A stretch of 64,000 bases of DNA, from the NCBI GenBank assembly GCA_965237955.1, contig OZ250169.1:6752001-6816000 (forward strand), in the 5' to 3' direction. Position numbers and translations under genes: made by a program. Below the pieces are notes generated by a model. The model ran no database searches. It saw only the letters and a program-made list of their open reading frames with translations, and was not told where the DNA came from. Each line of letters begins with the position of its first letter. Position 1 is the first letter of the stretch. Shown piece by piece: positions 1-64,000 of the stretch. Source of the DNA: Candidatus Marinacidobacterales bacterium (GTDB lineage Bacteria > Acidobacteriota > Vicinamibacteria > Marinacidobacterales > SMYC01).

Positions 1-315
1 AACCAGCCGTACGCGCTCGTTGTGGTCGACGTGTCGTTCATATCGCTCACGAAAGTCCTTCCGGCGCTCGCGTCGATTCTCAGACCGGGAGGTCATATCC
101 TCATGTTGGTGAAACCGCAGTTCGAGCTGAGTCCGCCGGAAATCGAGCACCGGGGTGTCGTCCGCGATTCAAAGAAACACGACAAAGCGATCGAAAGCGT
201 GAAAACGAAAGCCGCCGAGCTCGAGTTGTCCGTACTCGCCGTCGCTCCATCACCCATCAAGGGCGCGACTGGTAACCAGGAGTTTTTCCTACTGGTGCAA
301 TCCAATGAAAACTAA
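1..315 (+). CDS. tlyA: TlyA family rRNA methyltransferase/hemolysin A, 3' part (runs off window start)
   Basis: DVSFISL, LVKPQFE, GVVRD and SPIKGATGNQEFF motifs; directly upstream of NAD kinase as is typical. Confidence 0.88.
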   Translation, partial: NQPYALVVVDVSFISLTKVLPALASILRPGGHILMLVKPQFELSPPEIEHRGVVRDSKKHDKAIESVKTKAAELELSVLAVAPSPIKGATGNQEFFLLVQSNEN

Positions 316-1216
316 AAAGCCGAAGCTGAAGAAAGTCGCAATCGTGGCCAAGGCTCACGCCAAAGAGGCCCCCGACGTCGTGCGCGATCTAACCAAATGG
401 CTCGACGAGCGCGGAGTCCAGCCGTACTTGGAATCTTCCCTCGTGGTAAAAGTGGGAACCGGCGCCAGCTTCTCGTTGGACAAGATGCCGAAAGACGCCG
501 ACATGTTCATCGTGCTCGGTGGCGATGGAACCCTGCTCTCGGTAGCGCGCGCGATGCGCTCCCGGCAGATTCCCATCCTCGGCGTCAACCTCGGAAGCCT
601 CGGGTTTCTCACCGATGTCTCCCTCAAGGACCTCTACGAAACGCTCGAGAGTGTCTTTGATGGCGATGTCACCATCGTTCCGAGAACGCTCCTCACCGCC
701 GAGCTCGTGCGCAAAGGCGAAACCATCGTTACCGAGCGCGTTCTCAACGATGTGGTGATCACCAAAGGCGCCATCGCCCGCATCATGGAGCTCGGCGTGG
801 ACGTGGAAGACCAGTTCGTCGCGATCGTGCGCGCGGACGGCCTCATTGTCTCGACGCCAACGGGCTCGACCGCGTATTCGCTCGCCGCCGGTGGTCCGAT
901 CGTGCATCCGATGCTCGATGCGATGGTCCTCACGCCGATTTGTCCCCACACCCTCACCTACCGTCCCGTGGTCATTCCCGATCGCGCCACCATCGCGCTC
1001 ACGCTCCGAGGCGACCCCGGTGAGGTGTACGCGACCTTCGACGGCCAGGTCAGCGAGCCGCTGAAACCCGGCGACGTCGTTCGGGTGAGAAAAAGCCGCA
1101 ACGCAGTGAAGCTCGTCAGCGTTTCCGACAAGAACCACTTCCAGGTGCTCCGTCACAAACTTCGGTGGGCCGAGCGGCCGCGGGGACGCAGGTCAACGGC
1201 ACCTCCCAAACCGTGA
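305..1216 (+). CDS. nadK: NAD(+) kinase
   Basis: LGGDGTLL, GVNLGSLGFL, NDVV and DGLIVSTPTGSTAYSLAAGG motifs. Confidence 0.96.
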   Translation: MKTKKPKLKKVAIVAKAHAKEAPDVVRDLTKWLDERGVQPYLESSLVVKVGTGASFSLDKMPKDADMFIVLGGDGTLLSVARAMRSRQIPILGVNLGSLGFLTDVSLKDLYETLESVFDGDVTIVPRTLLTAELVRKGETIVTERVLNDVVITKGAIARIMELGVDVEDQFVAIVRADGLIVSTPTGSTAYSLAAGGPIVHPMLDAMVLTPICPHTLTYRPVVIPDRATIALTLRGDPGEVYATFDGQVSEPLKPGDVVRVRKSRNAVKLVSVSDKNHFQVLRHKLRWAERPRGRRSTAPPKP

Positions 1217-1228
1217 TTGGATCTAGAT

Positions 1229-1708
1229 CTAGACCTTCGAAGACACTTTGGCCAGCTTGCAGATCATCTTCCACTCCTCGGCCGTCACTTCTTGCACCGA
1301 CAGACGCTGGCCGCGCCTGAGAAGCGCCATCCCTTCGAGTACGGACACTTCCCGCAGCATATCGAGCGACCACGGTTCGCCGAGCTTGTCGACAAACTCG
1401 ATGTCGACCATGAACCAATACGGCTTGTCCTCGCTCGCTCGCCGGTCGTAGTACTTGTTCTTCTTGTCGAACTGCGTGAAATCAGGGTACGCCTCCTTGC
1501 ACACCCGGGCGATGCCGACGATCGCTTTCGGATCCGCGTTCGAATGGTAGAAGAACACCCCGTCCCCGAGCTTCATCTCTCGCATGTTGTTGCGCGCTTT
1601 GAAGTTTCGGACGCCGTCCCAGTAGCTCGTCTTGTCTTTCTTCAAGTCGTCGATGCTGTACACATCGGGCTCGCTCTTCATGAGCCAGTAATTTTTCTTC
1701 GGTGCCAT
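1229..1708 (-). CDS. EVE domain-containing protein
   Basis: YWLMKSEP...WDGVRNFKARNNMREMKLGDGVFFYHS...RLSVQEV. Confidence 0.92.
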   Translation of the reverse strand: MAPKKNYWLMKSEPDVYSIDDLKKDKTSYWDGVRNFKARNNMREMKLGDGVFFYHSNADPKAIVGIARVCKEAYPDFTQFDKKNKYYDRRASEDKPYWFMVDIEFVDKLGEPWSLDMLREVSVLEGMALLRRGQRLSVQEVTAEEWKMICKLAKVSSKV

Positions 1709-1790
1709 GGTAGCCACTCTAATGCGCCGATCTTCCGCGAGGCAACTGGGACAAAAACGCGGACGGAGTTTGAGCTACAATGCGTGCACT

Positions 1791-2513
1791 ATGAAGACCC
1801 TAGTCGTAAGCATTTTGACCCTGGCGCTCCTCGGTGTATCGGTGGCCCAGGACCGCGATCAAGCCCTTGAAGACGCCGTGTGGGCGAAGCTCAAGAGCGA
1901 AAAGCTCGACAAACAGGTCGCGGAAGTCGTCGCGACCGGCACAAGCGTCATCCTCAGAGGCAAGCCGAGTAACGCGTTCATGAAGATGAAGGCGATCGAG
2001 GCGGCTCTGAGTGTCGAAGGTGTTACGGGCGTGGAAGACGAGCTCGACGTCGCCACCGCTGAAAGCCAGGAGAAGTTCGTGAAGGAGCTCCTGCGCGCAG
2101 TGGCCAATTATTCTCTCTTCACCGTCTTCGACGATGTCGCATTCCAGACCGCGGAAGAAGGGATCGTCGTCTTGAGCGGTTACGTCACCGAGCCAATCAA
2201 GAAAACCGAGCTCGGGGAGCGTGTCGGCAAGGTCACGGGAGTCCGCGAGCTGAAGAACGTCATCGAGGTACTCCCGGCCGGGGGGAGCGACGACCGGATA
2301 CGACGATCGCTCTATAACAACATCTACGGCAACGGCATGTTTACTCAGTACCGTAACCGGGCGCACCCTCCGATCCGGATCATCGTCAACAGGGGCAAGC
2401 TCATTCTGAGCGGCGCCGTGCGCAACCGCATGGAGAAATTGAAAGCGGAGTCGATTGCTCGCTCTACCTTCGGTGTTCTCGGGGTCGACAACCGCCTTCG
2501 AATCAACCCGTAG
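1791..2513 (+). CDS. Secreted multi-BON domain protein
   Basis: Signal peptide MKTLVVSILTLALLGVSVA; three BON-like units ending VEGVTGVEDEL, VTGVRELKNVI and FGVLGVDNRL. Confidence 0.85.
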   Translation: MKTLVVSILTLALLGVSVAQDRDQALEDAVWAKLKSEKLDKQVAEVVATGTSVILRGKPSNAFMKMKAIEAALSVEGVTGVEDELDVATAESQEKFVKELLRAVANYSLFTVFDDVAFQTAEEGIVVLSGYVTEPIKKTELGERVGKVTGVRELKNVIEVLPAGGSDDRIRRSLYNNIYGNGMFTQYRNRAHPPIRIIVNRGKLILSGAVRNRMEKLKAESIARSTFGVLGVDNRLRINP

Positions 2514-2517
2514 AACA

Positions 2518-2859
2518 CTAGGCAGGCGGACGGGTCACTCGATCCAGAGATCGCATCACGGGGAAGACGACGAGAAGCTCGGGCGGAAGCGAGATCGCGC
2601 TGCCGCCGTGTTCCAGCGTCCAGTTCCCCGCTGTCGTGTGCGGTCCCACGAGCACGGCGCCGGCGCCCTCGCTCCCACGGAGAGATCGCAGTCGAAAGAC
2701 CACACGGTCCACTTCGAACCGCCGGGCCATCACCCGCCACGTTTCCGACCCGAGCTGCACCCAATCGCCGGGCCGAAGCTCGGCTGCGGAAAGCGGTTGC
2801 CGTGGCAATCGGATGCGCGACTGCTGGATCAGCCGCGCGATCCGATGCCAGAGGCTCAT
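2518..2859 (-). CDS. Small hypothetical protein, last gene of the psp-like operon
   Basis: 113-aa ORF whose ATG overlaps the pspA stop (ATGA), preceded by GGAGGA; LSAAELRPGDWVQLG resembles a small beta-barrel start. Confidence 0.65.
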   Translation of the reverse strand: MSLWHRIARLIQQSRIRLPRQPLSAAELRPGDWVQLGSETWRVMARRFEVDRVVFRLRSLRGSEGAGAVLVGPHTTAGNWTLEHGGSAISLPPELLVVFPVMRSLDRVTRPPA

Positions 2860-3084
2860 GACGTTTGTTCCTCCTTTTTCTTCTTCATCTTGTCTCGGAG
2901 TTTTTGCATGCGATCGTCGACGGCGTCGTTGACCGCGGAATCTTCAGCTCGACGCCTCAAGTGGTCCCCTCGAAGCTCGTCGTCGAGTTTCAGATACGAT
3001 CGCTCCTCCGCGGCCTGAAGCTCGACCCGCTCGCTGATGCGGTCGAACTCGCTCTGAAGGTTCGCACGTTGCACCCCGACCATA
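2856..3084 (-). pseudogene. pspA: PspA/IM30 family protein, C-terminal part separated by ISL3
   Basis: EFDRISERVELQAAEE...VDDRMQKLRDKM matches the PspA C-terminal pattern; in frame with the N-terminal part once the IS and one TSD copy are removed. Confidence 0.85.
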
Positions 3085-3092
3085 ACCTTTTT

Positions 3093-4476
3093 GGGTCTAC
3101 GCGGGTTCGTGTGGGTTGAAAACGGCATTTCTGGGTAATGGCGGAAGGAATGCCGCCACGATCTTCAGCTTGAGATATCCCTCGTCACGATAGCCGTAGG
3201 CGCGTCGTTGCAGAACACGGATTTTGTTGTTGACCCCTTCAACCAGTCCGAGACTGACTTTGTTCTCAGGATGACAGTAGGAGGCGATACCATCCCAATG
3301 GGACTCAATCATTCCGGCGAACTTCTGGTAGGGATGCAGGCGCTGCCATTTGAGGCTGTCTTTCCAACGTGTGAAAAAGGCGCGAGCCCCGCGTTCGGTG
3401 CGGTAATCCCAGAGTTGCCCGAAGGCCTCCTTCAAAACATAGGCGGTGTTCAGGCGCCGGTTGGCCTGGAGCAACTTCTTGAGTGCGCGGCGACCGTCCA
3501 GGCTCAGGTTCTCCCGCCGGGAAAGCAACGTGTAACGCTGCCCCTTGATATACGACCGGTCCTCGCCGCTGAGGCGTTTGTACTCACGGCGCCGGACCTC
3601 ATCGAGAGCCTTTGACAGGTGACGCATGATATGAAACTTGTCGAAGATGATCCGCGCATTGGGTGCGTTGTTAATCACCGAGTTCCGGAAGGGCTTCCAC
3701 ATATCCATGGCGGCCAGCTTGATACGGGCGCTTTTCTTCCCGCCCAGCGCCTTGAAGAACAAATCGATGTCGGTTTCTTTGCGACCCTCACCGCCCACCC
3801 AGATGGGACGCGCCCGCTCCAGGTCGCTGACAATGACACGATAGTTATGTCCCTTGCGGATGGAGATCTCATCGATACCGATGGCCCGAGGCGCCGGCAG
3901 CCCCGCCCGCTCGACTTGCTCTTGCATGTAGAGCTTATCCAGGTCCTTCACCGTAGTGTGGTGCAGACGTTCCATCTCGGCCACCGCCTTGTTCGGCATA
4001 TCCCGGCACAGCTTGCCCACATGCGTCGCAAAGCGCTGGGTGTAGCGCGGGTTGTTCGCCAGCCAGTCCAAGTGTTCTACATGCACACCACCGCACCCAC
4101 GACAGTTGACGCGCCAACGCTCGTATTCCAGATAGATCCGCCAGCCTGCCAACGACAGGTCGCGGACCCGGCACACTTGCTTGTCATAGCGCCCCCGGCA
4201 CCGATGCCCACAGTACGAGCACACGGCTGTTTTTTTCGCCTCTTGAGCTGGATGACGCGGGCGTATCGGTCACCGAATACACCGTTCAATCGGGCGCCAG
4301 CCACGAAACCTGGTAGCGCAAAAAGCGAGCGGATCGACTGGGGATTTTTCACTCGGTTAGCCTATCCGAAAAACGGATCACTTCTCAGCACCTGATGAAG
4401 TGCTGAATACCTTTTCCACACAATGAGTTACACTATTTCTCCGTCAGCATTCGCCCACAGATTTCCGCGTAGACCC
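3093..4476 (-). mobile_element. ISL3 family insertion sequence (1384 bp)
   Basis: Terminal IRs GGGTCTACGCGG...TGTGGG at both ends; 8-bp target duplication ACCTTTTT at 3085-3092 and 4477-4484. Confidence 0.95.
3097..4352 (-). CDS. ISL3 transposase in two overlapping frames (probable -1 frameshift at A-AAA-AAC, 4229-4236)
   Basis: Zn-finger CSYCG/CRGCG, IGIDEISIRKGHNY, MDMWKPF, FDKFH, EGVNNKIRVLQRRAYGYRD. Confidence 0.9.
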
Positions 4477-4940
4477 ACCTTTTTAATGGCCCGACGTGCC
4501 TCCCCTTGACGCATCTGCGCCTGCAGGAGCTCCAGCCGCGAGCGCGCCTTCTGGAGGCGGTCGTGCATCTGGGTAATGGCCTCATGGATCTCCTCGGTCT
4601 CCTCGCTTTGCGTTCGAAGCTCGTCGCGCAAGCGGTCGCGCTGACGCTCGGCTTGCTCGAGGCGGCGCACCATGTCGCGGGCGCCGTCTTCGTCGCCTTT
4701 TTTCATCGCTCTTTCGGAGGCTTCCTGCCATTGTTTCATGTCCTTTTCGTGGAACGCGATGCGGCTTCGAAGCCGGTCTTCGTTCGCCATCGCGCGCGCG
4801 ACCGCACGCTTGGCCGATTCGAGCTCCTCTTCCATATCGAGGACGAGCTGGTTGAGCGAGCGCTCGGGATCCTCGAACTTGATCAGGACCGCATCGATGC
4901 TGCCCTTTACGAGCAAGGTAAATCTTTGGGTAACGTTCAT
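4477..4940 (-). pseudogene. pspA: PspA/IM30 family protein, N-terminal part
   Basis: EDPERSLNQLVLDMEEEL...ARAMANE...WQEASERAMKKGDEDGAR coiled-coil pattern of PspA/Vipp1; reconstituted length about 230 aa. Confidence 0.88.
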
Positions 4941-4975
4941 GGTCAATCTCCTATCTGCCTATATGGTTGAGTTGG

Positions 4976-7900
4976 TTAGTACCAACCGACGAGCTGGCGG
5001 CCAAAGACACGAATCTGTTGCGCCAAACCCTCTCGCCGGTGTTCGAGATAAGCGGCAACCGTCATGAGCGCGACCCCGAGAAAAACACCTCCCACCCACA
5101 GCAGAAGCGGCTCGGTGGCGCGGATCATGATGACGAAGCACGCGAGATCGATGACGAGCGCGGCCGTCGACACGGTGAGAAGCGGACGGCTTCGGAGCCA
5201 GAAACTGGCCGTGCCGAATCCCACAGTGAGCAGCAACAGCACTGCCTGCCATGCCCACGTGATCTCGTCATAGAGTGCTAAGACCGGGGTCGCGTAGATG
5301 AACGCAGCCCCCGCGGTGAAGATGTGCCGACTCCACCGCGGTCCCATCTCCTCCGACAACAGAAGCGCCAGCGCCACCAAAGTGAATCCCGGCGCGAGCG
5401 AGTAGAACTCGAGGCCGACTCCTTGACCCGAGGCGATGGCGAAGAGGCCAAAGCCGAGAAACGACGCGGACAGCACCGATGGAAGCACTCGGTTGGCCTC
5501 GCGAGACGCAAGAATCAAGTAGAAGACGCTCGCGAGAAACAGGGGCCAGGGCTGCAAGCGGACAAGCGCAACCGCGCCACCGAGAAGCGCGAGCGATTGA
5601 CCGGTGAGGATCGACGACGACGCGAGCGACTGGCCGCGCTCGGTGCGCTTCCACAAAGCCGCGAGGCCGTATTGCAACACACCGGTCGCGAGCAACACAT
5701 ACGGTGCGCGACCGTTACCGAAGCTCACCCACCCCGCGTAGAAGCCGACGAGAACGCCGAGCAACAGCCACGCTTGCATCACCCACGCGTGGCCCGCGCT
5801 CTCATGGTGAAAGCTCCGGAGCGCGTGCCGCGTGGCAAACGCGGCGGCGATGGCGAGCATCGATCCGTAGTCCCACGTCGTGAAGATCTCGGTGGGCGCA
5901 AAACCCAGGAAGTAGCCGGACACGACGAAACACTCGAGCGCCGTCGTCCACAGTTGGAGCGGTTTCATCCCGCGGGCCTCGACCAGGACAATCCAGCCGA
6001 GCACGAGGGCCGCGAACAGCGGAAACCCTGATGCGATCGCCTCGACGAGTGCGAGCGGGAAAAACTCGTGAGCCGCCGCCCTCTCGAACCAGATCAAGCC
6101 ATGTGCAAGGACGAGGAGTAGGCTTCGATACGGCGTCTTGCGGTAGAGCATACCGATGAGAACGACGGTGACCGCGAGTGCCAGCGCCTCCGTTCCGACG
6201 AAGCCAAGCACGGCCACGACCGCCGTCATGCGCCAAAAGCGGACGAACCTCTCGACGCTGGGCACCAGGAACCGCGGCGCGAGCGCACGCGCGACCAACA
6301 CGCATCCGAGGGCTACCAGAAGCAACACCGGAACCGACTCGACGAGGCCGAGCGCCGCAAGATGGAACGGCACATACGTGACGAGAAACCCGAGCCCCAC
6401 CGCGGAGTCGGTCTCGTCTTTTTCTCTCAGGCCGTGCCACAGAATCGCCCAACCGAAGAGCGCGAGGATGACCGGTTCGATCGTCACAGCGACTGAGCTC
6501 GTACCCGTACCGAGAGCGACCCACAGCCATAGGACACCGAGCGCGCCGTGGCCGAGTACCGAGAGATGTGCGCCGAACGCCCACGTTGCTTTGGTCGCTT
6601 TTGTCGCTTTTGTCGCGTTTGCCCATCGCAACAGCACGACCGAGGCTACGAACAGCGCCTGTGTGGCGACGACGATCGTGACCATCGACGCCCCGTACGT
6701 GAACGCGAGCTCACCATGGATGCCGAGAGATAACGCACCGATTCCGGCGAGGATGACCGGTGCGAGCTCGAGTCGGTGGCCGAGCGCGAGTAAGAGCACG
6801 CCGGCCAACAAGACTTCGAGAGCACCTCCGCTCGTGAAACTGATGACACCAGAAATACCGATGACGCCGGCCCAGAAAAACGCCGGCCAGGTGAGGTGGC
6901 GCGAGCCGCGGCTTAGCGCGACGACACCGATCATCACGAGCGCGAGGAGCTCCATCCCGTAGGCGCCGCCCCACGCGAGAATCGTCGCGCCGAGCGCCGC
7001 GTGCGCGGCAACGAGCCACTCGCGTCTTCTGGTGATGAAGACCGACAGCAACGCCAGGGCGAGCGCGAGAGGAGCGACGATCTTGGCGCCGGCGAAGCCG
7101 GACAACGCGACGATTGCGATCAAGTGGATGGATGCACAAATCGCGTGTGCGCGACCGGCCTGCTGATATCGTCGGGCGAGTGCGGTGAAAAACAACGCGA
7201 GCCCGAGCTGCCCGAAGCTCAGCTTCGCAGCCGGGGCCACCAACCCCAGGATGTCCGTCAGGCTCACCACTGTTTCCACGGCGATGTGCGGCATCAACCT
7301 CGGGAGAAACACGTAGCCCACAACTGATGCGCACATCGCTAAAACGCGCGCGGGTACGTTGTCGTAGCGGAAGCTCCATCGGAACAAAAGCGTCGCGATC
7401 GCACAAAAGACGATTGCCGGAACCCGTCCGGAAGCATCAAGAAACGCAAACGGTCCCGCAACTACCATGAGCGCGAATCCCACTGCCAAAAACGCCACCG
7501 AGCGACGCGGCCACTCACTCGGACGCGCACGAAGCGATCGGACGAGCGCGTAGTAGTACTCTTCTCCGGTGGTGACGAGCGCGGCGCCCAGAATCAAGAT
7601 CGGAAGCGCGATGTAGGACGTCGGCAGACTCAAAATGCTCAAGCTCGCCGCGTAGAGAACAGCGAGAGCCAGAAACGGCAGTGCGTGGACCGGGCGATCG
7701 ACGCACCCATTAGCGGCGCGGCGGTCGCGATGGAAGAGGAATCGATTGATGTGTTGCGAGCCGACGTGGAACACACCACCGAAACCGATCGCGGCGACGA
7801 TGTAACCCCAGCCGGTCACGTTTAGCAGCGAGAGCAACGGCAAGCTCACCGTCAGCAGAGCGAACGCGACCGGATAGAGAACCCCGTCGTAGCGGAGCGC

Positions 7901-8281
7901 CTCCTTCAGGCAACGGCGGAACGCGCTCAAGAGTGCGATGATCGAGACGCCGTAAACGATCGCGCCTCCAGGAGCGCTCAGCAGATCCAAGTACGCCGCA
8001 CCCCACGACAGGACCGGCACGAGGACCGAGAACAAAAGTTGTAGTGCCGAGCCTGCGATTGGCAGACGCAAGCGGTTTTTGAGCAGCTCACCCGCGCCGA
8101 AGACGCCGAGCGAGCCCGCCACCAAAGTGAGAAACTGCGCCGTCACGGACATCCCGGCCCATTGGGATTCCACGAGGCGATACACCGAGACCGCCAGCAC
8201 CAGGGCGCCGACCGCGAGAAGCCAGCGGATGCCCTGAAGCGACCCGAGCCCGGTGGACTCCGTCGAATGTGTAGCTTTCAT
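4976..8281 (-). CDS. Very large polytopic membrane protein (1101 aa), DUF2157/SCO7613-like termini
   Basis: Almost continuous hydrophobic helices; RBS GAGGAGG upstream; family resemblance from memory only. Confidence 0.8.
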   Translation of the reverse strand: MKATHSTESTGLGSLQGIRWLLAVGALVLAVSVYRLVESQWAGMSVTAQFLTLVAGSLGVFGAGELLKNRLRLPIAGSALQLLFSVLVPVLSWGAAYLDLLSAPGGAIVYGVSIIALLSAFRRCLKEALRYDGVLYPVAFALLTVSLPLLSLLNVTGWGYIVAAIGFGGVFHVGSQHINRFLFHRDRRAANGCVDRPVHALPFLALAVLYAASLSILSLPTSYIALPILILGAALVTTGEEYYYALVRSLRARPSEWPRRSVAFLAVGFALMVVAGPFAFLDASGRVPAIVFCAIATLLFRWSFRYDNVPARVLAMCASVVGYVFLPRLMPHIAVETVVSLTDILGLVAPAAKLSFGQLGLALFFTALARRYQQAGRAHAICASIHLIAIVALSGFAGAKIVAPLALALALLSVFITRRREWLVAAHAALGATILAWGGAYGMELLALVMIGVVALSRGSRHLTWPAFFWAGVIGISGVISFTSGGALEVLLAGVLLLALGHRLELAPVILAGIGALSLGIHGELAFTYGASMVTIVVATQALFVASVVLLRWANATKATKATKATWAFGAHLSVLGHGALGVLWLWVALGTGTSSVAVTIEPVILALFGWAILWHGLREKDETDSAVGLGFLVTYVPFHLAALGLVESVPVLLLVALGCVLVARALAPRFLVPSVERFVRFWRMTAVVAVLGFVGTEALALAVTVVLIGMLYRKTPYRSLLLVLAHGLIWFERAAAHEFFPLALVEAIASGFPLFAALVLGWIVLVEARGMKPLQLWTTALECFVVSGYFLGFAPTEIFTTWDYGSMLAIAAAFATRHALRSFHHESAGHAWVMQAWLLLGVLVGFYAGWVSFGNGRAPYVLLATGVLQYGLAALWKRTERGQSLASSSILTGQSLALLGGAVALVRLQPWPLFLASVFYLILASREANRVLPSVLSASFLGFGLFAIASGQGVGLEFYSLAPGFTLVALALLLSEEMGPRWSRHIFTAGAAFIYATPVLALYDEITWAWQAVLLLLTVGFGTASFWLRSRPLLTVSTAALVIDLACFVIMIRATEPLLLWVGGVFLGVALMTVAAYLEHRREGLAQQIRVFGRQLVGWY

Positions 8282-8304
8282 CGTTGCCTCCTCATCCCCC
8301 CTAT

Positions 8305-8321
8305 TACAAACTCGATGCCAA
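8305..8321 (-). promoter_or_regulatory. Sigma54 -24/-12 promoter for the membrane protein-pspA operon
   Basis: Minus strand TTGGCATCGAGTTTGTA = GG-N10-GT variant of TGGCAC-N5-TTGCA, about 25 nt upstream of the ATG at 8281. Confidence 0.75.
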
Positions 8322-8383
8322 TCGGACGTAGACGTATAAGCCTTTGCCGTCCAGCACTTAAGGGAATGCGCTTGTAGAAAGGG

Positions 8384-8429
8384 GGTCCAGGGTGCATGAT
8401 GGAAACTGCACCTTGGGACCCGTGGTGCA
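8384..8429. promoter_or_regulatory. Candidate upstream activator sequence for the NtrC-type regulator
   Basis: Inverted repeat GGTCCAGGGTGCA-N10-TGCACCTTGGGACC plus a third GGTGCA half-site, 65-110 bp upstream of the -24 element. Confidence 0.55.
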
Positions 8430-8438
8430 CGAAGACCG

Positions 8439-10472
8439 ATGCTGCAGGATCTGGCCCTCTACACGGAGCTTTCGATCTTCCTCGTCGGCACGTTCATGTA
8501 CGGCTTCCTGACGCGCGAGCTTTTCCGCCAGCGCGCCATTCTTCCGGGCAACCGCCCCATCCGGGTTCTCGCGCTGAGCCTCACGATCTGGTACGCCGGC
8601 TCTCTTCTCGACGAGCTCGCAGCGATCCTGTTGCCGGGCCTGATTCCCGGATCGGCGTTCTGGTCAGCGGTGGGTCCCGCGGTCGACGTCGTGCGCGCGT
8701 TCGGTTTTCTGGCGAGCTTCTCGCTTCTCGCACACGCGATCTGGCGCATGGTCGATCCACGGGTCACCTGGCGCTGGCTTTCAATCTGCTACGTGAGCCT
8801 GTTCCTGTTTCTCCCGCCCGCGTTCGACATCTTGCGGGAGCGGCAGATGGTCCTGGCGAACGTCAGCCGCGACACCTACCAAGTGTTCCTTGGACACGTC
8901 ACGCTCACGACGCTCATCTCTGTGTGCCTCATCCTGTGGGCGCGATCGAAACAGATGCGTCGCGACCTGGCGCATTTCTTGCGTTGGCTTCTGGTGACGC
9001 TCGTCGTCGTGGAAGCGCTCGTGCTTCTCGGCGCCACCGTCATCGACGTATGGTCGGAGCCGTTGTGGCGCATTCTCGTTTCGTCGTCGGGCCTCGTTCT
9101 AGGGGTAACGTTTCTATACTTCGTGCGCGCTTACAACTTGCTGAGCTTGTCACTGTCCAACCGGAGTCTCCGTCACTTCGCGAGCATACTTGCTCTCCTC
9201 TTTTTGATACTGCTCGCGGGACCGGCTCTCGGTGCTTCCGGCAATCCGGTGTTTCACCGCGTGCTCGCGTGGGGTTTGCTGCTCGCGGTCTTGGCCGGAC
9301 TCGGGTTCGGTCCGATCACGCGGTGGGCGGTTCGACGATCGCCACGGATGGCACGTCTTTTCGGCCGCAGCATTTCCCGAGACGATGTCTCTGAGCTCAC
9401 CGAAAAACTGCAGGACCTGAACCTCTCCGAGGATGACGCCAAGCAACTGGTTGCTTCTGAAGTCGGTCGCTGGGTCGGCGCCGCAACACGTTTCCTGAAC
9501 ACACCCGAACCGAGTGCGATAGTCCTGTGGTCGTATTTCGGAGAAGCGGGAACACGGGCGTTCAACCGGCTGCGGGCACCCACGGTCGTTGTTGCCGACG
9601 CACTCGTAGCCGGCGAGCTACACGCGGTCTTCCCCATCCGTGTCGGTGGCAACCTCGAAGCCGTGTTCACGATCCCGTCGAGTGCGGTCGGCGGCGGCTA
9701 CGAAGACGGCGAGATGGAGAGCATCCAGCTCGTGTTGAGCCAGCTCGCCGCCGTGATCGAGATCCGGCGCCTCCTCGAAGCACGACTCGCCGCGGAGCGA
9801 AGCCAAGCCGAGCAGGAACGGTTGTCGATGCTCGGAATGGTCTCCGCGTCTCTCGCGCACGAGCTGAAGAATCCTTTGTCATCAATGAAAGCGCTCGCGC
9901 AAACCGTGCAAGAGGAGCTCTCACGCGACGACGCGGACAGCGAGCAAGCAAAGGATCTCGGGCTCATCGTCGAGCAAGTCGACCGGTTGAACAGCATCGC
10001 TCGTGAAGTTCTCGGGTTTTCGAAGCCGGGGGCAAGCGCGGAATCGACCGAGCTCGCGTCGATCATCGAGTCCGCCGCGTATGTGCTCGACCACGAAGCA
10101 CGGCGTCGTGGCATAACGATCGACCTCGACGCGGTTACCGGCAAAAGCGATGCTCCCGGTGCTCCGTCCACGTGGCAAACGGTTGTGTTCAACTTGATGC
10201 TGAACGCCATCCGCCACGCGCCGGACGGCTCGACGGTGCGCTTGCGACTGTCGCGCAACAGCGACAACATCCTGTTCGAATGTGAGAACCAAGGCCCTGC
10301 CATCGAAGAGGACGTGGCGTCGCGGCTCTTCGATCCCTTTGTCACCGGAGCGAGCGGAACCGGGCTCGGCCTCGCTCTCGTCGACCGACGCGTCCGAGAG
10401 ATCGGCGGTGTCATCGAGCTCGTCAACGAGCCCGACCACATCGTCTTCCGAGTCAAGGTTCGAACGCTATGA
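8439..10472 (+). CDS. Membrane sensor histidine kinase (about 9 TM, GAF-like, HisKA, HATPase; PrsK-like architecture)
   Basis: SLAHELKNPL H-box, NLMLNAIRH N-box, LFDPFVT, GTGLGLAL; hydrophobic N-terminal third. Confidence 0.92.
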   Translation: MLQDLALYTELSIFLVGTFMYGFLTRELFRQRAILPGNRPIRVLALSLTIWYAGSLLDELAAILLPGLIPGSAFWSAVGPAVDVVRAFGFLASFSLLAHAIWRMVDPRVTWRWLSICYVSLFLFLPPAFDILRERQMVLANVSRDTYQVFLGHVTLTTLISVCLILWARSKQMRRDLAHFLRWLLVTLVVVEALVLLGATVIDVWSEPLWRILVSSSGLVLGVTFLYFVRAYNLLSLSLSNRSLRHFASILALLFLILLAGPALGASGNPVFHRVLAWGLLLAVLAGLGFGPITRWAVRRSPRMARLFGRSISRDDVSELTEKLQDLNLSEDDAKQLVASEVGRWVGAATRFLNTPEPSAIVLWSYFGEAGTRAFNRLRAPTVVVADALVAGELHAVFPIRVGGNLEAVFTIPSSAVGGGYEDGEMESIQLVLSQLAAVIEIRRLLEARLAAERSQAEQERLSMLGMVSASLAHELKNPLSSMKALAQTVQEELSRDDADSEQAKDLGLIVEQVDRLNSIAREVLGFSKPGASAESTELASIIESAAYVLDHEARRRGITIDLDAVTGKSDAPGAPSTWQTVVFNLMLNAIRHAPDGSTVRLRLSRNSDNILFECENQGPAIEEDVASRLFDPFVTGASGTGLGLALVDRRVREIGGVIELVNEPDHIVFRVKVRTL

Positions 10473-11857
10473 GCAAAATCAATGCCCACATCCTCGTGTG
10501 CGACGACGAGCCTTCGGCCCGCCGGGGTGCGATCCGCGCTCTCGGCAAAGACTACGCCTGCGTCGAGTGCGCGAACGGCGTCGAGTGCCTCGATGCGCTG
10601 AGCCACGAGACGTTCGATATCGTGCTCCTCGACATGCGCATGCCGGTCATGGACGGCCAGACGGCGCTCGAGGAGATCAGGTCGCGCCCCTCGCCGCCTC
10701 CCGTCGTCGTTATTACTGCGGATTTTGGCCTCGCGACCGCGATTGCTGCGGTGAAGGCGGGCGCCGAGAACTTCATCGCCAAGCCGTACGAGATTGACGC
10801 GCTTCGCCACGTCGTTCAGAAGACGCTCGAGCAGAACCGTTTGAAGCGCGAGAACCGCCACCTCGAGGAAGAAGTTCGACGCCTTCGGGGACCGGGCCCG
10901 TTGATCGGCGCATCGAACGCGATCCGTCGCGTCCTCGACACGATCGACCGCGTGGCTCCGGCGACGGCGACAGTGCTCATCCTCGGCGAAAGCGGCACCG
11001 GGAAAGAGCTAGTCGCGCGCCGGATCCACGAACTCTCGAGTGCTGCCGGCGGTCCGTTCGTGACCGTGAACTGCTCCGCGATCCCGGATACGCTCGTCGA
11101 AAGCGAGCTCTTCGGGCACAAGAAAGGCGCGTTCACGGGAGCGGACCGAGATCGCGCCGGCAAGTTTCAAGAAGCGCACCGCGGCACGCTTTTTCTCGAC
11201 GAGATCGGCGACATGGCGCTCGACGCCCAAGCGAAGCTCCTTCGAGTCCTTCAGGAAGGTGAAGTCGAACCCTTGGGCGGCGGCAAGACGGTAAGAGTGG
11301 ACGTGCGCGTAGTCGCGGCAACCCATCGCGACCTGAAACAACGCGTCGAAGAAGGGACGTTCCGCGAAGACTTGCTCTTCCGACTGAAGGTCGTCGACGT
11401 GCCGATGCCGCCGCTTCGTGAGCGTGCCGGCGACATTGCGATCCTCGCACGGCATTTCCTCGCGAGTTTCGGGAACGGGAAGCTCGAGCTCTCCCCCGAG
11501 GCGGAAGCGTTGCTCACCGCCTACGGATGGCCGGGAAACGTGAGAGAGCTTCGAAACGCGAGCGAGCGAGCATCGATCTTTTGTCGTGACAATGTCGTCC
11601 GTCCGGAAGATCTACCGCAAGAAGTCGGAGGCGTCTCGGCACCGGCAGCATCGGCGCTCACATGGGATCCCACCGACAACTTCCAAACGGCGAAGCAGAA
11701 AATCGTCGAGCGCTTCGAGCGCGACATCCTCACCACCGCTCTCGAAAAGCATGGTGGTAACATCTCGAAGGCGGCACGCGCACTCGGGCTGCACCGTCAG
11801 AACTTGCAGCAGAAATTGCGCCAGCTCGAAATCTCAGCCGAGACGTTTCGTACCTAA
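10469..11857 (+). CDS. Sigma54-dependent response regulator (REC-AAA+-Fis HTH)
   Basis: LLDMRMP receiver, GESGTGKE, ESELFGHKKGAFTGA, WPGNVREL, GNISKAARALG. Confidence 0.96.
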   Translation: MSKINAHILVCDDEPSARRGAIRALGKDYACVECANGVECLDALSHETFDIVLLDMRMPVMDGQTALEEIRSRPSPPPVVVITADFGLATAIAAVKAGAENFIAKPYEIDALRHVVQKTLEQNRLKRENRHLEEEVRRLRGPGPLIGASNAIRRVLDTIDRVAPATATVLILGESGTGKELVARRIHELSSAAGGPFVTVNCSAIPDTLVESELFGHKKGAFTGADRDRAGKFQEAHRGTLFLDEIGDMALDAQAKLLRVLQEGEVEPLGGGKTVRVDVRVVAATHRDLKQRVEEGTFREDLLFRLKVVDVPMPPLRERAGDIAILARHFLASFGNGKLELSPEAEALLTAYGWPGNVRELRNASERASIFCRDNVVRPEDLPQEVGGVSAPAASALTWDPTDNFQTAKQKIVERFERDILTTALEKHGGNISKAARALGLHRQNLQQKLRQLEISAETFRT

Positions 11858-11961
11858 GACAGACCCGATAAGAGCGACGACGGACTCAAGCGCGAGCTCA
11901 CGTCGTTCCAGCAGGCCATGATCACCATCGGCGGCATTGTTGGTGTCGGAGAGGACAACGG

Positions 11962-13134
11962 ATGGCTACCTCGCATCCTCGACCTGAAGCTTCCGGATGG
12001 TTTGCCCTCGGCGCCGTTGCCGTCGTCGCCGTTCTCTAAGGTATCGGTGCGGTTTACTTTTTCGTGCAGGAGAGATGGGCGCGCTCCCCGTCTCGAGCCG
12101 AGACACGATCGCTCACCGAGCTACATCACCCTGAGGCGGTTCTCGGAATCCTTCGCGAGCACAGCGACGGCGTCTACCCGAACGAGCTCCGCCCCGCCTT
12201 GGCCCGCGCTTTGGAATCGGCTCCTTCCTTCTATCAAGGCCCGCTCTTTTACGCCGACTTCCTCGCGCAACGTCGGGAAGAGCCCCGACGGGTCCGCGCG
12301 CTGTTCGAGATCGCGGTGCGTCGCTTCCCAACGAACGGACGGATCCACCTCGCCTACGCGGAGTGGCTTCTCGACGCGCGAGGCGACCTGGCGGCGATCA
12401 CCGTTTTCGACGGAACCGATCCTCTACCCCTCGCGGAGTCGCACGTGCGGAAAGCACTCGCGCTCGAGCCCGAGTTGTCAATGCGCGCCCTGGCCGCGCT
12501 CTCCTTGCATCGCATACCGCCGGAGCGTTGGAAGAGCGTGATGCCTCGGCACGCGAGTGCCGATCGCGCTCTCGTTCTCGCGCTCCGACAAGCCGGTCAT
12601 CGCGAGCAAGCGCTGGAAGCGCTGCGAGCACTCGTCGCATCGACGACCCAGGCAGAGCTGCTAATCGCGGCGGCAGGCTGGGCTCTCGACTGGGAAGCTC
12701 CCGGGCTCGCTCTCAAGGCTGGCCGTCGCGTCTCGAGAGACGCAACCAGCGCATCCCTCGTGCGGGTGACGTTGCTGGTCGCACGTGCTCACTGGGCACT
12801 AGACGCGCCCGACGCCGCCTACGATGCGTTCAAGGACACGCTCCGGGCGATTGAAAGCCGAGCCGGTGTCCAAGACACCGCACTGCTCGAACTCCTGTGC
12901 GCGGCCGGCGACCAGTACCTGCGACGCGGAGAGCTGCTCGTCGCTGAGAGCTTCTACACAGAGGCCGTCTTGCGACACGACGGATTCGTTCCCGCTGCAC
13001 TCGGGCTGGGACGAATCTATCGCCGACAAAACGATCGGAAGGCCGCGATCGAGCAGTACGAAAAGGTGCTTCGACTCGACATCGACAACGATTCTGCGAG
13101 GCGCGAGCTTGAAGAGCTCCAGCACACACGATGA
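11962..13134 (+). pseudogene. TPR-repeat protein with N-terminal TM, premature TAA at 12037-12039
   Basis: ATG 11962 after GAGAGGA reads MATSHPRPEASGWFALGAVAVVAVL*GIGAVYFFVQ in frame with ORF 12064-13134; C-terminal TPRs (LGLGRIYRRQNDRKAAIEQYEKVL). Confidence 0.7.
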
Positions 13135-14729
13135 TCGCAATCGTTCTCGTTATTCTCATTCTCGTGGTCGTCGTCATGGGCAGGGGAGGCTACGAGCCTT
13201 GGGCCGCGTTAGCTCTGGAGCTCGGGGCGGCCGGGTGCGCGATTGCGGTCGTTTTTGTGTCGAGCTTTCTCGGCAACGAACGGAACAACCTGCTCGAGCA
13301 GCATCTCGCCTGGAAGGAACTGCCGTGGACCTTTCGGCATCCCTTCTGGTCGCGTCTCACCGGCACCGGGCGTCGTGCGCGCAGGAGCGACGTCGAAATC
13401 CTGACGCCAGTGGCGATAGTGCCGACGAGGCACACGCTGTTGTTCGGGATGCCGTTTCGACGAACAGGGCTCAGCGCGCCTTTGTGCTTGCTGACGCTTT
13501 GGATCGGTCTCTCCGTCATTCCATTCGAGCGCGGTGTCCTCGAGGTCCTGTCACCCGAAGCCCATGCGCTGCGCTCCGAGGTTGAGGCATTCACCGCCGA
13601 CGCAGCTCCGCGGGCGCCAATGAGTCTCGTTCCGTTTCTGACGCTGCGAGCTCTCTGGTTATGGCTGGCATATCTGGTGTTCTTCTATGCGGGCTTTTCG
13701 ATTTCGAAGCGCAGGGATGGTATCCGCCGGCTCACGAGCGGTCTCATTATGTTCGGAGCGTTTCTTGCGGCGATGGGTCTCGTGTCGTCTCTAGTCGGCT
13801 GGCGTCATCTCCTCGGAGATACGACGGCTGAGATACAGCTCCGTGCGGCCGCGGGTTTTGGCAATCCGAATCACTACGCAGCGTTACTTTGTATGATCTT
13901 TTTCTGTGGGCTCGGAGCTCTCATCGCTTCCCGGCGAGACTTCGAGCCAGGAAGATCGCGGTCTCGTTCTTCAAGCCTGCGCATTCGACACCAGGAGGAT
14001 CTAGCGAAGACGATCATCATCGGCGTGGCGCTCGTTCTCGTCGCCCTCGGCATTTTGTTCTCTCTCTCCCGCTCTGCCATCGCTTTCACTATGTTGACGA
14101 CGGCTCTCTTTGTTGTATTCACGCGGCGTGGCAACGGTAGCCCCGCGAAAGCCGTTGTCGGAATCGTCTTACTCGCAACCCTGGCTCTCGCGGTCTGGAT
14201 CGGAATCGGTCCGGTGTTCGAACGTTTTGAAAAACTATCCGGGAGACTGGAAATCGACATGAGCCGTCGCCAAGTCGTCGTCGACACCTTGCCGGCGGCG
14301 GTTGATTTCTGGATCACCGGGTCCGGTCTGGGCTCCTATCGCTATATTACCGCGCAGTACCGCAGCTTTCCTGGCCGCATATTCTACTCGTGGGCCCACA
14401 ACGATTACCTTCAGCTGCTCGTGGAGCTCGGCGTGTTCGGGCTCGTTCTCCTGCTCTGGACGATGGCTCGGATCGTGGCGCTCGGGCGGCGCACCCGCGA
14501 AAGGCTCGCGTCACACTCTGCCCTGGCGCACCTCCACGCGGGCTATATCTGCGCGGCGATTGCCATCGCCCTCCACAGCTTCACGGATTTCAGCCTGCAC
14601 CTCCCCGCCAATTTCATGTTGCTTTCGATCGTCGTGGGCGTCGTCGTAGGGATGGAGCCTGCCGCGCCTACTGGTCGAGCGGACTCGCCTCAACATCGCT
14701 GGTCGCAGCCACAACGAGTTCACGAGTAG
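13131..14729 (+). CDS. O-antigen ligase/Wzy_C family membrane protein
   Basis: FGNPNHYAA, SLSRSA, ITGSGLGSY, WAHNDYLQLLVELG, LHSFTDFSLH. Confidence 0.9.
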   Translation: MIAIVLVILILVVVVMGRGGYEPWAALALELGAAGCAIAVVFVSSFLGNERNNLLEQHLAWKELPWTFRHPFWSRLTGTGRRARRSDVEILTPVAIVPTRHTLLFGMPFRRTGLSAPLCLLTLWIGLSVIPFERGVLEVLSPEAHALRSEVEAFTADAAPRAPMSLVPFLTLRALWLWLAYLVFFYAGFSISKRRDGIRRLTSGLIMFGAFLAAMGLVSSLVGWRHLLGDTTAEIQLRAAAGFGNPNHYAALLCMIFFCGLGALIASRRDFEPGRSRSRSSSLRIRHQEDLAKTIIIGVALVLVALGILFSLSRSAIAFTMLTTALFVVFTRRGNGSPAKAVVGIVLLATLALAVWIGIGPVFERFEKLSGRLEIDMSRRQVVVDTLPAAVDFWITGSGLGSYRYITAQYRSFPGRIFYSWAHNDYLQLLVELGVFGLVLLLWTMARIVALGRRTRERLASHSALAHLHAGYICAAIAIALHSFTDFSLHLPANFMLLSIVVGVVVGMEPAAPTGRADSPQHRWSQPQRVHE

Positions 14730-15617
14730 CGGCCGCGGCGCCACCCAACACGAGGAGGACTCCCGGCGTAGCTAGTCCGCCCCCAACAGCTCCGCCCGCC
14801 GCCGCCGCCGACGTCACGATACCGGCGGAGCTGACGAACGCGCTAATGCCGACTGCCTGAAAACCCGCCGGGACCGCGGGGGCGCCTGGCGATACTGCGT
14901 TCACGACAATTCCTGGATTCGAGCCGGTGAACCATGCGATGGGCGCACGTCGTTGGCACTCGCCGGCGGTCTCGACGACAGCAACGAACTCTTCGGTGCG
15001 CACCGAGTCGAATGCACGGTCGATGGCTTCGACGTAGTAGTGGATGCTCGTCGTATCCGCAGAGGCTTTCGGAAGCACGCCATAGAATTTGCCATCCTCG
15101 TGAGAGATGGACATGTCCACGAAGTAGAGATCGGGATGCTGGGCCGCGCGGAAGAACAAACGCGCGAGCTGGACGTTGGCCCACGGCTCGATCTCGGCGT
15201 TCAACATCGGAAACTCGTCACCCGGCATGCATTCGAGTGGCTCGTGTTCGATGGTCGGGAGAGCGGTAGACGACTGGATCCGATCGGAGGAAAACGGCTC
15301 CGGGACGAGAAAGCGTTGTGCGCCTAACGTAACGACCCGCGCCTCGGGAACGAACGGCGTCCGACAGTCACGCTCAGCTCGATACGCCCGCTTCGCACCC
15401 GCGTCGACCTCGAAACAGCTCTCGAGAACGAACGGCATGCCAACACGCACATCGAAGACCTCATCGACGTCATACGTGGCGCCGTCATCCGAGATGCGAA
15501 ACGCGTACATGCCAGCCGGGAGTCGCGATACGAAAAACGTTCCGGCCGAATCCGTCGTAGCCTCGAAACGCTCGCCCGTCGTGAGCGAGCGAGCCTCGAC
15601 CGTCATCTCCCCGAGGG
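14661..15617. repeat. Copy 1 of 957-bp direct repeat (5'-truncated duplicate of gene 17095-18183)
   Basis: Near-identical to 17088-18044 (offset 2427), about 4 substitutions seen by eye. Confidence 0.95.
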
Positions 15618-15827
15618 ACCATCGACTTGAATCAACGCAGTCGACTTGTAGAGCGGCGTTTGTACGAAGGCCAGGATCGCCGCGTCGAGCCAAGTCGCGA
15701 GCGCGACGGCGAACACGATCCACCGCCTTTTGAGAACCGTGTAGTAGTAGGAGTGGATGGTGACTTGGGGCTCGGCGTTGCAAGCGAGCTCTTCCCGGGA
15801 GGCATGCTGAGCGGATTGAACGGTCAT
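15603..15827 (-). pseudogene. N-terminal fragment of Wzc/GumC polysaccharide co-polymerase
   Basis: YYYTVLKRRWIVFAVAL...FVQTPLYKSTALIQVD Wzz-type N-terminus, then breaks into repeat copy 1. Confidence 0.75.
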
Positions 15828-15870
15828 CTATCCTCTCTCCGATCGGAAGCCGAACTAAGAAAAGTGGCCA

Positions 15871-15892
15871 TGGCTCCTCAGCAGGGATTCGA
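15871..15892 (-). other. Isolated tRNA 3'-end fragment (att-site-like)
   Basis: Minus strand TCGAATCCCTGCTGAGGAGCCA = T-loop 3' half, acceptor strand and CCA, with no 5' half. Confidence 0.55.
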
Positions 15893-16105
15893 GTCACGGA
15901 GGCGGCTGAGCAGGTTCCTCTCCCCCACGCGGGTCAATGATTCCAGCTTGGAGAAGGCCAGAAACCCGAAGGTGCCCTTGATTACTAATCTTCTTATTAA
16001 TCGCTCTAATCTTTGAGAACTTTAGTTTTCGGCAGTTCTTTTTTTCTACTTTCTTATAGGGTGGCAAATGGAGTTGTACTCACGGATCACACGGAGTACA
16101 CGGAC

Positions 16106-17085
16106 GGCGTGCATGAATCAGTTCGGGACACGCACGGAACCCTTTGGCGGCCCAACTCTCTCCCCGGCGATCGCTTGGGATTCAGGCTTACCCAGCTCAG
16201 CCATCCGGTTCAATACATTGCACCCGATCCTTGCCTCCCGCTTCTGCGATTCGTGGCCGCGCGCGAGAAGGCTGTTTCCGAGCGTGCGCTTGTACCTGAA
16301 GAAAAGATTCTCGACGGCGCCCTGTCGTCGATACCCTGACTCCCGCTGCCAGCCTTGGCGCCCGACTTTGCGAATCGTCTCCAGGGTCGCGTTCCGCTGC
16401 GCCCACGTGCCCTCGGCGCCGTCCGAAGGCACCGCCCCTCGTCGAGGTGGGATCACGATCTTGATGTCCGCGGTGCCGACCCCACCGAGCAGCTCGTACA
16501 CCGACCGAGTATCGTAGGCCCCATCGGCTGTGAAACGTCGGATCGGAGAGTCGACCTGTTCGAGCAGACAGGGGGACAGTGGACGGATCGTCCTCGCTGC
16601 TCTTCGTGCGCGTCGCCGCCACGATGAAGCCGTCGTCATCCACGCCGACATGCAGCTTCCGCCATTGTCGACGCGCCTTCGAGCTCTTGTGCCTGTGGAC
16701 GTGCCGCTCACCGGCACCCGAGAGTTTGAGTCCTTTCGAGTCGACGATCAGATGGAACGCGCCATCATGCGCTCTGGTGGGGAAGGCACGTCAACGCCGT
16801 CACGATTGCCAGATTCGAGTAGCGCGGCTGGCCACCGCGGCGGCGGTTCTTCGGTGGTGTCCACGCTGCGCGCGCCTCGTCTGAGAACCAAACGGTGATG
16901 TCGCCACGGCTCCTGAGGCCACGCTCGTACTCCCGCCAGTTGGTCACGCGATACTTCGTCTTGTATTCGCGGTTCACTCTGGTGGACTTGCGCGCAGCCA
17001 TGGGTTCATCTCCTCGATATTCGATGTATCGAGAAGCTCAGTCGAAGCGGTTGCCGGAGTCAAGAGCTATTCGTGCACCAAAGCC
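16106..17085 (-). mobile_element. IS5 family (IS903-like) element, one end eroded
   Basis: End GGCTTTGGTGCACGAAT (minus, 17069-17085) versus eroded GGCGTGCATGAAT at about 16106. Confidence 0.8.
16118..17001 (-). pseudogene. IS5 family transposase, frameshifted/internally deleted
   Basis: YRVTNWREYERGLRSRGDITVW, ADGAYD, WQRESGYRRQGAVENLFFRYK spread across different frames. Confidence 0.88.
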
Positions 17086-17087
17086 CC

Positions 17088-18044
17088 GCCGCGCCTACTG
17101 GTCGGGCGGACTCGCCTCAACATCGCTGGTCGCAGCCACAACGAGTTCACGAGTAGCGGCCGCGGCGCCACCCAACACGAGGAGGACTCCCGGCGTAGCT
17201 AGTCCGCCCCCAACAGCTCCGCCCGCCGCCGTCGCCGACGTCACGATACCGGCGGAGCTGACGAACGCGCTAATGCCGACTGCCTGAAAACCCGCCGGGA
17301 CCGCGGGGGCGCCTGGCGATACTGCGTTCACGACAATTCCTGGATTCGAGCCGGTGAACCATGCGATGGGCGCACGTCGTTGGCACTCGCCGGCGGTCTC
17401 GACGACAGCAACGAACTCTTCGGTGCGCACCGAGTCGAATGCACGGTCGATGGCTTCGACGTAGTAGTGGATGCTCGTCGTATCCGCAGAGGCTTTCGGA
17501 AGCACGCCATAGAATTTGCCATCCTCGTGAGAGATGGACATGTCCACGAAGTAGAGATCGGGATGCTGGGCCGCGCGGAAGAACAAACGCGCGAGCTGGA
17601 CGTTGGCCCACGGCTCGATCTCGGCGTTCAACATCGGAAACTCGTCACCCGGCATGCATTCGAGTGGCTCGTGTTCGATGGTCGGGAGAGCGGTAGACGA
17701 CTGGATCCGATCGGAGGAAAACGGCTCCGGGACGAGAAAGCGTTGTGCGCCTAACGTAACGACCCGCGCCTCGGGAACGAACGGCGTCCGACAGTCACGC
17801 TCAGCTCGATACGCCCGCTTCGCACCCGCGTCGACCTCGAAACAGCTCTCGAGAACGAACGGCATGCCAACACGCACATCGAAGACCTCATCGACGTCAT
17901 ACGTGGCGCCGTCATCCGAGATGCGAAATGCGTACATGCCAGCCGGGAGTCGCGATACGAAAAACGTTCCGGCCGAATCCGTCGTAGCCTCGAAACGCTC
18001 GCCCGTCGTGAGCAAGCGAGCCTCGACCGTCATCTCCCCGAGGG
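17088..18044. repeat. Copy 2 of 957-bp direct repeat
   Basis: Matches 14661-15617; begins right at the IS5 end. Confidence 0.95.
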
Positions 18045-18183
18045 GCGCGTGCGACGACCGGTCCACGATGCGTCCGCCGAGCATCCCCACGACGTCCACG
18101 GCCCCGCCCTCGGCGCCAGCGCGCCCCGCCAGCAGCGGAAGAATCGACAAGACGATCCAAGCGTTCGAAAAATATCTCTTCAT
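17095..18183 (-). CDS. Secreted protein with carboxypeptidase-regulatory-like domain and Gly/Ala-rich hydrophobic C-terminal tail
   Basis: Signal peptide MKRYFSNAWIVLSILPLLAGRAGA; ATTDSAGTFFVSRLPAGMY motif; RBS AAGGAGG. Confidence 0.75.
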   Translation of the reverse strand: MKRYFSNAWIVLSILPLLAGRAGAEGGAVDVVGMLGGRIVDRSSHAPLGEMTVEARLLTTGERFEATTDSAGTFFVSRLPAGMYAFRISDDGATYDVDEVFDVRVGMPFVLESCFEVDAGAKRAYRAERDCRTPFVPEARVVTLGAQRFLVPEPFSSDRIQSSTALPTIEHEPLECMPGDEFPMLNAEIEPWANVQLARLFFRAAQHPDLYFVDMSISHEDGKFYGVLPKASADTTSIHYYVEAIDRAFDSVRTEEFVAVVETAGECQRRAPIAWFTGSNPGIVVNAVSPGAPAVPAGFQAVGISAFVSSAGIVTSATAAGGAVGGGLATPGVLLVLGGAAAATRELVVAATSDVEASPPDQ

Positions 18184-18329
18184 GACAGCCCTCCTTGCGG
18201 GAGCGGCAGAACTCCGTTGACAAAACCCGAACCCGCTTCCAGAATGAAACAAGACCAGCGAACTTTCGAACATCACACAACACCGTTTACCTGAAGCGCC
18301 GAACCGCCTCGGCGCAAGAACCGCGGACC

Positions 18330-19532
18330 GTGCATCTCACACCCGACGAAAAGCCCATCTACTGGGCAAGCTTTCTGGTGCGCAGTAGTCTCGGACTCGC
18401 CGCGTGGTGGCTCTCCCAGTTCTTCGAACTCGGACTCATCGATGACGCGATGCTCTATGAGCGCGTCGGAGCGACAATCTCGTCCGAATGGTACGAGCAC
18501 GGGACGTCGCAGACGTTGGCGGCTCTTATGGCTGAAGGACGGAACGCGTGGATCATGTTCTTCGTCATGGGCGCGCTCTCGTACTTGTTGGGAGGAGTTC
18601 GTGCGCTGCCCCTGCTCGTTTTGCTGTTTAACCTCGGGACCGCGTGGGTGCCGGTGATCACCTACCGCATCGGTCGCGCGCTCGGAATCTCTAGGGAATC
18701 GGCAAGACGGGCCACTTATCTGGTGATATTTTCCCCAGTTTTCGCTTTCTGGGGAGGAGCGCTCTACAAAGAGGGTCTGGTTCAGCTCGCCTTGGCACTC
18801 GTCGTCTTTCACGTGCTGACCTTGCAGAGGTCGTTTCGGGTTCGCTCGCTCGTCGTATTGGTGATGTCGTTGTTCGCGTTGCTCGGCCTGAGGTTCTACA
18901 TGAGTGTTTTGATCGCCCCTGCGATCGGGCTCGCGCTGCTTTGGGGAGGCAACAAACGACGCGAGGACGGCCGGCCGCGAAGCGATATCGCCGTCCGCCT
19001 CTTGCGACAGTGCGCCACGGTGGTCGCCGTGGTCGTCATATTGACGATGACGGGTTTTCACCGACGAGTCGGCTCGCTGTTGCCGCAAGGCACATGGGAG
19101 ACCTTCGCGCAACTGCAATATTCCCGGGACGATCTCGCCAGTGCGTCCTCCGGTTATCTTTTGGGCGCGGACGTCTCGACGCCGGCGCGGGCCGCGCGAT
19201 TTCTGCCCCTCGGTATCGCCTACTTCCTCACCGTGCCGTTGCCATGGCAACTCGGGTCGTTGCGACAGAATCTCGTCATCCCCGAGATGATTTTTTGGTT
19301 GCTTCAATACCCTCTTTTCTTCGTGGGAATGAAGGCGGGCCTGCGCCGCAACTTCGAGGGAAGCGCGCTGTTGTTGACCATCACGCTCGGCATGCTGGTT
19401 TTCTACGGTCTGTTCGTTGGAAACGCAGGAACCGCCTACCGACTGCGAGCGCAAGTGTGGCTTTTGTGGACCGTGTTCCTGGGCTGGTACCGCGACGCGA
19501 AAGCGGTGCAGCCGGTGCCCGCTCACCACTGA
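18330..19532 (+). CDS. Multi-TM polysaccharide polymerase / GT-C-like membrane protein
   Basis: DDAMLYE, LYKEG, PLPWQ, NAGTAYRLRAQ; about 10 TM; start codon uncertain. Confidence 0.7.
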   Translation: MHLTPDEKPIYWASFLVRSSLGLAAWWLSQFFELGLIDDAMLYERVGATISSEWYEHGTSQTLAALMAEGRNAWIMFFVMGALSYLLGGVRALPLLVLLFNLGTAWVPVITYRIGRALGISRESARRATYLVIFSPVFAFWGGALYKEGLVQLALALVVFHVLTLQRSFRVRSLVVLVMSLFALLGLRFYMSVLIAPAIGLALLWGGNKRREDGRPRSDIAVRLLRQCATVVAVVVILTMTGFHRRVGSLLPQGTWETFAQLQYSRDDLASASSGYLLGADVSTPARAARFLPLGIAYFLTVPLPWQLGSLRQNLVIPEMIFWLLQYPLFFVGMKAGLRRNFEGSALLLTITLGMLVFYGLFVGNAGTAYRLRAQVWLLWTVFLGWYRDAKAVQPVPAHH

Positions 19533-19548
19533 TCGGCGGAAGAGGTCT

Positions 19549-19653
19549 TCACACAAGTGACTCAACCTCAGGGTACGCATAGTGGCTGTACTCATAGGTA
19601 TAGGACGAGTGGTAGTACGATTGCGCGCAATCCGTGAGGTCGACGTCGTTTAG
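19549..19653 (-). pseudogene. C-terminal tyrosine cluster of a Wzc/CpsD BY-kinase, cut by IS256
   Basis: LNDVDLTDCAQSYYHSSYTYEYSHYAY matches the LN...Y-cluster tail of BY-kinases. Confidence 0.65.
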
Positions 19654-21096
19654 GAGATGCCCCTGAGATAGTTGAAGGTTAGGAGTGGCGGCTCCTAAGG
19701 CCGGGTTCGATAGAATCCGGCTGTGAAGGAAAAAGAAAGGAGCCACCACGATGTCAAATTACCAAATCATCGATGCGAAGAACAGGAAGAAGCTTCGAGA
19801 GATACTGAGCTCGAAGGGGCAAGCTCTGTTGCCGTTCTTGGATGCGATTGAGCGAACCGAGATAGCGATCGACGAAGTGATCGACGTTGCTGGCCGAGCG
19901 ACGATCGAAGCGGTCTTGGATCTGTCAGCCCAAAGTGTGGCTGGGGAGAAACACCCGGGGAAGAAGGGTAGCGATGTTCGCTGGCACGGCCGGCAGGGTG
20001 GCGTAGTAAGCCTTGCGGAGCGGAAGTTGAGAGTGAGCCGGCCACGTCTGCGGCGTAAGGGAAAGGCAGAGGGAGGGGAGGTTGCGATTCCTGCCTACGA
20101 AGCGGTGAACAACTCGTCTCGGCTGAGCCAACGCATCTGGGAAATCCTGATGCTGGGTGTGTCGACGCGCAAGTACGCGTCGGTTCTTCCCGAGATGGCG
20201 GAGACGGTAGGGGTTAGCAAGAGCGAGGTGAGCCGTGAGTTCGTGGAAGCAAGCGCGGAGCAGTTGCAGGGGCTGATGGAGCGTCCGCTGGACGAGCTGG
20301 AGATCGCGGTCGTGTACCTGGACGGGATTCGCTTCGGCGAGCACCACGCGCTGGCGGCAATCGGCGTAGATACAGAGGGATACAAGCATGTTCTGGGGCT
20401 TCGGGATGGAGCATCGGAGAACCAGATAGTGTGCAAGGCGCTGCTGGAGGACCTGGTCGAACGAGGCCTGAGCCCAGAGCGGTGTCGGCTGTTCGTGATC
20501 GATGGCTCCAAGGCGCTACGGGTCGCCGTCGACGCTGTGTTCGGTACCCACAACAAGGTCCAGCGTTGCAGGAAGCACAAGGAGCGCAATGTGCTCGGTT
20601 ATCTGCCGCAGGAGCTGAAGCCGCAAGTGCAAGCGAGCCTGCGTTCGGCCTGGCAGCTCCCAGCAAAGAAGGGCAAAGCGCGGTTGGAGCAACAGGCGAA
20701 GTGGCTCGAGGACGGCTACCCCTCGGCGGCGGAGAGCATCCGGGAGGGGCTCGACGAGATGTTCACCATCAACGAGCTCGACCTCCCCGCATCTCTGAAA
20801 CGCTGCCTTGGATCGACGAACATCATCGAGTCGTGCTTCAGCGGTGCGCGAGGTCGTACCCGTCGCGTCACCCGCTGGCGCAATGGCAAGATGGTTCTGA
20901 GATGGGCCGCTTCGGCTCTGCTCGCCACGGAGAAAAATTTCCGTCGTATCATTGGATACCAATCGCTACCGATCCTCGAAGCGAAGTTAGCGGAGGTCAC
21001 TGAGAATCAAGCGCTCGACAAGCACGCCAAAGTCGGATAAACCATGTGTCAGGAGCCGCCACCACCTCGAACCTTCAACTATGGTGGGGGCACCTC
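19654..21096 (+). mobile_element. IS256 family insertion sequence, no target duplication
   Basis: IRs GAG(A/G)TGCCCC...ATAGTTGAAGGT at both ends; flanks differ. Confidence 0.9.
19751..21040 (+). CDS. IS256 family transposase (intact ORF)
   Basis: GVSTRKY, VYLDG, VIDGSKAL, QRCRKHKERN, STNIIES. Confidence 0.95.
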   Translation: MSNYQIIDAKNRKKLREILSSKGQALLPFLDAIERTEIAIDEVIDVAGRATIEAVLDLSAQSVAGEKHPGKKGSDVRWHGRQGGVVSLAERKLRVSRPRLRRKGKAEGGEVAIPAYEAVNNSSRLSQRIWEILMLGVSTRKYASVLPEMAETVGVSKSEVSREFVEASAEQLQGLMERPLDELEIAVVYLDGIRFGEHHALAAIGVDTEGYKHVLGLRDGASENQIVCKALLEDLVERGLSPERCRLFVIDGSKALRVAVDAVFGTHNKVQRCRKHKERNVLGYLPQELKPQVQASLRSAWQLPAKKGKARLEQQAKWLEDGYPSAAESIREGLDEMFTINELDLPASLKRCLGSTNIIESCFSGARGRTRRVTRWRNGKMVLRWAASALLATEKNFRRIIGYQSLPILEAKLAEVTENQALDKHAKVG

Positions 21097-21299
21097 CTTT
21101 GCCATGTGTAGAACAGGCTCGGCTGGATTTCTGCCTCGTTGCATACCTCCGAGACCGGCTTTTTCTCGGCAACGTGCTGGCGCAACAGCTCTGCCTTTTG
21201 CTCCGCAGTGTGACGACGACGACCTTTGCTCATGACAGCTCCTTTTTCCATGTGCGTATTTTAACTTCAGGACTGTCATGTTCCATCTGAACCGAAACA
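21097..21299 (-). mobile_element. IS3 family left-end remnant with orfA 5' part, truncated by IS256
   Basis: Starts TG (21299); ATG 21233 gives MSKGRRRHTAEQKAELLRQHVAEKKPVSEVCNEAEIQPSLFYTWQ (HTH_Tnp_1 pattern). Confidence 0.8.
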
Positions 21300-21647
21300 A
21301 ATCCAGCCACGGTCCAGGTCCACCTCTTCTGTCCAGACCCGGTCGAAACCGAGCTCCCTGAACTTGGCCTGCGACCAGGCAATAACCCGCTGGTCTCCCT
21401 CTGTTCCCATGCGACGCGGCCCGACCTCCGTGGTCAGCGACTCGACGATGTCGACGGAAAGATTGTCAATAAGCGCGCGTTCGCGAAGCAGCACCGCGGT
21501 GTTCGCGAGCTTGGCCGGAATAATTGAATGATCTACCTTGAGATCGCCGACCGATTCTTGCCCAAGTGCCGTTGCCGCAAGAAGCAAACTACCTACTGCC
21601 AGTAGCGTCGTTGTTTTTGTTCGACTTGCTGTTTTCGTATTATGCAT
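21300..21647 (-). pseudogene. M28 (carboxypeptidase Q-like) peptidase N-terminal fragment, cut by IS3
   Basis: Signal peptide then ESLTTEVGPRRMGTEGDQRVIAWSQAKFRELGFDRVWTEEV. Confidence 0.8.
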
Positions 21648-21732
21648 AGCCTTCCGATCCGTGATTGCCAGTGTGTAAGATGATGCGTCGCATGCGGCGA
21701 TACTACCGCACCACAAAGAGTCTGACCGGAAA

Positions 21733-23117
21733 CTACTTTGCAGCAGCCTCGGGAGTGAGTGTAAAGCCGAGCTTTTCGGCTGCCTTTCGCAAGCCGTTGA
21801 TGTGGTTTCGGCGAAAGCGCTCCTCGAAGGCAGATGCACCGATGTCTGTGTATTCGTGACCATATTTGAGCATGCGGAAGACGAGCTGAGCGAGCTTTCT
21901 TGCGGTGGCAAAGATCGCGGTTTTAGCGTCTTTACGTCGGGCGATGCGGCGATAGTAAGCACCAAGTGCGGTCTTCGAACGGTTGAGTGACAATGCAGCC
22001 ATGCGTAAGGCACCGGCGATACGGTTGGAGCCGGTGCCATTGGGGCGTTTGTAGAGTAGCTTTCCACCCGAGATGGGGCGGCGCGGCGCAAGACGGAGCC
22101 ACGAGACAAAGTGATTTTCACTGGGGAAGGCAGAGAGGTCGAACCCGACCTCGGTGAGTAGGATCGCGGCGGTATCGGGGCTGATGCCGTCGATGCGGGT
22201 GAGATCGCATCCAGCAAAACGCCACAGTTCGGTTCGCTGTTCCTGCTCGCCGCGGCGCCGCATGGCGCTTTGCTTGTTCGGGTTCGGATGAGCGGGCACA
22301 CTGTCGTGTCTGCGCTCGGTCGGCTGAAGCTCGATGACCACTTCACGGATAGACGCTGGTCGTAGAGTTCGATTTCGGCTTGTAGCACATCGTAAAGGCG
22401 CAGCGCCGATGCGAGATTGAAAAGATGCTCGTCACGCCAAGTGCCGGTGAGGTGCTCTGCGATTTCGTCTACGCTTTTCTTGCATCGATGATCTCGAAAC
22501 TCGGCGAGCTTCATCGGGTCACGTTCGCCAGAAACGATGGCACGAACGATGAGCATTCCGGTCTTACCGGTAATGTCGGTCACCGCACGGTGGACTTGCA
22601 CGTTCATCTGGTCCAGAGCCTTCTGCATCCATTGGACGGCTTGGCCCCGATGCTCGATTAGTTCTTGACGCTGCCGGTGCATCGAGCGTAATCGGCAAAT
22701 CGACTCCCCCGGGCGAAACGAGCCACGCAGAAGTCCGCAGCTGTGTAACGTCTGCAGCCATTGACAATCTTGCATATCGGTTTTGCGACCCGGAACGTTC
22801 TTCAGCTGCCGAGCGTTGACAAGAACGACCTCGATACCACGGGATTCGAGCAACTCATAAACCGGAATCCAATAGACGTGGGTGCTTTCCATCGCCACCG
22901 ACTCCACACCTTGCTCGATAAGCCAATCCGCAAGCTCAACCAGCGCCGGCGTTGTCGTGGAAAACACCCGCACGTTCGGCCGACCATCAGCTAGCTGCGG
23001 ACCGCAGACCCAATGCTCTCGACTCCCGAGATCGATGCCCGCTACCATCGGTCGTATCGACGGCAGGGAATTCCGTGAGAGACGCTTCGCCGCTTTGCTC
23101 TTCCTTCGTTTGTTCAT
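21733..23117 (-). pseudogene. IS110 recombinase (DEDD + Tnp20), frameshift near 22345
   Basis: AGIDLG, VAMESTHVYW, RKTDMQDCQW, IDGIS, WLRLAP..ISGGK, ATARKLA. Confidence 0.92.
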
Positions 23118-23368
23118 TCGCTCACCTCAAGTGTATTTTGTGAGCGAAGGCTCCGGCCCGAGATGGCGATCGAATGGATTCTGACCGTGGGGAGTGCTTT
23201 CGTGGAAGCCTCGCCAATGATAGGGAGCCGGCTCGGACCCAAGCTGACCCTGGGGCATCATGCACCAATGACAGTACGGGGCTCGCTGCCGGAGCCTTCA
23301 CCGACAACCTTTCTACCAGCTTTGGTAGTTTCCTACTTGATAGGCCCGGCCTCCGGCCGGGGGCGTAG
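23118..23368 (-). ncRNA. Putative IS110 bridge RNA
   Basis: 250-nt non-coding arm; 12-bp stem 23146-23157/23288-23299 encloses GGGTCAG (target match) and CGGTCAG (donor match). Confidence 0.7.
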
Positions 23369-23449
23369 CTGACCCGAAAGTAAAATCCACCCCGAATGAC
23401 CGGCAGGGTAATATTGACGTCATGCAATTTGTAAGAATTGGAGGAAGCT

Positions 23450-24562
23450 TTGCGAATTCTGTACGGCGTCGGCGGCGAAGGGATGGGGCACGCGACGCGG
23501 AGTGCCGTCGTCCTGTCGCACCTGGTTGCGGCCGGGCACGAGATCCGAGTCGTCGTGTCTGGTCGAGCGCACGTCTTTCTCGAGGAAGGGTTTCGCAAAA
23601 AGAAATCGCTCACCGTCGAAGAGATTGACGGGCTCACGCTTCGCTACTTCGGCAACCGCCTCGACCGCGCCGGGAGCTTGTTCTGGAACCTTCGCTCCGC
23701 TCCCAAATCAGTCCGCAAGAACATCAAGGTCTACCGGAGAGTCGCGGAGGATGGATTCCGACCCGAGCTCGTCATGAGCGACTTCGAAGCCTTGGCGGCG
23801 CTGTACGCGCTCCGGCACGGCTTACCCGTCGTCAGTATCGACAACATGCAGATCATCAATCGCTGCAAGCATCCCAAGGCAGTCAAAAAAGGCAAGGGCT
23901 TCGATTTCCGACTCGTCCGCCTCGCGGTCAAGGCCAAGGTCCCGCACGCTTACCACTATCTGATCTCGAGTTTCTTCTACCCGCCCGTACAACGGAAGTT
24001 CACGACGCTCGTACCCCCCATCCTGCGCGACGAAGTCTTGACCGTAAAGCGGGAGCCGCAGGATCACGTTGTCGTGTATCAGAGGGCCGTAAGCCAGAAA
24101 GTACTCGTCGGGATACTGAAGAGACTTCCCTACCCGTTTCGCGTCTACGGCGCCGACGCGGACGGCAAGGAAAACAACGTCACTTTGCGAGCGTTTTCGG
24201 GCTCGGGTTTTCTCGAAGACCTTCGCACCGCCCGGGCCGTCGTCGCCGGCGGCGGTTTCTCGCTCATGAGCGAGGCGGTGAGTTTGCGCATTCCCATGCT
24301 CGCGGTCCCCATCGAGCACCAATACGAGCAGGAGCTCAACGCCCGTTATCTGCAACACCTCAACTACGGACGCTGGTCGCGAAAGCTGACCGCCGGGGCC
24401 ATCGACGATTTCATCAAGGAGACGGATGCGTGCGCTGAAGCGCTCGAAGACTACGAGCCCCAGGACAACAGCCGGTTGTTCGCATGCCTCGACGAGATCA
24501 TCGAGTGCGTCGTCAAAGGGCAAAAAAGACCGCAGAGGCTCGCGGCCGGGGCTTCGGCGTGA
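23450..24562 (+). CDS. MJ1255/VC2487-type GT-B glycosyltransferase
   Basis: ILYGVGGEGMGHATRS, SDFE, SIDNM, GGGFSLMSEA, QYEQELNA. Confidence 0.88.
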   Translation: MRILYGVGGEGMGHATRSAVVLSHLVAAGHEIRVVVSGRAHVFLEEGFRKKKSLTVEEIDGLTLRYFGNRLDRAGSLFWNLRSAPKSVRKNIKVYRRVAEDGFRPELVMSDFEALAALYALRHGLPVVSIDNMQIINRCKHPKAVKKGKGFDFRLVRLAVKAKVPHAYHYLISSFFYPPVQRKFTTLVPPILRDEVLTVKREPQDHVVVYQRAVSQKVLVGILKRLPYPFRVYGADADGKENNVTLRAFSGSGFLEDLRTARAVVAGGGFSLMSEAVSLRIPMLAVPIEHQYEQELNARYLQHLNYGRWSRKLTAGAIDDFIKETDACAEALEDYEPQDNSRLFACLDEIIECVVKGQKRPQRLAAGASA

Positions 24563-24761
24563 ATCTTCTTTTTGTCTTGTTTATCCTCATCGCCGCGTTT
24601 GTCTTCGCGAAGCTCGAGATCAATCCGAACCGGTCTTTGTAGTCGTCTGCAACCAAGCTTCGGCGCGCGACTCACCCCGGAATCCGCATGTGGAGGAGTT
24701 AACAGCAGGCGCGTTCGTGGTTGGAAGTGATGCCAGACGAGATCGCGTGGCCCTAGAGCTC

Positions 24762-25619
24762 CTACGACGCCGCAGCGAGAGCATCGCGCTCCGACGCATC
24801 CTCGATCGCAATCTCGAGCTCGGCTAGCTGAAGCTCGCCGAGCCCTAACGTCTGAGCCTCCGGAAGCGCCGGAAGGACCACGGTGGGATCGGCGTGCATG
24901 CTGATGCCGAGCTTGTCACAGGCAGCGTCCGCGAGACGAACGATGACGAGCACGTGCTTTCCCGGATCGTACTCCCTCTGGTGATGCTCGAGCGCGACGT
25001 TACAGTAGGTTTCGGGGAGGTTCCACCCGGTGAGGAGATGATGCCCCTGTTCGGCGTGCATCGCCTCGAGGGTCTCCAACACCAGCGCGTCGGAGGCTCC
25101 GAGCTGGACCCGCCCGGACGCGTCCAATTCTTCCAGCACCTTCAGCAAGAACAGCTCGCCGATATCGTGCAACAGGCCCGCAAGATAGGCTTCGGACTCG
25201 AGGGCCTCGAAGCCGGCCTTCTGCGCGATCCACTCCGATGCTGATGCAGTACAAATCGCGTGCTTCCAGAGCGTTTTCATGTGCACCGCGACGACCGGGT
25301 GCTTGGAATGATAGTTTTGCTCTTGAGTGACGAGCAGCACTAAGAACGATACCTTCTTCGTCCCCAAGCGCGTAATGGCCTCCTTCACCGTCCGGACTTT
25401 TCTGAGGCCCGAGAAGAACGCGGAGTTGGCGACTCTGAGCAGCTGACTCGTTAGGGCTTGGTCTTCCTGAATGACGGCGGCGACGTCATCCGTATCGAAA
25501 CTCTCGCTAGCCAGCATCTCTCGGAGCTCCATGCACTTAGGATTGAGCACCGGAAGTTCGACGTCACCCTTGTTCAACTTGTCCTGGACGATCTCGAGCA
25601 ACGAATCCGTGTCTTTCAC
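24762..25619 (-). CDS. HDOD domain protein
   Basis: LPVLN, DQALTSQLLRVANSAFF, LWKHA, LAGLLHDIG, WNLP. Confidence 0.92.
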   Translation of the reverse strand: MKDTDSLLEIVQDKLNKGDVELPVLNPKCMELREMLASESFDTDDVAAVIQEDQALTSQLLRVANSAFFSGLRKVRTVKEAITRLGTKKVSFLVLLVTQEQNYHSKHPVVAVHMKTLWKHAICTASASEWIAQKAGFEALESEAYLAGLLHDIGELFLLKVLEELDASGRVQLGASDALVLETLEAMHAEQGHHLLTGWNLPETYCNVALEHHQREYDPGKHVLVIVRLADAACDKLGISMHADPTVVLPALPEAQTLGLGELQLAELEIAIEDASERDALAAAS

Positions 25620-25621
25620 AA

Positions 25622-27562
25622 TCAATCTCCCAACAATCGACGTATCTCGTGAAGCGGCCTGGCCTTCTGAATCCGCGGTAAGCGGTGCAGCACCTCCTGG
25701 ATCGAAGTGACTCCCTTTGCCGCCTTGAGGGCTCCATCCTCTAGAAGCGTTACCAGTCCTGACGTTTCCATGCTGATGCGTCGGATCTCGTGCGACGTCT
25801 TTCGCTCCAGGATTGCCTCCTTGACCGGTTCCTCGAGCACGAGCAGCTCGAAGACGCCGGCGCGACCACGATAGCCAGTAAAACGACAAGCCTTACAGCC
25901 GCGGCCGCGGCGGAACTCGGCCCCTTTTCCCTGGTCGACGTTCCAGCCGATTCGGTGGAGATCGCGTGGAGTCACTTGATACGGTTCTGCACAGTGCTCG
26001 CAGACTTTGCGGAGAAGCCGCTGCGCCACGACACAAACCACCGTCGAAGAGATGAGGAAAGCCTCGATGTTCATATTGAGGAGCCGCAGCAGTCCCCCGA
26101 TGCTGTCCTCGGTATGGAAGGTCGTCAAAACCTTGTGGCCGGTCAACGCAGCTTGGATGGCCGTGTCCGCGGAGAAACGGTCGCGTATCTCGCCGAGCAC
26201 GATAATGTCCGGATCCTGACGCACGATGTGGCGTAGCGTTTCCTCGAACGTGAGGTTGATCTTCGGGTTGATGGAGCACTGCGAGATCCCCTCGACCACA
26301 TACTCGACTGGATCCTCCGCGGTGATGATGCTAATGTCGATTTCGTTCAAGTGGTTGACAGCGCTGTAAAGCGTCGTCGTTTTTCCCGAGCCCGTGGGTC
26401 CAGTGACGATGAGAACACCGCTCGGTATATCTAACGCGTCATCCCGGAATCGCTCGAGCATTTTCGGCGCCATCCCGAGGTTGCCGAGATCGACGAGCGC
26501 GGCGCGCTTGTTCAAGACCCGAATGACGATCTTCTCGCCGAAGACGGTGGCGTAGATCGACACGCGCAGATCGACGGGAGGCCCGGTGCCCACATTCTCA
26601 TAAAGGATGCGCCCGTCCTGGTGCCTGCGCTTTTCCGCGATGTCGGCCCCGGAGAGAATCTTGATGCGCGCGGCGACGTAAGGCGCAAGACTGCTCGAGA
26701 AATCCTTGTAAACCATGAGCACGCCGTCCACGCAAAACCGTACACGCAAACGATCCTTCATCGGCTCGATGTGGATGTCACTCACACCATCATCGAGGGC
26801 AGAGCCGATAATGGCGTGGACGACGCCGACGGCGGTATCGTCGTCCACCCCGGCGCGTTCCCCGCGAAGCGCCCCGCCCTCGATGAGACTCAACGCCTCG
26901 AGGAGTGAACTCTTCGTCGTGACCGCGGGAACCAGATCGTCCCCGAACAGACTCCGGGCCGCCGCCCGGTCGGAAGCCTCCAGGGGATCGGCAAACGCAA
27001 CCACCACCTTGTCGTTCTCTCTCGAGATGGGCACGAAGTGGTGCTTCCGGTAAAAGTTGACCGAGGCCTCACTTACCAGGCTCCGGTCTAGCTCCTCGAC
27101 GCTCGCCTCGATGTGGCGATGACCCAGCTGAAAGGAAAGCACCTCCGCGAGACGGGTGTCCTCCACGAAGTGCTCGTCGATGAGGATTTCGCCCAGCTTG
27201 CGCCCATCGCCCCGCTCTCTCTGGATTCCGAGAGCAGCTTCGAGCTCCGAAGGGCGGAGATTGCCCAGCTCGACCAGGAGTGCTCCGACCCGGACGGGTC
27301 TCGAGCTTTCACGTAGCGCCTTCTGGAGGTCGTCTTTGGTGACAAAGCCGAGCTCTTCCAGCACTTGCAGGAGCGTTTTTTCGCTGACGAGCTTCTCGCG
27401 AACCCGGCGGGCATGTCGGAGCCGTTGCTCGGTGAGCACGCCGCCTTCGACCAGGATCGTCGCGATCTGCTCTCCGGGGTCTGGGTCGCGCGCGCGAGCC
27501 TCGGCGTTTGCCTCGGCAGCGGGCGTGTTGGACAGGGCAGTAGCCTCTTCGGCGGACGACAT
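25622..27562 (-). CDS. GspE/PilB-family secretion ATPase with N-terminal MshEN repeats
   Basis: SDIHIEP, TGPTGSGKTTTLY, EDPVEY, RQDPDIIVLGEIRD, CxxC pair; RVGALLVELG and KLGEILI motifs. Confidence 0.93.
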   Translation of the reverse strand: MSSAEEATALSNTPAAEANAEARARDPDPGEQIATILVEGGVLTEQRLRHARRVREKLVSEKTLLQVLEELGFVTKDDLQKALRESSRPVRVGALLVELGNLRPSELEAALGIQRERGDGRKLGEILIDEHFVEDTRLAEVLSFQLGHRHIEASVEELDRSLVSEASVNFYRKHHFVPISRENDKVVVAFADPLEASDRAAARSLFGDDLVPAVTTKSSLLEALSLIEGGALRGERAGVDDDTAVGVVHAIIGSALDDGVSDIHIEPMKDRLRVRFCVDGVLMVYKDFSSSLAPYVAARIKILSGADIAEKRRHQDGRILYENVGTGPPVDLRVSIYATVFGEKIVIRVLNKRAALVDLGNLGMAPKMLERFRDDALDIPSGVLIVTGPTGSGKTTTLYSAVNHLNEIDISIITAEDPVEYVVEGISQCSINPKINLTFEETLRHIVRQDPDIIVLGEIRDRFSADTAIQAALTGHKVLTTFHTEDSIGGLLRLLNMNIEAFLISSTVVCVVAQRLLRKVCEHCAEPYQVTPRDLHRIGWNVDQGKGAEFRRGRGCKACRFTGYRGRAGVFELLVLEEPVKEAILERKTSHEIRRISMETSGLVTLLEDGALKAAKGVTSIQEVLHRLPRIQKARPLHEIRRLLGD

Positions 27563-27603
27563 AGTGCCTTCCGATAAGCCATCGGCCGGAAAGAGGGGAA
27601 ACT

Positions 27604-30130
27604 TTAGCTCTCGATGGGTTCGGGACCCACGCACCCACGATCGTCTGCCGCAGCCAGGTTGCCATCGAGCACTTCGCGCACTTTCGTCGCCAGGGACTGT
27701 GGGGTGAACGGCTTGCGTATCAGCTGGGCATCCGATCGCAGCACGCCACGACTCGAGATCAACGTGTCGCTATAGCCCGACATGAACAAGATCCTGGTCT
27801 CGGGAGAGCGCTCGACTAATTTGCCCGCAAGCTCTTGACCATTCATCTTGGGCATGACGACGTCGGTCATCAACAAGTCGATCGGTAGGTTCTTGTGCTC
27901 GACGAGCTCGAGCGCTTCGACACCGTCTTTGGCAACGATCACATCGTATCCGCGCGCCGACAACACCTCACTAGACAAGCTCCGTACGCCGCAGTCGTCT
28001 TCAACGACGAGCACCGTCTCAGTGCCGTTGGTGACGGTAGTATCCCGGTCCTCGAGCTCGGTCGGTTCCTCATCCACGATCGGAAAATACATCCGGAACG
28101 TCGTACCCTGGCCGGGGTGACTGGCAACGTGAATGTATCCACCGCTTTGTTTGACGATCCCGTAGACCGTCGCCAGACCCAGCCCAGTGCCTTGGCCGAG
28201 CTCTTTGGTTGTGAAAAAAGGGTCGAAGATGTGAGAAAGGACGTTCTCATCCATTCCCGCACCGGTGTCCGCAACTTCGATGCGAACGTAGGAACCATCC
28301 GGTAGACTCGCATGGTCTCTGGCTGCGGCGTTCGCGGTCACGGTTTCCGTCCCGAGACAGAGCACGCCGCCCCTCGGCATCGCGTCGCTTGCGTTGATCA
28401 CAAGATTCATCACCACCTGTTCGATCTGGCCAGGGTCTGCAAGCACGTGTCCCGGCTCTCCAGGCGGCCGGGTCACGAACTGTATGTCTTCTCCAATCAG
28501 TCGGGACAGCATCGAGTGCATGTTGTGCACCAACGCGTTCACGTCCAAAACCTTTGGCTGAAGGACTTGGCGCCGACTGAACGCCAGAAGCTGCTGCGTC
28601 AAGGCTGAAGCTCGTTTCGAGGCAGATTCGACCTCTTCGAGTTTCTCGCGATCCTCCTCGTTCGGCTCACCTTCGGTGAGCACTAGCTGGGTGTAGCCGC
28701 CGATGATCGTCAACATGTTGTTGAAATCGTGTGCCACTCCCCCGGCCAGAAGTCCGACCGCCTCCATCTTCTGAGCCTGACGTAGTTGGAGCTCACTTCG
28801 ACTCAGCGCTTCTTCGGCTGCGTGGCGTTCGGTGATGTCTCGGGCTACGACGGCAATCGACAGCGGTGCGCCCGTTTGATCGTGGCGAACAATGAAGCTA
28901 TTGATATCCACCGGAATCGTGGTGCCGGTGCCGAAATGACGGAAGCGATACTCCCCGCTCCAGTGTCCTTCCGTCCACAGCGCGTGAAAAATACGCTGGT
29001 CGAGCTCTTTGCGATCAGCCTCGAGGACGTAGTCCGCGATGACCGTGTTCCGAGCGTGATCGAGTCCATCGAGCCCGACGATCGCGAGACCACAATCGTT
29101 CACGTACACCACTTTGCCGCCCAAATCCGCAAGCAAGATGAAGTCCGTGCTGTTGCCGACGAGTGCTGCCAGCCTCGCGTGCTCCGCGTCCGCTCTCCTC
29201 TCTGCAGTGATATCGGAGCTGTTGACCGTGAATCCGACGATCTCCTCTTTCATGTAAACCGGCCCCACACGCGATTCGAAGTACGCCTCTTCGCCGATCT
29301 TCGATTTGTACACGACATCGTAGCGTCCCTGACGGCCCGTCTCGAGTACGCCTCGGAAACATGCTTTGATTTCGTCGTGGAAACCGGGAGGAGCGAAATC
29401 GTAGACGGTTTTTCCTAGGACTTCCTCGAGGCTCAGGTCGGGGACAGTTCGATTGATGAACACGATGGTACCGTCGCGGTCCAGCCGCGTGATGTAGTCG
29501 GGAGAGCTATCGGTGACCGAGCGGAGAAGCTCTTCGGAGTCGCGGAGAGCCAGCTCCGTGTTCTCTACCCGTGCGATCTCTTTTTTAAGCGATCTTTTCC
29601 CGCTCCCGCGCCAGCGTCAGTGCCTGTTCGATGTTTCTCTCATAGAAGTGCATCACCATCGAGGCCCAGGCGAACAGTGCCGCTAGCGTCCCGAACGCGG
29701 CAATCGGCGTCGTCAAATCATCGCCGATGGGAAGGTTACCCGAGAGCTCGAGGCTCGTCGCCGCGAGACCGACGAACACGCTGGCCGCTGTAACCAGCAC
29801 CGAGGCGCGCGTGCCGAGCAGAAGCGAGGCGAGTAGAACAACGATGATGTAGCCCGAGGCGGCAGGCGTCGCGATGCCGCCATGAACCATCACCGTGACC
29901 GTGATGACACTCCAAAGCAGTACGCACAGAAGCCAACTCGCGGCACGCACCGCCCCCCGGTGCGCTTCGGTCCGAATCAGCAACAAGGAGCCGAGGACGG
30001 CCGCAACCGTCAGAATGCTTCGGAGCTCCAGGTCGCGCCCATACAGCGTAAACGTGCTCGCGACGGTCACACTGGCAAACGTCGCCCAGAAGGCGATGTC
30101 CAAAACCCGGAGTTTCTGGTTGAGAGGCAC
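27604..30130 (-). pseudogene. 5TM-PAS-PAS hybrid histidine kinase (CckA-like), frameshift near 29585
   Basis: QAQKMEAVGLLAGGVAHDFNN, FFTTKELGQGTGLGL, C-terminal receiver; TM domain ORF 29585-30130 joins by a 1-base shift in an A-run. Confidence 0.85.
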
Positions 30131-30267
30131 CTACGGTCCCGATACGATGCAGCTAAGCTGATTTTGTAAGAATCGACAAAGTCAGAATAGCAACTGTGCT
30201 CCCAGGACACAAGCTCTATTCGAGCGTGTGCTGCGGCACACCTAGCATCTGCCCGGACCTGTGTGAA

Positions 30268-30330
30268 CCCCTCCCGCCTTCGCTACTAGCTTCGGTGGGT
30301 CCGCCGCAGCCTGTGGCGAAGGGGGAGGGG
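30268..30330. repeat. REP-like palindromic element
   Basis: CCCCTCCCGCCTTCGC...GCGAAGGGGGAGGGG stem. Confidence 0.55.
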
Positions 30331-30667
30331 CTGCGTGCACCGCGACGCTCAGGCGTCTTCCATATTCCGGCGAGCCTTCTCGATTAGCTCCGGTGTGACT
30401 TCCGTGATGCCGTGCTCGCCAGCAGGTGCCGAGAGCCCGGAGAGCCTCGCCTTTCTCCAAGAGCACGGGTTCAACTACCTCGCGAACGCATGCATCATGC
30501 TCGAAAGCCGTCTCGCGACACGCTGACAATTTGTCACCGCACTACCAAGAAGTGGTCTCGTCTCCCTGACAGAAATTGTCGAACGCCGTTATACCGCGCC
30601 CTTGGCGGACGGCACACCGACAGAAATCGTCATCGCTCCTGATGGCATTCCCACGCAGTCAACCGAC

Positions 30668-30683
30668 TGGCACGTTTCGTGTA
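30668..30683 (+). promoter_or_regulatory. Possible sigma54 promoter
   Basis: TGGCACGTTTCGTGTA (GG-N10-GT) just upstream of ATG 30698. Confidence 0.4.
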
Positions 30684-30697
30684 ATAGCTCTTGCATT

Positions 30698-31893
30698 ATG
30701 GACAGCACGGCGTTGGCAATTTCGTTTCTCGAGTCTTTGCATCCCCGCCTACATCTCTTGCTCTATCTCTTGGCTTTCTGGCTTCTCTATCGCACGCGTA
30801 TCCTGCACGCGATCGTTGGCGCGGCGGACGTCGTGCTCGGCCGACGGCTGAGCAAAGGCCTGACCCTCGTGAGCGCACGATACGCCGAGGTCGTCGGCGA
30901 CTGGGCGCGCGCGGGTCAGCTGCACGAGGAGCTCTGCAACCCTCATCGCGCGATCGAGTGCTTCGAGCTCGCGGAAGACTACGAACGGTGCGCCGAGATC
31001 TGCCTCGCGCTAGGTCGTAACGACTACGCGGCCGAGTGGCTCGAGCTCGCGGGCGATCCGCGCCGTGCAGGCGATCTGTTCGACGAAGCATTCTTGTTCG
31101 ACAAGGCGGCGGGCGCGTATCTGAACGCGGGCGCCCATCTGCGCGCGGCGTCCGCCTTTGTCAGGAGCGGCGCCTACGCGCGCGCGGCCGAGCTCTATAG
31201 CGCGCACGGCGCATTCGAGCTCGCGGGCGAGGCGTTCGAGAACGCCGAGCAATTCGAGCAAGCGGCCGAGTGCTTCGAAAAGACCTTGCACGAAGCGGGC
31301 GATCTGCAGTCTTTGACGACAACGACCGCAGAGCGCGAATCGGCGGCGCGGGCCTCCTTGCGCGCCGCCGAGTGCTACAAGCGCGCCGGTAAACCCGCGC
31401 GAGCACTCGATGTTCTCGCCAAAGGCCAGCACCACGAGCTCGCCGCGAACGTCGCCGCGGGGACTATCGGGAGGCAGCACGGCTCTACCAAGACAGCGGC
31501 AACCGGAAAAAAGCAGCGGCCATGTACACGCTCGCGGGCGAGCCGCTCGCGGCGCTCCGCGTCGAGGCCGAGCACCACCTGGAAATGGGACGCCCCCGGG
31601 CCGGCGCCGAGTGTCTGCGACGAGCCGGCGACTCGGAGCGCGCGGCCGAAGTGTTTCAAAGCCTGGGCGAGATCCAGCGTGCCGCGGAATGCTTAGTCGA
31701 CGGCGGCGCGTTCGAGCGCGCCGGCGAGCTATTGCGGCGTCCGAGCTGCCAGACGAGGCCGCCTTCCGCTACCCGCTATCCGCTTCCCGGTCCGCTCACC
31801 GATGCTGCATCCGCCGATCCGCCGGCCTCACATCACACCGACATCGACGCAGCCGAACAAGGCACGACGCAAAGCAGACCGGAGAGCGGATAG
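30698..31893 (+). pseudogene. Membrane-anchored TPR/SNAP-like repeat protein, frameshifted near 31460 and truncated
   Basis: Repeats AAELY/AGEAFE/AAECF/AAEVFQSLGEIQRAAEC continuing in a second frame. Confidence 0.7.
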
Positions 31894-32164
31894 CGGACAG
31901 CTGGAGCGCGACGGGAAAGTGTTCGTCCAATGCGAGCGCGATGCGAACGGCGATCTCACGGTTCGCGTGGGTGGAAACGCCATTCAGGTCATGGATGGCC
32001 AGCTGTACGCGTAGGCGCCGCACTTCTCCGGAACGTTACCAAATGTAGCACCACCCCGGAATCGGATGTCCTCGCCAAGCCCCTGTGTTTGTGCGCTTTA
32101 ACCCTCATTCCCGCGTTTGGCCCGCGACTTGCAATAATCATGGTTGAACACCAGGAGGTGAATC

Positions 32165-32359
32165 ATGTTGAGGCAAGGACCCATGACGCCAACGGTGTAC
32201 GTCGAGACCAGCGAGAGTCGCCTCAATCCGCAGGCGATCGTCAAGATCATGTGGGACGATTCGCACGTCGAGCGCCAAAGCTTCGCGACGCTCGCGGAGG
32301 CGCTCGAGTTCGCGCATAGCCTCTGCGACACCGAGGACGACGGCATAGCCACCGTCTAA
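32165..32359 (+). CDS. Small hypothetical protein (64 aa), paralog of 32559-32786
   Basis: Strong RBS GGAGGTG; similarity to neighbour. Confidence 0.65.
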   Translation: MLRQGPMTPTVYVETSESRLNPQAIVKIMWDDSHVERQSFATLAEALEFAHSLCDTEDDGIATV

Positions 32360-32558
32360 TCCCGAGCGTCTCAAGAGTCACCTTCGCGGGACAACCGCAT
32401 TTCAAAAGTAAACGTGTCGGATGCGGCAGGTCTACGCTAGTTTGCCGGTAAATCGTTGAAACGCAGCCGCTTACGACTCCTACACCCGACTCACTCCGTT
32501 GGCCCAGAGTTTGCATAAGTGCTTGTCTGGGAAGGGGATGGGTTCTCGGGGCGACTCG

Positions 32559-32786
32559 ATGAAATCCGCAGACAACTCTTTAGCCACTCCAATCGATCTA
32601 GAGCGCGGTGTATTCGTCGAAGCCTGCCAGGACGGATGGGATCCACAGACCGTCGTGCGTCAGCTCGTGTGGCGCGGAGACGCAGTCCATGAAGAGCTCA
32701 CGGTCTTTCCGTCGTTGCGCGAGGCGCTCGCCTACGCACAGCAAGCGTTCGCGACGCAGGACGGCCCCGAGCCATCCCCCGCCTAG
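32559..32786 (+). CDS. Small hypothetical protein (75 aa)
   Basis: Shares V(Y/F)VE..PQ..V...W...F..L.EAL..A pattern with 32165-32359; TAG stop is the IS630 insertion site. Confidence 0.6.
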   Translation: MKSADNSLATPIDLERGVFVEACQDGWDPQTVVRQLVWRGDAVHEELTVFPSLREALAYAQQAFATQDGPEPSPA

Positions 32787-33971
32787 CCCCATGGAACATA
32801 AAAAGATAGACAACACCGGCACTTCTGTGATCTGCTAAATGCATGAAACACAAGGGCCGGCGAAAAGCCGAATTGAAGCTGTCGTCTCAAGAAAGCGAAG
32901 CGCTGACGCGACTGGCGCGACGCAGCCGTAGTTCGCCGCACCAAGCCTTCCGAGCGAAGATCGTGCTGGATTGCGCGGCGGGTCTGACGGATATGGAAGT
33001 TGCTAGGAAGATGCACACCATGAGGAGCACGGTGGGCAAGTGGCGAAGACGCTTTGTAGAACAACGAATGGAAGGGTTGTACGACGAACCTCGGCCGGGA
33101 GCGGCTCGCAAAATCGGCGATGACCAGATCGAGGAAGTCGTGACCAAGACGCTGGAGACGACTCCAAAGGGGAGAACCCATTGGAGTACGCGCTCGATGG
33201 CCAAGCATCTTGGGCTGAGTCATTCGACGATTGGACGTATTTGGCGAACGTTCGGGCTTCAACCGCACCGCTCGGAATCGTTTCGTCTCTCGCAAGACCC
33301 ACAACTGGTCGAAAAAGTACGCGACGTTGTTGGCCTGTATATGAACCCACCGGATAACGCGGTCGTCCTGTGCGTCGACGAGAAATCGCAGATTCAAGCG
33401 CTCGAGCGTGCTCAACCTGTCCTGCCCATGAGCTTGGGCCAGCCCGAGCGACAAACCCACGACTACATTCGGCATGGAACGACTGACCTGTTTGCCGCAC
33501 TCGACGCCGCAACAGGTGAAGTCTTCGGAAAGTGCTACGCGCGACATCGAGCGCTAGAGTTCAAGAAGTTCCTCGCTGAGATCGAAGCAGCCGTTCCCAG
33601 CGAGTTGGACATCCACGTCGTGCTCGACAATCTCGCCACGCACAAGACACCGGCGATCAAACGCTGGCTTTCCAAGCGACCTCGGTTCCACTTTCACTTC
33701 ACACCGACACACGCCTCTTGGCTCAACTTCGCTGAGCGCTTCTTTGGCTTGCTCACCGAACACGCCTTGCGACGAGGCTCGCACACGAGCGTGCCTCAGC
33801 TCCGCCGTTGCGATACAAGACTATCTCGATGCTCACAACGAGAACCCAAAGCCGTTCAAGTGGACGAAATCCGCCGACCAAATCCTCGAAACCATCGCTC
33901 GGTTCGCCCAGCGAACGCTCGATACACATGGCAAATCGAATTTGGACAGTAATTAAAGATCCGGGGGACTA
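32784..33971 (+). mobile_element. IS630 family insertion sequence in CTAG (TA duplication)
   Basis: CTAG at 32783-32786 and 33969-33972; imperfect IRs. Confidence 0.88.
32843..33952 (+). pseudogene. IS630 transposase with frameshift near 33805
   Basis: [41 protein letters not shown]; canonical tail [18 protein letters not shown] is in another frame. Confidence 0.9.
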
Positions 33972-33991
33972 GCCCGTGGTAACCTCCCCGC

Positions 33992-34271
33992 TTGAATTGC
34001 TCGGAGGATTTCGGTCCCTTTCACAGTAAAACCTGGCTCAACTGTTCTCATCAAGGCGCGCTACCGCTGGTTGCGGCCGAGGCAGCGATGGAAGCCATCG
34101 CGTGGAAGCAGGCGCCTTACAACCTCACCTCGAAGCGATTCACTGACGTTCCGGCTCGGCTGAGATCGGCGCTTTCGAAGCTTCTCGGCGCACCTCTACG
34201 ACACCACCGACGACATCGACCGCGCGCTGGTCGCGCTCACCACACTCCGTCGAAACCGTAGCGCTTGGTGA
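33992..34271 (+). pseudogene. Class V aminotransferase/cysteine desulfurase-like gene collapsed by internal deletion
   Basis: N-terminus WLNCSHQGALP...LSKLLGA joined at about 34190 to C-terminal HLYDTTDDIDRALVAL. Confidence 0.7.
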
Positions 34272-35709
34272 GCTCGGCTTCGGGAGACGTTCGACCTCGA
34301 GGCTCGGCGGAGGATGGTTTCTCACGGGGGATGAACTCACCGCTTCCCTTCTCCACCTGGAGCTCACCGTTGTCGACGACGAGCCGACCCCGGCTCAGAA
34401 CTTGTACGGGCCAACCGCGGACTTTTTTGCCTTCGTACGGTGTGTAGCCCACGTTGTCGTGGAGGTTCTCCCACGCGATCGTGACCTCTTGGTTCGCATC
34501 CCAAATCACGAGATCGGCGTCGGCGCCAATGGAAATGCTGCCCTTGCGTGGGAACATTCCGTAGAGCTTCGCGGCCCGCGTCGATGTGAGCTCGACGAAG
34601 CGATGAAGGTCGATGCGGTTTTTCAAAACCCCCTCGGAGAAGAGTAGCGGCATGCGCACTTCGAGCCCCGGAACGCCGTTCGCGATTTTGTTGAACGGTG
34701 CATCTTCACCTTGCGAGAGCTTTCCGGTCTCGTCGAATCGATACGGAGCGTGATCCGACGAGAACACTTGGAACGTGCCATCCGCGAGCCCTCGCCACAT
34801 CGCTTTTTGCGACGCTTCGTCACGGGGCGGCGGGCTGCAGCAGCACATCGCTCCGGCCATGTCCGGCTGGTCGAGATCTTCTGCGGTGAGAAATAAATAT
34901 TACGGGCACGTTTCGGCGAAAACCTTGAGGCCGCCCCGTTGCGCACGCTGGATGGCGCTCATCCCTTCTTCGGCGGAGACGTGGACGTTCAAACAAGGCG
35001 CGTCGAGAAACTCCGCGAGCGAGATCGCCCGGGACGTAGCCTCGCCCTCGGCGATCCGCGGATGGCTGACCGCATGGAACTTCGGTGCCACCGCGCCGTG
35101 GTCGAGAAGGCGCTCGGTGAGCCAGCGAATGAGATCGTGGTTCTCCGCGTGGACCATCGTGAGCGCGCCTTCGCGCCGCGCCAAGGAGAAGACGTCGAGC
35201 ATCTGGTAGTCGTCGAGACGGAGCGCATCGTAGGTCATATAGACCTTGAACGACGTGTAGCCGTTTCGGATGAGCTCGGGAAGCTCGTCTTTCAGCACCG
35301 TCTCGGTCGGGTCCGAGATGATGAGATGAAAGGAGTAGTCGATGACAGCCTTTTCCTTCGCCCGCGCGTGGTAGTCGCTCAGGACTTTCGGCAGCGAGTC
35401 GCCTTTGTGCTGCGCCGCGAAAGAAAGGATGGTCGTGGTGCCGCCGTGCGCGGCGGAGACGGTCCCAGTGTAGAAATCGTCGGCGCACATGATGCCCGAC
35501 GAAGACAGTTGCTCGATGTGGGTGTGGCTATCGATCCCGCCGGGAAAAACATAGTTCCCGTCCGCGTCGATCTCGCGCTTGCCCTTTCCGAGCTTCTTGC
35601 CGATCGCTGCGATCGTGCCTCGCTCGACGCCGATATCGCAGAACACTTCCTCGGTTGCGGTGACGACGTTCCCGTCGCGAATCACTAAATCGAAGTCCAT
35701 GAAGTCCAT
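34237..35709 (-). pseudogene. hydA: Dihydropyrimidinase/D-hydantoinase with in-frame TAA at 34900-34902
   Basis: PGGIDSHTH, SFKVYMTY, VHAEN, ETCP*YLFL (normally ETCPQYL), SSDHAP, GADADLVIWD. Confidence 0.9.
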
Positions 35710-35742
35710 AAGGGGGCGTATGGTAGCATCCCGGCCGAGCCT

Positions 35743-37518
35743 ATGCCGTTAGCGCCCATCGATTGGTTCATCATCGTCGCCTACTTCGTCATCGCGCTCG
35801 CCGTCGGCCTCTACTACCGCAAGCGCGCGGGTGAGAGCCTCTCCGAGTTCTTTCTGTCCGGGCGCTCGCTTCCCTGGTGGATCGCCGGGACTTCTATGGT
35901 CGCGACATCGTTCGCCGCCGACACACCGCTCGCGGTGACCGGCCTCATCGCGCGCCACGGCATCGCCGGCAACTGGTTCTGGTGGTCGTTCGCCCTCGGC
36001 GGGATGGTGACCGTGTTCGTCTACGCTCGCCTGTGGCGCCGCGCCGGGGTCATGACCGACGTCGAGCTCGTCGAGCTCCGCTACGGCGGCAAACCCGCCG
36101 CGTTTCTTCGCGGCTTTCGATCGATCTACATCGCGCTTCTGGTGAACTCGATCATCGTTGGCTGGGTTACAGCGGCAATGCTCAACGTGCTCAAATTCAC
36201 GGTGTTCTCGGGCACCGAGGCCGGATCGGGTGCGAGCGACTGGTTCATCATCCTCGTCTTGTTCGCCATCGTCGGCGTCTACAGCACGCTTTCAGGCCTC
36301 TGGGGTGTGGTCATCACCGACTTCATTCAGTTCATCGTCGCCATGGTGGGCTCGATCGTGTTCGCGGCGTACTGCGTCCGCCACGTGGGCGGCTTGGACG
36401 CCTTGCGCGAGCGCCTGACCACGGGCTATGACGGCGGTGAGCAGATTCTGCGGTTTCTCCCCGACTTCACTGCCGCCGAGCCGTGGATGCCCCTGAACAT
36501 CTTTCTAATAATGTTGTTCGTTCAGTGGTGGGCGTCGTGGTACCCGGGCTCGGAGCCCGGTGGCGGCGGCTCCACCGTGCAGCGCATGGCGTCTTGCCGA
36601 AGCGAGCGCGACTCGCTTCTGGCGACGTTATGGTTCCAGCTCGCGCACTACTGCCTGCGCCCGTGGCCGTGGCTTCTCGTCGCGTTGACGGCGCTGGCTG
36701 TCTATCCCGACCTGCGCCAGCTCGACGACCCCGGCGTTGGCTATCCCATGCTCATCCGCGACATCGCGCCCCCGGGGCTTCGTGGGGTCATGCTCGTCGT
36801 TTTCTTCGCGGCGTTCATGTCGACGCTCAGCACCCAAATCAACTGGGCGGCGTCGTATCTAGTCGGCGATTTCTACCGGCGTTTTCTGAAACCCGAAGCC
36901 GACGACCGGCACCTCGCGCGCGTTTCGAGGCTTGCGACGTTATTCGTGATGGTCGTGTGCGCGGGCGCCGCTTGGCTCATGCGCGGCATCGCCGTCGATG
37001 AGGCGTGGAAGTTTCTCGCCGCGCTCGGGGCCGGCACCGGGGCGGTCTTCATGCTCCGGTGGTTCTGGTGGCGCATCAACGCGTGGTCCGAGATCAGCGC
37101 GATGATCGCGTCACTCATCTACTTCGTCATCGTGAGCCAGTACGTCGAAGCGAACGAGCACCGCCTCGCGATCGTCGCCGCGCTGACGATCCCGACGTGG
37201 CTCTTCGTGACGTTTCTTACCCGGCCCGAGAAAGACGAGACGCTCGACACGTTCTACGACCAGATTCGTCCGGGTGGCGCGGGGTGGAAACCCGTCGCGG
37301 CAAGGAAGCCCGGGGTCGACGTTGATCAACACCTCGTCTGGTCGATCATCGCTGCGTTCCTCGCCACGGCGGTCGTCTACCTGACGATCCCGGGGGTTGG
37401 AATGATGCTCTTCGGTCAGTACGGCCGGGGTCTACTCGCGTTGAGCGGCGCGGTCGGGTGCGCGGTCGCCACGTACCAGATCGTCCACCGCATCGGCTGG
37501 GAGAAGATGACGCGGTAG
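35743..37518 (+). CDS. Sodium:solute symporter family protein
   Basis: FFLSGRSLPWW, SMVATSFAADTP, WGVVITD, AAFMST, about 14 TM. Confidence 0.93.
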   Translation: MPLAPIDWFIIVAYFVIALAVGLYYRKRAGESLSEFFLSGRSLPWWIAGTSMVATSFAADTPLAVTGLIARHGIAGNWFWWSFALGGMVTVFVYARLWRRAGVMTDVELVELRYGGKPAAFLRGFRSIYIALLVNSIIVGWVTAAMLNVLKFTVFSGTEAGSGASDWFIILVLFAIVGVYSTLSGLWGVVITDFIQFIVAMVGSIVFAAYCVRHVGGLDALRERLTTGYDGGEQILRFLPDFTAAEPWMPLNIFLIMLFVQWWASWYPGSEPGGGGSTVQRMASCRSERDSLLATLWFQLAHYCLRPWPWLLVALTALAVYPDLRQLDDPGVGYPMLIRDIAPPGLRGVMLVVFFAAFMSTLSTQINWAASYLVGDFYRRFLKPEADDRHLARVSRLATLFVMVVCAGAAWLMRGIAVDEAWKFLAALGAGTGAVFMLRWFWWRINAWSEISAMIASLIYFVIVSQYVEANEHRLAIVAALTIPTWLFVTFLTRPEKDETLDTFYDQIRPGGAGWKPVAARKPGVDVDQHLVWSIIAAFLATAVVYLTIPGVGMMLFGQYGRGLLALSGAVGCAVATYQIVHRIGWEKMTR

Positions 37519-37520
37519 GC

Positions 37521-37624
37521 CCCTGGGAGCATCGTGGAAGCGCTGATCGGCTAGGCCGTGCCTGACTCACGTGAGTCACGCTTTCCGCAGGATTTCCACA
37601 GCCTTTTTGGCAGTTTTTCCACAG
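37521..37624 (+). repeat. Diverged duplicate of methyltransferase 3' end plus palindromic element (MITE-empty site)
   Basis: GCATCGTGGAAGCGC..GGCTAG then TGACTCACGTGAGTCACGCTTTCC.CAGGATTTCCACAGCC, matching 39181-39214 + 39345-39412. Confidence 0.85.
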
Positions 37625-37659
37625 ATTCGGCCAGGAAACGGTCGGCGGTATCGAGAAGA

Positions 37660-37860
37660 GGCCCAGGTTCGTTCGGTAAATCAAGACTTCGTCGCCGTAG
37701 ACTATTCGGCCATCCTCCATAAGCCGCTATTCGGCACGGAAAACTATGTGACACCACCGAATCGCGCTAGCAGAATTTCGTGGAGGGAAGCCAACGTTTC
37801 GGCTTCTACCGGCCGCCTGTCATTGAAGAAGATCCGTATGTAGAGCTCATATTCTTTCAC
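37660..37860 (-). pseudogene. Conserved-looking small protein, inactivated (TAG at 37744, frameshift, truncated)
   Basis: VKEYELYIRIFFNDRRPVE...ARFGGVT*FSVPNSGLWRM; start overlaps upstream small gene. Confidence 0.5.
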
Positions 37861-38059
37861 CGGACAATCCCCCTATGGGCGGGACGTCCGTCAAGCGACT
37901 CACCTCTTGAAACACAATTCCCGCATCGCGCAGTGGTTTGGCTGCGCCGCCTGAAATGATGTACGTGCTGTTCGGTAGCACGGTGCCGCGTGAATGGCGC
38001 AAGAGGATAGGAAGAGCCTTGAGCTCCTCGGGCTTCGTTAGACGTACGACGAGATCCAT
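37847..38059 (-). CDS. Small hypothetical protein (70 aa), first gene of a TA-like bicistron
   Basis: RBS AGGAG, ATG 38059, overlaps downstream GTG. Confidence 0.55.
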   Translation of the reverse strand: MDLVVRLTKPEELKALPILLRHSRGTVLPNSTYIISGGAAKPLRDAGIVFQEVSRLTDVPPIGGLSGERI

Positions 38060-38188
38060 GGATTCGCTCCTGGTTAGTGTATCGGGTTCTTCAATCTTGT
38101 GGCCCTGTGGGCCCGTGGACCCCGGGGTTTGTGCAGTCGGAGCACACTCTGGTAGCATCCCCGCCACGTATTCAACGGAGTACTGACG

Positions 38189-39214
38189 ATGAGTGAAAAC
38201 GGACCGAACGAACCGAATCCGCGCGAAGCGCTTCTTCAGATGGTGAACTCGTACTTGATCTCGCAGGCGCTCTACGTCGCCGCCAAGCTCGGCATTGCCG
38301 ACTTGCTCGCCGACGGCCCCAAGAGCTCCGACGAGATCGCCGCCGCCGTGGATTGCCACCCGCCGTCGGTCTATCGCGTTCTCCGAAGTGTGGCGGGTGT
38401 GGGCGTATTCGCGGAGGGCGAGGACGGTCGTTTCGAGCTCACCCCGATGGGTGACCTCCTGAGGAGCGATACCGAGGGCTCCTTGAAAGGTTGGACCATC
38501 ATCCGCGGTGAGCCCTTTCTCTGGCGGCCGTGGGGCGAGATCCTCCACAGCGTCAAGACGGGCCGTTCCGCGTTCGACCATGTCTTCGGGAAAGGGGTCT
38601 TCGACTACCTTGGCGAAAACCAGGACGTTGCCCGCATGTTCGATAACGCCATGCGCTCGATCTCTCACGGGAAGTTCGAGGCGGTGGCCGAGGCTTACGA
38701 CTTCTCCGACGTCGAAACGCTGGTGGACGTTGGTGGCGGCAACGGCGGGATGATGACGGCGATCCTCAAAGCCAATACTCACTTGAAGGGAACGATTGCG
38801 GAGCTCCCCCAAGTCGTCGATCACGCCAAGGAACGGATGGAAGAGGCCGGACTCACCGAACGCTGCGAGTGCGTTCCGGTCGACATGTTCGAGAGCGTCC
38901 CGGCAAGCGACGCTTACATCCTGGGGAACGTCATCCACGATTGGGACGACGAGCGCTAGATCACCATCTTGAGCAATTGCCGTAAAGCCATGCCGGACGG
39001 CGGCAGAGTCCTGCTCGTCGAGTTGGTGCTGACGCCCGGCAACGAGTTCCATCTCGGGAAGCTCGTCGATGTCGAGATGCTCGTCATGACCGAAGGCGGC
39101 CTCGAACGCACGGAGGCCGGGTACCAGAAGCTCTTCGAATCGGCCGGCCTGCGCCTGCACGCCGTGTACGAGACGCCAACCCCTTAGGGCATCGTGGAAG
39201 CGCGGGTGGGCTAG
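38189..39214 (+). pseudogene. O-methyltransferase (dimerisation + Methyltransf_2) with two in-frame TAGs (38957, 39185)
   Basis: ALYVAAKLGIAD, LVDVGGGNG, DMFESVP, IHDWDDER*, GGLERTEA. Confidence 0.88.
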
Positions 39215-39342
39215 TCCCCTGTATCAGAACAAACTAGATAAAGCAGAGCTTGCCGAAACCATTCTAAGTGCATGAATCTTATGAATCTTATGGGCTGGCG
39301 AAAAGCCTAACTTTGTATAGTAATCAAAGATCCGGGGGACTA
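39212..39342. mobile_element. About 130-bp MITE related to the IS630 in this window
   Basis: CTAG-flanked; IR TAGTCCCC.G.ATC; right end AGTAATCAAAGATCCGGGGGACTAG matches the IS630 right end at 24/25 nt. Confidence 0.88.
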
Positions 39343-39344
39343 GG

Positions 39345-39412
39345 TCCAACGTGACTCACGTGAGTCACGCTTTCCACAGGATTTCCACAGCCTTTTTTGG
39401 CAGTTTTCCGCA
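39345..39412. repeat. Palindromic element copy 2 with perfect 20-bp palindrome
   Basis: CGTGACTCACGTGAGTCACG at 39350-39369. Confidence 0.8.
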
Positions 39413-39429
39413 GTTTGGCGCACACCTGT

Positions 39430-39905
39430 GCGCTGGAATCGTGCTAACCTCTCCCGCCCAGGATCACGGCTGGGAGACTCGTTTGGGTCGATCGCGACGG
39501 CAACGCCGAGCCGCTACCTGCGGATGCGCTCCCCTTCATGCGAGCCGAGCTGTCACCCGACGGGAGCTTGGTGGCGCTCGACGTCGAGTCGGCGAGAGGC
39601 GACGTTTGGATCTACGACACGGTACGGGACGTCAGGACGCGCTTGACGTTCGAGTGGCTCAACTTGCTCGTGGGATGGCATCCGGACGGCAAGCAAATCT
39701 TGTTTCGCACATCCGCGGGCACCGACAACTAGCTGAGCCAGGTGGCGGTGGACGGAAGCGGGAACGTCGAGCGGCTCGGGACAAGTAACGATCCGGTGAG
39801 GTACGGTCTCAGTTCCTGGTCGCCCGACGGCGAGTATTTAGCGTAGGTGGAGATCCATCCCTCCACCGGGTCGGATATCTGGGTCGTTTCGTCGGATCGT
39901 TCCTA
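39430..39905 (+). pseudogene. TolB/PD40 beta-propeller fragment with in-frame TAGs (39730, 39844)
   Basis: LSPDGSLVA, DVWIYD..TRLTF, WHPDGKQI, SWSPDGEYLA, SDIWV. Confidence 0.75.
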
Positions 39906-40340
39906 GTCCGTAGGTCGGCACAGTGTCCCATCGATCTTGGGATTGTGCGGCAGTTGCATCGTCAGCACTGGATGTTGACCGACCGGCACGTACGCCTTGA
40001 CGAACTCTAAGAACAAGTACGCCACATCGTCACCAGGATAGTAGCAGCCCTCGATCGTCGTTGGCTTGACGTCCGTCAACTGTTGGACCCGAAACGGAAC
40101 AAACGATCGACCGTCCGCATCGGTAGCGGGTTGCCATGTCAGAAGCCGCAGCTCCGGCGGCTCGACGACAACGCGGGCTCGACTGAAACTGAACAGAGGC
40201 CGAATCCCTCTTTTTTGAAGGGGCTCCAGGACGAGCTCGTCGATGCGCTCTCGGGCGTCGGGCCGAATATCCGGGGACGTGACGTTAGCGCTCAGCGAGA
40301 AGGCCAAAAACAGAACGCTCATTGCGGCTAGGCGTTTCAT
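39903..40340 (-). CDS. Secreted hypothetical protein
   Basis: RBS AAGGAG; signal peptide MKRLAAMSVLFLAFSLSA. Confidence 0.65.
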   Translation of the reverse strand: MKRLAAMSVLFLAFSLSANVTSPDIRPDARERIDELVLEPLQKRGIRPLFSFSRARVVVEPPELRLLTWQPATDADGRSFVPFRVQQLTDVKPTTIEGCYYPGDDVAYLFLEFVKAYVPVGQHPVLTMQLPHNPKIDGTLCRPTD

Positions 40341-40959
40341 GGTGACTCCTTTCGTGTGTGTTGCGAATCCATAGCTCCGCCAGGGCAGCGTTGCCGACAA
40401 CGCTGAGCCAGACGGACGCGATGTAGTTGGTTTCATAGGGCAACTCAAGAAGCTGGAATGCGAGGTGATAGACGCGGAACGAAATCGCGCTCGCAACTTG
40501 GGCGTAGGAGTGCACGGCTGCGGCTCGATGACGCGGCTCATCGCCGCGACGAGCCGAGCGGATGGCCTCGACCATCGTCATCCCCAAGATCACGGCGGAC
40601 AGAACAAAGCCCGACCCCGACGCCCAGCCGTACTTCGAGTAGGGGGCAAGATAAACGCCGGTTGGAACCATCATGAAGAGAATGATGGACGCGTAGCCTC
40701 TGCCGAGGACTCGGTGTAGTCTCGGCCAGCGCTCCCTAGCGCGCCGCGCCAGGAGAACGAGTCCCGCAGGCAAGCAGACGAGGCCGCAAGCGACGTGCAT
40801 TTTCAAGGTCACCAACCACAGCGCGTCGAGGCTCAACGGCATGCGCTCGAGCAAGAACGGATGGCGTATCCCCGGAAGTAGATAAGGCAGACTACTCGCG
40901 ATAAGAAGCGCACCGCCGGAAATCACCACGAGCCATGTCGCTCTCTTCATCAACTCCAT
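40285..40959 (-). CDS. DUF2306-like membrane protein
   Basis: LHRVLGRGY, AIRSARRGDEPRHR...SYA....FR pattern; 5-6 TM. Confidence 0.75.
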   Translation of the reverse strand: MELMKRATWLVVISGGALLIASSLPYLLPGIRHPFLLERMPLSLDALWLVTLKMHVACGLVCLPAGLVLLARRARERWPRLHRVLGRGYASIILFMMVPTGVYLAPYSKYGWASGSGFVLSAVILGMTMVEAIRSARRGDEPRHRAAAVHSYAQVASAISFRVYHLAFQLLELPYETNYIASVWLSVVGNAALAELWIRNTHERSHHETPSRNERSVFGLLAER

Positions 40960-41067
40960 GAATTCATGGTGCCCTAGATCTGCCCGACGTAGCGTAAAAG
41001 GGGCGTAAAAGCCGTATTTGCAGCGTGCCTGTCGTCGCTCTAACATCCTTTGAGAGGAGACTCGTTG

Positions 41068-42324
41068 ATGCTAAGAAGAGCCCTGCTCGTCGTCCTTTGG
41101 TTATTCGCTGCCACCACTTCCGCTGAAGACAACGTCCGCATGATTACCGTCGAAGGCGAGGGCGCCAACTATTGGCCGGGCTGGCGCGGTCCGTCGGCTC
41201 AGGGCTATGTGAAGGGCTCGGGATACCCGGACACATGGTCGAGCACGGACAACGTTCTGTGGCGCGTGTCGATTCCGGGCGAAGGCAACTCGTCGCCGAT
41301 CGTTTGGCGCGATCGGATTTTCCTCACGACGTCGCGCACCGGCGGTCGCAAGCTGTCGCTACTGAGCTTCCGCCGGACCGACGGGAAGATGCTCTGGGAA
41401 ACGGCGATCCCGCAAGACGGCGTCGAGCGCGGGCACAACAAAAACGGTCATGCGTCGGCGACGCCGATCACCGACGGCCGGCTCGTCTATGCGTCGTTCG
41501 GCACTCACGGCCTCTACGCGTTCGACTTCGACGGCAAGATCGTATGGCACGCGCAAGTACCGAAGCTCGACAACTACCACGGCTCCGCGGGCTCCCCAGT
41601 CCTCTACCAGAACACGGTCATCTTGTATCAAGACCACCAGGGGCAATCGTTTGTGGTCGCGTTTCACAAGCAGACCGGCAACATGATCTGGAGAACCAAA
41701 CGCGATGCCCGAACCGGTTGGGGAACGCCCGTCGTCATCCGCGCGGGTCGCCGCGACGAGCTCATCGTCTCGAGCCAGCACAAAGTCACGGCGTACGATC
41801 CTGCAACGGGCACGGAGCTATGGTCCGTCACCGGGAACAAGCGCGAAGTCATCCCGACGCCGGTGGTCGGGCAGGATCTCGTCTTCGCATCCTCGGGCCG
41901 CGCGGGCCCAACGATCGCCATCCGAGCTGGCGGGCGTGGCGATGTCACCGACAGTCACGTCGTTTGGCGGAGCTCGAAGGGCGCACCGTTCGTGCCCTCC
42001 GCCATCATCGTCGACGAGCAGCTCTACACGATCAACGACATGCAGGCCGTCGTCACCAGCTTCGAGGCCACGACCGGCAAGGTTCTATTCCAAGGACGTC
42101 TCGGGAGGGCTCCGAGGGAAGGCTTTTCGGCGTCACCCGTCACCGTGGACGGAAAAGTGTTCTTCACCAACGACGAAGGCGAGACGTTCGTCCTGAAAAC
42201 GGGACCCGAGTTCGAGCTACTGCACGTGAATCGACTGGGCGCGCGAACCCTCGCCTCACCCGCGCTCGTGGATGGTCGTTGGTACTTCCGAACGCAAAAC
42301 GAGCTGATCTGTATCGGAAGCTAA
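41068..42324 (+). CDS. PQQ-like beta-propeller repeat protein (BamB-like)
   Basis: WPGWRGP, GNSSPIVW, ASATPITDG, FSASPV, TLASPA repeats; signal peptide. Confidence 0.9.
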   Translation: MLRRALLVVLWLFAATTSAEDNVRMITVEGEGANYWPGWRGPSAQGYVKGSGYPDTWSSTDNVLWRVSIPGEGNSSPIVWRDRIFLTTSRTGGRKLSLLSFRRTDGKMLWETAIPQDGVERGHNKNGHASATPITDGRLVYASFGTHGLYAFDFDGKIVWHAQVPKLDNYHGSAGSPVLYQNTVILYQDHQGQSFVVAFHKQTGNMIWRTKRDARTGWGTPVVIRAGRRDELIVSSQHKVTAYDPATGTELWSVTGNKREVIPTPVVGQDLVFASSGRAGPTIAIRAGGRGDVTDSHVVWRSSKGAPFVPSAIIVDEQLYTINDMQAVVTSFEATTGKVLFQGRLGRAPREGFSASPVTVDGKVFFTNDEGETFVLKTGPEFELLHVNRLGARTLASPALVDGRWYFRTQNELICIGS

Positions 42325-42489
42325 CTCGGGCTTACATCTGGATCGTACTCGCGAACAAGGACGTCCTTGCTCACGATGCGAAGAAGTCGACACGTCCCTC
42401 CCGCCGGACCAAGAACAGGCATCCCTTGACTTGATCTACGGCGCCGAGTGGGAGGAGTAATGCGGTTCCACGCGAGCCTCGATTCAATG

Positions 42490-43023
42490 TCAGCTCGACG
42501 GCTTCATCAACGCGTCTTGGAGCTCGCGTCGCTTGCCGGGGTCGGGCACCATCCACTGGAGCGCGTACTCGACGGCTTCCGCTGCGGTTCCGACTTTGAC
42601 CATCTTGCGGGCGAGGTCTTCGGGATCTTTGCCGAAGACGATGCCGTCGAAAGGAATGTACAAAATCTTCGCGCCGTCGCTCGAGAGGGGTCGGTGCGTC
42701 GACCCTTTGCTATAGAAGACGACCCGTCCGGCCGGATAAGTCTCGATGACTCCCCCGTCCATGTCGGCGTCGAAGTACTCACCCTCGACGACATAGCTGA
42801 ACTCGCCGCCGGGGTGACAGTGCGGGCCTTGCTCAAGGCAGTTCGACGGCATGGCGAGCATCGTCGGCACGATGCGAGGACCCTGGCGGAAGAAATCCTG
42901 GAAGTCCTCTCCGATGCCATCGAAGTCGATCTTGGACGGATCGAGCTCGCGTGAAAGACCCACGCCAGAGTTTACGAACTTGTCGGATCCGGTAATTTGA
43001 GAAAAGCCATCGAGAAACGTCAT
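42490..43023 (-). CDS. Cupin (ChrR-like) domain protein
   Basis: PHCHPGGEFSYVVEG...YPAG....GSTHRP cupin motifs. Confidence 0.8.
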   Translation of the reverse strand: MTFLDGFSQITGSDKFVNSGVGLSRELDPSKIDFDGIGEDFQDFFRQGPRIVPTMLAMPSNCLEQGPHCHPGGEFSYVVEGEYFDADMDGGVIETYPAGRVVFYSKGSTHRPLSSDGAKILYIPFDGIVFGKDPEDLARKMVKVGTAAEAVEYALQWMVPDPGKRRELQDALMKPSS

Positions 43024-43032
43024 GAGATCTCC

Positions 43033-43074
43033 AAAAGCAAAGAGCCCCGGCTCGCTTCCACGAGTCCGGGGCTC
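43033..43074 (-). terminator. Intrinsic terminator directly upstream of the cupin RBS
   Basis: GAGCCCCGGACTCG-tggaag-CGAGCCGGGGCTC followed by TTTGCTTTT. Confidence 0.75.
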
Positions 43075-43318
43075 GGTAGCTTCGCGTCGGTGGCGTTGGG
43101 TCCCCCACAATTGTTGGGGGAAGCACCTTCGCCCTCGCGAAGAGCTATCCCAACTAAGGGGACGCCACCTCCGCGGAAACTGTAGAACTACTCACTAGAC
43201 CACCTCCTTTCCGGGCGTTCCAACGAACGACGGACCCAAACCCGTCCGGCTCACGGGGCCGCCCACAACCCGGCTCGGAGCCGCCACGCGCGCCGGCATT
43301 GCGCGCGCAGTCATTCCA
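43033..43318 (-). ncRNA. Candidate structured leader/sRNA containing a 13-aa ORF (43154-43195)
   Basis: Sigma70-like TTGACA-17-CATCTT (43354-43326), nested stems, SD AAGGAGGTG, terminator. Confidence 0.5.
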
Positions 43319-43376
43319 TGTCCTAAAGATGTCGCAGGTTGAGTGTTTTGTCAATGAATTTGCGGTAAAGCCGTCT

Positions 43377-43515
43377 TACAGCGAATACGCGGTTGCCAAC
43401 GTTTCACCGCTTTCGATCTTTCGGCGGACCTCGGCTTCCTTGGCAAGAAGCTCAACCTTCGCGCGCGCGACATCGGTAACGGCCTCCTTTGGAACGACGA
43501 TGACAAGAGATCGGT
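43377..43515 (-). pseudogene. RraA/HMG-aldolase family C-terminal remnant
   Basis: VIVVPKEAVTDVARAKVELLAKEAEVRRKIESGETLATAY. Confidence 0.45.
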
Positions 43516-43730
43516 GAGTTATGCGCATTGCTTTCCTGCTCCTTCGAATGCTAGATCTACCGCTACGGGGCCCAATGGGATCGTCCTAAACACCTACGCA
43601 TCTCCTACGGGCTCGATGAAGAGAACCAGGCGTTTTTCGAGGCGCTTAACCAGCTCCTGTAGGCGGTTTGTCTTTCTCGCACGAAACTCTTATGCTCAAC
43701 GCCGGCTCCATTCCGCGCGGAGGTGTCGAG

Positions 43731-46136
43731 ATGGCCAGAGGCGACCTAACCGGAAAAGCCTACCCGCTGCCCGATATGGTGGCGAAAGTCACCGGGAAAG
43801 CCAAGTACGCTGAAGATTTTCGGCCCGAAGGACTTCTGTTCGCGAAGGTCCTGTCGTCCCCGATGCCACACGCAAGGGTTCGGCATATCGACTTGGACCG
43901 AGCCTTGGCGATGGGCGGCGTCGTTGCCGTTGTGACGGCCGACGACTTGCCCGAAAAAGATCCGCTCCAGGAGAGCGCACTCACGAACGAACCGATGTAC
44001 GTCGGTCAGCCGATTCTCGCTCTGGCGGCAATAGATGAAACGATCGCGGCTGACGCCATCGAAGCCATCCGGATCGACTTCGAGCCGCTCCCCTTCGTGC
44101 TCGATCCGCTCGAGAGCCTGCGCCCGAGGGGTCCGAACGCGCGCCTCGGCGGCAACATCATGCGCGAAGGCAAAACCCTCGACACCCTCAAATGGACGGC
44201 GGAGGACTTCGCCAACGCAGGAGACGACGAGCTACCGCTCGGAGAGCCCGAAGAAGAATGGGTGGTCGGCGACATCGACGCCGGCTTCGCTGAGGCAGAC
44301 TTGATCATCGATGAGACGCTCTTTCACCAGTCGCAGACGCACCACCCCCTCGAGACGCGAAGCTGCATGGCGTACTGGCAAAACGGCAAGCTTCACATCT
44401 TCCCATCGACGCAGAGTACGGCGCAGACCGCTGCCGGTCTCGCCAGAGAGCTCGACCTTCCGCTCTCGGACGTCGTTCTCGTGAACGCGTACACGGGCGG
44501 AGGTTTCGGGAGCAAAGCCCGCGGCTCCGTGAACATGGCGATGACCGCGCTTCTGTCGAAGAAGGCCGGTGGACGTCCGGTCCTCCACCGAGTCACCCGA
44601 CAAGAGGAAACGGCGATCGGACGCGCACGCCCCGGCTTCCAGGCCCGGGTCAAGATGGGGTTTCGCAACGATGGTCGTATGACTGCGATGGATCTCTACA
44701 TCGTCCAGGACACTGGCCCCTACGGACGGCGCACCGATATCGGCAACGCGGCCGCAGTGGCGCACATCTGCTACACGCCGCTCGCCATGAGGTTCAGGGG
44801 GCTGTCGGTTCTCACCAACACGCCAACGCGTGCCGCGCAGCGCTCACCTGGAGGTGTTCAGCTTTCGGCGATACTCGAGCCCGTCATCGACGACGCGGCC
44901 AAGAAGCTCGGGATCGATCGCCTCGCAATCCGGCGTATCAACGCCCCAACCCACGAGACGACGTACGGCGAGCACGGCGAGCACCTTACGTCCGCCTTCT
45001 CGCAAGAACTCTTCGACAAGGCCGAGGAAACCTTCGACTGGAGCAATAAGTCGCGGCTCAGCGGGCAGCGGCGGGGCTCCATCGTTACCGGTGTAGGTCT
45101 GGGCTACAGCACGTACCACGCGGGCTCGCGCGGCTATGACGGGCTCATGGTAATCCGGCCCGATGGAACACTCCGCATTCAAACAGGAGTCGGAAACCTC
45201 GGAACGGGCTCGTTCGCCGATGTCGCCCGCGTCGCCGCCGAAGAGCTTGGCGTGCCGTGGGACAAATGCGTCGTGACCTGGGGCGACACATCGAAACACT
45301 TGCCGTGGACCGTGATCCAGGCAGGAAGCAACACCACGCACACGGCGTCGCGAGCGAATCTCGCGGGAGCGCTGGATGCCAAACGAAAGATCCAGGAGAT
45401 CGCGGCCATGGATCTGGGCGGCGCTCCGGACGACTACGAGGTCGCTGGCGAGAGGGTGTACCGCAAAGGCAATCGCTCCCGCGGAGTCAGCCTGGCCCGC
45501 GCCGCCGAACGCGCGATCGAGCTCGGTGGCAAGTTCGATGGTCACGAGCTCGCCGATGATCTACACGAGATGACGGTGAACGCGGCGAACGGGCTCGCAG
45601 GACAGGGGCTCATGGGCGTCGCCAAGGACAATTTCGGAGGCGAAGGTCATCTATGGTCCTACGTGGTCGGCTTCGCCAAAGTCGAGCTCGACACCGAGAC
45701 CGCGCACGTAGACATCCTGAATTACGACGCCGTCGCCGACTGCGGGACCGTGATCAACCCGCGGGGGCTCGCGGCCCAGCTCCACGGCGGCGGTCTCCAG
45801 GGTGCCGGGCTGGCGCGGAGCCAGAGATGGGTATTCGACCCCAAGTGGGGTATCGCCCTCGCCGACAAGCTCTACAATGCCAAACCGCCGTCCATCCTCG
45901 ACATCCCGCTCGATATGAGAGCGGACTGGGTGGACCTACCGGACCCAACGACGCCGGTCGGCGCGAGGGGCATCGGTGAAGCAGCGTTCGGCGCCGGCGT
46001 TGCCGCGATCGTGTGCGCCGTTCAAGACGCCATGGGGAAGGAAGCCTTCAAGCGCACCCCGCTCATGACCGACGTTCTTCTCAACATGGTTGAAGGGCGG
46101 CCCCAAGCGTTCAAGATGCTCACCGCGCACGTCTAG
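43731..46136 (+). CDS. Xanthine dehydrogenase family molybdopterin-binding subunit
   Basis: AKVTGKAKYAED, SPMPHARV, YTGGGFGSK, DCGTVINP, GARGIGE; RBS GGAGGTG. Confidence 0.93.
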   Translation: MARGDLTGKAYPLPDMVAKVTGKAKYAEDFRPEGLLFAKVLSSPMPHARVRHIDLDRALAMGGVVAVVTADDLPEKDPLQESALTNEPMYVGQPILALAAIDETIAADAIEAIRIDFEPLPFVLDPLESLRPRGPNARLGGNIMREGKTLDTLKWTAEDFANAGDDELPLGEPEEEWVVGDIDAGFAEADLIIDETLFHQSQTHHPLETRSCMAYWQNGKLHIFPSTQSTAQTAAGLARELDLPLSDVVLVNAYTGGGFGSKARGSVNMAMTALLSKKAGGRPVLHRVTRQEETAIGRARPGFQARVKMGFRNDGRMTAMDLYIVQDTGPYGRRTDIGNAAAVAHICYTPLAMRFRGLSVLTNTPTRAAQRSPGGVQLSAILEPVIDDAAKKLGIDRLAIRRINAPTHETTYGEHGEHLTSAFSQELFDKAEETFDWSNKSRLSGQRRGSIVTGVGLGYSTYHAGSRGYDGLMVIRPDGTLRIQTGVGNLGTGSFADVARVAAEELGVPWDKCVVTWGDTSKHLPWTVIQAGSNTTHTASRANLAGALDAKRKIQEIAAMDLGGAPDDYEVAGERVYRKGNRSRGVSLARAAERAIELGGKFDGHELADDLHEMTVNAANGLAGQGLMGVAKDNFGGEGHLWSYVVGFAKVELDTETAHVDILNYDAVADCGTVINPRGLAAQLHGGGLQGAGLARSQRWVFDPKWGIALADKLYNAKPPSILDIPLDMRADWVDLPDPTTPVGARGIGEAAFGAGVAAIVCAVQDAMGKEAFKRTPLMTDVLLNMVEGRPQAFKMLTAHV

Positions 46137-46473
46137 AGGATCGGGAAGGCTACTCGCTCGAAGTGTTCGCGTAGGTCAACGAGAAGTAGATTCGCGTCTC
46201 GATCGTTCGTCTATTTGGATCGTGAACGGATTTTTTGGATCCAACTAGCGGCACACTGACAAAAAGTGCATAGAATTTTTGCACACCAGTGTAGCTTTTT
46301 CCCCGCTCGGAACCCTTCGCACGCGGTAACGCGGGCCATATCGCCGCGCTGGGCGCGGTTCGCGGCGCGTCGGCGGCATTCTGTTACTTGGCCTACTATT
46401 TGCATAGAGGTAGCATGAGGAGACGAAGTGTAGTAGTGTCTCCTACTCTAGGTGCCGCGCAAGGAAGCAAGCA

Positions 46474-46629
46474 ATGAGTGACAACGGGGACAGGAAAGAC
46501 ATCGAGGACGACGCGCCCGATTTCGCCGAAGGTCTGTACCACGAGGCGCAAGCCGACGGCGTTCCGTACGACGAAGACCTCGAGCCTTTCACCAAAGAAC
46601 TGCCGAAGCTCGACTTCCCCAGAAGCTGA
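46474..46629 (+). CDS. Small acidic protein (51 aa), below the ORF-track cutoff
   Basis: MSDNGDRKDIEDDAPDFAEGLYHEAQADGVPYDEDLEPFTKELPKLDFPRS; AAGGA upstream; C/G-rich third positions. Confidence 0.5.
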   Translation: MSDNGDRKDIEDDAPDFAEGLYHEAQADGVPYDEDLEPFTKELPKLDFPRS

Positions 46630-46751
46630 GCCAGATCCGGCCCTAACGTCCATCCCCCCAGGACTTAGCGGGTTCGCCCTCCCAACGGACTTCGTCTGCC
46701 TCCGAGCCCTCCATAAGGTACACTGGTACAACAGTACCTAGGAGTGTCCCC

Positions 46752-47015
46752 ATGGCCAAGCGAACCAAGCCCGACGTGCTCGTCGAGCGTGTCCAAACGG
46801 GTGTCCGCATCGAAAAACGCATCCTCAAAGTCCTCAAAGGACTCGCGGAGTACCACGACATCAGTCTGGGCGACCTGCTTGAAGGCATCGTCCTCCATGC
46901 CTTCGATGGCCAATTCGCGTTCCAAAGCGACAGCCTGAAGACGATCGCGGATTTGAAGAAAGTCTACGACCTGGACCTGAACGCGAGCCACAGCCACAAA
47001 CTCCGCGAAAGCTAG
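46752..47015 (+). CDS. Small protein, ribbon-helix-helix-like
   Basis: ERVQTGVRIEKRILKVLKGLAEYHDISLGDLLEGIV; RBS AGGAG. Confidence 0.7.
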   Translation: MAKRTKPDVLVERVQTGVRIEKRILKVLKGLAEYHDISLGDLLEGIVLHAFDGQFAFQSDSLKTIADLKKVYDLDLNASHSHKLRES

Positions 47016-47464
47016 CCTAACGATGGCCGGTTGGGGAGCTCATTCGTGTCGTCCTCGCTCGGGGGGAAGTGTTTTGCGAGAACGTCTCCAATTTTATGGA
47101 TCCCCGCGGAAATCCCCTCGGCAAAGCCGTCGTGGTCGATGCGCTCAGCGATGACCTCCGCAATCTCGTCCCAAACGTCGGCGCTGACTTTCTGATGGAT
47201 CCCCTCGTCGGCCACGATCTCGAAGTGGCGCTTTTTCATCGCCACGAAGACGAGCACGCCGTTGCGGTTTCGGGTCTGGTCGATGCGCAGTTGGTGGAAA
47301 GTGCGAACCGCCCTGTCGCGGGGCTTTTCGAGCGGTAGCAGATTGTGAACGATGTGCACGTGTACTTCGCCCGACGTGCGGGATTCCGCCTCGTCGACCG
47401 CCGCCGCGATCGCGTTGAGCGTCTCCTCGCTCACGTCACGGCGAAGTCTCCGCGGAACCTGCAT
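47012..47464 (-). CDS. TPM domain protein (short)
   Basis: AESRTSGEVHVHI, TRNRNGVLVFV, IVADEGIH, NELPN. Confidence 0.88.
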   Translation of the reverse strand: MQVPRRLRRDVSEETLNAIAAAVDEAESRTSGEVHVHIVHNLLPLEKPRDRAVRTFHQLRIDQTRNRNGVLVFVAMKKRHFEIVADEGIHQKVSADVWDEIAEVIAERIDHDGFAEGISAGIHKIGDVLAKHFPPSEDDTNELPNRPSLG

Positions 47465-47465
47465 G

Positions 47466-48327
47466 TCACCAGCTCCCACTTGCGCCGCCGCCGCCAAAGC
47501 CGCCACCGCCGCCGCTGAAACCGCCTCCGCCGAACCCACCACCACCGAAGCCGCCCCCGCCGAACCCACCACGAAAGCTCCCACCGGACGTTGGATGGTA
47601 GGTCCATCCGCCCCCGCTGCTGCCGGGCCCACCACGGAACAAAGCCATCGAAAAAAGCCCCAACAAGGCTCCGAGCGGAATCCCTCACCACGCGAGGCCG
47701 GTAAATACCAGGCCGCAGAACGCTCCCAACAGCGCGGCGGCAAACGCTCCCATCGCGTTGCCGATAATCCCGCTCAGTAAGAACGTGACGACCAGACCGC
47801 CAAAGCCGACACCCGGTCGGGACTGCGGACGGGCCCGACGGGATTGCGCCTGAGGTGGCGCCGTCGGATACTCCTTCCGCACAGCCAATTCGAGGCCCTC
47901 CACTGCGGCATTCAAGCCCCCGTAGTAGTCCCCTCGCCGAAAGGCAGGCGTGGATCCGCTCGCGAATGATGCGTCCGGCGAGGCCGTCGGGGATCACGGG
48001 CTCGAGCCCGTAGCCCACTTCAATGCGCACCCGCCGATCCTGAACCGCCACGAGAATGACGACGCCGTTGTCGAGCTCCGACTGGCCAATCTGCCAGGAC
48101 TCGGCAAGCCGGAACGTGTAATCCTCGATGGACCCGCCCAAAAGCGTCGGGATGGTGGCGATGACGATCTGCGTCGACGTCTCGCGCTCGAGCGTTTCGA
48201 GCCGGTCGGTAAGTCGGCTTTCCTCATCGGGCGACAGCACGTTACCGGCGTCGACCACCCTCCCGGTCAGCGCGGGTAGGGCTGGCTCCTGGAGAAGTAG
48301 AGCCAGCCCAAGCGCGACAGTTCTCAT
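47466..48327 (-). pseudogene. TPM domain protein with Gly-rich tail; frameshift at about 47950 and TGA at 47685
   Basis: GRVVDAGNVLS, DNGVVILVA..DRRVRIEVGYGLE, FSGGGGGFGGGGASGSW. Confidence 0.85.
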
Positions 48328-48342
48328 CCTAGGCCGACGTGA

Positions 48343-48957
48343 CTACTGTTCTTCACGCCTGAAATCGAAATCGACTTGCGGAGCCTCTTCAGCACCTTCG
48401 GTAGCTTCGAAGTACGCTTTCTCGCCGAAGTCCGCGAGCCTCGCGATGTAGACATTCGGTATCTTCCGCCGCGTCGTGTTGTAGCCTCGAGCTGCCTCGT
48501 TGAAACGGCGGCGCTCAACGGCGATCCGATTCTCCGTGCCCGCGAGCTCGTCTTGAAGCTGCAAGAAATTCTGGTTCGCCTTGATATCGGGATAGCGCTC
48601 GATCACGACGAGCAGGCGGCTCAGGGCACTCGAGAGTCCGTCTTGCGCTTGCTGAAACCGGGCGAGCGCCGCCGGGTCGTTCAAGTCGTCGGGCGTGATC
48701 TGCACCTGGGTCGCGCGCGAGCGCGCTTCGATGACTGCGGTCAATGTCTCCCGCTCGAAGTCCGCGGCCCCTTCCACCGTCTTCACGAGATTCGGGATGA
48801 GGTCTGCCCGCCGCTGGTACGCGTTTTCGACCTGAGCCCAGCCCGTGTTCACGTTCTCGTCGAGCGAAACGAGCTCGTTGTGTACTCCCACGCCCCACAT
48901 CACCAGACCTGCCACGAGGACGATGATGGCCCCGCATCCGATCAGTCCTTTTCCCAT
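48343..48957 (-). CDS. lemA: LemA family protein
   Basis: WAQVENAYQRRADLIPNLV, ERYPDIKANQNF, GTENRIAVERRRFN. Confidence 0.95.
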   Translation of the reverse strand: MGKGLIGCGAIIVLVAGLVMWGVGVHNELVSLDENVNTGWAQVENAYQRRADLIPNLVKTVEGAADFERETLTAVIEARSRATQVQITPDDLNDPAALARFQQAQDGLSSALSRLLVVIERYPDIKANQNFLQLQDELAGTENRIAVERRRFNEAARGYNTTRRKIPNVYIARLADFGEKAYFEATEGAEEAPQVDFDFRREEQ

Positions 48958-49017
48958 TCCGACTCCCTTCGCGCGCGATCGAAACCACGGCATTATATAA
49001 CCGGCTCAAAACTTTTC

Positions 49018-50586
49018 GCCTCTCCTGCCATTTCAGTGGATCCTCTCGAGGGTGAGACCGCCACAGTTTAGGTAGACGAGACTGATGAGAGCTTCGGCAG
49101 AGTGGAGTCCAAAGCTGCGGTGGCTCAGCAGCCTGATTTTGTTGTTCATTCCTTCGAGTCGGCCGTTGCTGAGTCTCCACGTGACCCACGCGATGACGCC
49201 ATCGAAGTGGCTGCGGATCATCTTCGCCGCGCGTTTGACGGGCTCTATCCTCGAGCTCATAGCGCGCCGCAGCCATCCTCGGAGAAACTTCTTGGCCCAT
49301 GTCTCGGTTTTGTAGGTGTAGAGGTCCATGAAGTCGTCGCGCAGAAGCATGGCGCGGTAGAGGCGACGATTAGCTCGCACCTGCTCGCGGAGCACCCGTT
49401 TGTCTTTCGCGCTGCGGTTGTGTTTGGCCTTGAGAAGGGGAAACTTGGTGTTCTTGAGGTTGCGCCGGGCAGTCCCTTTGAGCTCGCGCACCAGCTCGCG
49501 CCGGGTCTTATCCACGGCCTCGTTCAGATGCTTGACGATGTGGAAGCGGTCAAAGATCACCCGTGCCTGAGGAGCCTTTTTGCCGACGACAGTTATGTAC
49601 GGCTCCCACATGTCCATGCTGACCGCTTCGAGCTCCGCGGCTCTTTGTGGTCCGAGCTTGCGGAAAAACCGCAGCAGCGTCTTGGCCTTGCGCTCCTTTC
49701 CCGCCCAGACGACCCGGCCGCTGAGATGGTCTATTACCACTGTTAAGTACTTGTGGCGTTTGCGGTAGCTGATCTCGTCCATCCCAATCACCCGCAATCC
49801 ATCGAGCTCGCGCCGCTCATCCCGCTGCTCGGCAACCACTCGCTGGATGATCCGTCGCACCGAACGCCACGTCACTCGGAAATAGTTCGCTACGGCGCTG
49901 ACGTCCGTCCTCTGTGCCAGCCACGCTACCTCTTGTTCGAAGCTTTTGGTAAAGCGGCTTCCCTTGTCGGCCCAAGGCACCTTTTCTCTGACCACTCCAC
50001 ACCGCCGACATACCACTCGTCGGATCGAGTAGCGAAGATAGGTCCGGACTCCGAACAGGTCCAAGTGCCGCCAGTAGCGATTGTAGCGATCTTTGTTCTT
50101 GCGGACCTTTCGTCCGCAAATCCCGCACAGAGGCTTCCTCCTCCGTGGTACTACATCCACCACCACTCTGGCTTTGTCCGCCTGGAAGTGGAAACCTCGG
50201 ACCCACAGGCCTTGCAATCCGATGAGCTTGTTGACTAACGTAGTAACGCGCATCGCGGGAACGCTCTTTTCTCTTTCGGAAAAAAAGATTCTAGCGTTCT
50301 CGCCGATGCGCATCTACACATGGCTTACCCTCTCAACCCACGGGCCTCACCAAATGCCACTGCCCCTCAGCGGGAGACGAGGCTGTGGGAAACGCCCCCA
50401 CGGTTCTGGTCGTTCAGACCTTGCTCACGACTGAGTTCTCTTCGAAGCCTGGAAGGGCGTTTTCCATAGCCTCCACTAATCGAGCCCCCCCTTCCTTATT
50501 CCATATGAATTAATCTTTCTTGTATATATATCAGGAGGGGCCAGCCCTCCAACACAAATCAGATCCCCCGAAACGACAGGAGAACC
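49018..50586 (-). mobile_element. Second, distinct ISL3 family element
   Basis: Imperfect IRs TCTCCTG(C/T)C(A/G)TTTC(A/G)G(T/G)GGATC; left boundary ambiguous because of the garbled repeat that follows. Confidence 0.8.
49033..50253 (-). CDS. ISL3 transposase (intact ORF)
   Basis: CGICG, IGMDEISYRKRHKY, SMDMW, FDRFH, EGMNNKI. Confidence 0.93.
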   Translation of the reverse strand: MRVTTLVNKLIGLQGLWVRGFHFQADKARVVVDVVPRRRKPLCGICGRKVRKNKDRYNRYWRHLDLFGVRTYLRYSIRRVVCRRCGVVREKVPWADKGSRFTKSFEQEVAWLAQRTDVSAVANYFRVTWRSVRRIIQRVVAEQRDERRELDGLRVIGMDEISYRKRHKYLTVVIDHLSGRVVWAGKERKAKTLLRFFRKLGPQRAAELEAVSMDMWEPYITVVGKKAPQARVIFDRFHIVKHLNEAVDKTRRELVRELKGTARRNLKNTKFPLLKAKHNRSAKDKRVLREQVRANRRLYRAMLLRDDFMDLYTYKTETWAKKFLRGWLRRAMSSRIEPVKRAAKMIRSHFDGVIAWVTWRLSNGRLEGMNNKIRLLSHRSFGLHSAEALISLVYLNCGGLTLERIH

Positions 50587-51880
50587 AATGGGCGCTCGTG
50601 GGAAACGCGAAGCGTTTTCCAAGCGATTGTGGGTCGTTCAAACGCCGCTCCACGTTTGTGACGTGCTCTCTTCGACGGAGCCTTTCCCTTTCCACGCCCT
50701 CTCGCCCGAGCACCCGTTTGTCTTTCGCGCTGCGGTTGTGTTTGGCCTTGAGAAGGGGAAACTTGGTGTTCTTGAGGTTGCGCCGGGCAGTCCCTTTGAG
50801 CTCGCGCACCAGCTCGCGCCGGGTCTTATCTCGTTCAGATGCGGCGATGTGGAAGCCAAAGATCACCCGTGCCAGCCTTTTTCCAGTTATGTACGGCTCC
50901 CACAATGCGACCGCGAGCCCGCGGCTCTTTGTTCGAGCTTGCGGAAAAACCGCAGCAGCGTCTTGGCCTTGCGCTCCTTTCCATATGGTCTATTACCATT
51001 AAGTACTTGTGGCTTGCGGTAGCTGATCTCGTCCATCCCAATCACCCGCAATCCATCGAGCTCGCGCCGCTCATCCCGCTGCTCGGCAACCACTCGCTGG
51101 ATGATCCGTCGCACCGAACGCCACGTCACTCGGATAACGGCGCTGAAGCCACGCTACCTCTTTTCGAAGCTTTTGGTAAAGCCCGCACCTTTTCTCTGAC
51201 CACTCCACACCGCCGACATAACTCGTCGGATCGAGTAGCGAAGATAGGTCCGGACTCCGAACAGGTCCGTGCCGCCAGTAGCGATTGTAGCGATCTTTGT
51301 TCTTGCGGACCTTTCGTCCGCAAATCCCGCACAGAGGCTTCCTCCTCCGTGGTACTACTCCACCACCACTCTGGCTTTGTCCGCCTGGAAGTGGAAACCT
51401 CGGACCCACAGGCCTTGCAATCCGATGAGCTTGTTGACTAACGTAGTAACGCGCATCGCGGGAACGCTCTTTTCTCTTTCGGGATTCTAGATGCGCATCT
51501 ACACATGGCTTACCCTCTCAACCCACGGGCCTCACCAAATGCCACTGCCCCTCAGCGGGAGACGAGGCTGTGGGAAACGCCCCCACGGTTCTGGTCGTTC
51601 AGACCTTGCTCACGACTGAGTTCTCCGAAGCCTGGAAGGGCGTTTTCCATAGCCTCCACTAATCGAGCCCCCCCTTCCTTATTCCATATGAATTACGCTC
51701 GTGGGAAACGCGAAGCGTTTTCCAAGCGATTGTGGAAAACGCCGCTCCACGTTTGTACGTGCTCACAACCTTTCCCTAAACGCCTCTCTCGCCCGGAGTT
51801 TCCGGCGTTTTCCACAATCGCGGCAGCGTCCATAGGCCATGCCCTCCAACACAAATCAGATCCCCCGAAACGACAGGAGA
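50587..51880 (-). repeat. Garbled second copy of the ISL3 (many short deletions) plus a stem-loop element; probable consensus artefact
   Basis: Co-linear with about 49387-50586 but with many 1-30 nt gaps and few substitutions. Confidence 0.75.
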
Positions 51881-52370
51881 AATCTTTTCTTTGCTCAACG
51901 TCATCGGTGCCGGCTCCGTCGTCGAGAACGGCCGCAAGCGGTAGCGGTAGCGATACTCCTTTGCCGGCAGCGTGTATTCGGGGTGCGTACGCGCACCCCA
52001 GCTCGTATCGCCACCGACGCCCATCTGCTTGTAGTCGAGGTTGAGCGTCACGAGCTCGCGCCGCTTCACATCGGTGGTGTGGCGCTGCCGTTTCGCGTCC
52101 CCGGCATCGAAATCTTCGTTGAGAAACGGATACGCGCTCACATCGAGCATCGGAATCCCCATCGCGAGAAGACCGACACGTTCCGTTGAGAGAAACATAG
52201 TAGGGCGAGCGAAGCTCGTCGTCGGCCAGGGCGGCATCCACGGAGCCGTACGGAATATAGCTTGCGTGGGGCGACTAGCGATGACGCTCGAAGACTTCGG
52301 GGTTTTCCCAATCGGGGACGTCGGGCGTTTGCGCGAGCAGCAGAAGCAATAATGCAAGCGACGAATTCAT
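51881..52370 (-). pseudogene. GH2 beta-galactosidase collapsed by a large internal deletion
   Basis: PDWENPEVF...SLNGT N-terminus joined at about 52178 to C-terminal LNLDYKQMGVGGDTSWGA..HPEY; TAG at 52275. Confidence 0.82.
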
Positions 52371-52423
52371 GCCGGTGATGTTACCCTTGCCGGTCTTTAC
52401 GAGCGAATCGTCACGGAGGATTC

Positions 52424-53989
52424 TTGAATCGGCAATCCATGGTGGAGCGGCTCGGGGCCGCGCCCAAGAGTTGGGACATCATTATTATTGGCGGCGGGGC
52501 CACGGGGCTGGGCTCGGCCATCGAAGCCGCGTCCCGCGGCTATCGTACGCTCCTCGTCGAAGCGGGCGACTTCGCCCGCGGCACCTCGAGCCGCAGTACC
52601 AAGCTCGTTCACGGCGGGGTGCGCTACCTCCAGCAAGGGAACATCTCTCTCGTTCTCGAAGCGCTCAAGGAGCGCGGACTGTTGCGCGACAACGCCCCAC
52701 ATCTCGTGCACGATCTTCCGTTCGTGGTCCCGAACTACGACTGGTGGGAAGCGCCTTTCTACGGTGCCGGGCTCCGGATCTACGACGTGCTCGCGGGGAA
52801 GCTGGGGTTCGGCGTTTCGAGGAATCTCACAGTGGATGAAACGCTCGAGCGCTTGCCAACGCTCGAGACCAAGGGACTTCGAGGCGGCGTCATTTACCAC
52901 GACGGACAGTTCGACGACGCCCGTCTCGCCATCGATATGGCGCAAACCGCCGCGGCGCTCGGGGCCACCGTCGTCAACTACGTCCGCGTCACCGCCCTCA
53001 CCAAATCGAACGACGTCGTGGACGGCGTCGTGGCGCTGGACGAGGAGTCCGGTCATGAGCACGAGCTGAAGGCGAAAGTCGTCATCAACGCGACCGGGCC
53101 GTTCACCGACGCCGTGCGTCGACTCGATGAAGAGGGCGCGAAGCCGATGATCCGCCCGAGCCAAGGCGTGCACCTCGTTTTAGATCGCGCATTCCTACCC
53201 GGCGACAGTGCGATCATGGTGCCGCATACGGACGACGGCCGCGTGCTGTTCGCCATTCCTTGGCACGAGCGGGTCGTCGTTGGAACCACCGACACGCCGA
53301 TCGACGAAGTCTCTTTCGAGCCGCTCCCTCTCGATGACGAGATCGATTTTCTCCTCGAGCACACGGCACGCTACCTCACCAAAGACCCGACCGAAGACGA
53401 CATCCTCAGCGCGTTCGCGGGCATCCGACCGCTCGTAAGCATGAGCCCCGAGGACGACACCGCCGCGATCTCGCGAGACCACACGATCCATATTTCGCGA
53501 TCCGGACTGTTGACGATCGCCGGTGGGAAATGGACCACGTATCGCAAAATGGCCGAGGACACGATCGATCAGGCCGCAACCCTCGGCGCGCTCGAGGAAA
53601 AGCTCTCGATCACCAAGACGCTGCGATTGCACGGCTATCACCAAAACGCATCGCAGTTCGGCGAGTTGGCGCACTACGGCGCCGACGCACCGCTCGTCCG
53701 CGATCTCTTGCGCTTCGACACACGGTTCGACGAGCCTCTCCACGACGACTCCACGGTGAAGGTCGGCGAGGTCATTTGGGCCGCACGCCACGAGATGGCG
53801 CGCACGGTCGAGGACTTTCTCTCACGGCGCACGCGGAGCCTTCTGCTCGGGGCCGAGACCGCGATCGCCATGGCTCCGCGCGTCGCCGCGCTCATGGCGG
53901 AAGAGCTCGCGAGAGACGACAACTGGATACAGAATGAAGTGCGCGCCTTCGAAGAGTTAGCCCGAGGATATCTATGTCGACGTTCGTAG
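52424..53989 (+). CDS. glpD: FAD-dependent glycerol-3-phosphate dehydrogenase
   Basis: IIGGGATG, GTSSRSTKLVHGGVRYL, DGQFDDAR, GGKWTTYR. Confidence 0.95.
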   Translation: MNRQSMVERLGAAPKSWDIIIIGGGATGLGSAIEAASRGYRTLLVEAGDFARGTSSRSTKLVHGGVRYLQQGNISLVLEALKERGLLRDNAPHLVHDLPFVVPNYDWWEAPFYGAGLRIYDVLAGKLGFGVSRNLTVDETLERLPTLETKGLRGGVIYHDGQFDDARLAIDMAQTAAALGATVVNYVRVTALTKSNDVVDGVVALDEESGHEHELKAKVVINATGPFTDAVRRLDEEGAKPMIRPSQGVHLVLDRAFLPGDSAIMVPHTDDGRVLFAIPWHERVVVGTTDTPIDEVSFEPLPLDDEIDFLLEHTARYLTKDPTEDDILSAFAGIRPLVSMSPEDDTAAISRDHTIHISRSGLLTIAGGKWTTYRKMAEDTIDQAATLGALEEKLSITKTLRLHGYHQNASQFGELAHYGADAPLVRDLLRFDTRFDEPLHDDSTVKVGEVIWAARHEMARTVEDFLSRRTRSLLLGAETAIAMAPRVAALMAEELARDDNWIQNEVRAFEELARGYLCRRS

Positions 53990-54020
53990 CCGAGATTGTG
54001 GGAACCGCAGTTCTGATCCC
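53974..54020 (+). pseudogene. glpF: First about 15 codons of a glycerol facilitator (MIP) gene
   Basis: MSTFVAEIVGTAVLI overlapping the glpD stop, then loses similarity. Confidence 0.55.
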
Positions 54021-54123
54021 ATCACGGCAACGAGCACGAGGGCAGCCCACTTCCAACCTGGTCCCTCAGCGTACGGAGATCGACGGCGAGATCTCTCATG
54101 CTCTGTATCGTTCGTCGGAGTCT

Positions 54124-54903
54124 CTAACGCCGTATTGCGACCCAGATTTGATGCGTCGACTTATCATCCATCGGGTTCTCGTCGAAATCACCATACGCGG
54201 CGTCGATCTCGAATCCCGCCTCTTCGAGCAAATTGAAGCTCTGCTCAGGTGTCATCCACGAGAGGTTGATGCGACGGTAGCGCCGGTGGACGACGTTACC
54301 GCCCGCGTCGAGGTCGTCGGTCCAGACGACGATGCGTAGCATCTGATGCTCCGAGTCGCGCGTCGTCGCCTCCCAGAGCAAGATGTCACGGCCGGTCTCT
54401 TGATCGCGAAACTCCGCACGCAGGTAAGGCACGCCGGGCCCGGGAGGATAGCTCGGATCGAAGATGAAGTGGTCGAAGATGAGGCGGCCGCCTCGGCGAA
54501 GTTGGTTGTAGATGTTCGCGAGCGCTTTCTGTTTGTCGTCTTCCGTCAACAGGTGCCCGATACTGTGAAACGGTATCGTGATCAGATCCGCTGGCTCTTC
54601 GAGGACGAAGTCGCGGAAATCACCCTGCACCAGCGTCAGGCGGTTGGACACCCCTGCCTTTTTCGCTCTCGTTTCGCACAGCTCGAGAATCTTGCTGGAG
54701 GAGTCGACTCCGATGACGTCTTTGCCTTGCTTCGCCGCTTCGATACAAATCCGCCCGTTACCGACTCCGAGCTCGACCGCGGGGCCATCGGCGGCCACGA
54801 GCTGGCGCACGTAGAACCCCTGATTCTCCCTGGTGATCGGGGCACTGCCGCACCACACGTCGTAGATCTCGGCGAAGTCGTCGTAGGGGACGCGGGCGCT
54901 CAT
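54124..54903 (-). CDS. Class I SAM-dependent methyltransferase
   Basis: VELGVGNGRI, GVDSS, VQGDFRDF, AGFEI...YGDF. Confidence 0.9.
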   Translation of the reverse strand: MSARVPYDDFAEIYDVWCGSAPITRENQGFYVRQLVAADGPAVELGVGNGRICIEAAKQGKDVIGVDSSSKILELCETRAKKAGVSNRLTLVQGDFRDFVLEEPADLITIPFHSIGHLLTEDDKQKALANIYNQLRRGGRLIFDHFIFDPSYPPGPGVPYLRAEFRDQETGRDILLWEATTRDSEHQMLRIVVWTDDLDAGGNVVHRRYRRINLSWMTPEQSFNLLEEAGFEIDAAYGDFDENPMDDKSTHQIWVAIRR

Positions 54904-55020
54904 TGCACTGGTTTTCCCTAACGTTAGAAGGCGAGCTCTGCTAAAGTTACGGGCTCCCGTCAGGCGATTTCTAACAGAGTATCAGAGGGAGCGTGTCCCC
55001 ACACCCGTTTGGGAGGTCCG

Positions 55021-57126
55021 ATGACTGGTTCGGTGGCAGTGACTCGAAACGGCCCGGTTCGCGTTCTTTCGATCGATAACCCGCCCGTCAACGGGCTCGG
55101 CGCCGCCGTGCGCCGAGCACTCACCGAAGAGCTCGCAAAAGCACTCGACGACGCGGACGTCGAGGCTATCGTGATCGCGGGCCAAGGAAAGATGTTCTGC
55201 GCTGGTGCCGACATCCGGGAGCTCGGGCAAGAGCCACCGCCCGACACGCCACAACTCCCCGACGTGATCGACGCAGTCGAAGCCGCCACCAAACCCGTCG
55301 TCGCCGCCATTCACGGCGTTGCCGCGGGCGGAGGTCTCGAGCTCGCGCTCGGCTGCCACGCGCGGGTTGCCAGCCCGGATGCTCGCGTTGGACTCCCCGA
55401 GGTCACGCTCGGCATCATTCCCGGAGCCGGCGGTACTCAGAGACTTCCCCGCCTCATCGGCGTCGAACCCGCGCTCGATCTCATCGTGTCCGGCAAGCTG
55501 ATCCCGGCGGCCAAGGCCAAAAAGCTCGGCTTCATCGACGAGCTCGTCAATATCAATGTCAGGGGAGACGTCGTCGACGCCGCCGTCGCACACGCAAAAA
55601 CGATCACGACGCTGCGAAGATCCTCCGAAGGTGAGCTCGACGCGGACGAAGCCGTCTTCGCTACCGTGAAGAAAAGCATCGCCAAGAAAGCCCGCGGCTT
55701 CGACGCGCCGTACGCCGCAATCGATGCGGTGCGCGCCGCCACCGAGCTTCCGATGCGTGAGGGATTCGAAAAAGAGCGCGAGATCTTCCTCGGTCTGTTG
55801 AACTCCGAACAAGCTCGAGCCCAGCGCCACGTTTTTTTCGCGGAGCGCGAAGTGGCCAAAGTGCCCGACGTTCCCAAGGACACCAAAACGGCGGATATCC
55901 AACGCGTCGGTATCGTGGGATGCGGCACTATGGGCGGAGGCATCGCGATGAGCTTCGCGGATGCGGGCATCCCCGTGATTGTGTTGGAAAGCGAAGAAAC
56001 GGCACTCGATCGTGGACTCGAAAGGATACGCAGTCTCTACGAGTCGAGCGTCAAGAAGGGTCGGCTCGCGAAAGAAGACAGGGACGCGCGTCTTGCTCGC
56101 CTTCAAGGAACGCTCGAAGCATCCGAGCTCAGCGACGCCGACATCGTCGTTGAGGCGGCGTTCGAGTCGATGGAAGTCAAAAAAGACGTATTCCGCCGCC
56201 TCGACGAAATCTGTAAAGATGACGCCATCCTCGCCACGAATACGTCGACACTCGACGTGAACGAGATCGCGGACGCGACCAAGCGTCCCGAGAACGTAAT
56301 AGGCACGCATTTTTTCAGCCCCGCTCACATCATGAAGCTCATGGAGAACGTGCGCGGCGAGAAGACGTCGAAGGAAACCGTCGCGACGGTGATGAAGCTA
56401 TCGAAGCGGCTCGGCAAAGTCGGCGTGCTCGTCGGTGTGTGCGACGGTTTTGTCGGCAACCGTATGCTTTACGCCTACCGGCGCCAGGCGGATTTTCTCC
56501 TCGAGGAAGGTGCACTGCCGCAACAGGTCGATAGCGCGCTCTACGAGTTCGGGCTTCCCATGGGACCGTTCGCAATGGCGGATCTCGCCGGGCTCGACAT
56601 CGGCTGGGCGATCCAAAAGCGGCAAGCGGCGACGAGGCCCAAAGACCTCCGCTACTCCCCCATCGCGGATCGCATCTGCGAGATGGATCGTTTCGGGCAA
56701 AAGACCGGCGCAGGCTGGTACCGCTACGAGCCCGGAAGCCGTACCCCGATTCCGGATCCCGAAATCGAGAAGCTCATTATCGACGTGTCCACCGAGCTCG
56801 GGTTCGAGCGGCGCACGATCGACGATGCCGAGATCGTCGAGCGCTGCATGTATTCGCTGATCAATGAAGGCGCCAAGATTCTCGAAGAAGGCATTGCGCT
56901 TCGCCCGAGCGACATCGATATCGTGTGGATCTATGGCTTCGGGTTTCCGCGCTATCGCGGTGGGCCGATGTTCTATGCCGATACCGTCGGCGTCGACACG
57001 GTCTACGAGCTCATGGCCAAGCTTTATGAACAGCAGGGTGAGTGGGTGAAGCCCGCGCCGCTTCTAGAAAAACTCGCCAAAGAAGGCAAGAGCTTCAAGG
57101 ACTACGCCGACTCGAATCGAGCATGA
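55021..57126 (+). CDS. Bifunctional enoyl-CoA hydratase / 3-hydroxyacyl-CoA dehydrogenase
   Basis: FCAGADIRE, GGGLELAL, PGAGGTQRLPRL, GCGTMGGGIA, ATNTS, HFFSPA, GFVGNR. Confidence 0.95.
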   Translation: MTGSVAVTRNGPVRVLSIDNPPVNGLGAAVRRALTEELAKALDDADVEAIVIAGQGKMFCAGADIRELGQEPPPDTPQLPDVIDAVEAATKPVVAAIHGVAAGGGLELALGCHARVASPDARVGLPEVTLGIIPGAGGTQRLPRLIGVEPALDLIVSGKLIPAAKAKKLGFIDELVNINVRGDVVDAAVAHAKTITTLRRSSEGELDADEAVFATVKKSIAKKARGFDAPYAAIDAVRAATELPMREGFEKEREIFLGLLNSEQARAQRHVFFAEREVAKVPDVPKDTKTADIQRVGIVGCGTMGGGIAMSFADAGIPVIVLESEETALDRGLERIRSLYESSVKKGRLAKEDRDARLARLQGTLEASELSDADIVVEAAFESMEVKKDVFRRLDEICKDDAILATNTSTLDVNEIADATKRPENVIGTHFFSPAHIMKLMENVRGEKTSKETVATVMKLSKRLGKVGVLVGVCDGFVGNRMLYAYRRQADFLLEEGALPQQVDSALYEFGLPMGPFAMADLAGLDIGWAIQKRQAATRPKDLRYSPIADRICEMDRFGQKTGAGWYRYEPGSRTPIPDPEIEKLIIDVSTELGFERRTIDDAEIVERCMYSLINEGAKILEEGIALRPSDIDIVWIYGFGFPRYRGGPMFYADTVGVDTVYELMAKLYEQQGEWVKPAPLLEKLAKEGKSFKDYADSNRA

Positions 57127-57211
57127 GCTCGAGCTCAGCGTCGAGCACGCGCTTGGTGCCCGGCGGACCAAACGCCGACGGAGCCGCCGTCAACGTGCTC
57201 GAAAATCCTGG

Positions 57212-57246
57212 TGGTGACCAATGGGGGCTAAATCTGGTGACCAATG
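57212..57246. repeat. Direct repeat TGGTGACCAATG x2 (23-bp period)
   Basis: 57212-57223 and 57235-57246, intergenic. Confidence 0.6.
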
Positions 57247-57329
57247 AGCAGGCCCAGTCGTAAACCTCGCAGCAGTAGCTGGATACGCCGACACAACTCC
57301 CGACTCTGCGCTAAGCTATACACAGCCCT

Positions 57330-58160
57330 ATGACAATCGAAAACGAAACCGAAACGACGCCCGAAGCGAATCTGAAACCATGGTTGCTTCTGCTCGGAGT
57401 CATCGTGCTTCTCGCGATGATCGGTCTCGGCTTGATCGGATACCGCGTCCTGGAGCGGCTCGACGCCATCGAGACCCAAGTGTCCACACTCAGCACCCAG
57501 GCTGTCGAAGCGACCGATGCGTCGGAGCGAGCGTTGGCACGAGCCGAGAGAGCAGAACAGGCGGCCCGAGCTGCCGCCGAAGGGCGCCTGCTCGCGGAAG
57601 CAGACTCGGAGCGGGCAGAGGAAGACGCGGAGCTCGCGCGTGACGACGCACGGACGTCGCGCGCGGATGCCGAAGCTGCGCGCGCCGAGGCGGAGCGCAT
57701 CCGCAGAGAGGCCGAGGCGGAGATGAACCGTCTCGAAGACGCGTTGGGACAAATCGCGGAGACGCGTCGCACCGCGCTCGGTCTCGTCATGAACTTGGGA
57801 GAGGACTCGCTCAAGTTCGACTTCGACAAGTCGGAGCTGCGAGCCGGGAACAAAGAGCTTTTGAGCCGCATCGCCGGCATCCTGATGACGTCGTCCGACT
57901 ATACCGTCTCCGTCAACGGGCACACCGATGACGTCGGGAGCGTCGAGTACAACATCGGTCTCTCCGAACGAAGAGCGATCGCGGTACGTAATTACTTCGT
58001 TGAAGCCGGGATCGATGACAGCATTCTCACCGTCGAGGGATTCGGCAAGTCACAGCCCCTCGTGCAAGGAACGTCCGATGAAGCCCGGACGAAGAACCGG
58101 CGCGTCGAGCTCGGGATCGTGAACACCCGCATCAAGTATCCGAGCGCCGTCAGGCGATAG
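57330..58160 (+). CDS. Membrane-anchored coiled-coil OmpA family protein
   Basis: FDFDKSEL, GHTDDVGSVEYNIGLSERRA, KNRRVE. Confidence 0.92.
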   Translation: MTIENETETTPEANLKPWLLLLGVIVLLAMIGLGLIGYRVLERLDAIETQVSTLSTQAVEATDASERALARAERAEQAARAAAEGRLLAEADSERAEEDAELARDDARTSRADAEAARAEAERIRREAEAEMNRLEDALGQIAETRRTALGLVMNLGEDSLKFDFDKSELRAGNKELLSRIAGILMTSSDYTVSVNGHTDDVGSVEYNIGLSERRAIAVRNYFVEAGIDDSILTVEGFGKSQPLVQGTSDEARTKNRRVELGIVNTRIKYPSAVRR

Positions 58161-58175
58161 CCGCAGGCGCGCCCA

Positions 58176-58208
58176 CTTTGCGCCTTTGCGACTCTGCGCC
58201 TTTGCGTT
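58176..58208. repeat. Short tandem CTTTGCG-type repeat
   Basis: CTTTGCGC CTTTGCGA CTCTGCGC CTTTGCGT. Confidence 0.6.
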
Positions 58209-58211
58209 AAG

Positions 58212-58412
58212 AAAAAAAGCCCCGAGCGGTTTCCTGTTAGCCGACGCCGACCCCGGACTGTTCGGCGTCGCGGTGAGCTCTCGTAGCGTCGCTTGCAACG
58301 AGCGCCTGCTGAGCTCACTGAAGGTCAGGCGTCGGTCTACCAAGCTTTCCAAATGTAGCCGGGCCTTCTTCGCAAGGCGTCCGTGGATCGCGACAACGGG
58401 AACGTCTCGGGT
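58212..58412. ncRNA. Candidate about 200-nt multibranched, pseudoknotted non-coding RNA
   Basis: Closing stem, about five hairpins, 8-bp loop pairing and a U7 tract on the minus strand, between convergent genes. Confidence 0.55.
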
Positions 58413-58464
58413 GCGTTCGCTACGACGAAGCTCTTAGTTGCGAGAAGGTCAACCGAATCGCGAA

Positions 58465-61106
58465 CTACACGGCCTTCGAGCTCGCGGAGACACGATAGAG
58501 CTCGGCTTGGAGATGGCTCATTTGTTGATAGCGGTCGTCCGGCCTCTTCTGGAGACAGCGCAAGATGACCTTTTCGAGGTCTTCGGGAACGTCTTGCTGG
58601 ATGGCGCGCGGCTCCGGGGGATCGTCCTGAACATGCTTCATCGCAATGCTGAACGGCGAGTCCCCTTTGAACGGCAACTCGCCGGTGAACATCTCGTAGA
58701 GAACGACGCCCATGGAGTAGAGGTCGCTCCGGTAGTCGAGGTCGCCTTTGCCCTGCGCCTGTTCCGGTGACATGTAGTCCGGCGTTCCTATGACCAGCCC
58801 TGTCTCTGTCATCCCGGATTTTTCTTGTTCACGGACGATGCCGAAGTCCATGATCTTCACGTCACTTTGATGCGTGAGCATGATGTTTTGCGGCTTCACA
58901 TCGCGGTGGACGACGTTCGCCCCGTGCGCGGCCACGAGCCCGGCGGTAGCCTGTTTCGCGATGTGGAGCCCGATGCCCATAGGAAGCGCGCCTCGGCTGC
59001 GGATCAATTGTTTAAGGGTCATCCCCTGGACGAACTCCATAGTGATGAAACGGATCCCGTTCGCTTCCCCGAAGTCGAACGTGCGCACGATGTTTCGGTG
59101 CGTGATCCTCCGCGCCACACGAATCTCGGTCTTGAACCGCTCGAGGATACTCGGATCCATCGATGCGATCTCCGGACGCAACACCTTGAGCGCCACCAGC
59201 TCGTCGAGATCGCGATCGTGGGCTTGGAAGACCATTCCCATGCCTCCGCTCCCGAGAACGCGCCGGATTTCGTAGCGGGTACCGAGCTTCGAGCCAGGCT
59301 CGAGAGACGACAAGGTTACAGCGGGTTCGTCTTCGCTCCGCGCGGCCACACCGTCGACAGAGGTGGGGATGTTCCGCTTCGCTCGCGTGCGCGACTCGGA
59401 GATTTGGGTTTGGCGCGCTGTTCCCGTCGACAAGCTGAACACCGGGACCGGCACATCGAATCCGTGGAGTGCGAGGGGCGAGTGCGGCTCGGCCGCGGTG
59501 CGATCCTTGATGCTCTCGTAGGCGTCTTGCGATAACAACACTTCGCCCGGGTGCGCGTCCGACGCCAAGCGGCCCGCGACGTGGACCACGGGCCCGAGCA
59601 GCGTATAGTCGAGTCGATCGGAGCTACCGACACCGCGCCGAAAACGGCTTCGCCCGAGCTGACACCGATGCTCGGGACCAACGCGTCCTCCCTGTCCGTC
59701 TCGTCCCCCAACTCCATCAGATGTTGGATGGACACGGCGCAGCGGATCGCAGGCCACACACGATCGTCCCCCATGAAGATCGCCATCATGCGGTCACCGA
59801 TGAACTTGTCCACTTGCCCACCGTAGCGCTCGACGAGATCCGCCTGACGGCTGAGCGCTTGGTTCACTCGACTCAGGACTCTCGACGGTTCACTCATCTC
59901 GCCGCGCAAAATCGCATGTGCCTTCAGATCCGAGAACAGCACCGTGACTGGACGTTTCTCTCCGCCGACGTTCGCGGTGGCGTCGGTTCTCCGAATCATG
60001 TCGGCCGCGGATTGCGAGATGAACTTCTCCATGACCTGCTTTTCGCGGAGCTCGCCGAGAAGAGCGCGGAACGCTTTCGCGAGTGTTCCGATCTCGTCGC
60101 CAGAGGTCACTTCCACCTCGCTCTGGTAGTCCCCTTCACGGATCTTGTTCGTCACTTCCACGAGACGCTGGAGGGGTCGCGCTAGCCCACGCGCGAGCAG
60201 ATGGCTGGCAATGGCGGCGAGTGCGACGCCGAGTAGCCCCACAAGAAGGACGCTTCGCTGGAACGCCCGGAAAGGTGCAAGCTCGACATCGCGCGAGCGC
60301 AGCGCCGCGAACAACCCGATTGTCTCCTCGTCGACGGTCGAAAGCGGCGCGAACACCGCTTGATAGGTTTCGCCGGCCAGGTCGATGCGCACATCTTCGG
60401 CGTCCGCGGGCATGGACTCCGATTCGAGCCACGCCGCGAGCGCTTCGGTGCTCTCGGCAAGCGTAGAGCCAGTCTGCCGGTAGCCATCTTCCGTCCGCGA
60501 AAAGAACACGACTTCGCAGTTCGCGAACTTCTTGATACTTACCGCCAGGTCGTTCCCGATCTCGTAGCCGGAGACCACCGCGCCGATGAGCTCGGGACCC
60601 ACGAGAAGCGGTACCGAAACCGCATGGTAGAGTCGATCCGCCTCGCGCCACACGCCGCCCACCTCATAGCCTTCGAGTGCATCCGCCACGAGAGGATCCT
60701 GAGAGAGATTCACACCGGTGAGCGCCGGAAGGTCCGTTCGTGCGACGACACTCCCCCCGTAGTCGGTGATGATCATGAAGTCACTTCCGACCTGGCCGAC
60801 CATGTCGCGCGCAGAGTCGAGCGTTGTCGCTTCGTCCAACTCCGCGACCGCCTCTTTGAAGTAAGGACTGTCCACGATCACCGAGTTGATGAGGGATAGC
60901 TTCTCGACGCGATCGGCCTCGAGGTTCTCGTAGAGATCTCGAGTACCCGAGAGCGCCCTCTGGAGCGATTCCATCGCCAACGTGTTGGCGCGCTGGACCG
61001 AGAACACAAGAAGTGCTCCGCTCAGACCGACGACGAGAACGAGGCAGAGAATGAAAATCTTTGCTTCAAGGCTCAGCCGCGACCAGAAAGAATCAGTACT
61101 TGCCAC
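58465..61106 (-). pseudogene. Periplasmic sensor (Cache-like)-HAMP-class III cyclase-Ser/Thr kinase fusion, frameshift at about 59630
   Basis: 2 TM, DEIGTLA HAMP, VLFSD/DKFIGD cyclase, LGSGGMG, VALK, HRDVKPQN, DFG, GTPDYMSPE; ORFs 59316-61169 and 58465-59757 join at GAV/GSSDRLDY. Confidence 0.85.
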
Positions 61107-61758
61107 GCTTCCTCTTGTAGGGCTTTCCGAACTTGTTGAGATGGGGGCGTTTCTTGAATTTGGAAACATCGAGCGTCAGCCGCACGCCGCTCGCACCAGC
61201 CTCGGTCACGACCACGGGCTGAGCGGTTCCGCCTTGCTCGCTCCACACTTTGACGGTGTAACTACCCGGTGGCACGCCCTCGATGGTGAAGCTGCCATCG
61301 ACCTCGACCCAAGTGTAGTAAGGGTTGGGCTGCACGAAAACGAACGCGCTCATGTCCGGGTGGATATTGCAGTAGATACGAACCAGGCCCGGATTCTCGA
61401 ACACGAAATCTTGCTTCGCACCCGATTTGTACAAACCGAGGTCGAAACGGTTCCCTTTGGAGATCGAGAACACGTTGTGCATGATGTTGTCCACGTTCGG
61501 AAACGTCACGCTTTTTCCGACGGGAATAGCCTCGACGTGCGGCGTGAATGACTTGTTCTGCGAAGTGATGACAACGTTTCGCTCTAGTAGCTCGTTGGGA
61601 ATGGCCTCTTCGACGCCGTCGACGTAAACGAGCACGTCTTTGACCAGTCTTCGCTCGACACCCCGCTTCTCGAGCACCGCGACCCGCCCCGAGATCTGGG
61701 CAGACGCATCGACCGATAGGAAAATCAGAGCGAGGAAACCGAAACAAAATCTACTCAT
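61093..61758 (-). CDS. Secreted cupredoxin-like protein with carboxypeptidase-regulatory-like domain
   Basis: HNVFS...YCNIHPDM (H, C, H, M type-1 copper ligands); VPPGSYTVKVW. Confidence 0.85.
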   Translation of the reverse strand: MSRFCFGFLALIFLSVDASAQISGRVAVLEKRGVERRLVKDVLVYVDGVEEAIPNELLERNVVITSQNKSFTPHVEAIPVGKSVTFPNVDNIMHNVFSISKGNRFDLGLYKSGAKQDFVFENPGLVRIYCNIHPDMSAFVFVQPNPYYTWVEVDGSFTIEGVPPGSYTVKVWSEQGGTAQPVVVTEAGASGVRLTLDVSKFKKRPHLNKFGKPYKRKRGKY

Positions 61759-61875
61759 GGCGTTCGTTCGAGCGAGGAATCGCATAGTAGCACAGATATT
61801 GCTTGACGCCAGTTTACGCCTTCCGTACGATGAAGACGATTCCTTTCCGCGCGAACAACCCAAGGAGACCAATTC

Positions 61876-63195
61876 ATGCGCCTTTTGCACTACTTCGTCA
61901 TCGTGTGGGTTGCAGCTCTATCCACTCTGGCGCGGGCTCAGGACGAGCCGTTCGAAGAGCCCGAGGAGATCGAGTTTCGAATCTCGGGCGAGGTCAAGGC
62001 GCACTACCGCTGGTCGCAGGAAGACGACTTCCCCCTCACTTTTTTTCCACCCGAGTTCACGCCGGTGGGACGGGATAGCGTCGAGCTCCGCACGGTTTCG
62101 CCGGGATCTTCGCTCGAGGTCAGTAAGGCCACGATTTTCTTAGAGGCTGATTTCCCTCGATCCATCTTCGGACGCGTGAAGATCGACTTCATCGATCTCT
62201 ATGACCGTAACCCGACGTCAGGCGATCGGAACGTCGACGTGGACGAAGCCTATCTCCGTTTCGGGATGAAGTACGAATCTCTGGAAGCCTTCGCCGGAAG
62301 CCATGTCTACGCGCTGTTCGGAAAAGCGCCCAAGTTCGAGCGCCAGCTATTCCGGCGCTTTTCGAGCTACGGTCTCGTATCGACGGCGTTCAACCGTTTC
62401 AACGATATCCAACTCCAGTTCGGCGGCAGCATCGGCACCAATTTCTATTTTCGAGCGCAGGTCAGCAACGGCAACCCAATATTCATGCGCGATCCGAACG
62501 CGCTCGCTGGTGACAACGGCGTCGTGCCACCACCCAACCCCGATATCACATTCAACTCCGGCTTTCCCATTTTTTACCATGCCGAGGTGGAGGAAGTCGC
62601 CTTCGACGGCAACATGGAGGGCGGTTTCGGAGCAGGCATCCGCTTCCTCTCCGAAGACCAAGAGACCGGCGTCGATATTCTCGGCTTCTACTACCAAACG
62701 ACACTATCGGAAGCGGCACCACTCAATGGAACTTTCTACGAAGGCGACCTCGATATCCTCAACGGTTTCGGCGTTAGCCTCGAGCTCGACGGCGACAAGA
62801 GACGAGAGTGGGGATTCAACGTCGACCTGGCGGTGCGCGACCTCGGCCTTTTTCTTCAATATGTCGACGAGGAATCGGCTTCGTTGCCGCGCACCGGCTT
62901 CGAATTGGAAATCGGCTACAGCATCGTCACCGGCGATCCTGGAGATCCCGGCGCACTGTTCACGGTCATCGAGCCGGTGCTCCGCTACAGCTATCTCGAC
63001 AACGATTTCAGGGCGCCGCCGGGATTCGTCGCCCCGAGCGTCGCGTGGGACTGGACGAAGATCGATGTGGGAGTGCGCCTCGCGATCATGCAGAACATCG
63101 ATCTAACGATGGAATACGCGTTCCACGACATCACCGCCAAGCAACAAATCGACCACAACGAGTTCCTATCGACGCTGCACTGGCCGTTTCCATAG
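61876..63195 (+). CDS. Putative outer-membrane beta-barrel/porin
   Basis: Signal peptide, VDEAYLRFG, alternating beta-strand pattern, aromatic C-terminus. Confidence 0.7.
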   Translation: MRLLHYFVIVWVAALSTLARAQDEPFEEPEEIEFRISGEVKAHYRWSQEDDFPLTFFPPEFTPVGRDSVELRTVSPGSSLEVSKATIFLEADFPRSIFGRVKIDFIDLYDRNPTSGDRNVDVDEAYLRFGMKYESLEAFAGSHVYALFGKAPKFERQLFRRFSSYGLVSTAFNRFNDIQLQFGGSIGTNFYFRAQVSNGNPIFMRDPNALAGDNGVVPPPNPDITFNSGFPIFYHAEVEEVAFDGNMEGGFGAGIRFLSEDQETGVDILGFYYQTTLSEAAPLNGTFYEGDLDILNGFGVSLELDGDKRREWGFNVDLAVRDLGLFLQYVDEESASLPRTGFELEIGYSIVTGDPGDPGALFTVIEPVLRYSYLDNDFRAPPGFVAPSVAWDWTKIDVGVRLAIMQNIDLTMEYAFHDITAKQQIDHNEFLSTLHWPFP

Positions 63196-63270
63196 CGCCC
63201 GCGCTCCGACGAGCAAGTTGCCCCCTGCCCCTGCCCTTGCCCCTCCGGGCAGACGCAGGGGGGCTGTTCG

Positions 63271-63831
63271 TCAGCGCTCGTGCTCGAAGTAGCCTCGGGT
63301 CAGGCTCGTACCCAGTATCTCTATCCTGTCCTCCGGCAGTTTCGCGAGGACACCGTACACTCTCACCGCAGGAAGCGTGGGGCGGCGTGATACGTCGACT
63401 TGAACGACGTAGATCTCGAGCTTCTTGAACTTATACACGACCCTCCCTTCGGCGTCGACGCCGGTGAGCTCCAAGTCGGCTCTCTCGGCCGCAGCACCTT
63501 CCAATACGCGCCCGTTCTGCGTCAGTACGATATCGGCTTCGCGCGCCACCCGGACGCTTGCTCGGAGATCGCCGAGATGATCTACGACGAACGCGCTACC
63601 TTCGTTCGGCGCGAGCCCGAGTCCATCCGCGGCGACGCGGTTCCGCGCTTGCTCGAAGCCGGCGTGCGCAATGAACTCTTCCGAGATGGTGTCGCGGTAA
63701 TCCAAGGACTGGCGCTGCCACTTGAGAGCCAGCGTTGCCAGTAGGAGTGTCGGCGGAAGGAGAACCGCGATCGCGACGAGGACGACAACGAGCGCGGCGC
63801 CGTGCGAATTCAATACCCGACTTTTTTCCAA
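63271..63831 (-). CDS. PilX/GspK-like N-terminal prepilin-type protein
   Basis: HGAALVVVLVAIAVL...FIAHAGFEQA pattern. Confidence 0.55.
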   Translation of the reverse strand: MEKSRVLNSHGAALVVVLVAIAVLLPPTLLLATLALKWQRQSLDYRDTISEEFIAHAGFEQARNRVAADGLGLAPNEGSAFVVDHLGDLRASVRVAREADIVLTQNGRVLEGAAAERADLELTGVDAEGRVVYKFKKLEIYVVQVDVSRRPTLPAVRVYGVLAKLPEDRIEILGTSLTRGYFEHER

Positions 63832-64000
63832 GCGTGCATCCTTACTTCAGGGGCGAGGCCCGAGCCGCGTTCGACGACGCCGGCGGCCAGCCCGACTGCG
63901 TAGCGCCCGGACGGACGCGGGAGATCGAACTTCAGCACGAGATTGGCTTCCTTGGCTCCCATGTAGAGAGAGCCCAAGGCGTCGAACGCCACGAAGTCGA
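63810..64000 (-). CDS. 3' end of a protein running off the window (NHL/beta-propeller-like)
   Basis: VAFDALGSLY...VLKFD. Confidence 0.4.
   Translation of the reverse strand, partial: DFVAFDALGSLYMGAKEANLVLKFDLPRPSGRYAVGLAAGVVERGSGLAPEVRMHAWKKVGY

Follow-up and report, generated by a model that had tools for sequence, protein, structure and literature searches.

Organization of the locus

The locus lies within the window, the 64,000-nucleotide stretch of DNA that was analyzed. Its minus strand carries an operon in which the gene for a giant membrane protein is followed by pspA and a small gene, and its plus strand carries a histidine kinase gene followed by that of an NtrC-type regulator. A first-pass annotation of the window had named the giant, the small protein, the kinase, the regulator, a promoter and a palindrome, and all are found where it had placed them. 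The features are as follows.

2518..2859, minus strand: small protein, 113 aa, with an ATGA overlap with the pspA stop
2856..3084, minus strand: 3' part of pspA, C-terminal polymer-forming region, severed by ISL3
3085..3092, minus strand: 8-bp target-site duplication, downstream copy
3093..4476, minus strand: ISL3 insertion sequence, 1384 bp, 24-nt inverted ends, outside the system
3097-4224, minus strand: ISL3 transposase (DDE_Tnp_ISL3), with a short frame upstream
4477..4940, minus strand: 5' part of pspA, 155 codons, N-helix and coiled-coil hairpin, upstream 8-bp duplicate included
4976..8281, minus strand: giant polytopic membrane protein, 1101 aa, an ORF with ~35 predicted membrane helices
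8305..8321, minus strand: sigma54 -24/-12 promoter, TTGGCATCGAGTTTGTA, 24 nt upstream of the giant start codon
8391..8412, no strand assigned: enhancer site 1, GGTGCA-N10-TGCACC palindrome, ~90 bp upstream of the promoter, the genome's best match
8424..8445, no strand assigned: second enhancer site, degenerate, 33 bp away from site 1 and overlapping the start codon of the kinase
8439..10472, plus strand: histidine kinase, 677 aa, HisKA (H474) and HATPase with a soluble linker
10469..11857, plus strand: NtrC-type regulator, receiver (D55), AAA+ with GAFTGA, Fis-type HTH

An ISL3 element interrupts pspA

The first-pass annotation had described a roughly 230-aa PspA/IM30 protein and did not mention that an ISL3 breaks its gene. 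The family assignment stands, with the window fragment scoring 83.9 bits on PF04012 (cut-off 33.9), but the gene is not intact: ISL3 at 3093-4476 splits this copy after codon 155, the 5' frame runs on into the element for 15 codons, and the frame is open to 230 aa once the element is removed in silico. The element has a DDE_Tnp_ISL3 transposase, terminal inverted repeats and an 8-bp target duplication, as expected of ISL3, and its 17 near-identical copies in the genome (identity at least 99.8%) mark the insertion in pspA as recent. An assembly error is ruled out by the clean target duplication and the 17 copies, and the broken gene is not the normal state, because an intact pspA allele is found in all four of the other DNA runs. 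Coverage in the RNA runs X15, X16, X17 and X20 falls mostly on ISL3; a handful of short stretches close to the small gene and pspA are covered too, a pattern that is neutral on expression. The insertion takes away the C-terminal third of PspA and likely separates the small gene from the promoter. Because pspA is broken, the cassette in this genome probably cannot work as a polymer-forming system.

A full-length match to a polymer-forming member is not obtained with the interrupted window copy. Residues 4-220 of the intact PspA of a relative (L004; 97.1 bits on PF04012, cut-off 33.9) align with residues 4-216 of Vipp1 (6ZVR) at E 4.6e-21. The score on the PspA equivalog model TIGR02977 is 76 bits against a cut-off of 242.95, and the hydrophobic moment of the PspA N-helix is modest (0.39, shuffle p 0.115). 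A quick PspA tree, with 26 of 52 planctomycete rows, is compatible with either monophyly or non-monophyly of the two PspA groups.

A five-gene cassette conserved in two phyla

The association of giant, PspA and kinase-regulator pair that the first-pass annotation had proposed holds on synteny across Acidobacteriota and Planctomycetota, in both of which the unit of five genes (giant, pspA, small gene, kinase and regulator) recurs along with the sigma54 promoter and a tandem TGCAG-N8-CTGCA enhancer. The kinase and regulator genes are divergent from the giant-pspA-small gene operon in the Acidobacteriota layout and lie downstream of it in the Planctomycetota layout. Wherever a locus has room for the gene, the giant is immediately followed by pspA: in 24/24 loci from Acidobacteriota-type genomes, in 55/55 from the Planctomycetota group and in 43/43 from metagenomes. 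These three sets overlap, and their loci are non-independent through kinship; the single scripted miss of this order (L261) is an artefact. A reverse search from pspA finds the giant upstream in 72 of 77 pspA-anchored loci.

The other members are found with the pair in most loci. Taking the Acidobacteriota-type, Planctomycetota-group and metagenome sets in turn, a kinase of the same family is linked in 26/27, 32/46 and 24/25 loci, the regulator adjoins the kinase in 23/24, 21/26 and 18/18, and the small gene is present in 18/22, 39/53 and 35/37. Natural variants that lack the kinase or the small gene show that the giant-PspA pair is the core. In the loci compared, no neighbor gene beyond the cassette is conserved.

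The cassette was found in 3 of 200 sampled Planctomycetota genomes and in none of 300 other sampled genomes of the host's phylum, Acidobacteriota, and near this host it is often decayed (the window and loci L005 and G005). Because it is rare and often decayed here, we regard it as accessory. A plasmid search with one distant homolog gave no match. Cultured carriers are Planctomicrobium spp., Novipirellula spp., Aporhodopirellula aestuarii, Rubripirellula obstinata and Stieleria marina; all five genes are present in, for example, Planctomicrobium sp. SH661 and SH527 and Novipirellula rosea. The five-gene unit was not found in the literature searched or in the Psp catalogues covered.

The gene of the small protein, whose homologs are mostly ~100 aa, overlaps the pspA stop by ATGA, in keeping with the translational coupling noted earlier. 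No Pfam family was found for the small protein, and a comparison of the window-type protein with the Planctomycetota family gives 94% in hhalign. It is predicted to form a cationic amphipathic N-helix and a 7-strand SH3/KOW-like barrel (pLDDT 72.6). The model has no Foldseek match at E <0.001 and resembles EF-P domain I (Z 7.9, rmsd 1.9, 61 aligned), a likeness that may reflect only the common SH3-like arrangement and for which no role in translation is claimed. The Streptomyces PspA-PspAA-HisKin-REC+wHTH operon (PMC11237479, Table S3) combines PspA, a small protein, a multi-pass kinase and a regulator much as the Planctomycetota layout does; however, the small protein of the cassette is a predicted beta-barrel without a Pfam PspAA match, the regulator is NtrC-type, and a giant membrane gene lies upstream.

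Kinase, regulator and sigma54 promoter

How is the operon switched on? The genome holds rpoN, and a sigma54 promoter lies upstream of the PspA operon, as in E. coli. The intergenic regions of related loci bear out both the -24/-12 promoter and the GGTGCA/TGCACC repeat that had been noticed in the window: the enhancer occurs in 26/27 intergenic regions, against 3.3 (max 8) in shuffles. At this locus enhancer and promoter together score 38.5; the runner-up in the genome reaches 25.4, inside the shuffled range of 24.1-26.3, and within this genome the enhancer is paired with a sigma54 site at the cassette locus only. Presence of the enhancer goes with that of the kinase family. Among Planctomycetota-group loci it occurs in 28/29 of those that have a linked kinase and in 4/14 of those that have none (shuffles 3.7), and among five genomes without a linked kinase, the two with the enhancer hold the kinase elsewhere, whereas in the three lacking the enhancer no such kinase was found.

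The kinase was correctly described as having roughly nine membrane helices. About nine are predicted, of an unnamed family (7-10 hydrophobic segments), followed by HisKA and HATPase; there is no large extracytoplasmic domain. The REC-AAA-Fis architecture of the NtrC-type regulator is likewise confirmed, the phosphorelay and sigma54-activation motifs are intact, and the recognition helix HRQ[NS]LQ[QK]K is family-wide.

One hypothesis, raised with the original annotation, is that this pair is PrsK/PrsR-like and serves the downstream TPR, Wzy and EPS genes, the adjacency of pspA being chance. The kinase is close to PrsK in size, a TPR gene is next, and the regulator scores 377.5 bits on TIGR02915. 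However, that score is below the cut-off of 502.6, the TPR and Wzy genes do not occur in any of the loci L004-L273, and a true PrsK (382.8 bits, over its cut-off) lies ~217 kb away. The 20 matches of the PrsK search do not include the window kinase, whose N-terminus matches no NCBIfam model. The combination expected of PrsK/PrsR/PrsT membership (a TIGR02916 kinase, a TIGR02915 regulator over cut-off and TPR/EPS linkage) is not found, and synteny together with the PrsK elsewhere in the genome leads us to reject this explanation as extremely improbable.

E. coli Psp (pspF, pspABCDE) and the cassette share a sigma54 promoter of the same TTGGCA-N7-TTGTA form, a divergent enhancer-binding protein (in the Acidobacteriota layout) and PspA as effector; the TTGTA -12 variant of the E. 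coli pspA promoter, to which the first-pass annotation had pointed, is correct (TTGGCACGCAAATTGTA). In contrast to E. coli, pspA is not the first gene, the cassette PspA falls below the TIGR02977 cut-off, and the operon has no pspB or pspC. The earlier statement that pspF, pspB and pspC are missing is true of the locus; two PspC domain matches lie elsewhere in the genome, and PspB was not found in the genome search. The cassette activator also differs from the receiver-less PspF in having a receiver and its own kinase, and it scores 285 bits on TIGR02974 (cut-off 443.55). PspA docks on the YLW residues of PspF (Y51, L52 and W56), as described in PMC3791423. This patch is absent from the regulator, which has E and A at the positions of Y51 and W56, and neither Y nor W occurs at PspF positions 51/56 in the 38 relative loops listed. 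PspF-type feedback by PspA is rejected as very improbable.

The giant membrane protein

The description of the 1101-aa protein as nearly all transmembrane is well founded, since hydropathy counts 26-34 hydrophobic segments in it and a profile 37. The window giant has no Pfam or NCBIfam match, no internal repeats were detected in it, and it is predicted to be an all-helical, alpha-solenoid-like membrane solenoid (pLDDT 88). Its C-terminal amphipathic helix is conserved (E1080, R1083, E1084, R1091 and W1100), and giants of the two phyla align over 1139 columns (P 100%) despite their differing gene order. Fold searches with the whole model gave generic helical-repeat matches alone, both in Foldseek (six rows at E <0.001, TM-scores 0.09-0.13) and in VIA (best Z 11.0, a designed repeat), and the giant was assigned to no particular fold or family of transporters.

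The links of the giant to DUF2157, SCO7613 and DUF2339 are every one below the family cut-off. Homologs have a weakly DUF2157-like N-terminus, with PF09925 matches in 5/15 (E between 5e-6 and 1e-3, each below the cut-off of 32.4 bits), and a weakly SCO7613_CTERM-like C-terminus, with NF047321 matched over nearly the whole model in 5/39 at 28.8-38.7 bits and in the Novipirellula cassette copy (G061) at 38.1 bits, all under the 45-bit cut-off. The window giant itself matches neither PF09925 nor NF047321. For the function of SCO7613_CTERM giants, PMC8313934 has no more than a guess at glycerol transport. Other members of that group differ from the cassette giants in lacking an adjoining pspA (none within 1.5 kb in 8 of the 9 loci examined), whereas no member of this subfamily was seen lacking it.

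The third link concerns Pseudomonas aeruginosa Arc3A (PA5114, DUF2339). Arc3A resembles the cassette giant in its ~35 predicted membrane helices and in lacking an obvious catalytic site; it is induced by a two-component danger signal (PMC8926400) and, as described, prevents lysophospholipid build-up (PMC8926400, PMC12663445). An alternative hypothesis gives the giant the principal effector role, as an Arc3A-like defence that detoxifies lipids when rival microbes attack with phospholipase, with PspA co-induced and acting in parallel without binding to it. DUF2339 clusters in the Atlas are the nearest named look-alikes of the C-terminal part of the giant (0.85, a lead only), and a rare, patchy and often-lost distribution suits a defence module. 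However, the giant compared with a profile of 14 DUF2339 proteins gives just 3.6% in hhalign (E 0.012, first three helices; reversed control 0.1%), neither the giant nor its homologs match PF10101, the partner is PspA rather than Arc3B, control is by sigma54, and the constancy of pspA sets this subfamily apart from the SCO7613-type giants. On this balance we consider the alternative unlikely.

Planctomycetes, to which many of the carriers belong, have elaborate membranes. The operon might serve to build or export membrane, as vesicles, internal membranes or a secretion-type scaffold, rather than to repair it; ESCRT-III proteins are described as budding and cutting membranes (PMC10936438), and the giant model is solenoid-like. 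Presence in only 3 of 200 sampled Planctomycetota genomes means that the cassette is not core to their cell plan, and, unlike in archaeal and eukaryotic ESCRT, no Vps4-like ATPase is a conserved neighbor in the loci compared, nor is any cargo or outer-membrane component. We find this explanation improbable.

In Bacillus subtilis, LiaI anchors LiaH under LiaRS control, as set out in PMC9239133, and the LiaI/LiaF membrane parts have been equated with DUF2157 (PMC11237479). The cassette resembles the Lia system (liaIH-liaGFSR) in having a linked two-component system, a membrane gene immediately before that of the PspA homolog (PMC9239133, PMC11237479) and the weak DUF2157 (LiaI-LiaF-TM) likeness. 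It differs in that the membrane protein has ~35 helices against the few of Lia, the regulator is REC-AAA-Fis acting via sigma54 instead of REC-wHTH, and there is an extra SH3-like protein; HAMP and Toastrack domains, both present in Lia, had no match in the cassette proteins or their homologs. The N-terminal likeness (PMC11237479) and a kinase whose lack of a large extracytoplasmic domain would suit an intramembrane partner could also mean that the giant is mainly a regulatory co-sensor, akin to LiaF or PspC, whose feedback reaches the kinase while PspA acts alone on the membrane. This reading is improbable: the giant has no Toastrack domain, ~35 helices would far exceed what a feedback subunit needs, and the giant keeps pspA in 14 Planctomycetota loci where no kinase is linked, and in 10 of these the enhancer is missing as well.

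Model for the cassette

The explanation that we favor as probable is that this conserved five-gene cassette works as a membrane-repair system that can be induced, with the giant likely anchoring an ESCRT-III-like PspA polymer. The earlier proposal of a phosphorelay-driven, sigma54-dependent PspA system has passed every genomic test run, namely two-phylum synteny, the conserved promoter and enhancer, the enhancer-kinase link and the absence of a YLW patch. We infer, from sequence, that the giant would bind PspA and that the system would act under stress. In this model, the membrane kinase would very probably phosphorylate the NtrC-type regulator, which with equal confidence is expected to bind the predicted tandem TGCAG-N8-CTGCA sites and to activate only the sigma54 operon of the cassette, again very probably with no PspF-type PspA feedback. 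The giant would plausibly be the membrane partner of PspA in place of LiaI or PspBC, likely anchoring and positioning the PspA polymer on the membrane, and the SH3-like protein would plausibly be a dispensable peripheral subunit. The signal might be lipid or bilayer damage sensed within the membrane, and the giant itself might conceivably handle damaged lipid in the manner of Arc3A.

More tentatively, the giant could be a membrane alpha-solenoid that nucleates and shapes the bacterial ESCRT-III polymer, a dedicated upstream adaptor coupled to the removal of damaged lipid. If true, it would be an adaptor of a kind not known for PspA/Vipp1 and would provide the first mechanism for DUF2157/SCO7613/Arc3A-like giant membrane proteins.

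The wider question is how PspA, Vipp1 and LiaH come to sit on the membrane and are activated beyond a few model species. In this cassette a giant membrane protein accompanies one PspA subfamily with no apparent exception, and for the promoter, the regulator and its binding site the predictions reach single-base resolution. The cultured carriers make the cassette testable, and it offers a way into giant polytopic proteins, whose sole tested look-alike, Arc3A, defends membranes.

Organization of the locus and interruption of pspA

The gene layout proposed in the first-pass annotation, in which minus-strand genes for a giant membrane protein, PspA and a 113-aa protein face plus-strand kinase and regulator genes, was borne out as follows.

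2518-2859, minus: ORF, small-protein gene, 113 aa
3093-4476: ISL3 insertion sequence, 1384 bp, inside pspA; inverted ends; 8-bp target duplication
4477-4484: insertion patch in pspA; compared with L005 (12980-13775) and with L004, a relative's locus with intact pspA (8468-8490)
4976-8281, minus: ORF, giant membrane protein gene, 1101 aa
8321-8305, minus: sigma54 promoter, by sequence TTGGCATCGAGTTTGTA
8391-8412: enhancer site 1, TGCAG-N8-CTGCA-type palindrome
8424-8445: enhancer site 2, weaker, over the kinase start codon
8439-10472, plus: ORF, kinase gene, 677 aa, H474
10469-11857, plus: regulator gene, 462 aa, with receiver, sigma54-activator and Fis-HTH domains

The promoter is the one originally proposed (E. 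coli pspA has TTGGCACGCAAATTGTA). D55, GAFTGA and both Walker motifs of the regulator are intact, and rpoN was found in the genome. Neither the giant nor the small protein matched Pfam or NCBIfam. Elsewhere in the window, near-identical duplicate genes with a carboxypeptidase-regulatory-like domain (14668-15897 and 17095-18276) flank a DDE transposase fragment (16118-16717).

The anticipated PspA of about 230 aa is present, with a frame open for 230 aa once ISL3 is left out, but the gene is actually interrupted after codon 155, making the window's cassette copy a broken allele. The genome holds 17 full ISL3 copies of at least 99.8% identity. Because contigs in all four DNA runs (four studies) run straight through the site with 1392 bases skipped, and do so at a depth about that of the flanking genes, the intact allele is the normal one and the insertion is recent. 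E. coli PspA(1-144) is described, in the passages covered of PMC6003685, as soluble and without the region required for oligomers and membrane targeting, and for this reason the interrupted PspA is likely not a working polymer. The ISL3 transposase seemingly comprises two frames overlapping at a run of seven A's, and an internally deleted form of the element, with 719 bases skipped, is present in 8/8 runs. A second IS family, an IS200/IS605-type tnpA element, has invaded pspA at L005 only a few bases from the ISL3 site. Both insertion sites lie in one of the AT-richest patches of pspA, immediately past the coiled-coil hairpin; the patch may be a hotspot, or loss of the polymer-forming region may have been selected for.

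Conservation of the cassette in two phyla

A word search returned 64 homologs of the giant and a profile search 342, the closest being Acidobacteriota records, by which the host is assigned to that phylum. The homologs fall into two groups, and an alignment of the two group profiles spans 1139 columns (P 100%). Group 1 comprises 30 loci from genomes titled Acidobacteriota or 'uncultured bacterium' and 54 from metagenomes; group 2 comprises 69 loci, drawn from the 80 best of 272 stretches. Most of these belong to Planctomycetota; Myxococcota and Polyangia contribute single records, and a few carry no title beyond 'bacterium'.

Gene linkage at loci with enough flank (group-1 genomes; group 2; group-1 metagenomes). 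Locus sets overlap, and related genomes are not independent.
Giant then pspA: 24/24; 55/55; 42/43 (the lone miss is a scoring artefact)
pspA then small gene: 18/22; 39/53; 35/37
Kinase family linked: 26/27; 32/46; 24/25
Kinase then regulator: 23/24; 21/26; 18/18

The linked kinase is divergent in all group-1 cases and downstream in all group-2 cases; the linkage survives despite gene order differing between the phyla, as the first-pass proposal of synteny had required. When the search was anchored on pspA (80 of 159 stretches kept), the giant lay upstream in 72 of 77 loci, and four of the five others were from Myxococcales. The small proteins of both phyla are homologous (hhalign 94%); in a few planctomycete loci (L102, L097 and L088) the ORF picked downstream of pspA encodes a small hydrophobic protein in place of the SH3-like one.

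No further neighbour gene recurs across both groups; the TPR and Wzy genes of the window are absent from every one of loci L004-L273. This bears on the alternative, raised at first pass, that the kinase and regulator are PrsK/PrsR-like and serve the downstream EPS genes. The genome's PrsK (382.8 bits) is encoded at a distance of ~217 kb, and the 20 matches do not include the window kinase; the reading is thus highly improbable. The N-terminal 440 aa of the kinase matched no family. A widespread family of ORFs of ~970-1000 aa (G000:C1:1999202-2002108; loci L282-L290) weakly matches its membrane and linker region.

The cassette is rare. In a survey that scored few candidates in each genome, the giant turned up in 4/60 relatives (G027, flagged as unpublished, counted as a non-match), in 0/300 other genomes from the phylum of the host and in 3/200 Planctomycetota. 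Near the host it is often decayed, as at L005 and in genome G005. In the latter, of the same family, locus L142 (G005:C37, 7996-9100) keeps the small gene and has lost giant, kinase and regulator; its pspA carries an internal stop and a long Lys run, and its flanking BON and EVE-like genes match those of the window.

Promoter, enhancer and regulator

The proposed conservation of promoter and repeat was upheld: the TGCAG-N8-CTGCA palindrome stands upstream of a sigma54 site in 26/27 group-1 regions (3.3 in shuffles), with at least two copies in 22 of 27 (0.37 in shuffles). Group-2 loci with a linked kinase carry the motif in 28/29 cases (3.7 in shuffles) and pair it with a sigma54 site in 20/29 (0.13 in shuffles), compared with 4/14 having the motif where no kinase is linked; 16 of 20 further, unclassifiable loci also have it. 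Five genomes lacking kinase linkage were compared: two have the motif and encode the kinase elsewhere, and the kinase was not found in the three motif-less ones. Regulators of both phyla have in common the recognition helix HRQ[NS]LQ[QK]K.

An enhancer-plus-promoter matrix, trained without the window's own site, was run on the 8.13 Mb genome. The window promoter scored highest (38.5), and since the runner-up (25.4) falls within the shuffled range (best 26.3 and 24.1), the predicted regulon is probably the giant-pspA-small operon alone. The PspF dock for PspA, Y51/L52/W56 according to the sections covered of PMC3791423, reads E/L/A in the window regulator, and no Y or W occurs at positions 51/56 in the relatives' regulators compared.

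PspA, the giant and the small protein

The intact relative's PspA aligns to Vipp1 residues 4-216 and falls far under the E. coli PspA equivalog cut-off. In a quick tree, group-1 PspAs form one group (SH-aLRT 91) and group-2 PspAs another (SH-aLRT 99). Of two other pspA genes in the genome (L001, 1489-2607; L003, 1384-3627), one follows a 132-aa gene that by eye is CesT/Tir-type chaperone-like and one a large AAA-type ATPase gene, contexts resembling ones catalogued in the portions covered of PMC11237479.

For the giant, 26-37 membrane segments are predicted, and its model is confident and all-helical (pLDDT 87.6, pTM 0.66). In structure comparisons the model most resembles TPR- and HEAT-like repeats, with generic scores, which suggests a helical-hairpin solenoid within the membrane. 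Conservation is highest at both ends, among others in a polar C-terminal helix that has an invariant E1080 and is amphipathic (shuffle p 0.03). DUF2157 matches the N-terminus weakly in 5/15 homologs, and SCO7613_CTERM matches, under cut-off, 5/39 homologs and the Novipirellula cassette copy; at 8 of 9 other SCO7613-type loci, with a profile of limited reach, no pspA lies within 1.5 kb. Planctomycetes and Myxococcota have a further family of giant-related membrane proteins of 1,100-2,400 aa (P0261-P0328); some of these bear a DUF2157 label or contain TPRs. The small-protein model combines an N-helix, cationic and amphipathic (p 0.014), with an SH3/KOW-like barrel (pLDDT 72.6) and matches EF-P domain I (Z 7.9, rmsd 1.9, 61 residues).

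Proposed mechanism

With its anatomy and conservation established, how would such a cassette work? The explanation we favor, with some reserve, is an inducible membrane-repair system with the giant as predicted PspA anchor. The kinase would, very probably, act through the regulator and the enhancer to drive giant-pspA-small from the sigma54 promoter, and feedback of the PspF type would be absent. The giant is plausibly the membrane anchor of PspA, for two reasons: the giant-pspA pair never parts, even where the kinase or the small gene is missing, and in the Lia system liaH is preceded by the gene for LiaI, which anchors LiaH (PMC9239133, passages covered) and has been equated with DUF2157 (PMC11237479, portions covered). 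Damage to the bilayer or to lipids might be the signal, and conceivably the giant might handle damaged lipid as Arc3A does (PMC8926400, in the part covered). That the giant instead provides an Arc3A-like defence in parallel with PspA is unlikely, as its link to DUF2339/Arc3A is analogy only (3.6% probability). Still less likely are a role for the giant as co-sensor and, to the same degree, an operon for membrane building or export.

Like Lia, the cassette has a two-component system and a predicted upstream membrane anchor; like E. coli Psp, it has a sigma54 promoter and an enhancer. Judged from its genes and sites, it would work as a hybrid of these systems and is a member of neither. Consistent with the first-pass expectation that it is uncatalogued, Tables S1-S4 of PMC11237479, as far as covered, list no context pairing a giant membrane gene with pspA and none with a REC-NtrC regulator. 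The passages covered of PMC9239133 give band-7, NfeD and HTH as Acidobacteriota PspA partners and leave planctomycetes unmentioned. No description of the cassette was found in the literature searched, in which subscription papers were mostly outside coverage. The cassette is a real, rare PspA system of two phyla, with three unnamed parts (the giant, the small protein and the kinase sensor domain) and an operon, giant-pspA-small, whose regulation is predicted to base level.
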